DNA of 64,000 bases from Vermamoeba vermiformis (lineage: Eukaryota): positions 186,001 through 250,000 of the forward strand of contig JBEWZL010000056.1 of NCBI GenBank assembly GCA_045837725.1, read 5' to 3'. Shown here one piece after another: positions 1 through 64,000 of this stretch. The first letter of the stretch is position 1. The number at the start of each line of letters is the position of its first letter. Below the pieces are notes generated by a model that saw only the letters and a list, made by a program, of their open reading frames with translations, made no database searches and was not told the DNA's origin. The translations under genes and the position numbers were made by a program.

Positions 1-3000
1 AGTCAAACGACCGCCCAAAGTAGGCCACAATCCTCCTAGAATTCTGTGTAACAAAATCATTATTAGCATCAAGCACGCGACGATATCAAATTAATCATGA
101 ATAATCTAATTTGCGCGTGGCGGAGTTAGTAAGGAAATTTTACCTGAACATCGAGGACTTGCCGCAGCCGTTAGGGCCAGTGATCAGCAAATGCATGCCC
201 ATCTTGATCTCAAAGTTGAGTTTCTAACATAGAGATTAGCATAATCATTGCTGTGTTTTGTAATATTTGTAAATAAAACACTTTGTACGGAACCCATCCG
301 CATCTGGGCTTGCAAACTTTCAAACAAGGAGCGGTATAATTTAGTATCAAAATATATAAATTATTATGTTTATGCCGATTTAGCACATCTTATATTTACC
401 AATCATGACAAATATGGAAATTTCAATTCGAAAGGATTGCTTACCTCGACCAACACATCTCCGTTTGGAGATACAATAGGCACGTCTTCAAACTTAACAA
501 AATCGCCTTCTTCGACGAGACCGCGTTGCTTACGAATATCTACGCCTTCTTCTTGCGCAACACCACGCTTAAAGTACTTGCCGCCAGAGACATCCTTAAA
601 TACGGAAATCATTTCGTGGACCCGGGCTGTGTATCCCGCTAACTCCGAAACTTCTTTAAAAGCGAGCATAATACGTTCAATAGCTTCGGCAGCATTGCTC
701 TATAATTAGAAGCAACGTTAGGAAAAGTTTTTTTGTTACGCATTTCATGAAAAAAGAATTTTCAAAGTCTCAAAGTGCACGTATTAACCCAAATATAACT
801 CCAACTGAATATGCCTGATTAGGAATACGTATCTCTACTTACCAATAAACCCTTAGCGGTAATGTAGTCCTTCGTCCTAGTGCTGATCGCGTCACCGGTA
901 GTTGCCACAGTATCTCTCTTTTCGAAGAAGAACGAAGGAATAGCAATAATTAATAGACCAGTAGCGCTCCACACGTATTTCATGAAGAAACCTGAAATAA
1001 AAATTTAAATTGGGCACGCGATCCAAATTGTGGTTAAATTTGGTCATCTTTGAGTAGAATTGTACTCTAACGATATTATAACATTGTGGGACCTATAATC
1101 GCGCTAGTAAATCCGATTTAATAACCCTGATCTAAAAATATCGTAAAATGAATCGGATTTTTCACTCGCCAGATCGAAGGTTGTTAAAATTAACTTTTAA
1201 GCTTAAAATAGCATCGGGACTTACCCTCGAACATGTTGTAGGGAACGCGCTTCCAGAAAATAACGTTCATGTGTTTCACAAGGGCTAAATATGCTCTTTG
1301 GAGTACGCTCTAAAAATACAAATTTAAATCATAGGCTCAAAGGCTATTTAAATCTAAACTTACTTGTTCAATCTGCTGGCCTCTATAGAACGAGATTTCT
1401 TCGGCGTTGGTTATCAGTCTAGAATGGACAAATCGCAGATCGCCTTCCAATTGAGCTTGGCTAAAGGTGAAAATTAGTATTAAGTAATTAACTGTCAATC
1501 TATGCGAGTAATTGCTAAATTTTTTCTGATGTTTGGCATTACGTAATTCAAAAACGAGTTGTTCCGTCGAAATTGAAAGCGCAATCCACCAGTAAATTCC
1601 AATATTTGAAAATAGCATGCCGATAAACCGGCGTCTAAAAATAACATAAAATTTACTTACGTAGCGGCTAATTTGCCGAAAGGTGGTTGGATCAACTTGA
1701 GGAACTGAGCCGTCGAATAAATGACGACAATTGTCAACAAAGCAGGTGCAATAGTGCTAGAACCACCAGCGCGTCTATATGATAATATAATATTAATATT
1801 TGTTCTCAAATAGGAAAACTAAATTTTGACACTTTTGACTGTGTCGCGTGATTGAGGCCAACTTCGATGATGTTTTGGTACGTACTGTCTAACACTGAAG
1901 TATAACTGAACTGTGATCAAAATAATATCCAACAAGGGCTTGGAGATCTATACAATAAATCGTTAATAATCGTTTTCTAAAGTACGAAAATTATGCTGGA
2001 TCTGACGTGTACAAGCACTCAAAATCATCGAAAGAAATGCTGTACTATTGCTGAATATGGTTATAATAGTTATGACGCGTACCTGTGAGTGCAAGTGAGC
2101 CAAAAATGAGCAGAAGCGAGATACGTCTTCAGTCAAACACTGATCTGGATTTGACAACCGACTGTCCAAGTTGGAAACACTACAAATAGCCACATTAGTA
2201 TTACGCTCGAGTGTTAATATTATTAATTCATTATTTATAATCGATGTACCTGTAGTAAACTTGGTTCTTCATATAGAGGTCGTAAGCATAGTTAACGAGA
2301 CGAGTTCTGAAGGCAATGCTCAATTTGCTTTCCAAGAACTACAATAGTGAATTATTAATATGATGTGTATAAAAAGACACTAAAATGTGATTTTCTAGAT
2401 GGATCTAGTCTACGAGTCACGCAGGTCTGAAATTACAATGGGATTTGGCTCACATTGGGGTATATGAAATAAATATACGTACTCTGATCATGCTGTTAAT
2501 ATAGGTAGCGGGCAAAGCAACGCCAAGCCAAAAAGCCAGGTAATAGGCAAATCCCTTCGGATTGCGATCGACCAAAGTTTTGACGAGTGCTCCGTCGAGT
2601 TTAGCTACATAAATACTATTGCACGTTAGTATCATGTATAGGAAGATAAAATATGACAAAGATCTTGATACACAAATAGCCGTTACAAAGATCTAGATTC
2701 GTGTTGCGGGATCGATATTTAAATTGTTATATTGCCATCTATAATCTGATTCCTTTCGTGATAAATCATTTTGATGAATTTAAAGCTATTCCGTGTCAAA
2801 TGACACGATGCAGAGCGCAACAGAAGTTCAGATGTGTTTCGTTTCGGCGGATCGAGCAATATTTTTGCGTAAAGCAGCTTACCTCAAGAAAGTTCGAACA
2901 GCCAACGATGCAGTATGAAGTACTAGCAATAAAAATTCTTTGCTCTTAACGCCAGGCAAGACAATTTTGAGCAGCTCCTTCAATTGCGTATAGAACTCTT

Positions 3001-3438
3001 TATTTAAAGCAAATTTCTTCCTTCCAGTCGTGTCCTACGATTAAATATTGAATTAATATCATGCGCAACGTATAATCTAATAATTAATTGATTTTAGGGC
3101 GTAATTTAGTGTGAAAGTTGTCGATTCGCTTAGCCGTCGAGCAATAATACTCGATTAAGCCAAACTAATTACTCCGAATATTGTTTATTTATTTGGGATA
3201 CTAGGAGTCTCAAAAATTGCCAATTTATTGCGTGGATGGATTGAATCGTAAATCTAGATTCAATCGCTCTTTGTCGTGCTTTACTTACAGTAGGTGCAGC
3301 AATTGGTTTTTTAGGAAGTTTGCTACGTCTATAATAATATGCTACGGTGAAAGCAGCTACTGCGACCGCGATCTTGTTTCGATGCGGGTTAAGTTGGTTC
3401 ACCTTCGACAAAAGACTCTCTAACCACGCTGATGACAT
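1..3438 (-). CDS. ABCD: Peroxisomal ABC half-transporter (ABCD/PMP70 family); multi-exon, 3' end runs off the window
   Basis: Spliced exons give [40 protein letters not shown] (EAA-like), [12 protein letters not shown], Walker [15 protein letters not shown] (144-226) and [12 protein letters not shown] at the window edge. ATG at 3438. Confidence 0.95.
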
Positions 3439-3615
3439 GGTATTATTAGTCTTGTGTTCGTTTTAACTGGGAAATTGCTCTTTAGCGAATGTTTGAACGT
3501 GTAAATTGTTCGGTCGTAAAGCCCCGTGGATTCACACCAAAAAGTCCGCCGAAAAGTCGATTTGTAATTACTGTGCAATATTTGGAGCGACAATAACATC
3601 ACGCAGGTGAAATTA

Positions 3616-5053
3616 ATGGAAAAAACGATCATTGACAACAGCCTGATCAAATTCCTACTGCAGTTGCACCACAATACCAACAAAAACAACAATAATGGGT
3701 ATTTAATATGGAGTCACGAGCTAGCTCATGCATTGGTAAGTATGCGTTGCTTTTAATCGCGAAAGAAACGGATGGTAAATCCACTTTTGCCATTTCTCTC
3801 CCAAAATAATTTAAAAAATCTGATAAATATTATTTTACGCTTTTTTGAGTATATTTATACATACAAAACATATTTATTAACGTAAATAATAATGTCAGAG
3901 TTTGGATCAAATTGGCGTTTCTGCGTGTGGCCCTACAGCCGTGTATAATGTCCTGAGCGCATTAGCAGGCCGTTCAATATTTGCATTAAACGGTGAAAAT
4001 GAAGATAACATGACTAATAACACTGAAGAATCTGAAGAGCAAAACGATCAGATCCCGTTAATCGACCCACAAACCTTATTGCAATTATTACCCGCACGAT
4101 TACGAAATTACGAAGCACCTTTAGTAGTAAGTATAATTTATCGTCATAAAACACGATGACTAATGACACTTAGGAATATTTAATTAGTAGGATCAAAGCT
4201 GGAACAATCCATCAAGATTTAATCGATGGAATTACTAGTATATCAGATAACAAAGTATCAGGTAATATAGAAATAGTGTTATTATGAACATTAGAATTTT
4301 TAGAGTCAAGATCTAACTCGCGGATCTTCGATCAGGTTTTTTCTTTCAGTTTCCAGCGAATATTTCCGAGAAAGAATTGTATGAATGGTTTATATACTGG
4401 CTAAAAAGAGATACAGTACCAGTAGCAACAGAAAATTTGATGATTTTAGGAAATGACGCTTGGCATCATCAAATGATCTACGGTGTCGAAAGAATTCCAA
4501 AAACAAAGTTCAGAGCGGTCAAATCAGCAAATAATGATAGTACTAATAGCGACGATTATTTGTATAAAGTATACGCGACGAACCCAATGGAACCGATCTC
4601 CATGAACATATTAAAAGAAACAATTACTTCAGAGCCGTTCATGCAAATACCAGCGAGTCATGTGAGCGAAAGATACTCGCATGATCAGCGCAAAATGAAA
4701 TTTCAATTGTTAGAAGACGAATTATTCAAAGAAACTACAGTCGTGGATCAGATCAAAGGAATTTTTGCTAATGAATGCCCTGACGACCTTCAATGTAAGC
4801 AATCGATTAATTATATAACCTTTAATAACAAGTTCATTGTATAGATGCAAACGTCGAGCCTAATAACTCGCCATATATTTATTTGCCGTGGGGAGGATTG
4901 GCTGGAATAACTTTATTTTGCAAAACGAATAGTTTGGCGTTTGATCAATTAATGGAGTACCAAAACAAGCACTCTACTAATGTATATTTACCTGCTTATA
5001 AGAAGAGCGTGGTTGTTTGTAAGTATTCCAAAATGAACGATCCGATCAGTTGA
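3616..5053 (+). CDS. Uncharacterised protein with a putative papain-fold (C39-like) Cys/His catalytic pair; multi-exon
   Basis: Exon 1 (3616-3735) splices into LDQIGVSACGPTAVYNVL; later NDAWHHQMIYGV and VYATNP. Stop at 5051-5053. Confidence 0.6.
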
Positions 5054-5141
5054 AAATAAAAATTCAATTTAAGAATCAAAGCTTATTTATAGAAATATTA
5101 TATTACAAGAGCTACACGTGCGACTATATAATTAGAAGATC

Positions 5142-6100
5142 TTATTTCTTCTTCTTATAAGCCTTTTTCTTTGGAGTTGTTTTTTTCTCCTCTTCGGATG
5201 AGGGATCTGCCTCTTTAGCTTTCTTATTGTTAGCCTTAGTTTGTTTAACCTTAGCAGAAGCGTTCTTTTTGTTATTCTTAGCTGGCTTTTGTTCCTCAGA
5301 CTCGCTCTTTTCTGAAGCTGATCCGGATGCGCTTTCTTCAGCCGATTCAGACTCTTCGCTAACTTCTTTTTTAGCAGCCTTTCCTTTCTTAGGAGCATGT
5401 TTACTAGCCTTAGAGGACTTCTTAACATTCTTCTTCGGTTTCTCCTCGGATTCAGACTCGCTCTTTTCAGATGCGGACTGTTGTTCTTCATCTGACTTTT
5501 CTTCCTCGCTCTCAGCCTTCTTTACGCTCTTCTTTGCTTTTTTAGGCGTTTCTTTGGCCTTGGCCTTCTTAGTGGACTTTTTAGGTTTCTCTTCAGATTC
5601 GGACTTGTGATCTGATTTCTCTTCCTCGCTTTCTTCGTGCTTCTTGCTCTTCTTTGATGAAGTGCCCTTTTTAGACTTAGAAGTAGCGTTGGATTTCTTA
5701 TTAGCAGATTTCTTCGGGCTCTCTTCAGATTCGCTCTTTTCAGATGCACTTTCCTCAGCTGACTCCTCTTTGTCCTCCTTAGTCTGCTTCTTGCTCTTCT
5801 TATTTTGTGCAGCAGAAGACTTCTTGGCAGTAGTCTTCTTTGTAGCTTTCACTGGCTTCTCTTCGGATTCGGAGTCGTCCTGCTCGGATGCAGCGCTCTC
5901 TTCAGCTGACTCTTCCTTTTCTGCCTTTTGCTGCTGCTTACTTTTCTTATTATTCTTAGAGACTTTAGCAGGAGACCTCTTAGGCGTAGCCTTCTTCGTG
6001 GCTTGAGCAGGTTTTTCTTCGGATTCACTTTTAGATCGGGCTTCTTCCTTGACCGATTTTTGTTCTCCGTCAGACACCTCCATCTCCATTAATACATCGT
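5142..6100 (-). repeat. Coding degenerate repeats with alternating acidic SEEE and basic KK blocks
   Basis: Recurrent EESASEKSESEE-K-P-K units. The + strand DNA unit ga(c/t)tcgctcttttc recurs at about 5299, 5455 and 5728. Confidence 0.85.
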
Positions 6101-7357
6101 CTGAAGAAGGTTGCTCCTTAGTCTCAACAACGACTTCTTTTTGAGCTTCAGTTGCGTCGTTTTCATTGTCGCTAAGATTGGCTTCAAAACTGACTTCCAT
6201 GGCATCAGGCGAGTCTTCTTTCGGCGCTGAATCTTGGTGCAACGACACTTCAGCAGTCTGCGGCTCAGATTCATTTGAGGATTGTTCTTCTTCATTGATC
6301 TCGACGGTGGCACGTTGAGTCGGTTCATTGTCAGAACGAACTGACTGCTCTTCGGAGTTATAAGACTCAGTGCGTGCTTTTTTGGCTTCTCTAAGAGCTT
6401 CGTCAATGTCCCAGTCATCTTCTGCGGCACTAACAACCGGTTGTTGTGGCGGAGGTCGGATCGCACCTTGTGCCATGCGTTCTTGTCGCTTTCTAAGCGC
6501 CTATTCGAACATTAATTAGCATATTATAATACCTACATGATTTTTAAGTTAGTTAATACCTCTTGGCGTTTCGCTTCAATGAGTTTTCGTTGCTCTTCGG
6601 TCAAACCTCCACTGCTTGGAGTAGCTGGTGCAGGAGTGACGTTAGTGTTGTTAGCCATAGGAGCGAATGACTCTGGCTCGGGCATGGGATCGTTAAAGTG
6701 CTCAGCAAGGAACGAGGTGTCTTCTTCCTCCATTTGATCTTTGGGCGGAACGACGGATGCAGTTGCTTCGGATCTGAGCGCACCGTCCTCATCACGAATG
6801 CTTTGCATAGCTTTCTAATAATAAGAAGCATTAAACACGTATCGTAATACGGAGATCACGATCATAGTTAGGCAGATGCGTAATTTAAACTTAAGTTTCG
6901 CATTTCAGCTGGACATACTCTAACCAGGAGATTATTGCTCATTTTCTCTACTTTTTCAACTAATTCGTCAAATTCTGCTGCGGGATAAAGTTGCTTGCCC
7001 CACTCTTCGTAGATTTGTAAAAATGCATTCAGATTCAATCCCTACAAGTTCAAATATTAAAAAATTTTCTATAATATTCTATACTAATACCTCTTTCCCG
7101 TGCTTATTATCAACGCGGTTCGCGTAATTAACCACAGCAGGACCTAATTTTAATAATCCTTTCGTGCCCACGAGCATTTCAGCAGTAAATTGCGGACGCT
7201 TGCGTTTTTGTTTAGCTACAATAGATTGGACTCTAGAGGTAAGTTGTGGGCCTTCCTTTCCTCGAGAAACGCGAGATGTAGCTGATTTGGGTTCAGCAAC
7301 GCTCGGTTCCTCATCGCTGATAGCTTCGTTTAAATTATTATAATCCACGTCAGCCAT
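5142..7357 (-). CDS. TIPIN: TIPIN/Swi3/Csm3 replication fork protection factor with a long K/E/S-rich C-terminal tail; 4 exons
   Basis: KRPQFTAEMLVGTKGLLKL and YEEWGKQLYPAAEFDELVEKVEK resemble the Swi3 domain. LTEEQRKLIEAKRQEALRKRQER resembles the RPA32-binding motif. Confidence 0.8.
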
Positions 7358-7939
7358 TGTGGTTTGATAAAATTAAATACTAAACTGAAGATGGAAAATT
7401 AGTTTAAATTACGCAACGGTAACTTTTGGCGCAATTTCTTGCAACTCCCTTTTTTGACTTTAATTCCTCTCTTGCCCTTAATTGATATAACAATATACAT
7501 GTATAACGCGTCTTAGCTTATATATCAACGGGGTATTCCAGTACAAGCATATAGAAACGCACAGCGAAAGCGCATCGTGGATGGAAAAGTTTCGAGACCA
7601 AGTGAGCAGATGATTACAATCTTTAATAATAAAGAATTACGAGATAATTAATACGTAATGAGCTACGCAGGCAGGTATCTAATAGAATATTTCCGGAAAC
7701 TGCAGCTTTTTTGGTAGCCGAGTATTGCATTAATTTATTTTTAGATATGGAATCGTTCTTTACCTCGCTTTCTGCTACGTCAAAGCATGATCCACTATGG
7801 AAAAGCTTGCTATAATTGTTTCAGTCGAACCGACGGATGTGCACGATCCAATGAGCGACGCTCAGGTGATTGTAATCTTTTAGCTTCTTTGCCGGCTAAT
7901 TATTTTACGCGAATCACTGAATATCACTGAGAGATTTAA

Positions 7940-9580
7940 TTAAATTTTATTTTCAGCCTTTACGTCACCGTTTCTCATTTTCGGCGATAAACTCCGATAA
8001 CATTCTCATAAGACCATCGGGATTATCTACGTGCACCCAATGACCCGCATTCTCGAGAGTATACAGTTTAGTACGATCATTACTGACTTTGGATACTTCA
8101 TTAAATTTTGTTAAAATATCCGGCGTCCTAAATTGAATAAATCCGCGTTAAGAAAGCAATATTTTCAATGAACGTGCAGAACAGATCCTGCGTTCACTTA
8201 AAGGCTTACCATCGGCTTGATTTTTCGGCTCGGACGTATTTAATCTTCATATTCCCCGGAGGATTGCTCAAGTAATCCCACATGCATTCTTGCTTGTACG
8301 ACTTGAACATCTCTTCAATATTATCAAGGTTAAATTTCCAATCCATGTTTTTGCCGTCCGTGTATCTAACAATAAATAAGAATCTATTAATATTGCTAAA
8401 AAGCAGCGAATGATTATTTACAACGTACTTCAAGTTAGTCGTCATCCAGGATGCGAAGATCGGACCGAATTTGTGCGTCTCAATCAGCTCTTTTTTGAGC
8501 GAATCTCGATCCGTGATGGGTATTTTGATAGACTTCAAGGCTCGCAAGACCTAAAGCGAGAAATCAGTTTTATGAAATTGCCTTTAAAGGCCTCGAGTGT
8601 CAAATATGTCATCCGATAACTTACCTCGCCAATATGACTGCCTTGAAAACTGCCCATCAAATTTTTTTCTTCGACTGTCGTCGGGTATGTGTCTAGAACC
8701 CACACCTGCATAATAAATACATTATTTCATCTTACTATACCAAGTATCTCGGGTATGAGATTTGCCACAGTTTGGCAAGTTCGGTCTAAATTTGGCAGAT
8801 CACCGAAAAACCGCTTGCTGCGATTCCCAACGCTCTCTAAGCGCAGTCATATCATTATACACATGTGCGTAATGCTTACTTGTTGCGGCAACGGCATTTT
8901 GTTCGCATTGCGCAGTTCAGTGAATTTCAAGCCCACTTTTCCGCCAAAGGAATGACCCAGCACGTAATTTGGTGAAACCTGGTAGTGATCTACTAGCTTC
9001 ATAATGTCATTAGCACACGACAGTAGCGTATGCGGGGGGTTAGCGCCCTGGAATTTTCCGGTGTTAGTGGATCCTTGCGGCGGAGATACTGATCTTACGT
9101 GAGAATCTCCATGATTGCGCAAGTCGACAAGCAAGAAGCTCAATTTGGGGTGCTTTTCTGAAAACTTCTTGATAAAGAAGTACCAGTTGCGACGGTACCC
9201 AAGAAGCCCGTGCAATACAACGGCGACACGATCTGTCATATAAAATTAGAGAATTCTAACGTAAAAAAATACAATTTTAATATTAAAAAACCGCAGAATC
9301 GATTTGATGTACTAAACAAGCGTTTTTGACTGTGCAGGTGGAGTTATAGATTTTTGCCGAGATCCCAATAAATTATCTAATTTTCTGCGGCAGGGAAAAA
9401 TGGTATTGTGTGCGTTTATAAAGTACCTCGGTTACTATGTCCTAGCCACTCGTGAGCGGGAATAAATCCGGTGTTGGCGCAATAAGATCGGCTATGCCGA
9501 AAAGATTGAAAAACGGCTTTGTTTTTCCGTTGCAATGGCGATCTACCGCCTAGTCTAAACAACTTATGCAAGGTGTTCAT
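7940..9580 (-). CDS. Alpha/beta hydrolase, ABHD11-like, with a probable mitochondrial presequence; multi-exon
   Basis: VVLHGLLG, DLRNHGDS, nucleophile GHSFGG, SWMTTNL, WKFNL, LENAGHWVHVDNPDGL. The N-terminus MNTLHKLFRLGGRS is Arg-rich and acid-poor. Confidence 0.88.
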
Positions 9581-10316
9581 ATTGTATCACCATTTGTGCG
9601 TTGTAATTGCCGATCAGCAAAATTGAATTTCTTACTTTACCTCCAAACTCATAGACGCAAAATGAAAGTCATTAACTATCGGTTACGTGCACCGAAAACA
9701 TCACTTTGGTATGGATAACGTCCATTTCCACGGTGGATTGCCGCCCGCATCCTCTTTCGAATTTGTAAATTCCGCGGGAGTATTATTGGGAGTTTTGTAT
9801 TCCATCTTGCATGTATGCTTCATGAAACGTGACGAACTAAAATTAAAAACAGAAAAAGCACTAATTTGGGCTCTTTCTTAATATAGTTAATTTCCCCTGG
9901 AACAGGCTTACTACTTTCGATAGCGCGATCGTAATGCTTCCTCTCATGAGGAGTAATAATCGGACGATGTAGGCTCCCAGTTTCAAAATTAAAAATTGAT
10001 TGAATTCATCCCGGCAGCATAGTTTGAAGCGCAGCTCAGCATTTTTCGAGAGTACATCCGTAACATTTTTTCAGTCAATTTTGGGTTCTATTTGAAAGAG
10101 GAAAACCTTAAAACCTGAAGATTGTATCTCCCGTGTGAACTGCGGTGATTTTACTAACTTGGCTAAGTTCACATTACATCGAGAAAAGTCTAAATTAGTA
10201 AGGGTATATTTTTAGCGCTGCGTTTGACATAAAACAGCAAGTCAAAAAATGTTACTTATTATTCTCTTATCAAACAGGTGACCACAAGCCGATCGTCATC
10301 GCTAATCCACAACAAA

Positions 10317-11183
10317 ATGTCAAACCTTAAGCGAACTGCTGCTAGTGCCGAACTGGATGAGGCACAAAGCTCACCTAGAAAGCGTGCGCGCATGAACAAC
10401 TCGGAGCACCTCAAGCTGCTTGGCGTGGTTCCTTCAATGACCATTCCTACTTGTGCTAAGACCTCGCCTGAACCCGGAATCGTGGAGTCAATCAAACACA
10501 TCTTGCAAAGTGGTTTGAAATCCCAAAAACAAATAGCGTCTGAGTGCGGCCTAAGGTATGATCACTTAGTTAAGAAGTTAAATTTTGATTCAAACACAAT
10601 ATTTGTCCTATTGCAGTTACGCAAAAGATATGACAAGTTGCCTGAAGACTTCACATTTTTCAGTCAATTTCTAACTTTCCTTTCTTACAGTCAAACTAAA
10701 ATGAGTCAGTTCATGAATGGCGCTGCTCGTACAAAGGGCTGGGGAGCTGTAGAAACGAAGATGCTCTCGTGGTTGGCGGATTTCCGAGGCCAGCAAAAGC
10801 ATCTGATCGAATTGCAAGCGGAACAGGCCCAAAAAACAGCTGTGGACACCATAATCGACAAATCGCGCGTTGAGGCACGAGTCAAGAACGTCTACAACCC
10901 GACTCAGCGTTGCATTGCCTCCGGAGCTACATCTCAATCCGCAGAGGAGAATTGTGAACCCGCCAACGACTGGTCGCCTGGTCACTACTCGAGCTCGTTT
11001 GATTCTCCCAGCTTCTATTGGGAAACGATGACGCCAGACGCGAGCCATGACCTCTCAAATTTTGAACTTGATTTGAGCTTGGATGCTGAATCCGATAGTA
11101 AGCTCGAATGGGATACTTCCGACAGCTTTAATTGGAACGAATTTACCATTGGCCAAGCCTTGGGCAGCTATTTTGTAAATTAA
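10317..11183 (+). CDS. Small nuclear helix-turn-helix protein (lambda-repressor/XRE-like) with an acidic C-terminus; one intron at 10556-10690
   Basis: Splicing yields KSQKQIASECGLSQTKMSQFMNG. NLS-like PRKRAR near the N-terminus and an acidic/aromatic tail resembling an activation domain. Confidence 0.65.
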   Translation: MSNLKRTAASAELDEAQSSPRKRARMNNSEHLKLLGVVPSMTIPTCAKTSPEPGIVESIKHILQSGLKSQKQIASECGLRYDHLVKKLNFDSNTIFVLLQLRKRYDKLPEDFTFFSQFLTFLSYSQTKMSQFMNGAARTKGWGAVETKMLSWLADFRGQQKHLIELQAEQAQKTAVDTIIDKSRVEARVKNVYNPTQRCIASGATSQSAEENCEPANDWSPGHYSSSFDSPSFYWETMTPDASHDLSNFELDLSLDAESDSKLEWDTSDSFNWNEFTIGQALGSYFVN

Positions 11184-11623
11184 TGACTTTTTAAATTGTA
11201 TAAATCTAACTCCCTTGTAAAATAAAATGTAATCTCAGTGTTTATAGTACGACTAGACTCTTATAATAATCAACCAATATTCTTGCGTTGCAAAAAGGGC
11301 TTACCAGAGAAAATTTTGGGTTGGCGTGCCATTATTGGCTGTTCGTTTGTTTCCCGATCTTTTCTTTTTGCTGTGACACGTCTATATTTAACACCTGCAC
11401 TTTATAAATTGTACGAAGGTAATTATTTTGGTTGTAGCATGGAAGCAAACGCAGAAGAAAATGAATGATTTGGCGCGGGAAAAAACTCGGGTTAAATTAG
11501 TCGAACCATTTAATCTATTGATGATTGTAATACACCACCATTAATTGCAAATGATATAAAGCTTGCACTCAGTCACCTGGAATATTTGTTTTCGCCGAGA
11601 CACCAAACAGATTCGGCAGAGAG

Positions 11624-14600
11624 ATGGAGAAGAACTCAAGAGAGATTGACGATGTGCAAACGTTTCAAGAAAGTTTTGGTATGGATTGGTTATTCTGATC
11701 ATCTGACATTAGCGGCAAATACGCGACGAAGAGGCTCAAATCTGATCGAAATTTATTTGCAAATTGATTCCTTTTTGCCTAATCCAGATTTAACCACTTT
11801 CTTAATATTCTAAATAATATTTTTTAATTTTTAAAAATATTGTACAGCCCTTCTGCGCCTGTGGTGTAAGAAACGAAAATATGATGACGCCCTGAATCTG
11901 CTCAACGATATGCTGCGTTTTGATCCCAAAAATCACATGCTATTGGATCGTAAAGGCATTATTCTAGTCAAGCAAGGTAACCATCGTACTAAATTGCATA
12001 TTAAATTCAATTTCGAACTCAATCGAACCCAGCAATAAATTTCTTTCGGAGTGAACGCCGATTCGATATAATGCGTTCTAATGGAGCCCAATTGTATTTA
12101 GGCAAGTATCAACCAGCTCTTGCGTGTTTTGAGGCTGCGATCAAGCTTAATCCGCAGCATCTCGACGCTTGGAACAATAAGGCTGTAGCGTTGGCAGAAT
12201 CGGGAAATTCCCGCGAAGCGTTGGTAGTAATTGACCAAGCATTAACTATGGCGATACCCAACCCCTCAGTAGAGGTCAAGCACCGCATGGCTAAGATCTA
12301 CATGAACAAAGGCAACATTTTATTTACTCAAGGACGCGTAGAAGAGGCAATAACGTGTTACAATAACGCCATCGAGCTTCATAAGGACTATGCATCTGCT
12401 TGGACCAGCAAGGGCTTCGCGTTGGATAATATGGGTAAGTAGTAGATTTGCTGGTTTTTCAGCGAACGGAAATTTGGATTGATTATTACAAAAATTTAAT
12501 CAAAATTTTTTTTTCGATGAATATCTTCGTTCATTGTCGGTTAATGATATCTTCCTCGAGGAATTCAACAATTCTAATTCAAATTTGTACAGGCCAGTAT
12601 GAAGAGGCTATAAAGTGCTTTCATTCCGCGCTTATGATAAACAAAGACCTAGCAAAGATGCACACAAACAAGGGGCTCGAAGCATTTAGGCAAAAGAAGT
12701 ATACTGAAGCTGTTTATCATTACGATAAGGCGTTGGATGTGGATCCAGGAGTCTCAGAAATTCTACTACATAAAGGTAAGATCGGGTAGCAACGACCAAT
12801 ATAGATAGTACTCGACTAATCAATGACCATAGGCGATGCTTTGTTAGCAAAGACGCGAGACAAAGAGGCTGTAACAGCGTACTACTTCGCGTTCAGCAGC
12901 GAGGTGAATAAGGTACTTGGAACGAACAATCCGAGCAACAGAAAGAGTGGCGTAGAGCGAAGTAACAAAACAGGTATGCTCGGATCTGTATTAGAAATTT
13001 AGACTCTTGGACCTTGGGTCGAATTCGGATTTGGCTGAAAAGTTTTTCTGGCCTGATCTACTTACGCAATGGTCATTAAAATCATTTTTATATAGGTGCT
13101 CGAGCAGAGGACCGCTTTCAGTTTGTTTCTCGGCTTGGCAAAGGCGTTGCCAAGGTGCATCTCGTAAAAGAGAAAGATGATCCGACAGGAACAATTAAAG
13201 TGCTTAAGAAGATTGAGTATAGCTATTTACCCGTTAATGTTAACAACGCCCGTCGTGAGGTAATATTTAAAGCTCAAAATAGAAATATTTTGAATTATTA
13301 GTTCATTAACGGATCCAATTCAAAGGCATTGTATGCTACCCGCTTTGAGCATCGTAATCTTGTCAAGACCTACGACTGCTGGTATGAGTTCTCCGAGGCA
13401 TCGAGCGGCAGCACTTCTCCGACTAAACGACGAACTAATGCAAAAGGATCCGGCTCACCGGCAAACGTCGCATTGCAAAAGTTTTCCGTTTATATTCTGA
13501 TGGAGTACTGCGAAAAGGGTGATCTAGGCGCTCCTAAGAAGCGAGACGAAGACGTAAGCGTGATTTTACATTTATTGTATATTTTAAACCCGTGGTGTGA
13601 ATCCAGTCGCGTGCTAATTAGGTATTTTTTTTTGGTTAGGACATTCGACTAATTTTGGAACAAGCGTTGGAGGCACTCCACTATTTACACGGAGTTCATA
13701 AAGTGGTCCACAGGGATATAAAACCAGACAATTTTTTCTTAACGAAAAATGATGTGCTAAAATTAGGTAACCAATTAATTGATTCTTGCAATTGTGATAA
13801 CTGACGTGATTTCGCAAGGTGACTATGGAAGCTCTGTTAAAATAGCACAAGCTCAAGGTTTGTGTGGTACTCCAGGTTATCAAGCACCTGAAACCCTCGA
13901 TCTGTAAGTTAGCATTGCGTTTATTTTTCATCAAGCTAAAATTAGTTGGATTACACGAACGATTGCAATACTAACTCAATATACTAGGAGGATGAAATAT
14001 GACGAGAAGGTCGATATCTTCTCGCTTGGCATTTGCTTGAGCGAACTTGCCACGGGATTGCCAATAAAGGTAATTTTAATACGCACGTCATCATGGCGTG
14101 GCCCGGAGTTAATTTATTGCTTTTGTTAGGACCTCGTTAGCGAACACTTCAGCGTGATGCTATTAGAGAATAACATATCAAACATGAGGCTCGTTGAAGC
14201 TCCTCAGATGGCGGTATGGATTTGGGATTGGTCTCCACGGTTGAGCATGATTTTAATCTTACCTTCCCTGATAGGATGTATCGCCGGCACTTAAAGATTT
14301 GATAGAGATGATGACGCGGCGAGATCCGAAACTACGACCGTCCTATATGGAAATCAAAAATCATCCGTTTTTGACCAAGAAAGGTGACTGTCAAATAATT
14401 CACAAAACGGCCGTTTTTCAAAAACGATTTAACTAATTCATTGAACGACCTGTGACGTGGAACCACGACTGACTTTCTATTTTTAGACTACTCATTGACA
14501 CTATTTGCGAAGATTTCAAAGCACTTGGGCTCGAATAGCAAAGATCTTATGGCAATCATCGAGCATATATTAATGAAACTAATCAAAACTCGTAAGATCA

Positions 14601-16665
14601 AGTTAATCTCGTTGCAAGATTGAAATTTAAGCGTCTATTAATAGCTTTATACCCGCGCAAAATTCGATCGTCAGGATTAGCCAAGGAACTGGAGTCCCGC
14701 TCATATGGAAGCAAAGAGATACAACGCATTTTAGAGGCACTTTCAATAGGTAAAGAACTTAACTTTTGTTTTCGTGTCAAATCTTTTATGACGCAAAACT
14801 AGAAATTTTTTGACGCGCGATGGTGAACAATCTTTAACTAACTTTATTTAAAGAGGAAAAATCTCGCGTGACCGTCAGAAAACCCAGATCCAAGCCTTCG
14901 ACATTGCGATTCCCTTTAGAGAAGAGCGAGTCGTTCTCGCTCATTCTATCCGTGACGCATCCGGATCCCGGCTTTGACACATTGCACAAGTTCGTGAACC
15001 GAAAGCGAGGCACGATTAATCTACAGGACCAAGCCGAGGTTCATTTCGAGTTCCCGAGCGAAGTAGTATCAAACCTGTTGCCTTATCTGTCTTTTAAGGA
15101 CATATGCAAATTGGGACGAATTTCCAAGGCACTATATATAGCAAGGTATGCATATTTATAGTTGAAACAAAATGACCAAATCCAACTTGAAACTTGGCTT
15201 AAAATTTAAGGGAAATAATTAGGCGAGGTTGTCGGAGATTTTCCCAAAATTGGATTTTCCCGCACTACGTTGTGCCGAAATCTGCATGATAGCGACTTTA
15301 CTAATTACACATCATGATTAGCGTTGACGAAATCGTTTGGGAGAATTTGTTCTACAATGATTTTGTTGAAACAGCAGCGGTGAAAGTTGCGCCAAAAGAA
15401 TTAGACGAAATAATCGCAAAGTTTGAGGCATGGAAGAATACCGCTAAGGACGATACTGAAAGATATTGGAAAGATGCTTACAAGAGGTACGCAACTTTTG
15501 AATTAATTGTGCCAAGTTGACAAAATGCAATGACAAACAAGCAAGTGGCGTGTACCTTGGCGTTACTTGTTGTTGGCACCGCCAATCTTTTTTAAGTTAG
15601 TTTTTAACTCTTTTTAGGGAGTTTCTAAAACGAGCCAAGTCCCTCGTTGTAGCTACAAACACCAACGACAGGGTCATCAAGACGGGCATCAGTTTCTTGT
15701 TACAGCGACAAGAATCATTTCGGTGGAACCAATTTCAGACCAAATTCATTTTGCTTGGCTCGACGAGCGTGGGAAAAACGACTTTAGTTAAGGCGTTCAC
15801 GGGAGATACTCGGCGAGGTACCGCTCACTATAAAACTTAATGTGAATTTTTCGGCACAAAGTTTTTCCAAAGCTTTGTCACAAAAAACGAATTGACATTT
15901 TTGACACGAACGGCCTTTGTTATCGGATAATTCGAAATCTAATACAATCATTTTACTTTTAGATAATTTTTCACAAGCTACGCACTTTTACGGCAAGGAA
16001 ATCAAAGTGACGAGCGGATCTGGCGAAGAAATTCAACTTGGAGTGCGTATTATCGACTTAATTGGCTCGCGTAGATATGATTTTATGAGGTATAATAACA
16101 TTACAGCATAGTAGTAGTAGTCTAACAACTTTTGCTTTTTCACCAGGCGGGATCTGATCAGCCAGTCGCAAGGCTTCGTGCTCATGTTTGATATTACAAA
16201 TAAGAGCAGCTTTGATGAGATCATAGACATGGTCGGAGAAATTCAGAAGATCAAAGAAGCAGGGCCGCAGTACCATTGCGTGCTCGTCGGGTAAGTTCAA
16301 CCCGAAATTTTAACAGAAATATTCGCGTCTAAAAGTAGCCATATACAATAGAAATTCATAAATAGGCAAAGAATTGATACTGATGCTGATCTTATTTAGA
16401 GCGAAGGCGGATCTGGCTCGCGAACGTGAAGTGAGTTACGAGGAGGGATTAGGACTGGCTAAAACTCTGTTCTATCCGTACATCGAGATCAGGTATGCAA
16501 GCATATTATATATTGAGCATAGTATCATAATCTAATTGAGTTTTCAGTGCTAAAGAAGGTCGCGGAGTGGAAGATCCGTTTTTGATTTTGACGCGCAATG
16601 TTTTGCAGTTGAATGACGAGCCGAATTCAAAGAGCTCGCAACGCAAAGGATGTTCAATAATGTAA
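11624..16665 (+). CDS. TPR + Ser/Thr kinase + F-box + Ras-like GTPase (CaaX) multidomain protein; alternatively two adjacent genes split near 14436/14549
   Basis: TPRs at 11850-12900. Kinase: LGKGVAKV, VLKK, MEYCEKGDL, HRDIKPDN, DYG, GTPGYQAPE, DIFSLG, DPKLRPS. F-box: FPSEVVSNLLPYLSFKDICKLGRISK. GTPase: GSTSVGKT, FVLMFDIT, AKAD, SAK, C-terminal CSIM*. All splice phases are compatible. Confidence 0.75.
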
Positions 16666-17308
16666 ATACGTTAATTATTTATTTAAGCTACATATCGTTG
16701 CAGTTCGTGTCGCGCGATTCAAGACTTCGTTCAAATCTTTTTAAAAAGGCTTGGATTTTTCATTCGTACCAAACAAATGACTTAACAAATGCTTCTCGTA
16801 GTATTTTAATGGCTCAACATTATTGCTTGATTCAAAGTTGGAGATTTCCGGAGCGAGAAAGTTTTTTGCATTTTTCAAGAACCTACTCCCCGCATAATCT
16901 GGTATTCTTTACATTGCCTTGTGGCTTGGATCATATTCAAAATAGCTGATCTAGAATAGACATGCTGCAAAGATCTTCAAAAGCTGCTGTCAAACTGCGA
17001 CAAGATCTAATGATCACTTTGGCGACGTTTTGAAACTAACAAACCGACGTTTGGCGGTCTGACTTTGCGACTACATTGCAGTTTGACCAAGTACAAGATG
17101 AATGTTCTAGAATGAACTGTCAAATGAGAACTAAAAGGTCGTAAGATGAAACTGCACCTAAATTTTATTTGACTAAACTAAAAAGAAAAGGAAAAATCAA
17201 CAAGAAATATTCGTATTAGGCTCTCAATTCACAGCAAAATGAACATATGAGCCAATTACGAATTATTCTTGTTGCTTCGCGTAACGGATCTTTCAGAGAA
17301 ATGCTCTA

Positions 17309-18249
17309 TTAGGCGACGTTGCACTCGCAGTGGTCCCAGAAATCCAAAATAGTGTTCTTGTAGATGAAGCCAGGAATGTTAGCAGGCACGTAGAAGTTGA
17401 GGATACCCCACTCAAAAGTGAACTCGATCCAGAAACCCTTGGATTGGACGTAGTTGTAGCCACCAGCTTCGAGGTGTTCGTGCGTGCAATAGCCAATGGG
17501 GAGGCGCTCGATGGATTTGGAGCTCCAGATGTCATCGGCGGGTGAGTCAGACCAGAAGTCAGCGTAGCTGATCGAGATGTTGAAGCGGTTGCCATTTTGA
17601 GTGCGACCTATGAATATTAGAATTGGTTAATTATCATAATTGAAATATCGTTTCCTATTATAAGTGTAATATGACATAATGAAACTGGGTTGGTTGTTGA
17701 ATGGATCGAGATCCGAATTTGAAGCGAGCAAGAAAAGAAGCAAACAAGTTGATATATTGACTATAGCAAAGAATACTTACCGCACATGTCAATGTCGTAC
17801 AAAGTGACCCACTTGAAGTCAGGAACAGTGCGCAGACCGAAAGGAGAGAAAGTTCCGAAAGCGTGGAACTCAGTGGACCATTGTTGTTGAGTGTTGGTGA
17901 TGCGACCGTCGCAGAACACGGCAATTTGCAAGTCACCATTGCCTAAGTACGAATAATACGTCAGAACATTCAATTCTCGGAATTAGTACGAGGAAATTTC
18001 TAGTTACGTACTGCCAATGAAAGAGAACAATTGAATGTTGTGTTCAGTGAATTGGAGCAAGAATTCGGGGTGTTGGTTAGCAGACACGTTGAAGGGCCAG
18101 TATCCGTAATAGAACGAAGGGAACGAGAAGTACTCAAAGTTGAGTGCCTCGTCGCGTCTGTTTCCATCATTGATCACTGAAGGGCAGAGATTCGCACTGC
18201 TGATGGCTACAAGTGCGAATACTAATAAGGCTATGATACTAGTTTTCAT
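17309..18249 (-). CDS. Secreted protein of unknown function (3 exons); paralog of the gene at 18789-19835
   Basis: Signal peptide MKTSIIALLVFALVAISSA, strongly biased codons, ends FWDHCECNVA*. Confidence 0.85.
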
Positions 18250-18683
18250 TTGCGAGTGAAGAGAAGTTGTTGTCGAGTGTTCGATGAAGATGAAAAATGT
18301 TCAGTCTTCAATGCCTTCTTATAGTTTTTCCAGGGCCAAATATAGCACCACGACTAAGAGCTATCACGATGAAATGCGGCAATGATGAAGCACTGTCAAA
18401 CCAGGCAGATATTTTGATCAGAAAATTCGCAGTTTTGTCGATCGGGATCTTCTTTCCAAAACTTGGCTCAGAAACCTGAAAAAATGGTCAATATCGGTAG
18501 AGTATAATTAGGTAAGTGATAATATCGAGTTAGTTTTGTTACAGATGCGTGTTACTAATTTGTACAAATTAGTTAAAATTACCCAATAATTACAACCAAA
18601 ATTCGAATTACCATGGAAATGAACAGCAATGCGTTCACATTTGACCAACTATTGACTAGAATTTTTAGATAAATTTTACCGTT

Positions 18684-18692
18684 TGATTGGCC
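18684..18692. promoter_or_regulatory. CCAAT box (reverse orientation, tgattggcc)
   Basis: About 100 bp upstream of ATG 18789. The same 9-mer lies upstream of ATG 25839. Confidence 0.45.
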
Positions 18693-18788
18693 TGCCAGTT
18701 CCGAACCAAGCTTTAAAAGCAGATTCGTTTCATTCGATTCAATTCATCTCAACCAAACAACAACAACAAGCTCTTCTTCATCAACATA

Positions 18789-19835
18789 ATGAAGCGAATC
18801 GCTCAAGTATTGCTCGTCGCACTTGTGGTCGTGTGCTGCAGTGCGAACAACACGGATGTGTGTTTGAATCCGTCCAACCCATCGTTCAACAACATTATTG
18901 GCTTCAAACAGATCGATGTCACCACGACTTACCTCGAATTGCCGTGCGGTCGTGACTTCAACATCTCTTGCGGTCAAAACTGCTGGGTGTTTGAGTGGGA
19001 CGAGATGGACATCTTCCAACGCACTTCAAGTACGTCATAATCAGCGGTCCTTATAACAATCGTATCTAATACTAGTTACTATTTACAGCTTTGTTCGACG
19101 ACCACTTCTTCGCTAAATTGACTGGTGTGTTGTACGACACTTGCCACAACAAGCGCTACGAACTCGAAGTCTATGAACGCTGCAGCCAAGCCTTGGTCAA
19201 TGTGCGCTCCAATCAAATCGAGTCTGTTTCTATTAGTGCTTTGGATCTTCGCGGTAAGTCCGTTGTTCGTTGCATCGATCGATAGAAATATTTGACACTT
19301 TTGACACTTGATGACACCTGTCATGCCATACAAATTCCACGCTGTTAAACGATACAAATTTCACGATTTCAAACGACTTTCGTTTCGCTATTTATTCTCT
19401 AAGATCGTATTGCTAACAAGATCGATATCGATAGGCAACTTGCGATGCGACGGCCAAAACTTCGGTGTTCAAGTGCAAACTTACGCCACTGAGCTCTTCT
19501 CTGAATGCAAGCCCATTGAGTACGAACAAGACGACGAGTACTTCACCGACAACAACTCTCAATGCACTCTGCGCCTCCGTGCTGACTCTGCCCGCAACAT
19601 TGTGTACTCACAACCCTTCGGCTTCAAGATCACTTTGTGGGACAACCTTCAATTGAACTTTGTGTTCCCCTCTCACAAGAAGGCTGAAGTGGAGTTCTGC
19701 TTCGACAAGTTCTTCTACCAAAACTGCAACTGCCGTCAAATCGTTGGCTGCGGTGGTGATGTTGATAATCAGACTCGTGCTGCCACCACTCTTCGCAAGG
19801 ATGCTCCTGTCATGCCCACCAACACCGTCGTTTAA
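18789..19835 (+). CDS. Secreted Cys-containing protein of unknown function (3 exons)
   Basis: Signal peptide MKRIAQVLLVALVVVCCSA, two GT-AG introns, C-terminal region FFYQNCNC. Confidence 0.85.
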
Positions 19836-20176
19836 ATTTTGCAAGGCATGGTAGTTACTGTATTGCACGCAATTTGCACGTGGCAATAACTTTTCAGTTT
19901 AGTTTAGATTACGTTAGTAATAAATTTTTAACCATCGTTATTTGTTACGAGCGATTTCTTCCATTTTGATTTGAGCAAGCAGAAATTCTCAATTCGGAAG
20001 TCTTCTTAAGTTTATCGGTTCCTGAAAAGTTGGACGAATGTTCCCACCTGTGTACGCGAAATGTAGCAGAACGAAATCAGCCAAAGCCAAAAGATAAATT
20101 GGCGATATTCTATTTGATTATTAACCAAATTTTATATTTGAAGCAACAAGCAACCAGTCGACTGTAGAATGACTTC

Positions 20177-25012
<4,836 letters not shown>

Positions 25013-25758
25013 TAAACGCCATTGACAACTAAAACACATTACTATTGAAAGTGGACGTATTATTAAAATTCATATCGTTACTAGTTATTTTTGTCTCATG
25101 AGCGAATGCTAGTCAATAATAGCGACATCATGGGCATCGATTTATCACTTCTATAATGACCATAATACGTCTACTGACCTAGAATCTTGGATAAGATAAC
25201 GAGCAAGAAACTGGATCGTGCCAAGAAATCACAGTTTTGTTTCCAGTTCAAGTGCGAAACCCAACTGACGACTACAGTTGCTAGATAGACCCTAAATATT
25301 ATAGTGAATGATCAGTATTCTATCTTGCAGGTTATTGAGGAAACGAGAGGATGGAACAGTCCATCCATAATTCTAGAAACGTAAATGCCGTAAATACGAT
25401 TCACTAAAATTAATGGCCATAATTTTTACTAATTTTAGCAGTATTTACCTGAACATTATAGCTAGTTCACTCAGATTTGCTTTCTGATTGCGTTGCCAAC
25501 AGCTCATTAAGCAAGGCAAAAAGCCATTCGAATCGTGGTCACTACTTGCTAATATTAAGGCAAGGTAAGTAGCAGAAAATATAACGAATGATTGCTATTA
25601 TCGCTCAAAGTAAAGCAGAAATGTTGATCTGGCCACCAGCTTGCCCGTTCGAAATAATCCCGCGGTACCACGGCATAGATATATGGCCTGTGCGCCTTGA
25701 GCTTCAAAAAACAACGTAGATCACGCACGAACAATTTTGAATTTAAAATGGCGCGCTG

Positions 25759-25767
25759 TGATTGGCC
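25759..25767. promoter_or_regulatory. CCAAT box (tgattggcc)
   Basis: About 75 bp upstream of ATG 25839. Confidence 0.45.
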
Positions 25768-25838
25768 GAAAGTTCTTATCGTCTCCAATAAGTTTATTGT
25801 TCGTTTGTTTGTTGAACTAACTGTAACGTATCAACAAT

Positions 25839-27491
25839 ATGAAGGCGATCATTCTATTGGTATTGGTAGCCGCTGCGCTAGTAAGTTCAAGTCAATTTTT
25901 TTCGTACCAAATCCAGATCTTTGTACCACAACACCAAAACAATCAAATCAAGGATTATAATATTCCACCGATCATATTTAGCATATTTACACTTTTTTCA
26001 GCACATTTTGGCTTTGTCTGCATGATTTTTTTTGCCGGCACTTAATCCACAGAAAAAAGAAAGAAAACGTTTATTTTGCTAACGGCTTTTGATTAGGTTT
26101 ACGCGCAACAAGGCTCTATTGTCGGAGTTTCATGGAACTGGCGTGGAGTTAGAGAGCAGACGTTTGGATCACTGGTCTCGTGCGATCCTAAGTACCCGAA
26201 CAGCACTATTCTTCGCTCTGATTCTCTTATTTGGATGGCCACCGCGTAATTTCCGCATAATTACTCCATTTTAATCATTGCATGCTAAATCTTTACTAGA
26301 TCTGAGTTCGATGGCCTTTCGGTTCTGGATTCGGACAATAACGTTATTTACTGGTCCACTGGTTTCATTCCTATAATCTTCCGAATCGACATCAAGACTG
26401 GTGCGTCATTGGCTCCCATCGTTTCCCCTTTGGAACGCCTTAACGAGTAATTCAGTTAAATTTTTTAATTATTTTTTCATACTTTCCATTCAGGCTTAAA
26501 TACGATTCTGCTAGAAAGCGCTTGTTAAGTAAGTTTGGTATATAGTCTAGGAATTTAAACTAATTTAAACGCAGTTACGGGAGTTTACAAAAACGTTCGT
26601 TACATGCTCGGGTACCCAATCCACAACGACGACGATTCAACTCCTTGGGGCATTGGTACGATGAAAATGCGCCATACATATTCTTACATTATTAACAGTA
26701 AATAATCAAATCACGCCGGACTCTAGCAATCAATATTTCCGCGGCGGATCTGTCGATCCAAACGGTCAAATGTACTATTGGATTGTTCAGACTTACTACA
26801 ACGCTACATTCTCTGCCATGTCGTTCAACTCCGTAAGTCTCAAAAAATAAGAACACAATACTTGGAAAAAAATTCCGGATCAAAGTGCACATCTGGTCTT
26901 TAGCGTGTTCGTTTGTTTGAATTTTACCATAATAATTAACGACTATAATCTCCATAAGGTCTCGATCAAACAACCGAAGCTCGGCGTTACTACTATGCCT
27001 CTTCAGTGCTCGTACTCACAAGGCTTGCCTAAAGCTCAATTTTACGACAGCAGCCGTAATGTTGTCATCTTGATCAGCTTTAACCCATTTAGTAAGAGTA
27101 ATCACACTCATATATATTCGTACCGTCTTAACTTTGAAAAAATTAATTGATCGGTCATTGAGTTTTTGGATGTGGTCGAACCAAATCGATCTTTTATTTT
27201 TTTAAGCATCGGATCGCACACTAATCAATTATTATTATTATAGCGTACCAACACTACTTCCAATTGGTCTCTCCTAACGGCAACTGCCCCATGTCGGTGT
27301 TAATGCCCGAGATCAGATCGGAAGTCTACTCAATGGCCTACGATTACATTAATCAAAAGATCTACGCCATAACTCCGACTCCTGGTCAATATACTATTGA
27401 TGCTATGACTGGCACAGTGACTGAAACGATCCACGTCACTAACGACCTTTACAGATTCATGCTCAATGCAGAATTCGTTTACAATCTTTAA
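25839..27491 (+). CDS. Secreted protein, possibly a beta-propeller; multi-exon
   Basis: Signal peptide MKAIILLVLVAAALVYA. Repeated blade-like motifs: VLDSDNNVIYW, LKYDSARKRLL, SVDPNGQMYYW, QFYDSSRNVVI, MAYDYINQKIY. Confidence 0.7.
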
Positions 27492-27874
27492 CGAACCTTT
27501 GAATCAGTAATAAAATGTTTGTTATACTTTCGAAAATCGTTGTTTTATTCAGGTTAACGATTGACACTTTGACACGTGAAAAAATTGGCGGCACCTGTCA
27601 AGTTGTAATTTTCACTCTCAAATAAACGTCGTTTCAATTCACTTCAGTTGATTATAGTCCCTAGGTATTAGTTCGCATTATTAACTTGTTCGATATGAAT
27701 AGGTAACTTGCACTGCGGCAGCCGAAACTACAACGTGCGCATGACCTTATTACTAACGTAATCTGAAAAGCTTTAAGAAGGTGTCCATTGTTGATGGCGT
27801 TTATGATTGATTAGAGTATGTAACGAAAAAAGCTCTTCGTACGATTTGAGGCGTTTATTTTACCCATTGACAGC

Positions 27875-28261
27875 TTAATAGCCAATTACAGTGTGGATCT
27901 CGACAAGATATCCGTTGTTATCTCTTACATATGCGACTAACTCGCCCCAAGGCTTCTTCTCGACGTCTTTAACCAACGTAGCGCCATGAGATAGCGCTCT
28001 AGCAAGATCTTTCGCCACATCCGGCGACACAAAGCAAATCTCTGATTTTTGGACGTGATCGGCATCTTTTTTCTGAAATCCGACGCCATTTTGTTCAGCA
28101 AAATCATATGATACAAATGCAAGTGTCGTGGCACCTGTCTTCAGCTCGCCATATTCCTTTCCTTCGTGGAGAAACTTTGTTTCAAATCCAAAAGCTTCGT
28201 TGTAGAATTTGAGAGTCTCGGGCACGTTCTTTACGTAAATAATAGTATGTCCGAACTGCAT
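27875..28261 (-). CDS. VOC/glyoxalase (bleomycin-resistance family) protein; intronless
   Basis: HTIIYVKNV..FYNEAFG and KPWGELVAYVRDNNGYLVEI. Confidence 0.92.
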   Translation of the reverse strand: MQFGHTIIYVKNVPETLKFYNEAFGFETKFLHEGKEYGELKTGATTLAFVSYDFAEQNGVGFQKKDADHVQKSEICFVSPDVAKDLARALSHGATLVKDVEKKPWGELVAYVRDNNGYLVEIHTVIGY

Positions 28262-28376
28262 TATATTAGATCTGTGGTATTCTATGAGTTAATCTTGTAA
28301 TAAATTAAAAATCATGACATGATCTGGCTTTTTATCTTTTTTGTCGTCAAGAATTTCCGGGAAGTGTATCTGCGAG

Positions 28377-28388
28377 ATTGACCAATCA
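28377..28388. promoter_or_regulatory. CCAAT box (attgaccaatca)
   Basis: About 120 bp upstream of the VOC ATG. An identical 12-mer at 42219-42230 lies about 125 bp upstream of ATG 42353. Confidence 0.5.
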
Positions 28389-28624
28389 TAAACAGCCATT
28401 CTACCAAAAAAAATTGCGACAACTTTTCGCCGTTTGTCCCTCTTCCGTCGGCCGTTAATCGTAACAACTAATTTTCCTTTCTTTTGAAGCTTGAAAATGA
28501 GAAATAACTGTTCTAATATGTGTTGTTAACATTTATAATAAAATACAAGTTACCTCCGAACCTCCTAAGCGTCGAATAGAGGTACATCCGTTTCGACAAA
28601 TCCAGATTTGGACGTTCTCGATGC

Positions 28625-30504
28625 TTATTTCCACAATCTCGTAGCATACCATCGATCAGACTCGAATTCTTGGCGCAATCCTTTGTTACTTTGCAAATAT
28701 TCTTTCCAGACGCCACCGGTGATCTTGTGCAAAAATGCCATGTAGGAAGGCCTGGATGTCGAGTTAATACGGTAATAATATTATCACATTGTTACTTACC
28801 TAACGTTTTTAGGCTCCCAATATCCAGCATAGAACAACAAAGCAGTAAAAAATGAATAGATGAGTTCGATCCCGTACGGGATCGGTCGAATTATTCCAAT
28901 GGCAGTTAAATGACTGAAAATTGTTTGAAGAGCCTAACAATATGTTATATGATGCATTATTAAGCCATAATATTACCTTTGAGAAGATGTACATCGAGAT
29001 CTCGAGAGATGAACTGAAGTACGCTGAAAGACCACCAATAAATCCAGCAACAATAGTATTAATAGCATCGTCTTTTTGACGCAATAATCTAATAATTAAA
29101 TAATAATTAGATTAGATACATGAGGACATTTTTCTCAGCGAATTTACCTTAAAAGGCAAGTGACAACTTTCGACAGAGCCGAGAGACAGCCCAAGAACAA
29201 GCCGAATTGAAGCTAGAAATTCGTTAGTACAAGCTATTAAATAAATAATATGCATACTTTTTGACGGCCAAAACTTTTTACGAACGCATCTGGAATTGAC
29301 TTCAAGTTACGAACGCGAGTAAGATTGCCAAGAAGTGCTAATAAGCCCTACACAAAAGTATTTAGAAATATATCGTCTTTTAATACTCAATAGTGTACCT
29401 TTAAGCCATAACCGACAAGAAATGATTGCGCAAAGCTAGAAATCCAGTGGATCTCGCATTTACTGCCGTGCTTCGTGTGCGGGCAAATATTTTCTGCTAG
29501 AATTCGTTAGTTTTTTTGAAGTTTAATATATAACCTCGACATACCTTGCGGCGTAACCACGATTCTGTTCTGCGACAACTTTTTTTCGAGCAGATTTGGT
29601 TTGCCTTCAGTGCCATTCAGAAAACTGACAATAGATTTAATAGCACCACTAAGATGTTGGGGATTATATCGTTGATAGTAGCTGAGAATAGCCCACGATA
29701 CCGCGAAGATAAGTCCAACGCTGTGCTTGATCGGCTTAGCAAGACCTACGTAGCAAATATTTAATTATTAATTATACGATCCTGTATGCGCAGTAAAATA
29801 AATCATTAAAATAGAATGATTTTGGATGAAAATTCGAGTAACAAAAAAAAGATCCGGATCTTGTGTACCGACCTCTTGAGACCAACATTCTAAATATAGT
29901 ATCGATCCCTACGTTCGAGACATATACCGCGAGTTCTTTCCTTCGCGCCGTGTGTTCAATGAACATCGAGATGAAGGCGGGGATGAAGTACGTGCCGAAG
30001 AAAGTGATGCGATAGGCACGCTGTGTCAGCGATAATACCAGACATTGCAGCGCATTAAATGTGCCGCCATAGAACGCTATATATTAAATCACTAAGTTAG
30101 TTTCGAGTTACACAGATTGTACCGAAAAAAGATTTGGTGCAACAAGCTCGTAAGGCTGAAATTTCGGAAAATGATTGACGGCTAAACGACTTGATCCAAA
30201 ATCTCGCATCCGATTACGGTTATGAATAATCGAATGTATCATAAAATCAATTAATATTCATATTTGACGTACCTAAGAATGCGCTGCTTCGTACGATTGC
30301 GGGCAATGTTTTTTGGATCAGATGCAGCAAGTTCCTTCTACCGACGATGTGCGTGACTGCGTACAGCGGTCCATATAACTTGAGTGCTGCTATGAACGTT
30401 AAAGTGTACATTTTGGCGATTATGTGCAGATGTGACTTGGTATGACAATGCAAGATCTCCGAGCAGCCCTTGTAGAAGTAATGAAGTTCTTTTGAGTGTG
30501 ACAT
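28625..30504 (-). CDS. TMEM135: TMEM135/PMP52-like multi-pass membrane protein; multi-exon
   Basis: ALKLYGPLY, RSSAFL, IEHTARRKELAVYVSN, CPHTKHGSKC, IVAGFIGGLS, EPKNVRPSYMAFLHKITGG. Confidence 0.88.
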
Positions 30505-30809
30505 TGGTGATGTGTTGATGTTGTACTTGTGTTCAAATCAATGAAAATGAGTTCCAAATTGAAGATTTTGTCGGTTTGCAAACGGTCTCGACGAAGGGAC
30601 CCGCAAGTCTCGAATATGTGTACTGACATTTTGACGCGGCAGTTATCTCGAAATTTTCTTAATATAACCTAAATAATACCTATATAGTTATTATAACCTA
30701 TTTTAGGCAATTAGTGACGATTCAAGAAGAATCATGACTTACTTTTCGTGACGAGAAGATCTTGGATCCAAAACGCTTCCGTTTGCCTTATCGAGCTGTA
30801 ATTATTAGT

Positions 30810-33800
30810 TTATTTGAAAATAGGGACAAATTTTTCTATTTCTTTTTGGACTCGCTTGACATCCGCTTCGAGCGCTGCATCCATTCCGATCGCTTCCGCC
30901 CTAGATTTATGTTGGTATCAAAATGAACTTATTCCACTCAAATAATAATAATAATGTACCTTTTAACATATTCAGCAAATAGTTCTAAGACGGTAACTGC
31001 TTCGGTTGCATCGCCATCTTCGTTCGGAGGTAGGTACTTGACGAACGATGCGAACTGCTTGAGCCACTCTTGATCGTCTTTATACAAGTTGATCAAATTG
31101 GCATAGGCGACTATAATAAAATAAAATCATTTGGTTAAAGAAAAGTGAAATTAAGGGACAGATCCGGTACCTAAAACATTGTCGTAGACCGCGGCATTTT
31201 CTTCACGATTGTTAGGTATGTTTAGCCAATTCAAAACCCAAGCAATACATTCTATAATACCATTAACATGACTCAATGTAAGGTACAATTATTACCTTCT
31301 TTAGTGTCCGGCAACAGTTCCGGATATTTTCCTGCGAGGAACGCTGTTTGATGATCGTTAGCTAAGACCAACTAAATATATAATGAATAGCTATGCTTAC
31401 ATAAAGTATAGGCTATTGTCTGTGACACGTATCTAGTCGTTAAAATTCGTGCCCTCCACAAGTATTTCATGAAATCCTGTGCAAAGATCAGTATTTACGC
31501 GAATTGAAAAAATAATTATTTCTTACAAAAGGGTCCTCGGGAATCAATTCTGAAGCGCATTGCTCATATACTACGGAGATCATATCATATATAGTCCATA
31601 ATTCAGGGTTCGGTAACTGGAGCTCGAGTTCAAATGCTTGGAAAAATGGCTTGACGCTGGTCACGATGAATTTTTTGTCTGGTGCGTTGGACACAATATT
31701 TTCAAATAACATCGTTAGCTATAGTGAAATTATATATATTAGTGTTATAGATAATAGGCTCGACGTCGTACCTCGCCATAGCCAAGATTTCCGGATGCCA
31801 CTGAGTCATTTTCATCGATGGTCGTGACTTCAATTAGCGGCCTAATTATATCAAGAGATGCTGGCAATATTGCGGGAAGTATCTCGGGTGCATTTTTAGC
31901 AAGGAATTTTTCAATCTATAATGGAATAAATTAATACACTTGGATTTTTGGATCTGATCAAGCCTTACCTCGATTAAATGGTTCAATATGACCTCGGGAT
32001 AAGTCATTAAATTCTCGGTATTTCGCGCTGTGTGCCAAATAAGCTCAATTAAGGGCTGTAGTTCCGTCGGTTCATTTCTCAACAAGAAACCAGCCAAGGC
32101 CGTCAAACTTGATCGAAGATCCTTGTAAATTTCTGCAAAATAAAATAAATTATAAATAAATTATAAAATAAAATGAGCTATTATCAAATCCGAAATTAAG
32201 AAGTTCAAGACGTACCTTCAGATCCAACAGCTCGAATTGCATTGACTAATGTACTACTAATAGTACTCAAATGAGGCTTAATAACTTCATACGGCATATT
32301 ATTCAGCAAATTCGTCAACGAAGCAAAGGCCGCCGCTTTGTTTTCGAATCTGCGATCCGTCAGCGCCAGGAAGTCATTCGGTACCTCGATTTGTTCCCAC
32401 TCTCCTTCTTCATCTAATGCCTCATCATTTCCAAACATATTTTCTGAGAAATTAATTTGTTAAAGCCTTCGTTGTATAATTTTTTGTTAAATTAGATCTA
32501 CGTACCAAATCCAGCAACAGCATCTTGAGCAATAACGTTAATAATGATTGGCATTATTTCTGGTAGTGCATTGATCAATACTGGGCTTGGCTTATTTGAG
32601 AAAGAGATAAATTGCGTCATTCTCAAAATCGGATTCGCATCCGCGTTCTCGGTGTTCGAGTAGGTGGCCAGTGTTTGATAAAATGCCTCTGTTACTCCAG
32701 GCAATGACATTTCGACAACAGACGCTATTTTAAAGTGTTAATACTGATCATCGTTCAATGAAACGGATAAAGATTTGTACTTACAAAGTTCTACCAAATT
32801 AGGCAATACATCCTGGATGAATTCGTGATCGACACTTTGAAACGCAGCACCAATCTTAGCCTCGAGCTATTGAAATTATATTAGTATACCAACAGTGACG
32901 AGGTTATTTCCTTATTTGGTAATAGTGGTACATACCTCTCTATTGTACAAGGCTGGCATGAACGAGAACACGCACGTGATAGCATCAGCGGCTTGTTTGA
33001 CAATAGTTTTGACGCTAGATTTCATTAGCGACAGCAAGGCCTCGACCAATGATGGCGTAACGTGTTTTTCCAAATTAGGAAATTGTTCGATTGATCGATT
33101 ATTAAACACCGCAATCAACGCACTTTCCGCGAGCAATACACCTCTATAATAATACAATGTTAATATAATTCCAAAATCATCCTTTGAAATTACCCTTCAG
33201 AGCCTTGTGTCAAATGAGTCGTGATCCGCGGCAAAGCTAGATCAGCAAGTGCAGCGACAAATTCATTCTGGAATAATGCAATTAATATATTATTAATGTT
33301 ATTATTAAATCGTATTAATGCGGTACCTCTGCATTAGCGACGACGCTCTCGAATATAAACAAGAACGGTACAAACATTTCCTCGTCATCGCTGTTGAGAA
33401 TTGGTTCGAAGTACCTAAACCATAGGAATATAAGACACTGTTATTAATATATAACTGCGGTTCACAATCATTAATCAAAACAAAAAAAATAAAAATTTGG
33501 TTGCAGACCTTATCCGCTTGTTAAAGTTCAGTACGTACTTTGGTATAATTTCGTCCTTATATTTGGTTAGAAAAGGTGCAATTAGAGGTACTTCGCATGC
33601 AAACAATATGAACAGCGTCAATTGTTCGCGTGGATCTTTTGGCGGATAATGTCGCGCCGCGTAATTGGTCACAAAGTTGTACCAGGGCTTGCTACCTAAT
33701 AACATGATAATGACATTAGACTATGTTTCATATTATTCCGAGCTTACACAAGGACAATAATAAAAGTAATTATTAAAGGCCTATATTAAGTTTTTGTAAT

Positions 33801-35278
33801 TTTTACCAGCAGTGCTAGCCCCAGTCTTAATTGCATTGAGAAATCCGCCCATTGGTGATTGTGCGTCATCATTATCAATCAAACGTGAATTGCACCAATC
33901 AAGCTACATAAAAGATAAAGCCCTTATTACATAATACGAAAAAAAAATTGTTTTTGAACGTACCCAAGTGTCATCAGTCTGCCACTGCGTCAATGAATCA
34001 GCAACAATTCCGAGAACTTGCGCCAACAAGAGTGATTGGGCTTTGCGCTGTTTGAAACTTCTGCAGGCAGAAATCAATTCAATCGTGGCCAAGTAAAATT
34101 CGCTGACTGTGTCCACCGGCAAACTTTGTTGCAGTCCTAGTCGAAAGTACTCTTTGCACGCCTTTACGAGCCTAAAAAAATATCAAATTAAAATCTCCTT
34201 TTCAATCTCCAGTAATAATAACGAGAAAACTAAAAAAGGTGATTTTTTTAGTAAATTTAATTACAGTGTAATTACCTAGTTGTCATTTGTATTTCCAATT
34301 GCGGCATTTCGACGACATCCAAACAAGCTTGAAGTTCCATCAAAAAATCAGCGGTGAATCGAAGCGACTTGACACGCGTAATATTAGCTTTGCTGGCCAT
34401 ATGCAGCTCGAGATCCACTGAAAAGTTTAAAATGTCCATGATACTGCCAGGCGGCTCTATACTAGGTCTGCCACCTATATTAATGTCGTCTTCGTCGAGG
34501 TTGACGGTGTCGATCCAATCTCCGACTACTGCGTGAACAGCCCTCATTGTTTTTTTAATATCTTTAATATCGATCATTCCTGTTTTACTGAATAAATCCT
34601 ATAATTATGCTAAATTAGTATTAAAATTAATTAAAATAAAAAACTTACGGTGATCTGATGCTTTTTTTGTCGAGTTTGGGTTTTAACTGCCTCTGAAAAC
34701 TTGTTGATAGCGACCATTTGACGGTCATTAGAATTTCTATTTAATAAGGCCATAGTAAGCAAAAAATATCGTTCATGAATAAAGTTCAATTGAGATCCAA
34801 AACTTACCGCAACAAGTAATATTTATGCCAGTCAATTCGGATGGCCTTATTGTCATCTAATAACATGATTAGCTATAAGTAATAGCATTATAGCGCTTTC
34901 ATACGTTTTATCGTGGGTATAATCCAATTTTTAGCAATATCTTTTTCGCTTGGCAGGATCCGCCATCTTTGTTCGCAAAAACTTCTCCAAAGCTCGTTGT
35001 CGGTGATAATAGTTGCCCATTTCTTGGAAACGGTAATATATTTGCCTAAATAATCCATTAATTAGAAGAAATTATCAAAATATTATGAAGATCTAAATTT
35101 TCTCAGCCACCAAAAATTTTTAGAATAGATTATTAGGTACCATTATAATATTACATGCGGTTGTATTAATAATATGTTATTAATTTTTCAAAATAAAATA
35201 CCCATTACCTGTCTCAAATGGCGGGATCAGCTTGAACAGAGCGAACAACACTTCATCGGACAAAACTGTTTGCTCCAT
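30810..35278 (-). CDS. N-terminal F-box protein with an importin-beta (IPO4/IPO5-like) HEAT-repeat body; many exons
   Basis: MEQTVLSDEVLFALFKLIPPFETGKYITVSKKWATIITDNELWRSFC is F-box-like. DEEGEWEQIEV..RFENKAAAFASL and ENAAVYDNVL..YLPPNEDGDA resemble importin-5 segments. Confidence 0.7.
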
Positions 35279-35387
35279 ATATCATATAGACTATGTGATT
35301 ATAAAACTTGTTAAATATGTTATTGATCGCGTTAGGGACGACAATAAAATGAAAACAATTTTTTTTCGATTATTTTATTGATCCACC

Positions 35388-36702
35388 ATGAGCTATTACA
35401 ACAATAAGATCCCCAATGATATTACTATCACTGTCGTCCAAGGATTGAACAATGAAAGGCTTGACGTCCTCCTAAGCAAATCTGAGCTAAAAATTCCTCG
35501 ATCTCAAGCTTCACGGCTGATAGAAGCTGGAAGAGTGTTAGTCAATGATAGTCCTCCTACTAAAAATTATAAGGTAATTATATTTAATTATTTTGTATTT
35601 TTACACGCACGATCCATTGAAAAAACTGCGTGATTCCCTTTTAAAGCTATGAACATGTATTAACATATTACCCAGTCGAAAATAGACGATAAAATATTAA
35701 TAAAAAAAGATCCAACGCAAAACGAAGCAGAACCCAAGACAGATCCTGATCCCAAACCAGAAAATAGCGAAAACAAATACGAACTGCTTAATGGAATCGT
35801 GGAACCGATAGAAATGGATATTAAAATTGTATATGAAGATGATCATATACTCGTTGTAGATAAGGGTATGTCTAACGAACCAATTTTTATCCATGAAGAT
35901 CCGATCCGTAACTTTTCTCAAATAGAGGCTGGTATTTCAGTACATCCTAGTGTTACTCCGATCAAACCTAAAAATACTAAGAATAATAATAACAAGAATA
36001 ATGAAGAACACGAGAAAGAAAGGTGTTTGGTGAACGGACTTGTACATAAATACGGATCCGACAAATTATCAAATTTTGAAGGTAACTTATAAGACTGACA
36101 TTATTATTCTAATATGTAATAACTCTAATATTATATTAGGCACGCTAAGGCCAGGTATTGTCCATCGATTAGACAAAGAAACTTCGGGGTTGATTATTAT
36201 TTGCAAGAACAACGAAGTGCACAAACTGTTGAAAGAGAAATTCGAAAATAAGACAATCTCGAAGAAATATTGGACGATAGTATACGGAAAATTACCGAAT
36301 ACTGAAGGCGTGATCGAGGAGCCGATCGGCCGACATCCGAAAATAGGTTACAAGATGGCTGTTGATAAAGTTAAAGGCAAGCCAGCGAAGACGTCATATA
36401 AACAACTGCAACAATGGCGACTGAAGAATGGTTCCTATTACACAATGCTAGAAATTGATCTGCATACCGGTCGAACGCACCAGATTCGAGTTCATTTGTC
36501 ATCGAAAGCTTGCTCAGTAGTATCAGATCCTATATATAGTCACAAGAGCGAGAAATTCCACCCAGATCATTTGTGTCTCGTATCTAAGCAGTTGTCGTTT
36601 GTACATCCGATTACGAATAACGAGATCAAGCTTGAAGTTGATTTACCGAGGCACATGCAAGACTTTATTGATTACCTAAATAAAAATGAAGTTAAGCAGT
36701 AA
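35388..36702 (+). CDS. RluA/RluD-family pseudouridine synthase with an S4 domain
   Basis: RLDVLL..RSQASRLI (S4), VYEDDHILVVDKEAGISVHP, RPGIVHRLDKETSG, LHTGRTHQIRVHL. Confidence 0.95.
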
Positions 36703-36789
36703 TATTGGGCGTTTTATCACACGATCCGTTCGTGTGTTCACGATCGCGAGAAAAATTTCTTTTATCTGTCAATCACCAAACAATACACC

Positions 36790-36987
36790 ATGGAAGGAGA
36801 CGAAGTTGGAGAATTTTTCTCGTTCGCTGGCAACCCCGCCCAAGCTAAGCAACAACAGAAACCCAAGAGCACCATCCAAACACATCTCATCTGGGCTGTA
36901 GCTGGTATTGCAATTCTGCGATTTGCTCCTTATGTCGTGCACTTCGGTAGAGAAATTCTGCATAATGCCTTGTCTTCACGAAAATAG
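36790..36987 (+). CDS. Small TOM complex subunit-like protein (plant Tom6 / metazoan Tom5 family)
   Basis: 65 aa with one TM segment. THLIWAVAGIAILRFAPYVV resembles the family R-x-x-P-Y/F motif. Confidence 0.6.
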   Translation: MEGDEVGEFFSFAGNPAQAKQQQKPKSTIQTHLIWAVAGIAILRFAPYVVHFGREILHNALSSRK

Positions 36988-37428
36988 ATCTTTATTGAAG
37001 TGAAGTAATAATTTTGAAAATAATTTTGTTTAATTATTTCACCTTGTATAAACTCTAATAAATACTAATACGTATATTTTCATGCGAAAAATCAATAATC
37101 AAGCAAATTGGATTTTTTCATCGACATTGAACAAAATTAACTCTTCGATCAGGATCAGATCTTAACGAGAAATATATCTTACGATAACTACCTATTAATT
37201 GTTAATAATTAGCATACATTCAATTATAATAAATTTAATCATCAATTATCCTTCACAACAGATCGGTGACTTCACGCTTAAAATTTGACACAGATCAACG
37301 CAACGAGCCGGCAGACCATCCTAAGCTAACGCTTGTTTATTAACGTACATTGCAACACAATTTACAGTAGTGATGTAACAGTGCTACAAATAAGAGAGGA
37401 GAACGTGACTTCGTGCCACATCTACTCT

Positions 37429-38983
37429 TTAGAGCTGGCCAGTCTTGATGAGAGATTGAACCATATTGTAGACAGTTTGCATTTGAGCACCAGTCTTGAA
37501 GGAGTACTATAAGCACCGATTAGTACTTATTTCAATCAAATGGTAAGTCCTAACGGGCATTGAAAACCCGTCGGTTCGGGTTAACTATTTTTATTTGCAA
37601 AATAGGTCTATGCGAGTACTTACGTTAGCATCAGTGTAGCCCCACCAGTCGAAGCAACCAGAAGGATTAGAAGGGAAGAAATCAGACTTGACGGCTTGAG
37701 GATAGACCACGATGATGTTGTTGGATTCGGCCCACTCGTTGAAACCACCGTGAGCATAGAAGTCATTGCCGATATCTTAAATTAATATTAGCCCACGGTA
37801 ACTATATTACGGTATTATACCGCCACATACCAGCAGTAGTTTGGCTGCATCCGTGGTGAGCAACGTGGAGCTTGCAAGTAGCACCATTTTGACAAGCAGT
37901 AGGGATGTAAGCGTAGCCTTGAGAGGCGAAGGACATTGAACTGACGGTCCAACCCGAGGGAGCGTATTTAGTTTGATCGAACGAGACAATCTAAGCAGTT
38001 TTAGACCACTGAAGACATTTGGATATTGTGGATGTGGACTTACGTTGCCTTGAGGAGCAGAGGAGACTGGTGCCTTCAACTTGCCGTAGATCTGGTTCAA
38101 AGCAGCACCAGCGCCGTCATAATCGCAGTTGTTAATGTAAGGGCTGCCGAGCATGGAGCATCTGCCCAACAAAAAATGGTTAGTCTTGTCTATTCAAAGC
38201 AAATATGCGCATTTAATTAAAGAAATTAACTAGATTTTTATGAAAGAAGATTTGGATTGAAGGACAAAACACTCACGCAGAACCAAAGTTAGTGGTGGGC
38301 AAGCAGTGTTGCGAGGCAATGTTGAATTCGCCCTTAATGCTGGAGCCAGGGAGATAGTTCTGATAGTATTGCACTAACGAGTGCACGACGGTCGGTTGCA
38401 CAACGGTATCGCTAGATCCTGTCAAATCATTCAATTTTAGAAATCTTTCATCCTGCTAAATATAGTTCTTACCCGAATAGACATAAACGCGAGAAGCGTT
38501 CAACCAGGCAGGAGGATCGATGACGCCTTGACCAGCAAATTGTTGCGTCAACGAAACCCTAGTAAAATTAGTAAAATAAACAATTATTTAAAAATAAAAT
38601 CTTACAAAGTGTCAACATTAAGGCCCAGACCGAACATGCATTGAGTGAAGGCGTTAGCCTCTGCGTCCTGTGCGCCTTTAAATTAAAAATTATTTACGTG
38701 TCACCTCTGCTGGATTTAAAGGCATCCGATTCTTACAATAAAATGGACCACCAGCGAACACACCGGCTCCCATAAAGGTGCCAGAGTAAGCAACGTGCAT
38801 TTGCACGGCAAAGAAGGCGCCGGAGCTCAAGCCAGAGACACTGACTTGCTTTTTATCAACTTTGTAGCTCGCGGCTGTAAATTGAAGCGTTAGATCTGGC
38901 TTGTTTACTCGAGAATAGGACGTACCAATAGCGCTGCCAACTAACAAAGATAAGATGGCGATAGCTGCGACTTGTTTGTACAT
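37429..38983 (-). CDS. Secreted poly(3-hydroxybutyrate) depolymerase-like esterase; multi-exon
   Basis: Signal peptide, SVSGLSSGAF, GAGVFAGGPFYCA, LHVAHHGC, WAESNNIIVVYPQ, NPSGCFDWWGY. Confidence 0.9.
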
Positions 38984-39887
38984 GTTTCGTGATTTGATAA
39001 TGATGAAATGAAACCCAAAAAAAAAACGGTCTTTTATCGTTGGGCGATTGACGTGACAGGTGACTGACAGCGCATATCGCACCTTTAGAGGGTCCCATAC
39101 GTTAATACGAACCTCCTAAGACAAAAAGGGACTAATAAACCGATCCCCAAGCTTAAAGCCACCAGATCGAAATTGAGTTAAATTTGATAATGCTTGTAAA
39201 GCTCTGATCTTGTGCGCATAGTGTATATCTATGATAATAAGACTATCGGGAGCAGATCTGTACGATAATATAATTGTGAATCAGAGCGAATGGTCGCAGG
39301 AAAAGTTCGAATTGTTTATGGCTAAAGATTGCCGTTTTGAATAAACCTAATAAACTCGAAATATCTTTTAAAAATCATTGTATTTATAGTATGCTCATAT
39401 TACGAGCATGTAATTAATGAATTAGTGACCAAAAGAGTCACGATAAAATAATCATTATTTTTAAATTGCTACAGCTAAACAGAAGCGAAGTAGATATTAT
39501 GAATCGATCAAATTAAATTAATAATTTTGGTAGCGGAGCAGTATTATGTGATTTTCTAAGCGGATGCGCGTACCGAAAAGCAAACAAGATTCACACCGCC
39601 TCGTTGGCTCCATCGTCCAATTAAGAAATGGTAACGCAGTAGATCTTTATCCAACTAAAATGCTAGGCAACTATGAATAAGTTCTGAGGTATTGTTGTTT
39701 GCAACGGTCAAATAATTTTGGATCTGAAAATCTTCATTCAATCTCCGTAGTACCGTTAAGTCGGTAATACCTCTCGTTATATAGCTTATTATTTGTACAT
39801 TTAATGCTCTGCCTGCACAATTGAGCAGATTTTGATAGAAGAATAGATTCGATAACGCTAATTAGACAGTAATTCTTCCACGCAATC

Positions 39888-42131
39888 ATGGGAGTAAGGA
39901 GCATGTTAATATATTATTCCCAGCACTGGAAGAAGCTAGGACAATGGTCTAGAGTACGTTATAACCATTACTAGCCGATAAGACAAGTGGATTCGTATTT
40001 TCAGTTTTTAACTTTTAGAATGAATTTGAAAATTACAAAAATATTGGCATATAGTTAAATAGCATGTATACAATAATATAATATTAATTTGATTATTTTA
40101 GATGTTTATGATAACGATTATTGTTGTTACTGGAGTCGTATTGGGAATATCGCTTTACACGCTCATCACCAGAGGTAAATAAGCAATAAAATAGTCATAA
40201 TATTATAAGGGATAATATGAAGTCAATATGGAGCGTAATTAAGTACTTCTCACCTCAACGGATTGCACGAATCCGAATCTTAGTTAGTCTTACGAAACTA
40301 ACGATAATATTATTACTATAGAGACAAAAAAATGTGTTCACGCCGATGCTCCGTCAGAATGTCCTATCCAAGAAGAATGGGCTGTTAATCACTCCATTTT
40401 GCAGATCGTGTTTGCCTGCTTTGTAATTGCTAATGGTATTGATGGAGTACGTATTTAACTCATACATATATCAATAATACAATCTATTATCGTCATATAC
40501 ATATAATTCTTCCTATTCTAAAATAATTTGACGACGGGTTGCTCGAGCTCTTTTGAGATCTGCTTTATTTTTTAAATTTTAACCATATTAAGCTAACCTT
40601 ATTATTATTTGCGTAGATATTGAACGATAATTTGTACGAAATATATTTCTCTATTGGTGTCTCAGCACTGCTGACTGGATTCGCTGTGTACCGATTCTTC
40701 GAGGACTTCATAAACGAAGCAGATGACTATATATTATTCTTAGTGCTTGTTGTGTCGCAGGTACGTCTTATTCTAAACAATTAAGCGTTTTTAAAGCTCA
40801 CCGAAAAAAGATCTACGCGGGATCGAAATTTGGCTCTATTTGCTTTATTTCCTTTATCTTTGATAATATTAGTTGCTTATATATCTTACATAAACAGGTG
40901 TTCTATTTTATTGTGGCTTATCCATTACACCAAGAATTTGGCTGGCGAGTGTACCGAAAAGTCGGATCTGACAAACAAATTCGAGGTAAGCCTTATTTAT
41001 CGCATATTGTAGTAATAATATACTAATACCTCGTTATAAAGCTATTTACAAGCGATTTTTGATCTTCATTACGCTACTGAAGTTCGATCTGATGTTCGCC
41101 ATAATCAACATTTTGACTTCGGGCGAGGGCGTTTATAATACAGGTATACTACCCTTTAATACTATACTATTAATATATACTTATATTAATATACGATAAT
41201 TAACTAGGCTGGAACTTGGCTCTCGATATTATAGCCGCAATTATTATGCTCTTGTTTTTCTTCTTGGGCTGGAAGGGCGTAAGTAACAACACAATCTATT
41301 AATAGTACTCGATATGATATACATATAGCACATATTATTTAATATTAATGAACTGGGTTTACGGTCTAGATCCGATCTGACAAGCATAATTTTTTAGATG
41401 AAACGAGAACTGACTTGGGCCACAGCTGTATTCTTCGGCTTATCTATTGTAAGTACATAATAATATACATAGAGCAATAGTAGTATCAGAATAGCGGAAT
41501 ATTAATCAGTACTCCCATACGTATCAGATTGAACCAATCTACATTGTATACAACATCATTGAGCTGTCCAATTCACCGCGTCTCTCACCTGACGCAGATT
41601 ACAGCAGCAGAGCCATTGCCGTGCTGTTCATTGCCACTGGTACGTTGAATACTAGCTCCATTTATTTATTTTATTATACGATCTCAAGTCTTTGTGCCAC
41701 GGGACAAAATATTGGGTCATATTCGAGATAAAAATCAAATTATTAAATTAGTACTAGTCCGAAAAAATTGGATCTGACAAGAGTATTTTTGGATTCGTCG
41801 AAAATTGTCCATTTATATTTTTGATATAATGTTTGTTGTTTAATAATACGTACCATGGTATTGATATGTTGCTTTCATATTCACAGCGTGCCTCTTTTTG
41901 GTGTTCCGCGTGCTGGTGATGGTGTTTGCAGTGATGGTGTGGCGAAATTACGGCAAAGGTTTGAAAGACATTTTGTTGGCCAAGCCGTACTTGAAAGAGA
42001 AGAAATTAGCGATCCAAGACGATGAAAACGACGTTATATATGATATACAGGACACAGCTGAGCCACCTGAATGGTCGCTGGAAGATGTTATTACGAACAC
42101 TTACGCCGCGGATGTGTACGTAAAAATGTAA
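39888..42131 (+). CDS. UPF0658-like multi-pass membrane protein; many short exons
   Basis: Spliced LHQEFGWRVYRKVGSDKQIRAIYKRFLIFITLLKFD and WRNYGKGLK, with multiple hydrophobic segments. Confidence 0.75.
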
Positions 42132-42352
42132 TCTTGTGGGCGCAAAACCACTTCTCTCATGTAGCATATACGCGAATATAAACTGTTTAGCTTATTACCA
42201 TATTTGGAGGTCGTTAGAATTGACCAATCACTGACCGTTCAAAAGAGTTGTCGAAATTTATTTGTGGATGCATCTCAAACGTTTAACGTAACTTGCTAGT
42301 GATACCACAAAAGAGCTTATTTGTACTATATATTTTTTTACTATTAATTATA

Positions 42353-43677
42353 ATGGACCACGATAGAGACATTACTGAAGTTTGGCTTGTACGCCACGGA
42401 GAAACAGATCATAACGCTACAAAGACTGTACAAGGTAATTATTATATTGACATATATAATTGGAGTTTAGTAGGTACACGACTCATTGCCATTCAATTAA
42501 GTTGCAAAATAAAATAAAATAATTGTAAATAATTTTAACATCCGCTGAGCGCAGTGATTTATGCAGAATAGTATACCCACCCTTATTTAATAATATTTAA
42601 TATTAAATTCAAATTAATTCGCTTATTAGGCCAGTCGGATGTCAAACTCAACGAAGAAGGTCTACGCCAAGCAGCCTGTGTTGCTGAGCGACTCAAAAAA
42701 GAATCAATTCCGTTCGATGTTATATATTCAAGCGATTTATCGCGGGCTGTAAGTCCAAGTTAGTGGAGAAAAACAGATTTCGATCCGTTTTCTAACTGAA
42801 GTTTCTTTGATTAGGCTGATACAGCTAAGGCAATAGCATCAAAGTTAAATATGGAAGTTCATTATGAACAGAGACTACGCGAACTCAATTTTGGCGAATG
42901 GCAAAACAAGCCATTGAACGACATCCTCGGGGTGAGCTCAAAAGTTCATTTAGTTTGTAATGAAATATTATGATACCATATGAAAAATATTGATAACGAT
43001 TCTTATTACTAGTAGTAATCAATATTTAACAGGCAAACACCGAAATACTTACAGATCCGCATCATAAAATGGGCGGAGGCGAATCATACACTGAACTGCA
43101 GACTCGCGTCGTTGAATGCATTAGTGAAATAGCTAAGAAGCATAAGAACAAATATATATTAGTCGTAAGTCCAATTCTGAATTACTGATGGATCTGCCGT
43201 TACAATTTTGTAGCGATTTGAAATTGAACTTAACTGAGTGCTAGCAGTTAGTTTTTCCCTGAATATAGTTAAGTAATGATATCTTTGTTAGGTAACGCAT
43301 GGTGGAGCTATTAAGAGCTATTTGTGTCATATTTTGAAGATCCCGTTGTCGAATGTTTGGCAGATCACTACAGGCAACACTTCAATCACAAAAATATTGC
43401 CGTTTGCTACTTCGTGGGTCAAGCTTACTGGTAAGCAAGCCAATATTAGCTTTTTTTGGGTTCAAAAAAAGACCCACAAATAGCCGGTACGCGGATCAGA
43501 TCTTTTTTTTTTTGAGCTCAAAATATGATGATTATGCGTCAAAATAATATGTATATTCCGATGCTAACAATATCACTGCTAGGCATGGTCAAAATTGTCA
43601 ATGATACCTCGCATCTGCACGTGCACCACGATAACTCAATGCCAGGCAAAGAACAAAAGCAAACTCTCTCGCTATGA
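42353..43677 (+). CDS. Histidine phosphatase / phosphoglycerate mutase family protein
   Basis: LVRHGETDHN, QGQSDVKL, SSDLSRA, LRELNFGEW, GGES, VTHGG, NDTSHL. Confidence 0.93.
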
Positions 43678-44141
43678 TAATTAAAAGATGCTATATAAGC
43701 CTTAAATAAGGACAATTACACCGATTAACGTCTTTACCTTATTCCGCTTTGGATCAAAAAAAAACTTGCCAAATCCAGCGCGCAGAACAACAAATTAAGG
43801 ATGAAGCAATAATGGACAATATCAGCATTAGCAATAATATCGCGATTAGAAATATCTGCAGAAAAGTTGTTCTCAAAGAAACACTGCCCGTAGAATCTTC
43901 GGATGTCTTCGGAACACGCGAAAAAAAAAAAAAACAGAACCATATTCATTAATGTTGCCATATTTTAGAAGCAAAAGCACTTCACTATAACGATTAGACA
44001 CTAACGGTAAGTTGAAACTCAGATTCTGCTCCGAAGTAGTCCTGCCAGTATTTTAATAAATTAACATAATTATCAGTCCAATAATCTTAACAATATTATT
44101 ATACTGCAAGCGCTTAACAATAAAATTAGATTCAGACCACT

Positions 44142-45923
44142 ATGGATCAGGTTCCTTCAGAAATTCAAAAAATCATAGTCTCCTTTATGGATCACAACAC
44201 GAAGCTTAATTTCCGAGCAACGAGCACGCATTGGTTTAAATTTATCGATTATAGAGATTTTTCGCTCTATTTTACGCGCGAGTCAGATTTACCAGCAATA
44301 GCAAACCGTCTTGCGCAATACACGGCACCTATATCGCTCTCATTCAACAAACAATACGAAGCTTTCAAATTTGATGCATTCGCGGAGCATTTTACGAAGC
44401 TGACATCATTAACTGGATTAGATCTGCCCAGATTCCATATCGTGTCCATGGTAGAGGATAGCGGAAAAGAATATTTGATATTATCAACTCTTAGTAATCT
44501 GAAAAGTCTAAGAAATCTGGATAATCGCATTGGGACCAAAGGATACGATATCACAAACGTCGGCAAAAATTTCAGCAATTTAACTTCACTTCAAGTTTTG
44601 CGTGTGCAATTAGTATATGGCCGCCGAATACCATCGATGGAAGCTGCAGCGCCAATCATTCGACAAAATCCAAACCTCATTGAACTCGATCTAACTGTCA
44701 GCAAGGCTATTGTGGATCAGCACTTTGTCGACATGTTCACCAACCACAGCAAGCTCACAAAGCTCTCAATTGCTGCTGATCGAATAGACTACCGCGCCTG
44801 CAATGCGTACAGCGTCTTCAGCAACTTGAAGGAGTTGAATATTGGAAGTGGGGGACACTACGCTATCAATTTGCCAATCGATGAAGGGACCGTGGGACAG
44901 CTGACTAATTTGGAGAGCCTTTATCTACATTCTCAATCACCCTTAGTTAATCTCAGCAGATTAGTGAATCTAACAAAGTTGCATGTGATCAACGCATCCG
45001 GCTTCGAAGATGGGTGGTCCAAATGTTTCGAGTCCTTCTCGGCCTTGAACAAACTAAAGCACGTGTCGCTAGCTCTGCAAGAATGCGATACAAAATACGA
45101 ATTTTTGAGCGCGTTCACGGCACTTGAAAGGCTTTCTATGTACCGCAATGCCTACCAGCCCAAGCAATCCCTCTTTCTGCACATCCGCTCAACACACTTG
45201 ACAAAACTTGATATTGAGTCGTCATCAGAGCTTAATTATTCTGAAGGACACTTTCAGTCACTAAGCAATGTGCAGAAGCTGCGTCTGGTAGTCGCACAAG
45301 CCATTGACAACACAGCTCTTGAGACACTACTTGGCTCGATGCGACACTTGACAAAACTGACCTACAAGTCTAAGGAAAGCAACGGTGACGAACTGGCTGT
45401 CTTTGAAAAGCTCTCGAGCTTGCGCGTGCTCGTGTATCATTACAACGACGACCCAGGGAATGCAAGAAAGATTGGTCTCGCGCAACTGACACTACTCGAG
45501 CGCCTCAAAGTCAACGATGTGGTTGAGCTGACTGATTTGCAGTACTGTCCGCACTTGACAGCTCTTCACTGCGGTACCAACACTAAGCCCGGCAATGACT
45601 ATAAGTACCTAGCCTCGCTGCCTTTGAAATCTTTGCACTTTCCTCGCTTACGCCCAGACAATCAGCTCTTGCACGCGATTGGTCAGCTGACTAATCTTGA
45701 AAGTTTGCTACTGACCGAAGCTGAAGACGAGCATTTCTTGCAATTGAGTCGATTAGTCAACCTGACCAAACTAGTCGTGCAGAGATCACCAAAATTTACT
45801 GGCGCGACTCTGGGCCCGATGACTGCCTTGCAAGAACTAGATTCGGCAAATGTCTCAAAACCGGACCTCAGTCCAGCCCAAGACCTCAATTTGCCTTACT
45901 TGTACAGAGTAAATAGGATGTAA
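44142..45923 (+). CDS. F-box/leucine-rich repeat protein; intronless, 593 aa
   Basis: MDQVPSEIQKIIVSFM..FRATSTHW (F-box) followed by many LTxLxxLxL repeats. Confidence 0.88.
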   Translation: MDQVPSEIQKIIVSFMDHNTKLNFRATSTHWFKFIDYRDFSLYFTRESDLPAIANRLAQYTAPISLSFNKQYEAFKFDAFAEHFTKLTSLTGLDLPRFHIVSMVEDSGKEYLILSTLSNLKSLRNLDNRIGTKGYDITNVGKNFSNLTSLQVLRVQLVYGRRIPSMEAAAPIIRQNPNLIELDLTVSKAIVDQHFVDMFTNHSKLTKLSIAADRIDYRACNAYSVFSNLKELNIGSGGHYAINLPIDEGTVGQLTNLESLYLHSQSPLVNLSRLVNLTKLHVINASGFEDGWSKCFESFSALNKLKHVSLALQECDTKYEFLSAFTALERLSMYRNAYQPKQSLFLHIRSTHLTKLDIESSSELNYSEGHFQSLSNVQKLRLVVAQAIDNTALETLLGSMRHLTKLTYKSKESNGDELAVFEKLSSLRVLVYHYNDDPGNARKIGLAQLTLLERLKVNDVVELTDLQYCPHLTALHCGTNTKPGNDYKYLASLPLKSLHFPRLRPDNQLLHAIGQLTNLESLLLTEAEDEHFLQLSRLVNLTKLVVQRSPKFTGATLGPMTALQELDSANVSKPDLSPAQDLNLPYLYRVNRM

Positions 45924-46226
45924 TAATATCTAAATAATGTCACATTTCGACGGCGTTTATTTTTGATGGTTTGAATATTCTAAAATATGGAAGATCTATC
46001 ATCCAAATGATACATTGATTCCGGCAATATTAATAATTTACCTCGCGGCAATTTGTTTAACTCCCGTTCACAAAAAAGTCATGATTAATGACATTATATC
46101 TCTGCCTCCGCAATCGGCACAAAAAAGATGGATCCAGATAGTTTTTGACGCGTTTCAATAAACAAAGTTAATTTAATGGTATTAGTACATACGTGAATAA
46201 GACAAGCGAAATATCGTTATCAAATA

Positions 46227-49200
46227 TTACTTCTTCTTATCCTTTTTGTCATCTTTCTTGTCCTTGTCTTTGTCCTTCTTATCTTTCTTATCCTTTCCTT
46301 TTTTGTCTTTTCCTGTTGGTTCAGGCACGGCAGTTGCATTCGACAACGGACGATCCAAATCGGGCTTAACAGCGTCCAATAATTGCGTGATTTGGTACGT
46401 GACCAACTAAAATAATATCTTTGAGCACGTGCTCTGAAACTGTGAAAAATATCGTTCATGAACTTACGTGTTTTGTGGCCACAGAGTCGAGTTGTGTGAC
46501 GATATCTTCACCACGTGCAGCCATCCATTCAACGAGCGACTCAATCGCTTGTTTCTCTTGCAACCACATCGGCTCAGGGGCCTTGTTAGACGCGCTCTAA
46601 AAGCATTAAGATGAGTGGTGTGTTGGCGTTGATCACGCGATCTAAGGCACTTACTGAAGGACTTCGAGCCCATCGTTCAGTTTGTTGAATAATCGAGTTA
46701 ATATCCGCTTCAGTGATGGGTTGTTGCTCGATCCAGAAACGTGACTTGTTCGCGTAATTGCGCAAAATGTCGCTCAGTAAAGTCAATGTGCGTTGTGCTT
46801 CACGCTTAGGCTTATCTAAACACGTAAATGACGTTAATACTGGAACTCTAGAACTTTCCTAATATGGCAAGTCCAAAGTGTCAAATGTCGCTCTCTTTTA
46901 ACTTACCATTCAATACGCCATAAAGGTGAGGATTCTCCAAGCATTGCGAGAAGAAATTAACGCACAAGAATTGGAACACGTCTTGCGAAGTGCTGTCAGT
47001 GAGCGTGTTGGCGAACAACCACAAAGATCTGGGTGCCGAGTTCAAGTTGTTAAGCAGCGTGTCCAGCACAGCTGTAGTTAACTTCTTCAACTTTTGCAAG
47101 TTTTCTTCGCGGTTGAAAGTTGATTTGTAGGCCGGATCAAGTTTCGCGGGGTCGATCTGGATCGCACAGTTAGTTGCAATGCACAAACGAATTATAAGCA
47201 AATAGAGGCTTACCTCGAGGTAAATATTCTGGTTAACGATGTTGCTAACAATTTCACCGAGGACTAATCTCGACCAGTTGCTGCAGAACTTTGTGCAATA
47301 TGACGTGAAAACAGATCGCGAGACACTTTGGTGCAAGAAAGTGTGGGCTATAAATAGCAACATATCAGTAACCTATAGTAATACAGTGCATTAATACGTA
47401 CTAGGATAGTTGGCTTCTGCCTGCACAGCAACTTTGAACAAGAATTCGACTTGCTCGTTGGCGTGGAAGATGGTGCTCAACCAGTCTCCGAGTGGCTTCA
47501 ACGAACCAGCTTCTTTCTCTGAAGAAGTCAAGGCAATGATAGTCTCGACGACTTCTTGGTTGTCCATCAACATCTACGTGAAAAAATGGGTAAGTTTTTG
47601 ACGAGTACAGATGTGGATGTGGATCCAGGATACTTACTCTAACGAATGATTGGGCCTTAGGATCATCTTTGCCAGTGCAAGGAATGATGTTGAAGACCTT
47701 CTTGGCGGGCGTAGGCTCCTCGCTCTTCTTGCGCGTGGGCGGCGTTTGGCCCAAGGCAGGAGTAGCATCGGAAACAGCTCCGAATGACTTCAAAATGCTG
47801 CGAACACGATCACCGAGCACAGCAGTGATTTTTTGTTTGTATAACGCTGCGGTGAGAGTGGTCGAGCCCTTCATCAAGTCGCCTAACCGAGCTCTGCAAG
47901 TAATAGTCGTCTTGACCAATGTGTCCAAGCACTGTGAAGCGCCATCGACCTCGGGAGGATATGTCTGGCACGTGCATTAGTAGTGTTGTAAAGAGGACAG
48001 AATGTCCAATGAATCACAAATTGAAACACTGTGGATCTGATAAGTGTGACCGCTACTTACTCGAACGCGATCAAAGAACATCAAGGCCTCGTCTGTATTT
48101 CTTTCCAAGAATCTGTTCATGTCTTGCAAGTACGGTTCCTAACACAAAAATTAATCACTGGTTCTCGCGGTTGGATGACAAAGGCATACCTTGAATGGAG
48201 CTTGATTGGCCAAGTTCTGCAACAATTTTCCGACCAACAACAGCGTTCGCTGAGCGTTAGCTTGGACTGCAGAAGAGCAGTTAGCACGTGCCACATTGGT
48301 CGAGGTTTCATCGAAGTGACTTACCAGGTTCGGGAACAATGCCCGCAGATTCAGGTGAGGCAATGGCAGGACACAGCAAGCGCAAGAAAATAAAGCCAGC
48401 AGCTGCAACGTCTTCCTTGCCTGGGAACTTCTCACCGACGGCGGCACACAATATTTTACAAACGTGAGACAAGTCCCTGTGACGATGTTAGCTCGATAAT
48501 TAAATCACAACTGTGACGTGTACGTACTTTGGAAGGTTGGTGACTGAATCGAAAATTCCGTCCAAGAACTGTTGCGTGAGATTTTCAAGCTTGTCAAAGT
48601 TTTCTTTCAACAACGTAGGATTGTTCAAGCGGTTAGGATCGACCTAAGTGACGTTAGTATCTTGTTTCACTCGTGCCGGATGACTTACTTCCAACAACAT
48701 GTTTGATTTAGCCACGCTCTCGATGAACGGAGAGAGTGTTTGTTTGACGTAATCGCCACCAACGCGCTTTTGGAACACACGAATCAATCTGCTCGGCAAC
48801 TCTTCGCTGCGGAACAACGTGGACGGGTCCTCTGTGATAAACGACTAGTCAGGACCTGCTGCAAATATGAAGGTAGCGAATGAACGTACTTGTCTTGTTA
48901 ACTTCGGCTTGGATGGCGTAAGTGAGCAGTTCGAAGGTCTTTTCTTTTTCTTGGTACAAATCCAACAGGGCACCAGCAGTCTCGTCACCATTTTGACGTG
49001 TCAAAGTCTTACCGAACAATTCAACAAAGTTGAAACCGTTCAAGAACACCTAAAGGTTGTTAGCACCGTGAACTTTATGCTCGAATAGTCGCGCGTACCT
49101 TGGAATAGGCAACACGTTTCTGCTCTTCAGTGAGCCACACACGAGCCTCGTTGAATGGGATCTCTTCGAGACCTTCGTCCTCTTCTTGATCGGTCGAGAA

Positions 49201-51137
49201 GATACCCACTGCAGTCGGAATTTCGTCTTGTGATGACACGCCTTTGAGACCTGAACCACTTTTAGGTCCTTCCGAGGGGTTTTGAGGGTTTGTGCTCCTA
49301 TGGATTATTATAATGAGCATTGCTATTTTTTGGTGTGCTAATCTATTTTTGTTACGTACTTGGCCAGCTCGCTCAATTGATCCAAAGCGCTCAACTGGTG
49401 TTCAATATTCTCGCCGTGCTTGGCCGTCAATAGTTGTTGCTCTAGTTGTTGTCTTTGGAGCTCGGCATCTATACAAAGTATGAATATAAATTACGCCTAG
49501 AAAAGGCTGAGATAATGCACGTACTTTGCAACAACATCTTGAGTTTGACCGCCTCGACACGAAGTTTCTTGACTTCAGCTTGGTCTTTCTCATTCGATTG
49601 TTTCAACTTCTTAATCTCTTCGTCTTTAAGTGCCGCAGCTTCAGCCAATTTGCCCAATTTTTCCTATTTTGTAACACGAATGTCAAACGTGTACTCGTGA
49701 ATTATTAACCAGTGATAGACGTACCTCGACGCTCTTGAACTGCATACCGGGCTGTGGACCCTTGTTGCCGACGTCTTTGTACAATTCTTTCAATTGCAAG
49801 TTTAGCTTGCGGATCTGGTCGTCTTTCTGTTGCACTTCTTGCTGATATTTTTCACGTGTAGTTTGTTCGGCTGTGTTTGCTTTGACTTTATATTGATTGA
49901 GCTCGTCTTGTATTTGCATTTGCATTTCTAACGTGCGTGTTTGTGACTGTCTTGCTTCAATCAATTGACGCAAGATCCACCTCGGACACCGAAGCATTTC
50001 TTAAATTAGAACATATTAGTACACATTTAAATTAATTATTCGTGTCGTAACGGGTATTTAATTATCAGTATTAGTAATAGTAAAGTGTTTAACGCAGATT
50101 TCGTATTATTGCAATTGTTATTAATCGTGGAGAGCACAAAAATCTGCCTGTCAGAAGATTCGATGTTTACTGCTTGTAATTTAAAGAATAGCTTGGCTAT
50201 AATATCTCTAAGATTATCTCGTATTTTTACCTGTTTTAATAAGCGCCGGATCGACCGGATCGTTCACTTGTAAATCCGAAACTTTATCAGTAGCGAAAAT
50301 ATAGCACGCTGGATTCGTCAAAAGCCATGAACGGAACTTTGAAGTAACTTTTGACGCTGATACGCGGCTAAAAAGAATGGAGTAAGTTCAGGGAAAAGAG
50401 CTTGGATGCATGAAATTTCGTGTCAGTAGCGAAAAGATTTCGTTTCCGCGTGAAGGTAAAATTGAATAATAGCGTGCTATATGGAGATCATTGTAAATAG
50501 TAAATCTGAAATTTTGCAAATATTTTTTATGGAGGCGATCAGGCCTGTAATTAAAGACTTTTGATTTAAGAGTTGTCGCATTGCTTTAATAAGAATGCCA
50601 TTATAAACGTACCTGTCATGCAGCTCTTTCACGATTTGTTCCGCATTTTCTGTGCTAGCGCCTGTTTTAGCACTAACTACTGCATCTTCGATATTTAACA
50701 GACCATGCTCGATTTTATTTAACGCCTGGAATAGCTGATTCGAGTGAGCAATATAAGGACGCTTGCACTCTGTAAATATTAAAGTTAATTGGAATCTGGA
50801 AATTTTATGTTACCGTTGAATTATTATTATTTGAATCACCGCGAGTCGTATGAAAAAATTAATAATAAAATAATTCCGTGCTACGCACGGAATATTACTA
50901 CCATAAAAACCAATTTTTACCTTTCATCAGAGCCTGGAACTCGAATGTGAAACTGGCTGCACTTTTGCAAGCCTCAACAATATTGGCTTTAGTACTCTCA
51001 GTTGTGATCTCCATAGTCTCTTTTTTAGCCATAGCTATCACTTTAATGACGGCATCTGTAAGCTCTTTTTCCTTCGTGGCGAACTCTTCCTCCACGGGAA
51101 CAGATCCGGTTGGTACTAATAACAACGACATGGACAC
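46227..51137 (-). CDS. RasGAP protein with an N-terminal helical/coiled-coil region, two GAP domains (the second degenerate) and a KDKK tail
   Basis: GAP1: STLFRSE, LEVDP, FIFLRLLCPAIASPE, RTLLLVGKLLQNLAN. GAP2: YLEIDP, RTLTLLSDILRNYAN. Exon 50368-50232 links the N-terminus in frame. Confidence 0.88.
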
Positions 51138-51553
51138 TGGAGTTTGTCAACAAGTCGTTCTAGGATCCGTTGTGTATCTTAAGCTCCGAAAGAATTTTAA
51201 AATAGAACAACTTTGTGTGATCCTTATTTTACTGTGACAGATCAACAAATTGTAGTCTAATTTGCAACAAAGCAACAAGCACATTGCGGTACTAATAGTA
51301 ACCTTAGTAAGAAAAACAGGCTTGACGAAGAATGAAGCATGCTGCAGGAAATACGCTGTTTATTCGTCGGCGTTGCTCTGCAGAGAAACTACAATGAATG
51401 ATAGAGACATAATAAAAATAAGACTACAAATGGTGTATTAATGCCAAGGCGGCGAAGCACAAGATCAAATTTGTGCACAACAACAAAAAGATCAGATCAC
51501 TGGCCGTGCAGCAACACATTACCAAGGCCTGTCAAGTTTCAAGTTAACAATAT

Positions 51554-54535
51554 ATGGCTAAAAGAAAAATAAAAGATATCTCCACCCACGAAGAAGGACC
51601 AGAGACCAAGAAAATCAAGCTGGATGAGGTAAAATAATTTTTTGCGAAAATACTCTACATTTATTTTAGAAAATCAACGCCATTTAGTATTATCGTTAGC
51701 TGCTATAAAAATTAATTTTGATTTTTAACTCTTCTTGGAAAGGTAACCCTAGAACCACATCCACAATGCTCTTTCTCCGCCCTGCCATTGGAGATCATCA
51801 GCGAATATATTTTCAAATATTTCGACTTCCAGAAGTGCCTCGAATTACTCGTCCTCGTTTGCAAACAGTGGCATCTGGCAGCACAAGTGTCAACCATGCA
51901 CAAACAGCTCGTAGTGCACATATTAGACAATATGGACTCTATAGGCTCCGTATTATCAACGTATGGCGTGAACACGTTAATACTAAATCCAACTAACAAG
52001 GAGGCTACTTTACGAGATTTGGCTCAGATGCTGAATGCGGTGCCGAAACTGACAACACTAGTGTGCAAGGCCGGTAGTGCCATAAGCCACGAAATAGAAG
52101 GTGCTCGATATTCAAAGGCACCACAAGACAATGAATCTACTTTCGAGCATATCAAAACGCTGTCCGTCGCTCAGCTCAAGACTATGCAGCTGCTAACAAA
52201 ATTCCCAAACCTCACTCAACTCAAAATAGAATCGTTGTGGACGGCGTACAGCACATATAGACCACCAGCTAAAGTCGTGTACCCAACTGTGACCGAACTG
52301 GAACTGAACGCCCAGCACGGCTCGGCATTGGAAAGCATCACAGATAGTTTTCCAGGCTTGAAGACGCTATTTGTCAATGACATGGGCGGCACTGTTGCGC
52401 TACGATTTCTTGATGCAATCACCGAGAATCACGGCGTTAAAGTTATTTTGAATCGAGATCCACATAACTTGACGGCCCTGTCGTACGTCGATTACTTCAA
52501 TGCCTGTGGACGTACTCCGTTGCAGTATTTTATCGAAAAAAAGGACAATAATAAGGTCAAGGAAGTACTAACAAAGTATACTAATGAAACATACGAACGA
52601 GACCTGCTCATGCGCCAACCACAGTTCAAATTTCCAACGAGACACACGTACTTTCAGTCCCATACTTCTGAAGTCAAAAAGTCCTCGCTGTCAAATGAAA
52701 TGATCTTCACGTTAGTCGAGAATGGTGGTCTCGGTTATTGGAGTGCCCTGTACTTGATTTCAGACGTCGGCACAGTAAAGAAGACTCTGATGTTGGCCAA
52801 TCAGCATCGACCTGTGCCCTCCGAGGCCCTCAAAGCAATGGCAAAACTGAATTGTCACCTATCAGTACCTGTCAATCAAATAGCAGACCTCGTTGGCGAA
52901 GACACGTTCAAAGAAATCGCGACAGTTAGAGACAACCAAGGCAACACGCTGCTGCACTTACTGGCGCGCAAAAGCGCCAACTTGCCGGTGTACTGGGACC
53001 ATGTGATTCCTTACAGCGACATTCACGCGCTCAACAATAAGCAAGAGAACGCAGCAACGATTGCTTTTCATGCCAGACATTGGATGTGTTGGCAAATGCT
53101 AGTAGAACAAGGTACTGCAATCCAACAAGAAAAGTACATACAAGATCTCGCGAGCACGAGACATTTGTTGACGTGGATCTTGAACACTGCAACGTCGTTT
53201 AGAATTATGAAGTACTTCAAGGAGTCCAGCAGCTATCTGCAGACCATGTTCTTCGAGTTACAACACTTAACTTCCCCACGAAAACACTTTCTATTTAGAA
53301 AACTGATCAAGCTCGGAGTTGACCCAAAGCAATACAACCACCACGGACAATCGCTGCTCAATACCTTGGTCGAACAGACTGCCAATACGTTGATAGAAGA
53401 ATGGGACTGCATTGCTGAATGTGATCTCAACTTGGACGAGCGTGACAGCAGTGGCAGAACGCCACTCATTACCGCGATTAAACTTGGCTTGCTCAAAAAG
53501 GCCAAGTTTCTGCTAGAGAAGGGCGCTAATCCAAACATACATGGCATTACGGCACGTGGCAACAAGATCTATCCTGTGCAATTAGCTCAAACAGTCACGG
53601 ATGATAACGTGATAAACTTACTTGCAGCGCACGGTGCAGACTTCACAATTGAAGACAAAGATGGAAACACGATCATCAACGCAGCTATTACCAAGCACAA
53701 GTTCGTCGACGTCAAAGCTCTAGCTGCACTCGTCTCCATCAACAAACCCAACAAGCACAACATGACACCTCTCGCACAATCCATCTGCATTGCTGATTTG
53801 ACCAAAGTCGAAGCGTGCCTGGCAAGCGGAGCGGATGTCAATCAACTCGCGGGACCACTGCTGCAATCTCCGTTGTTGCTAGCTCTAGAAGCAGATGAGC
53901 AAGCCATTGTGCGGTGTCTTTTGGCAACAGGACGAGTCGACGTGACGCTGAAAGATAAAGCTGGTCGATCATTCATCAATTACTTGCTTCGAACAGAGCC
54001 GCTATGGGAAATTAGTACGCGTCAATGGATGATCAACGATGACTTTAATTCTAACTTTTTATTAGGCCCCGAGATATTAGCGATTATTCCAATCCATTAC
54101 GCGACGCCAAAGAACATTTCATTCGTCAAAACTGAAGTTGAAGCAATTCTCAAGACACCAGAGACATCACACTTTGCCACGAAGATTCTCAAGTTTGCTA
54201 CGAATGATATCACCTTTACGAAGTTCTTCATCGAAGTACTTGGCATTAACGCTAATATTGAGGACTCTAATGGCGACACGATGCTCTCGCTGATCGAATT
54301 TCACGCACGCAAGTCACCTCTAGTAATTGACTTTCTCGTGTCACGTGGTGCAAATGTCAATCATCAGAACAAGCAAAAGAACACGCCATTGATGAAGGCA
54401 ATGGATATTATCGCACGTGACAAAGACGATGAACATGTGCGAGTGCTGCTGAGGAATGGTGCATCCGTCGAACTCAAAAACATTTGGGGTCTTGCTCCCA
54501 TTGACATCGAGCCAACAATCATGAATAAGAAATAA
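51554..54535 (+). CDS. F-box + LRR-like + ankyrin-repeat protein; one intron, then a 2.8-kb exon
   Basis: Exon 1 MAKRKIKD..KKIKLDE is NLS-like. LPLEIISEYIFKYF..LVCKQW is the F-box. Ankyrin motifs: GNTLLHL, GRTPLITA, GANPN, GANVN. Confidence 0.9.
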
Positions 54536-54758
54536 TATCCAACGCGGTAAGTATTTAAACCATTGCCTTATTGTAGCGCAATGGTAGCCTCAAGGCTCTA
54601 TTTTTAATTGAAAATTTAATTGAAAATTGGATGTTTTTTCGAAAGGCGCAATTCTCGTGTGATGTCGTCATGCGCTTGGTATAATTAATACATTTTGCTC
54701 GCATTATTCTTTCTAATAACATTGACTTACTTGATCCAACAAATTCTTAATTCGAACA

Positions 54759-55586
54759 ATGAATACTCAAATCGATTATTCTAAGGTGGGCAATGAGCCT
54801 CAAATCGTAGTTCCTGGCGAAGTAAAGACTACCAAGGTTTGTACAATTAATCTAAGCAAGGTCGAGTGATTGCGTAACAAAACTAACCTGATCTCATGTA
54901 GCAACGCTTGTTAGAAGCAGGATCCAATCTGATCCAATCATTTGCTCCTGTTCGTCAGATCCACATGCACCTTTGTGGATTTGCTTTTTACAAAGACGAT
55001 CCTGAGAGACAAGTCGAGCTGCACCACTTCACATCGGCGCTGAATGATGATGTATTCCAATGCGCAGTATACGACGGCGAAGGATCTTCGGCAAGACTGA
55101 TCGGCATTGAATACGTCATCAGCGAAAAGCTTTTCAAAACTTTGGATGCCGATGAGAAAAAGTACTGGCACTCGCACATGTACGACATCAAGTCTGGTAG
55201 CTTCATTGCGCCTAGAATACCCAATGCCATCGATCATACTCTCGCTCAAGACTTAGCTCTGACCTACGGCAAGACTTGGATTCTCTGGCAAACCGATCGC
55301 GGCGATACTTTGCCTATTGGCGAGCCTAAGCTTATGATGGTCGCTACCAAGGATGGCGAATGGGATCCTAAGCTTTTTGAAAGAAGGTAAGCTCACCCTA
55401 TTAAAATTGCCGGCAAAATGAAAGTTCCGCTTCTTGATCTAACAATAATTTTTGTACAGAGAGGCTAAATATGGCAAACCTGACTATCATAAGGAAACCA
55501 GACAATTAAGAGCGGATTTGAAGTACCCGCCACCTGATGTAAATGCCGACTGGAACCAAAGCTTGCATCCGACTTTCCAATCTTAG
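54759..55586 (+). CDS. DUF1264 / oil body-associated protein (OBAP) family
   Basis: QIHMHLCGF, QCAVYD..ARLIGIEYVISE, YWHSHMYD, TYGKTW..WQTDRGDTLPIGEPKLM. Confidence 0.93.
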
Positions 55587-55791
55587 ATCCGCTGTTTAAT
55601 GCCCTCTCATACATGGACCCACGATGAAAGAGGTCTTGTAAATAAACAGTTTAAAATGATCTTCATAATAATGTTTGATCTGTCGCGCTCAATTCCCAGA
55701 ACTGCAGTTCATCGCGCAAAAAAATAATTCGGCTTTTTTTCATCATTCGAAGCGACTAAGACCTCAAATGACTTAAGTCGCGCTACATCAC

Positions 55792-58700
55792 ATGGACGCT
55801 AATCGTGCCGTACCAACGGTGGCACATCCAGTTTTACCTGGCTTGCCAGCGTTATTAAATCCACCAATGATGAATTTAAATCAAAATTCTCCTATTAATA
55901 TATTACGGCCTCAAATGCCACTACCAATACCAACACAATTCACCCCACCCACAGTGCTTCCTGGCCTCACAAATCCACTTGCCCCATCCACCAACGCTTT
56001 CCCTCAAATTCAACCCAGACCAGTCCCAGTTAATACCAATACAATTACTAGTGCTAGAGTAGCACCTAGTGCATCAACCACTATACCAGCTGAGGGTCCA
56101 GTCCCAGAACTGTCGTTTATGGAGTTACAAGAGGTTATGACGAAATTAAAAAAAGATCTGAGGACAAAAAAAGGTAATTAATAGGTCAATTATTTTTTTG
56201 CTATCATTATAGGCCTATTTAGAAATTATTAATTAATTATTTTAAAAAATTCTAGAATCCGAATTTCCCTAACTCCGAGCCCGTCTCCGAATTTTAATAT
56301 TTCATTTTGTAGGATTTGCTTCTGCTTGTACTCAAATAACACGCTTAATACCGAAATATCTGAATGGGTAAGTCTTGGTACGAGATCTGCTTAATTTTTT
56401 TAAAATCGACCATTGGTTATATAGCCTTAGCGAAACCATTGCCGGCCCATTTCTTAATTTTAGTTTATCACACGATTAATAACAATATAGAATAGTATAT
56501 AATCGCGTGACTTTGCAGACTAGATCTCACACGTATTGTATTTACTAATATTACTAAAATTAATGTCGCTTTATTTTTGCATTTATTAATTATTCACTCA
56601 GCGAATCAAAGCGCCTGTTCTATGATTCACTAAATATAGCCTCGTTCCGGCTGGGCAAACCTGGATTCTCAGTAGCAGCTGCAAAACCCATGTTTTTGGC
56701 TGCTTATGAACACAGACACCACCTAACACCTGGTACGTTATTAATATACCTTATTAATTAAGGAGACAATACAGGACCGACGAACAACGATTAGACAGAT
56801 CTAATAATAAATCTTATTAAAATTTCCTTTTTTGGATCTGTCATGGTGCTTCAAGATTCGCTGACTCGTTTATATCATATCATAATAAAATATGGTATTA
56901 ATGATCATAATTATAGGCTACAGGAAAAATGTTGAGGAATGGAAAGCGACGGTAGAAAAAATGGACGACAACGCTGTACGTATTATTAACGATTAAAAGT
57001 CACTAATAACGTTATAATATATTATTAAAAACATTATTATAATAATTTTATTTTTATTACAGACCGCGGCAGTGCCACAAACTACCGCGACAGCAGGTCG
57101 GTTTGGAAATGCACCCGTACGAAGGACACCCGCGCAGTAAGTCCAATTACTATTGCTTTATTTTTAGACCGGGACCTAATTACTAAATATGGTAATTGTA
57201 GTGGTCACTCGTCTCGCGGAGGACTGACGGGCATTTTGCAATCGTTGATGTCATCCATGCGTGATGAGGATTCAGACAGCGACAACAGTCACCACGGACA
57301 GTATTTGTGCACGTGTGGACGATATCACCCCGTAGATCACGCGTCATCTGATTCAGAGGACACAAGTATGGCATGTAAGTTCATTCTAGAAAATTTACGA
57401 AACCACATCCGATTCCAAATACAACAAATTATTTAATATTAGATACTAACAGTATTAATGTAGTGGTGAATGCATTCAATGGCCGGAGTCCGTTAGAATT
57501 ACTGTTTGGCAATCAATTGATGGGCCTACAGGGCGGCGGAGATAAAAAGACCGAGTCAATTCCGTTCACTGAATATCCGTACTGCGAATACGAATCAATT
57601 GTTTATGGACCATTCAAAGTATTCACACGCCAAGAGAATCAAATGCAATTGGCTTTTTCGCTGTCAACAGACGTTATGACCAAGTACGCAAGATCTGATT
57701 TCAGATATTACGAACAACGTTATTAATCATTACTATTGTTGTATTATAGAATAAGAACCAATCTCGGGTCATATCAACTGCGATTGTGTTGCAGTGACGA
57801 TGCCAGGCCCTATCAAAATATCCGCGCCCCTGCTGTCCTGCACTTTGCACTCAATTCTATGGACGTGAATATGAACTTTGTACGTACCTCTTCTATTGTT
57901 GCAATATACTAGGCAGGTACTAACTATTCATCATGATAGATTAACGGAGTCGATGAAATACTCGGCATAGATGTCACGTCAAGGTGCAGATCCGTGAACA
58001 ATTTGGTGATCACGAGATTTTCAAATTGGGGACTTTTCGTAAGTGTTAGTTATATGGTTAGTATTCTATATTAATATATACTAGGGCAATATGTCATTCA
58101 GCATTAAACTTGCAAAAGTCAATACAATTGACGCGCTAAAAGAAAGAATTGCAAAAGAGAAAATGCAGCCTTACAACGTCTGCTTTGACAAAGGTACGGA
58201 TTTTCAGCTTTATAATAACGAGTATATTAATAATCTCTTATTATTTTTTAGTATCAAAATCGTTCCAAGGTGATAATGACATCGTAGAAGTCAGCTTAAA
58301 ATTTTCGCTGCGGTGCCCGTTGAGTTTAATGCGCATTGAATTGCCTATTAAAGGCAAGGACTGCAAACACATTCAAGTAAGTATAAATCCTTATTATAAT
58401 AATGATCTACGTAAAATGATGGAGTAGTTGTTGGATGTGGCGCGGCAAAAAAATTCATCGGTATGACAGTTAGATTAATTATATTATTTGTATAGTGCTT
58501 CGACGCGAATTCGTATCTGCAAATTAACAAAAATCATCCAAAATTCGACTGTCCAGTGTGCAACAAGAAAGTTTCTTTCAGCTCGTTGATTGTGGATTCG
58601 TATTTCTTGAAGATTCTGGGAGAAGTACAGAGTCAGCCTGATGTTGATGAAGTGCTGATATTACCTGATGGCACGTATAATATAGTACCGCCTAAAGAGG

Positions 58701-59025
58701 AAAAGAGTTCAGATGAGGACAGTTACAGCGAATCCGTTGGCAGGAAAAGAAAAATCGATCAAGTCATTGGAAACGCCGCGCCAATCGAACCGAACAAACG
58801 ACAAAGTAAGTTTAATACTTTATTATATTATCAAAACTAGTTTTTGAAATTTTCGCGATCGGATCTGAAATTGAATTTTATTGCGTTTCGTAGTATTATA
58901 ATATAATATTATTATAGTATTGTTACTTTTCTTACATTAAAGATTTGATATGTCAAGAAGAATAAGACTTGAAACTAATTTGAATTCTCTTAGAAACGGC
59001 GCCAGATGTCATTGAACTCGATTAA
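55792..59025 (+). CDS. SP-RING (MIZ) zinc-finger SUMO E3 ligase, PIAS/SIZ-like
   Basis: [33 protein letters not shown], Pro-rich N-terminus, NLS-like RKRK, SIM-like C-terminal DVIELD*. Confidence 0.9.
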
Positions 59026-59224
59026 GGAGTTCAGGCTTATTAAATTGTGTTAATAGAACGCGGTTGTATATGTACATACCACATCGAATAAATACGACCG
59101 TAATGTAACTTTACCAAGCAAATCTGCGCTACTTTATCGAGATCTGTTATGGTCGATATAAATATAGACCGTAATTGTAAATGGTCCATATATATTTATA
59201 GCATCTTATATAAGCATAAAGGAA

Positions 59225-59260
59225 TTTTGTACCCCTTTTCCCATCCCAGTTCATTTTTTT
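59225..59260 (-). terminator. Candidate snRNA 3'-end/termination element downstream of U1
   Basis: AAAAAAATGAACTGGGATGGGAAAAGGGGTACAAAA, closely similar to the element after U4. Confidence 0.55.
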
Positions 59261-59271
59261 AAACTTTAGGA

Positions 59272-59434
59272 GGCGCAGACGTGCGCGAGCGCAACATCCG
59301 CACTAACAAAAATTGTGACAGGGACAACACCATACGGTGAAGCCCAACCGATGTCGCACTCCGAGTGCAAGAGGAGCGCAACGACCGACCTAGAGATGCC
59401 TTCTTGATCACATCTCTACTGTCTAGGTAAGTAT
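59272..59434 (-). ncRNA. U1: U1 snRNA
   Basis: 5' AUACUUACCU; helix H GACAG/CUGUC; SL1 UAGAGAUG..GAUCAAGAAG..CAUCUCUA; SL2 loop UUGCAC; Sm site AAUUUUUG; 3' stem-loop; about 163 nt. Confidence 0.97.
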
Positions 59435-59487
59435 GAACTATCAAGGTGTCGTTTTTGCTTTTTTGTGCTTGATCCGCGATAAAAGTG

Positions 59488-59495
59488 TTGTGGGA
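59488..59495 (-). promoter_or_regulatory. DUSE-type upstream element TCCCACAA for U1
   Basis: Matches WCCCAYAA at -61..-54 from the U1 start. Confidence 0.85.
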
Positions 59496-59720
59496 CTGGT
59501 TGCACGTTGCACAAAGGGTTTAGAAAAGTACGGACGCGTACTGACGAAGCAAGAAAAACCATCGTTTACCATAGCTAATGCTAAGAAAAATACCAACGTG
59601 CAATGCGATGATTGCGCTGTAAGGTTATTGTAATTTAATATTAAATAGCTATAAACGTTAATACGTTATGTATTATAGCACTCTAATATGAGGAAACCTA
59701 TTGTCATTTAATAAAACTAA

Positions 59721-59755
59721 TTTTTGTACCCCATCCCAACCCCGTCATTTTTTTT
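59721..59755 (-). terminator. Candidate snRNA 3'-end/termination element downstream of U4
   Basis: AAAAAAAATGACGGGGTTGGGATGGGGTACAAAAA. Confidence 0.55.
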
Positions 59756-59765
59756 GTTAATTAGA

Positions 59766-59907
59766 GGAACCCATTAATAGGGTGTTCCAGAAATTGGGCC
59801 ACGGCGGTGCCGAAGCCCACTGCTTAGGGAATGTAGTTTTCAACTAGCAATAACTTCGAATCTGCCGAAACATCATGTTCCGAAGTAACCGCCCCAAGCG
59901 CAAGGAT
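59766..59907 (-). ncRNA. U4: U4 snRNA
   Basis: 5' AUCCUUGCGCUUGGGGC; 5' stem-loop with k-turn AUGA..GA; conserved UUAUUGCUAGUUGAAAAC; Sm site AAUUUCUGG; 3' hairpin; about 142 nt. Confidence 0.95.
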
Positions 59908-59961
59908 GAAAAGAATAGAGCGTGATGGAACGGTATTTATGTTGTAGAATGGTGGAAATTG

Positions 59962-59969
59962 TTATGGGT
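59962..59969 (-). promoter_or_regulatory. DUSE-type upstream element ACCCATAA for U4
   Basis: Matches WCCCAYAA at -62..-55. Extended context CCAGACCCATAACA versus CCAGTCCCACAACA for U1. Confidence 0.85.
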
Positions 59970-60322
59970 CTGGCCAGGTTTGAAAAAGAAGCGAGTTTTT
60001 GAGAACGAATCCGCGATAAATAATAGAATCGGCACAGAAAATGCTAAAAATTCATTTTGTACGTATTTTATACCTAACACCACACGTCCATATGGCTCGA
60101 ATATTTATCACTCTCTTAGAATTGCTGTATTGTTTGTAACCGATCCTGTTTTGATCTGTCTTCAAAATTCATAGTTCTCGTGCAAACTACTTCTGCAGCG
60201 CTAAAATAATATGTACACTATATTGTAATGCTTATTTGATGTTATTAGCGATTCGATAAGGGTGTGTTGTTGAATTGTCTAATAAAATAATTATTCAAAT
60301 AATTTTCTTACAAACAACCACA

Positions 60323-60817
60323 ATGGGTCGTATGGGAGTGAAAAAAGTCCGTGCCGTTGAGGAATGGGCTTACTTCAGGTACAGTATTGTTATTATGGTC
60401 ATGGAGTTGATTTTATGATTTATTTGGAAGATCGAAGATATTTATTGGATGTCGACTGCTTGGTAGTTAATAATATTTAATAATTATAGGGAAAATACTG
60501 GTTTGTTCTGGAAGCCTAGTGGACGAACATTTGTTCATTTAGCTGTATTTTTGGGTATTGTGCCGTATCTGACTTACAAATGGGTCAAGGCTGACCAAGT
60601 AAGTGTAATTTTCATTTTTAAATTAAATATGCGTTTAATATTAATAATAATACGTAAATACGATTTTTTGATCGTAAAATAAAATATTAGAGCGAATTAT
60701 TAATTTTTCTGCATCAAGATCACGAAGTCCAACAAGCTTGGTTTCCCCACTAACCTTGTCGATGGTGAAATGAAAATCAAAATGCCCGACCAAGCTACTC
60801 CTCGCTATCCTCTATAA
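60323..60817 (+). CDS. NDUFB4: Complex I subunit NDUFB4 (B15)-like; 3 exons
   Basis: Spliced AVEEWAYFRENTGLFWKPSGRTFVHLAVFLGIVPYLTYKWV matches the plant/fungal B15 pattern E-x-W-x3-REN..F/W..TM. Confidence 0.75.
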
Positions 60818-61271
60818 AGCACTTGTACAAAATCTGGATCGGTTCGTTCAAAAACCTTTTCAAAAACAGAAATTTATATGTAATAAATTATATCATTCAT
60901 ATTGTTATTATTTTAGCAGATTTACAGTCTATAACGACGTAGAATCAATTTTACACGAGAGAATTCGGATCGCGCAGATCTGCCCAACTTTCACTACTTC
61001 TAACAATTATGATGTTAGTGATACCAATCGCGATTATATCAGAGACACTAGGTGTCGGCTAGATACTATCTTTAACAATAACAACGTTGCAGCTGCCGAT
61101 GTAAGGCCAGCACAATATGTGTTAGCACGTGCTTCGAAATTTCGGTCAAATTTTGTGAATTGGCCGAAAAAACTCTCTCGGAATAGCTTTACTGCCCTGC
61201 CTCCGCTCCACGGAGTCTATTTAACAGTTTACATTAACAGCTCAGTATAATGTATTATTCTACTAACAAAG

Positions 61272-61863
61272 ATGAAAAACGAGTTGCTGATCTTGAACGC
61301 TACTGCCCAGCTGGGCTTCGCCGTGTTGCTAGGATGGACCATGAGTCTATTTTATGCAGTTAGTGGTACTCAAGTACTCATTTTCAAGAGCAAAACGAAG
61401 TAAGTTTCAAGGGACCTTGGGATTTACTCGTGATCCACTAACCAACGATCGTTTCAGACTTACAAAAGCTCATATCGACTTTTTAATGATGGCTATACTA
61501 CAATACGCACTATCTGCCGCCTTAAACCCGTTGCCTAACTTAATCGTATTACCTTTTGTTATCAGTACGTTTCGTGCATTTAAAGCACCTCTCCGTCATC
61601 ACTAATCCATAATTAGGCTCATGGATAGGCCCTTCTATGTTTATAGTCTCCTCTGTGTCTATTGGTGCTGAACGACATCGTGTTTATCAAGCGTACGTAC
61701 AATAATTTATTACAATTAAATTATTACGGTACTTGAGCACGTCTTGTTGCCACATCAGTACTAATCGATATTTACAAATAGTATTAGCGTCGTTGGATTC
61801 ATTTTAATGACGTACTCCGTTTACCACCTGATCTGCTTCGTCTTCTTCGGTTTACAAAGCTGA
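61272..61863 (+). CDS. 4-TM membrane protein, StyC/HabAB-like; paralog 1 (4 exons)
   Basis: MKNELLILNATAQLGFAVLLGW..LTKAHIDFLMMAIL..SWIGPSMF..FILMTY. Confidence 0.7.
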
Positions 61864-62189
61864 CGTTGTACCTACGAGTGTAATATAATATGTATTATAT
61901 AATTACATATTGCATCTTAAGATAGATAGGCACTAATGACGTAGCCAATAAAATCCGCACACGCTTCAAAATCATTCTTCATTATTTATTGCCTCCGGCA
62001 GTTTAAGTTGTTACGGTCATCTAAATTTGGAAGATTTGCTGTAGAATCGGCAGCCAGTAATATTTTTGTATAGATATTCGTTGAAAATGAGCGGTACACG
62101 TGACTTTTCTGAGACGAAAAAAACTTAAGTTTTGTTAACTTCTTTATTTGTACTATTTGTAGCTCAGCCCACAACTCTTGCCATATACA

Positions 62190-62798
62190 ATGCGTGCGTT
62201 TTATATATTTTGGGGAATATTTTTGCTTGGTGCAACGAACGCGGCTTGGTTATCCACTAGATCTTGCAAAGGAGGCTATATTTGGGGGCCTGTGACTGTA
62301 GATAATGGCAACTGCGTGCCTGGATATTTCCCTGAAAACGACGATCGATTGCTAGTCTCTTGCAGCAAAGGCGAAATTCAAACTTTCAGATGCGTGGATT
62401 CTAATTGCCAGAACTGCCAAAAACTGCGCAATATTATCGCAGAGAATGGAGTATGCACCAACAGCACTACAGATCCTAATTATATTTACCATTGCTCAAA
62501 CAACCCGCTGGATTTCAGACAGATCGTCGGTTCGTACTACTACATGACCGAAGACTTCTTCGCATCCAATGCCACAAAATGCAGAAGCGATCCTTGGCGC
62601 ACCGTAGTTCGACCTGTTGGCGAGTGTTATGATGGCACTTACAATGATAACTACCAATCCATCATTTGCGAAAAATACACTGCGAGAATAATTATGTACA
62701 AAGATCCAGTGTGCCAGACCTACAGGAATGAGGAAGATCATTATTTGCATGAGTGCTCGTACGTGGACGACTACAAAAAATATTGGAATTGTTTTTAA
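62190..62798 (+). CDS. Secreted cysteine-rich protein with an internal two-fold repeat; intronless
   Basis: Signal peptide MRAFYIFWGIFLLGATNA. Repeated pattern G-x-C..S/I-C..D-x-x-CQ..C. Confidence 0.8.
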   Translation: MRAFYIFWGIFLLGATNAAWLSTRSCKGGYIWGPVTVDNGNCVPGYFPENDDRLLVSCSKGEIQTFRCVDSNCQNCQKLRNIIAENGVCTNSTTDPNYIYHCSNNPLDFRQIVGSYYYMTEDFFASNATKCRSDPWRTVVRPVGECYDGTYNDNYQSIICEKYTARIIMYKDPVCQTYRNEEDHYLHECSYVDDYKKYWNCF

Positions 62799-63189
62799 GA
62801 AGCCTTCGAAAGATCTCTGTCTAACCTCGATAATAAACGGACAGTGATATGTTATAATGATTTGTATATGCTTGTATTTTTGATTTATAAGGCAACGAAC
62901 AAAAATAACTTGCTTTATTCGTGGATTCGCCAACATTCTATTAGAGCGTCTTGAAGAGGGAAGGAACGGCCACAGGTTAAGTAAAACTTCGACCAAAAAG
63001 CTTCTAGTGCGTACAACATGAGTGCACGAATTCACAAGCCACGGCACCGCTTCGTAAGAATAATGGCTGCTCCGTTCCGCCTTGACGTGCGACAGTAAAG
63101 CATATAAAGTGATTTTTGGCGTCATTATTCTAGTTGTTATTGTTTGTTTAAATACTAACTACTTGCTACACACGAGTTATTAATTAATC

Positions 63190-63778
63190 ATGAAGAATCA
63201 GTTATTGATCTTGTCAGCCACTGCTCAATTAGGTCTATCCGTATTATTAGGATGGATTATGGGCATGTTCTTCGCATTCAATACGAACAAAGTGTTAATA
63301 TTCAAGAGTCAACACAAGTAAATCCGCTGACATCTAAAAGTCAACGTCAGATCTAACTCTCAATAATTAATTCAGGCTAACAAAGGCACACATTGACTAC
63401 CTCATGATGTCTATAATGCAATTCGCCGTTGCCGCGGCTGTAGACGAGATACCAGAGAAGCAGATCTGGCCGTTAGTAGTCGGTGCGTAAAATAATTTAA
63501 AATATTATTTAAAAATCCAGCAATAATACTTTTCGTCTGTAGGTGCGTGGACCAATCCATTTTTGTTCATTATTTCATCCGTTATGCCCAGTGTAGATAA
63601 AGTTCGCTGGTATCAAAGGTAAAGTAAAATTTAACTTGGCCTATTCAAGTCATATTTGCCTATTAAACGCATATTAGTTTGTTAAATATTTATTCACAAC
63701 AGCTTGAGCACTGCTAGCTTCATTCTTATGACTTACGGAGTTTACAACTTGATCTCTTTTGTTTACAACTCAAAATGA
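63190..63778 (+). CDS. 4-TM membrane protein, StyC/HabAB-like; paralog 2 (4 exons)
   Basis: MKNQLLILSATAQLGLSVLLGW..LTKAHIDYLMMSIM..GAWTNPFLF..FILMTY. Intron positions are equivalent to paralog 1. Confidence 0.7.
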
Positions 63779-64000
63779 ACCTGCACGTCAAACAACCATG
63801 TAATAAATATATTATGCAATAAAATTGCTATATTGTTATCATTTTATGGTACGGGTTCAATAGTTTTTCTCGTGTTTATTTGAAAATTCATTGAGAAAAG
63901 TTTTTGCGATCGAACTACAACAAGCAAGCCGAATGTTGTAAATATATGTACACTATCATATTAGAAACTCCTGAAGCGAATCAATTCGAACCTTGGACTC

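What the first reader, a model, noticed from the sequence alone, without database searches (positions are those of the whole stretch)
11624..16665. TPR-kinase-F-box-Ras(CaaX) four-domain protein in one spliced reading frame
Seen: after the kinase ends (IKNHPFLTKK), phase-1 introns at 14384-14486, 14592-14644 and 14750-14853 join stop-free exons (DYSLTLFAKISKHLGSNSKDLMAII.., PLYPRKIRSSGLAKELES.., EEKSRVTVRKP..) straight into the F-box. The frame then runs into a Ras domain ending RKGCSIM*. Established: F-boxes recruit SKP1/SCF, CaaX directs prenylation, and Roco proteins combine GTPase and kinase in the opposite order. Inference: a membrane-anchored, GTPase-coupled phosphorylate-and-ubiquitinate module. 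I do not recognise this architecture.
Basis: partly seen in the sequence, partly recalled or inferred. Interest (0 to 1): 0.82.

Follow-up and report, generated by a model that had tools for sequence, protein, structure and literature searches.

The report
One gene: TPR-kinase-F-box-like-Ras protein
A kinase gene and the neighbouring F-box-like/Ras-like gene in an unnamed eukaryote are most likely one spliced gene, which puts a kinase, a probable ubiquitin-ligase adaptor and a membrane-anchored GTPase in a single protein.

Summary
Splicing 20 GT..AG introns joins 11624-16665 (+) into one stop-free frame of 1022 codons. The three critical introns (14384-14486, 14592-14644, 14750-14853) are all phase 1.

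No read crosses 14383->14487. The case for one gene is comparative. A related metagenome contig, L001, keeps every exon length and splice site. Both 105-nt linker exons differ from it almost only at third codon positions (3/0/14 and 6/0/23), including the 62 nt upstream of ATG 14549. The flanking introns are only 48-65% identical.

Neither candidate start codon of a separate second gene is kept in both relatives. ATG 14549 is TTA in another relative's RNA reads. ATG 14573 is TTG in L001.

TPR, protein kinase and Ras-family matches pass Pfam cut-offs on single exons. The F-box match is split by an intron and stays below cut-off. The GTPase looks atypical and ends in CSIM.

The F-box-then-GTPase order has a precedent in TbFRP of Euglenozoa (PMC3593210). 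I judge this a new variant of a known kind. Single gene about 0.85; the mechanism is inferred only.

The parts
11624..11678 (+). Exon 1 with the start codon ATG 11624
   Evidence: model. The X1 spliced contig joint 11677->11847 has 99 letters on its shorter side, so the transcript reaches to about 11580.
11848..12973 (+). Four TPR exons (11848-11976, 12102-12434, 12593-12775, 12833-12973), all symmetric phase 1-1
   Evidence: Pfam TPR_1 scores 73.1 bits (cut-off 27.8) with 3 stretches in exon 12102-12434, and 52.2 bits with 2 stretches in exon 12593-12775. All introns between them are confirmed by X1 contig joints.
13096..14383 (+). Seven protein-kinase exons (13096-13259, 13326-13553, 13640-13766, 13819-13903, 13988-14069, 14130-14213, 14275-14383), ending in phase 1 at a GT donor
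   Evidence: Pkinase PF00069 matches are collinear on profile positions 100-139 (40.5 bits, cut-off 31.7), 141-169, 173-195 and 232-263 of 263. The motifs HRDIKPDN, DYG and APE are present. X1 joints confirm 5 of the 6 internal introns; 13554-13639 was not seen.
14384..14486 (+). Critical phase-1 intron between the kinase and linker exon 1 (103 nt; GTGACT...TTTTAG, with CTGAC 14 nt before the AG)
   Evidence: It is 60% identical to L001, 94 nt long there, with indels. The read-through tails of the two sequences are unrelated and stop at different places. There is no ATG in 14384-14548. No read spans it.
14487..14591 (+). Linker exon 1 (105 nt, phase 1-1), no family match
   Evidence: Ungapped against L001. 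Differences by codon position 1/2/3 are 3/0/14, with 13 synonymous and 3 non-synonymous codons. The first 62 nt, upstream of ATG 14549, give 2/0/6. X9 reads show ATG 14549 as TTA amid synonymous changes.
14592..14644 (+). Phase-1 intron, 53 nt
   Evidence: 48.5% identical to L001 and 68 nt long there. Four X9 reads end at 14591 and continue with letters like the exon starting at 14645 (table 7).
14645..14749 (+). Linker exon 2 (105 nt, phase 1-1), no family match
   Evidence: Ungapped against L001. Differences are 6/0/23, with 22 synonymous and 3 non-synonymous codons. No Pfam match.
14750..14853 (+). Phase-1 intron, 104 nt
   Evidence: 65% identical to L001 and 88 nt long there, with a GC donor in L001. 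Not seen in reads.
14854..15145 (+). Exon with a conserved region of unknown family, followed by the first two thirds of an F-box-like domain (about 15051-15143)
   Evidence: 95% amino-acid identity to L001. F-box-like PF12937 scores 19.9 bits and F-box PF00646 17.6 bits, on profile positions 5-32 and 3-32, ending at the exon end.
15322..15486 (+). Exon with the presumed end of the F-box and a helical-looking spacer
   Evidence: Intron 15146-15321 is confirmed by an X1 contig joint. The exon has no Pfam match of its own.
15618..16665 (+). Five exons of a Ras-family-like small GTPase (15618-15817, 15963-16089, 16147-16290, 16400-16492, 16548-16665), with CaaX C-S-I-M at 16651-16662 and stop at 16663-16665
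   Evidence: Ras PF00071 matches on profile positions 1-22, 69-109 (26.1 bits, cut-off 21.6) and 113-141 of 162. The P-loop exon is closest to Rab12 in the PDB, E 0.056. The switch-region exon 15965-16087 has no GTPase match. X1 joints confirm introns 15487-15617, 15818-15962 and 16090-16146.

Best explanation
11624-16665 (+) is one gene of 21 exons. It encodes a protein of about 1022 residues with these parts, in order:
- about six TPR repeats;
- a Ser/Thr-type protein kinase with intact catalytic motifs;
- a conserved 70-residue linker of no known family, made of two symmetric 105-nt exons;
- a further conserved stretch;
- an F-box-like domain;
- a spacer;
- a divergent Ras/Rab-like GTPase ending in a farnesylation-type CaaX box (CSIM).

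Shown here: the gene structure, by comparison with relatives, and the domain content.

Inferred: the CaaX box holds the protein on a membrane. The F-box-like segment binds Skp1 and so links the polypeptide to a cullin-1 ligase. The GTPase sits where the substrate-receptor domain of an F-box protein normally sits. By the standard Ras motif alignment (numbering recalled), it has Thr and Ser at the Gly12/Gly13 places, Ser at the Gln61 place and AKAD in place of NKxD. It is therefore likely a slow or non-hydrolysing, mostly GTP-bound module that serves as a docking or gating surface and not as a fast switch. The TPR-kinase half then either delivers and phosphorylates clients for the ligase, or is itself the part whose level is set by F-box-dependent turnover.
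For: Gene structure:
- (a) There is one stop-free spliced frame, with all 20 introns GT..AG.
- (b) L001 is a related contig with 95% amino-acid identity over the F-box exon. It covers ten exons, from the second kinase exon (only its last 81 nt) to exon 15322-15486. All 10 are ungapped and of equal length. Of 10 donors, 8 are GT and 2 are GC. All 9 acceptors are AG. Six of 8 introns differ in length, and intron identity is 48-73%.
- (c) Codon differences over those ten exons are 168 synonymous to 37 non-synonymous. The linker exons give 13:3 and 22:3.
- (d) The 62 nt of linker exon 1 upstream of ATG 14549 are 87% identical, against 60% for the adjoining intron (Fisher p = 2e-4). Six of their 8 differences are at third positions (p = 0.02). 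So the exon is coding from the acceptor onwards, in the phase left open by the kinase exon.
- (e) There is no ATG in 14384-14548. In L001 an in-frame stop lies 10 codons upstream of the acceptor.
- (f) ATG 14549 reads TTA in relative D's RNA (table 7). ATG 14573 reads TTG in L001. Neither candidate start codon for a separate gene is therefore kept in both relatives.
- (g) The read-through tails after the kinase are unrelated between the window and L001, so they are not coding.
- (h) X1 spliced contigs confirm 14 of the 20 introns. Relative D's RNA reads cover kinase, linker, F-box and GTPase exons, and 28 of the 37 listed differences are synonymous.

Domains: Pfam; motifs.

Precedents for the logic: TbFRP (PMC3593210) and F-box or BTB fusions to ARF GTPases.
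Against: - No read or contig spans 14383->14487 or 14749->14854. X1 has zero depth over 14344-14895, so the fusion transcript itself was never seen.
- There is only one relative with DNA across the junction (L001). The third-position test on the decisive 62 nt rests on 8 differences.
- The window and L001 both keep ATG 14549, so a second-gene start there is not excluded for them.
- The F-box match is below both Pfam cut-offs. phmmer against the PDB found no F-box protein.
- A profile I built from the window's other F-box family did not score.
- The GTPase switch-region exon matches no GTPase, so nucleotide binding is not assured.
- Nothing tests Skp1 binding, prenylation, kinase activity or GTP binding.
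Confidence: 0.75

Rival explanations
1. There are two adjacent genes. A TPR-kinase gene ends at the unspliced stop 14434-14436. A separate F-box-Ras gene has its own transcription start (or a trans-spliced leader at acceptor 14486/14487) and starts translation at ATG 14549 or 14573.
For: No read joins 14383 to 14487, and X1 contigs break between the two halves. ATG 14549 is present in both the window and L001.
Against: The 62 nt upstream of ATG 14549 behave as coding sequence, in the frame and phase handed over by the kinase exon: 2/0/6 differences by codon position, no indels, and a sharp drop of identity exactly at the AG. ATG 14549 is TTA in relative D and ATG 14573 is TTG in L001. There is no ATG in 14384-14548. 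The supposed C-terminal tail of the kinase is not conserved. The GT donor right after the last conserved kinase codon is kept in L001.
Confidence: 0.1
2. Both forms exist. The fused mRNA is made, but alternative polyadenylation inside intron 14384-14486, or an internal promoter, also gives a stand-alone TPR-kinase and/or a stand-alone F-box-Ras protein.
For: Nothing direct. The symmetric phase 1-1 exons and the break in X1 contigs are compatible with it. Both in-frame ATGs exist in the window.
Against: No reads lie in 14344-14527 in any of the four runs laid, although coverage is very low. Conservation of frame across the junction shows that the fused product is under selection.
Confidence: 0.15
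3. It is one gene, but the F-box-like segment is not a working F-box. The protein would then be a prenylated TPR-kinase scaffold with an atypical GTPase and no link to ubiquitination.
For: The F-box scores are below the Pfam cut-offs. There were no F-box hits in the PDB by sequence. My own profile gave no support.
Against: Two independent Pfam F-box models match the same 28-30 residues, from profile position 3-5 up to the point where the exon ends (E 6e-4 and 4e-3 for one protein against the whole library). The L001 copy gives the same result. The next exon begins with a stretch that contains a Trp, at the place where I recall F-boxes carrying a conserved Trp (consensus recalled, not tested).
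Confidence: 0.2

Closest known systems
TbFRP of Trypanosoma brucei and other Euglenozoa (FYVE - F-box - Ras-like GTPase; PMC3593210, passages read)
   Same: An F-box is followed by a C-terminal Ras/Rab-like GTPase in one polypeptide, with a different N-terminal module and a device for membrane targeting.
   Different: [quoted passage not shown] It ends in VLLD without a CaaX box and uses FYVE/PI3P for membrane binding. The protein here has TPR plus kinase upstream and a CSIM end. The sequences were not compared here, so homology of the F-box-GTPase halves is untested.
Roco proteins (LRRK2, Dictyostelium Roco kinases): Roc GTPase - COR - kinase (from my own knowledge)
   Same: A Ras-superfamily GTPase and a protein kinase sit in one polypeptide, often with repeat domains.
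   Different: The order is reversed here (kinase first). No COR domain matched in any exon. The GTPase is C-terminal and carries a CaaX box. An F-box-like segment lies between the kinase and the GTPase.
RhoBTB and TRIM23/ARD1, and lineage-specific ARF-family GTPases fused to BTB or F-box (10.1101/2020.10.31.363457, one passage read; RhoBTB and TRIM23 details recalled)
   Same: A small GTPase domain is fused to a ubiquitin-ligase or cullin-adaptor module. RhoBTB's GTPase is also atypical (recalled).
   Different: Those use BTB (cullin-3) or RING, or an ARF-type GTPase. None carries a kinase.
Prenylated F-box proteins FBXL2 (mammals) and Rcy1 (yeast)
   Same: An F-box protein is anchored to membranes by a C-terminal CaaX box.
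   Different: Their substrate-binding parts are LRR or Sec10-like regions, not a GTPase, and they have no kinase.

Membership tests
Protein kinase (Pfam PF00069) | Match to the kinase profile at or above the gathering score | tested here: met
   Exon 13640-13765 alone scores 40.5 bits against a cut-off of 31.7. Three further exons match collinear profile positions 141-169, 173-195 and 232-263.
Protein kinase (Pfam PF00069) | Catalytic residues: beta-3 Lys, alpha-C Glu, HRDxKxxN, DFG Asp, APE (consensus recalled) | tested here: met
   HRDIKPDN, DYG (Asp kept) and APE are read in the spliced protein. A Lys in VLKK and a Glu in ARRE are plausible. The Gly-rich loop is GKGVAK and lacks the third Gly, so it is atypical. 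Activity was not tested.
TPR repeats (PF00515 and relatives) | Repeated 34-residue TPR matches above the cut-off | tested here: met
   TPR_1 scores 73.1 bits (3 stretches) and 52.2 bits (2 stretches) against a cut-off of 27.8.
F-box (PF00646 / PF12937) | Profile match at or above the gathering score | tested here: inconclusive
   19.9 bits against 24.3, and 17.6 against 20.5. Only profile positions 5-32 of 47 and 3-32 of 43 are matched, because intron 15146-15321 cuts the domain. The spliced protein could not be submitted to the tool. The PDB sequence search found no F-box protein.
F-box (PF00646 / PF12937) | Binds Skp1 | not testable with these tools
   The domain is split over two exons, and joined sequences are not accepted by the folding or complex tools.
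Ras-family small GTPase (PF00071) | Profile match at or above the gathering score | tested here: met
   Exon 16148-16288 scores 26.1 bits against a cut-off of 21.6. The P-loop exon (positions 1-22) and exon 16401-16490 (positions 113-141) match collinearly but weakly. The exon for positions about 25-68 has no match.
Ras-family small GTPase (PF00071) | G1 GxxxxGK[ST], G3 DxxG, G4 NKxD, G5 SAK, catalytic Gln (consensus recalled) | tested here: not met
   G1 (GSTSVGKT), G3 (DLIG) and G5 (SAK) are present. G4 is AKAD, so the Asn is missing. Ser stands at the Gln61 place, and Thr and Ser at the Gly12/13 places. The set of motifs is therefore only partly met: this is an atypical member.
CaaX-prenylated proteins | Cys four residues from the C-terminus followed by two aliphatic-type residues and X | tested here: met
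   C-S-I-M followed by the stop, at 16651-16665. That X = Met directs farnesylation is recalled. The modification itself is not testable here.
Roco proteins | Roc GTPase directly followed by a COR domain, with the kinase C-terminal to them | tested here: not met
   No COR match in any of the 20 exon pieces scanned. The GTPase is C-terminal to the kinase.
TbFRP-type F-box GTPases | N-terminal FYVE domain, central F-box, C-terminal GTPase, no CaaX (PMC3593210) | tested here: not met
   No FYVE match in any exon, and a CaaX box is present. The F-box-then-GTPase order is shared. The sequences were not compared.

The most novel reading that the evidence does not exclude
A self-contained, membrane-anchored 'mark and destroy' enzyme. 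The TPR array captures a client. The kinase on the same chain writes the phosphodegron. The F-box recruits Skp1-cullin-1 to ubiquitinate the client. The farnesylated, hydrolysis-impaired Ras-like domain confines or gates the whole reaction at a membrane. The result would be a cullin-1 counterpart of RhoBTB with its own built-in kinase.
Probability: 0.15. Interest if true: 0.75.

Novelty: new variant of a known kind. Interest (0 to 1): 0.45.

Why it matters
If the fusion is real, a kinase, an SCF adaptor and a lipid-anchored GTPase are held in a fixed one-to-one ratio in a single chain. This would be a natural experiment in how phosphorylation, ubiquitination and GTPase-type membrane targeting can be wired together. 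It would also be a second, independent case beside TbFRP of a GTPase taking the substrate-receptor position of an F-box protein. In addition, it shows that a gene caller working on this compact genome could easily split the gene. The organism's proteins are absent from the large protein collections searched, so the lineage is poorly sampled. The practical weight is modest: one lineage-restricted gene, with an untested mechanism.

Tried and rejected
- RNA runs: no RNA holder listed. The runs laid gave no read over 14383->14487.
- No whole genome is held for the window.
- Protein searches with the F-box exon: the word-index search for longer proteins gave 0 of 52 candidates.
- Exhaustive phmmer over 1.84 billion representatives gave 5 hits. 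Only P0001 is a relative: 140 aa, 93% identical, an ORF from a metagenome contig that reads on into the intron. P0002-P0005 are repetitive bacterial surface proteins (SpaA_4 and DUF7507 repeats), whose scores add up over repeats, so I rejected them as spurious.
- A 40-aa stretch around linker exon 1, searched against longer proteins, gave 0 of 11 candidates.
- Scans of genome contigs and viral contigs with the F-box exon gave 0 relatives.
- Cluster look-up of P0007 and P0001 gave no names, so no hint of the lineage.
- F-box tests. phmmer of the 96-aa exon against the PDB gave one chance-level match (PilT, E 0.75). The 37-aa F-box part gave 0.
- I built a profile from the N-termini of the window's other F-box family (14 sequences, P0006-P0019). 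It scored -1.2 bits on the spliced protein. Its only aligned stretch fell on residues 705-722, the proposed F-box start, but without significance.
- GTPase switch exon against the PDB: 3 chance matches, none a GTPase.
- Internal repeat between the two 35-residue linker exons: 74 of 2000 shuffles reached the observed score, so it is not convincing.
- Paralogues in the window: tblastn of the spliced protein found only the gene itself.
- Literature searches found no paper describing a TPR-kinase-F-box-GTPase protein. Supplements were not seen.
- A joint 15145->15381 (GT..GG) in relative D's reads is probably a lay artefact at a diverged exon start, not an alternative intron.


Full report
**What is in the sequence.** The region lies in a eukaryotic window (39.7% G+C) with short GT..AG introns. 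From ATG 11624 I could join 21 exons through 20 GT..AG introns of 52-176 nt. They form one stop-free frame of 3069 nt (1022 codons) that ends at TAA 16663-16665.

The last kinase exon ends at 14383 in phase 1 before a GT. Unspliced, the frame stops at 14434-14436. The introns 14384-14486, 14592-14644 and 14750-14853 are phase 1. They enclose two exons of exactly 105 nt each. A stop-free path of this kind is not rare by chance, so the observation needed outside evidence.

**RNA evidence (the only lay allowed).** Run X1 had 6 of 7 laid pieces at least 99% alike. Its contigs skip GT..AG introns, so they stem from spliced RNA. They confirm 14 of the 20 introns: ten in the TPR-kinase half and four in the F-box-Ras half.

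X1 has no depth at all between 14344 and 14895. The three critical introns are therefore not covered, and this hole is evidence neither for nor against.

Runs X7-X9 are raw RNA reads of a relative (organism D, 90-95% alike) and are thin (10, 9 and 40 reads laid). They fall on kinase, linker, F-box and GTPase exons. Four X9 reads end at 14591 and continue with letters that resemble the exon starting at 14645, so intron 14592-14644 is removed in that relative. The 18 loose letters before 14561 differ from the window at four third positions, and they also turn ATG 14549 into TTA (Met to Leu). Of the 37 differences listed for these reads, 27 are at third codon positions and 28 are synonymous. No read joins 14383 to 14487.

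**Comparative evidence.** One scan of metagenome contigs with the 96-residue F-box exon found one relative, L001 (1944 nt, 95% amino-acid identity). It spans from the second kinase exon (only its last 81 nt) to the exon 15322-15486.
- All ten exons align without gaps and with equal length.
- Donors are GT in 8 and GC in 2 of 10. All 9 acceptors are AG.
- Six of the 8 complete introns differ in length, and they are only 48-73% identical.
- Across the ten exons there are 168 synonymous and 37 non-synonymous codon differences.

The two linker exons behave like the best-conserved coding exons. Differences by codon position 1/2/3 are 3/0/14 and 6/0/23, with 13:3 and 22:3 synonymous to non-synonymous codons. 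The binomial p for third-position excess is 5e-5 and 5e-7.

The decisive stretch is the 62 nt between the acceptor at 14486/14487 and ATG 14549.
- It is 87% identical, against 60% for the adjoining intron (Fisher p = 2e-4).
- It has no indel.
- Six of its 8 differences are at third positions (p = 0.02).
- The split codon at the junction changes synonymously (GAC in the window, GAT in L001).

Conservation starts exactly at the AG and stops exactly at the GT after the last kinase codon. The 17- and 16-residue read-through tails of the two sequences are unrelated.

There is no ATG between 14384 and 14548. In L001 an in-frame stop lies ten codons upstream of the acceptor. ATG 14549 is TTA in organism D, and ATG 14573 is TTG in L001. 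So neither start codon that a separate second gene would need is kept in both relatives.

Linker exon 1 is therefore an internal coding exon in phase 1. The only upstream exon it can continue is the kinase's last one. I put the single-gene reading at about 0.85. The two-gene reading, including a trans-spliced or operon-like variant, gets about 0.1. Co-existing shorter isoforms are not excluded.

- TPR: TPR_1 scores 73.1 and 52.2 bits (cut-off 27.8), about six repeats in all.
- Kinase: Pkinase matches in four exons, collinear on the profile (100-139, 141-169, 173-195, 232-263), one of them above the cut-off alone (40.5 against 31.7). HRDIKPDN, DYG and APE are present. The glycine loop lacks its third Gly.
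- F-box: F-box-like scores 19.9 bits (cut-off 24.3) and F-box 17.6 bits (cut-off 20.5), on profile positions 5-32 and 3-32, ending where intron 15146-15321 cuts the domain. The L001 copy gives the same result. That intron is confirmed by an X1 contig. Sequence searches of the PDB found no F-box protein, and a home-made profile gave nothing. I hold the F-box as probable (about 0.8), not shown.
- GTPase: Ras-family matches in three exons, collinear (1-22, 69-109, 113-141 of 162), one above the cut-off (26.1 against 21.6). The P-loop exon is closest to Rab12 (E 0.056). The exon that should hold switch I and II matches no GTPase.
- GTPase motifs, by the standard alignment (numbering recalled): the P-loop is GSTSVGKT, G3 is DLIG followed by Ser at the place of the catalytic Gln, G4 is AKAD and not NKxD, and G5 is SAK. 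The end is C-S-I-M.
- Linker: the 70-residue linker and the 60 residues before the F-box match no family.

**How it probably works (inferred).** The CaaX end should be farnesylated and hold the protein on a membrane. The GTPase has substitutions at the places of Gly12, Gly13 and Gln61. In Ras these substitutions block hydrolysis (recalled). It is therefore likely a mostly GTP-bound docking module and not a fast switch.

The GTPase stands where an F-box protein normally carries its substrate receptor. The F-box would bring in Skp1 and cullin-1. The TPR-kinase half either brings and phosphorylates clients for that ligase, or is itself the cargo whose level the F-box controls. Rapid turnover was proposed for TbFRP (PMC3593210, discussion passage). 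None of this was testable here.

**Comparison with what is known.** The order F-box then Ras-like GTPase is described for TbFRP, a FYVE - F-box - GTPase protein restricted to Euglenozoa. TbFRP lacks a CaaX box and binds membranes through FYVE (PMC3593210, passages read). A survey of the ARF family notes lineage-specific fusions of ARF-type GTPases to BTB or F-box domains (10.1101/2020.10.31.363457, one passage). RhoBTB, TRIM23, FBXL2, Rcy1 and the Roco kinases are further partial analogues, recalled and not checked here.

The gene is not a Roco member: no COR match, and the order is reversed. It is not a TbFRP-type protein either: no FYVE, and a CaaX box is present. Four full-text searches found no description of a TPR-kinase joined to an F-box-GTPase module. 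Supplements were closed.

No protein with this exon content exists in the collections searched, apart from one metagenome ORF fragment. So the lineage is poorly sampled, and I cannot say how widespread the architecture is.

**Verdict.** The F-box is probable. The mechanism is inference. This is a new variant of known kinds of multidomain GTPase/ubiquitin-adaptor and GTPase/kinase proteins, of moderate interest.

Noticed in passing
window 59274-59434 (-) and 59769-59907 (-): U1 (74.6 bits) and U4 (82.8 bits) spliceosomal snRNA genes lie about 330 nt apart on the same strand (Rfam). No tRNA gene was found in the whole window.
   Followed up: no
window 44130-45920 (+): An intron-free ORF of about 593 residues has a weak N-terminal F-box (20.1 bits, cut-off 20.5) and an LRR_14 region. 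It has 13 relatives, all unnamed, from metagenome, Logan, ENA and NCBI sources. The closest is 96% identical (P0007). This is a second, conventional F-box protein in the same window.
   Followed up: partly
L001 546-551 and 1232-1237 (equivalent to window 14070 and 14750): Two introns have GC donors (GCAAGT) in the relative where the window has GT. GC-AG introns are therefore in use in this lineage.
   Followed up: no
window 11848-12973 and 14487-14749: All four TPR exons and both 105-nt linker exons are symmetric phase 1-1. This is the pattern expected of modules moved by exon shuffling, and it allows exon skipping without a frame shift.
   Followed up: no
window 15145->15381: Relative D's RNA reads (1 in X8, 3 in X9) give a joint that skips 235 nt with GT..GG ends, where X1 shows the 176-nt GT..AG intron. 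It is probably a lay artefact at a diverged exon start, but a different acceptor in the relative is not excluded.
   Followed up: no
window 51722-54532 (+), 36034-36699 (+), 23516-24148 (+): Long open frames with ankyrin repeats (Ank_2, 79 bits), a pseudouridine synthase domain (100 bits) and a weak ABC-transporter membrane-region match.
   Followed up: no
proteins P0002-P0005: Repetitive bacterial surface proteins reached E values down to 1e-7 against a 96-residue eukaryotic exon, only because short chance matches add up over 4-6 repeats. This is a trap when reading hit lists from that tool.
   Followed up: yes
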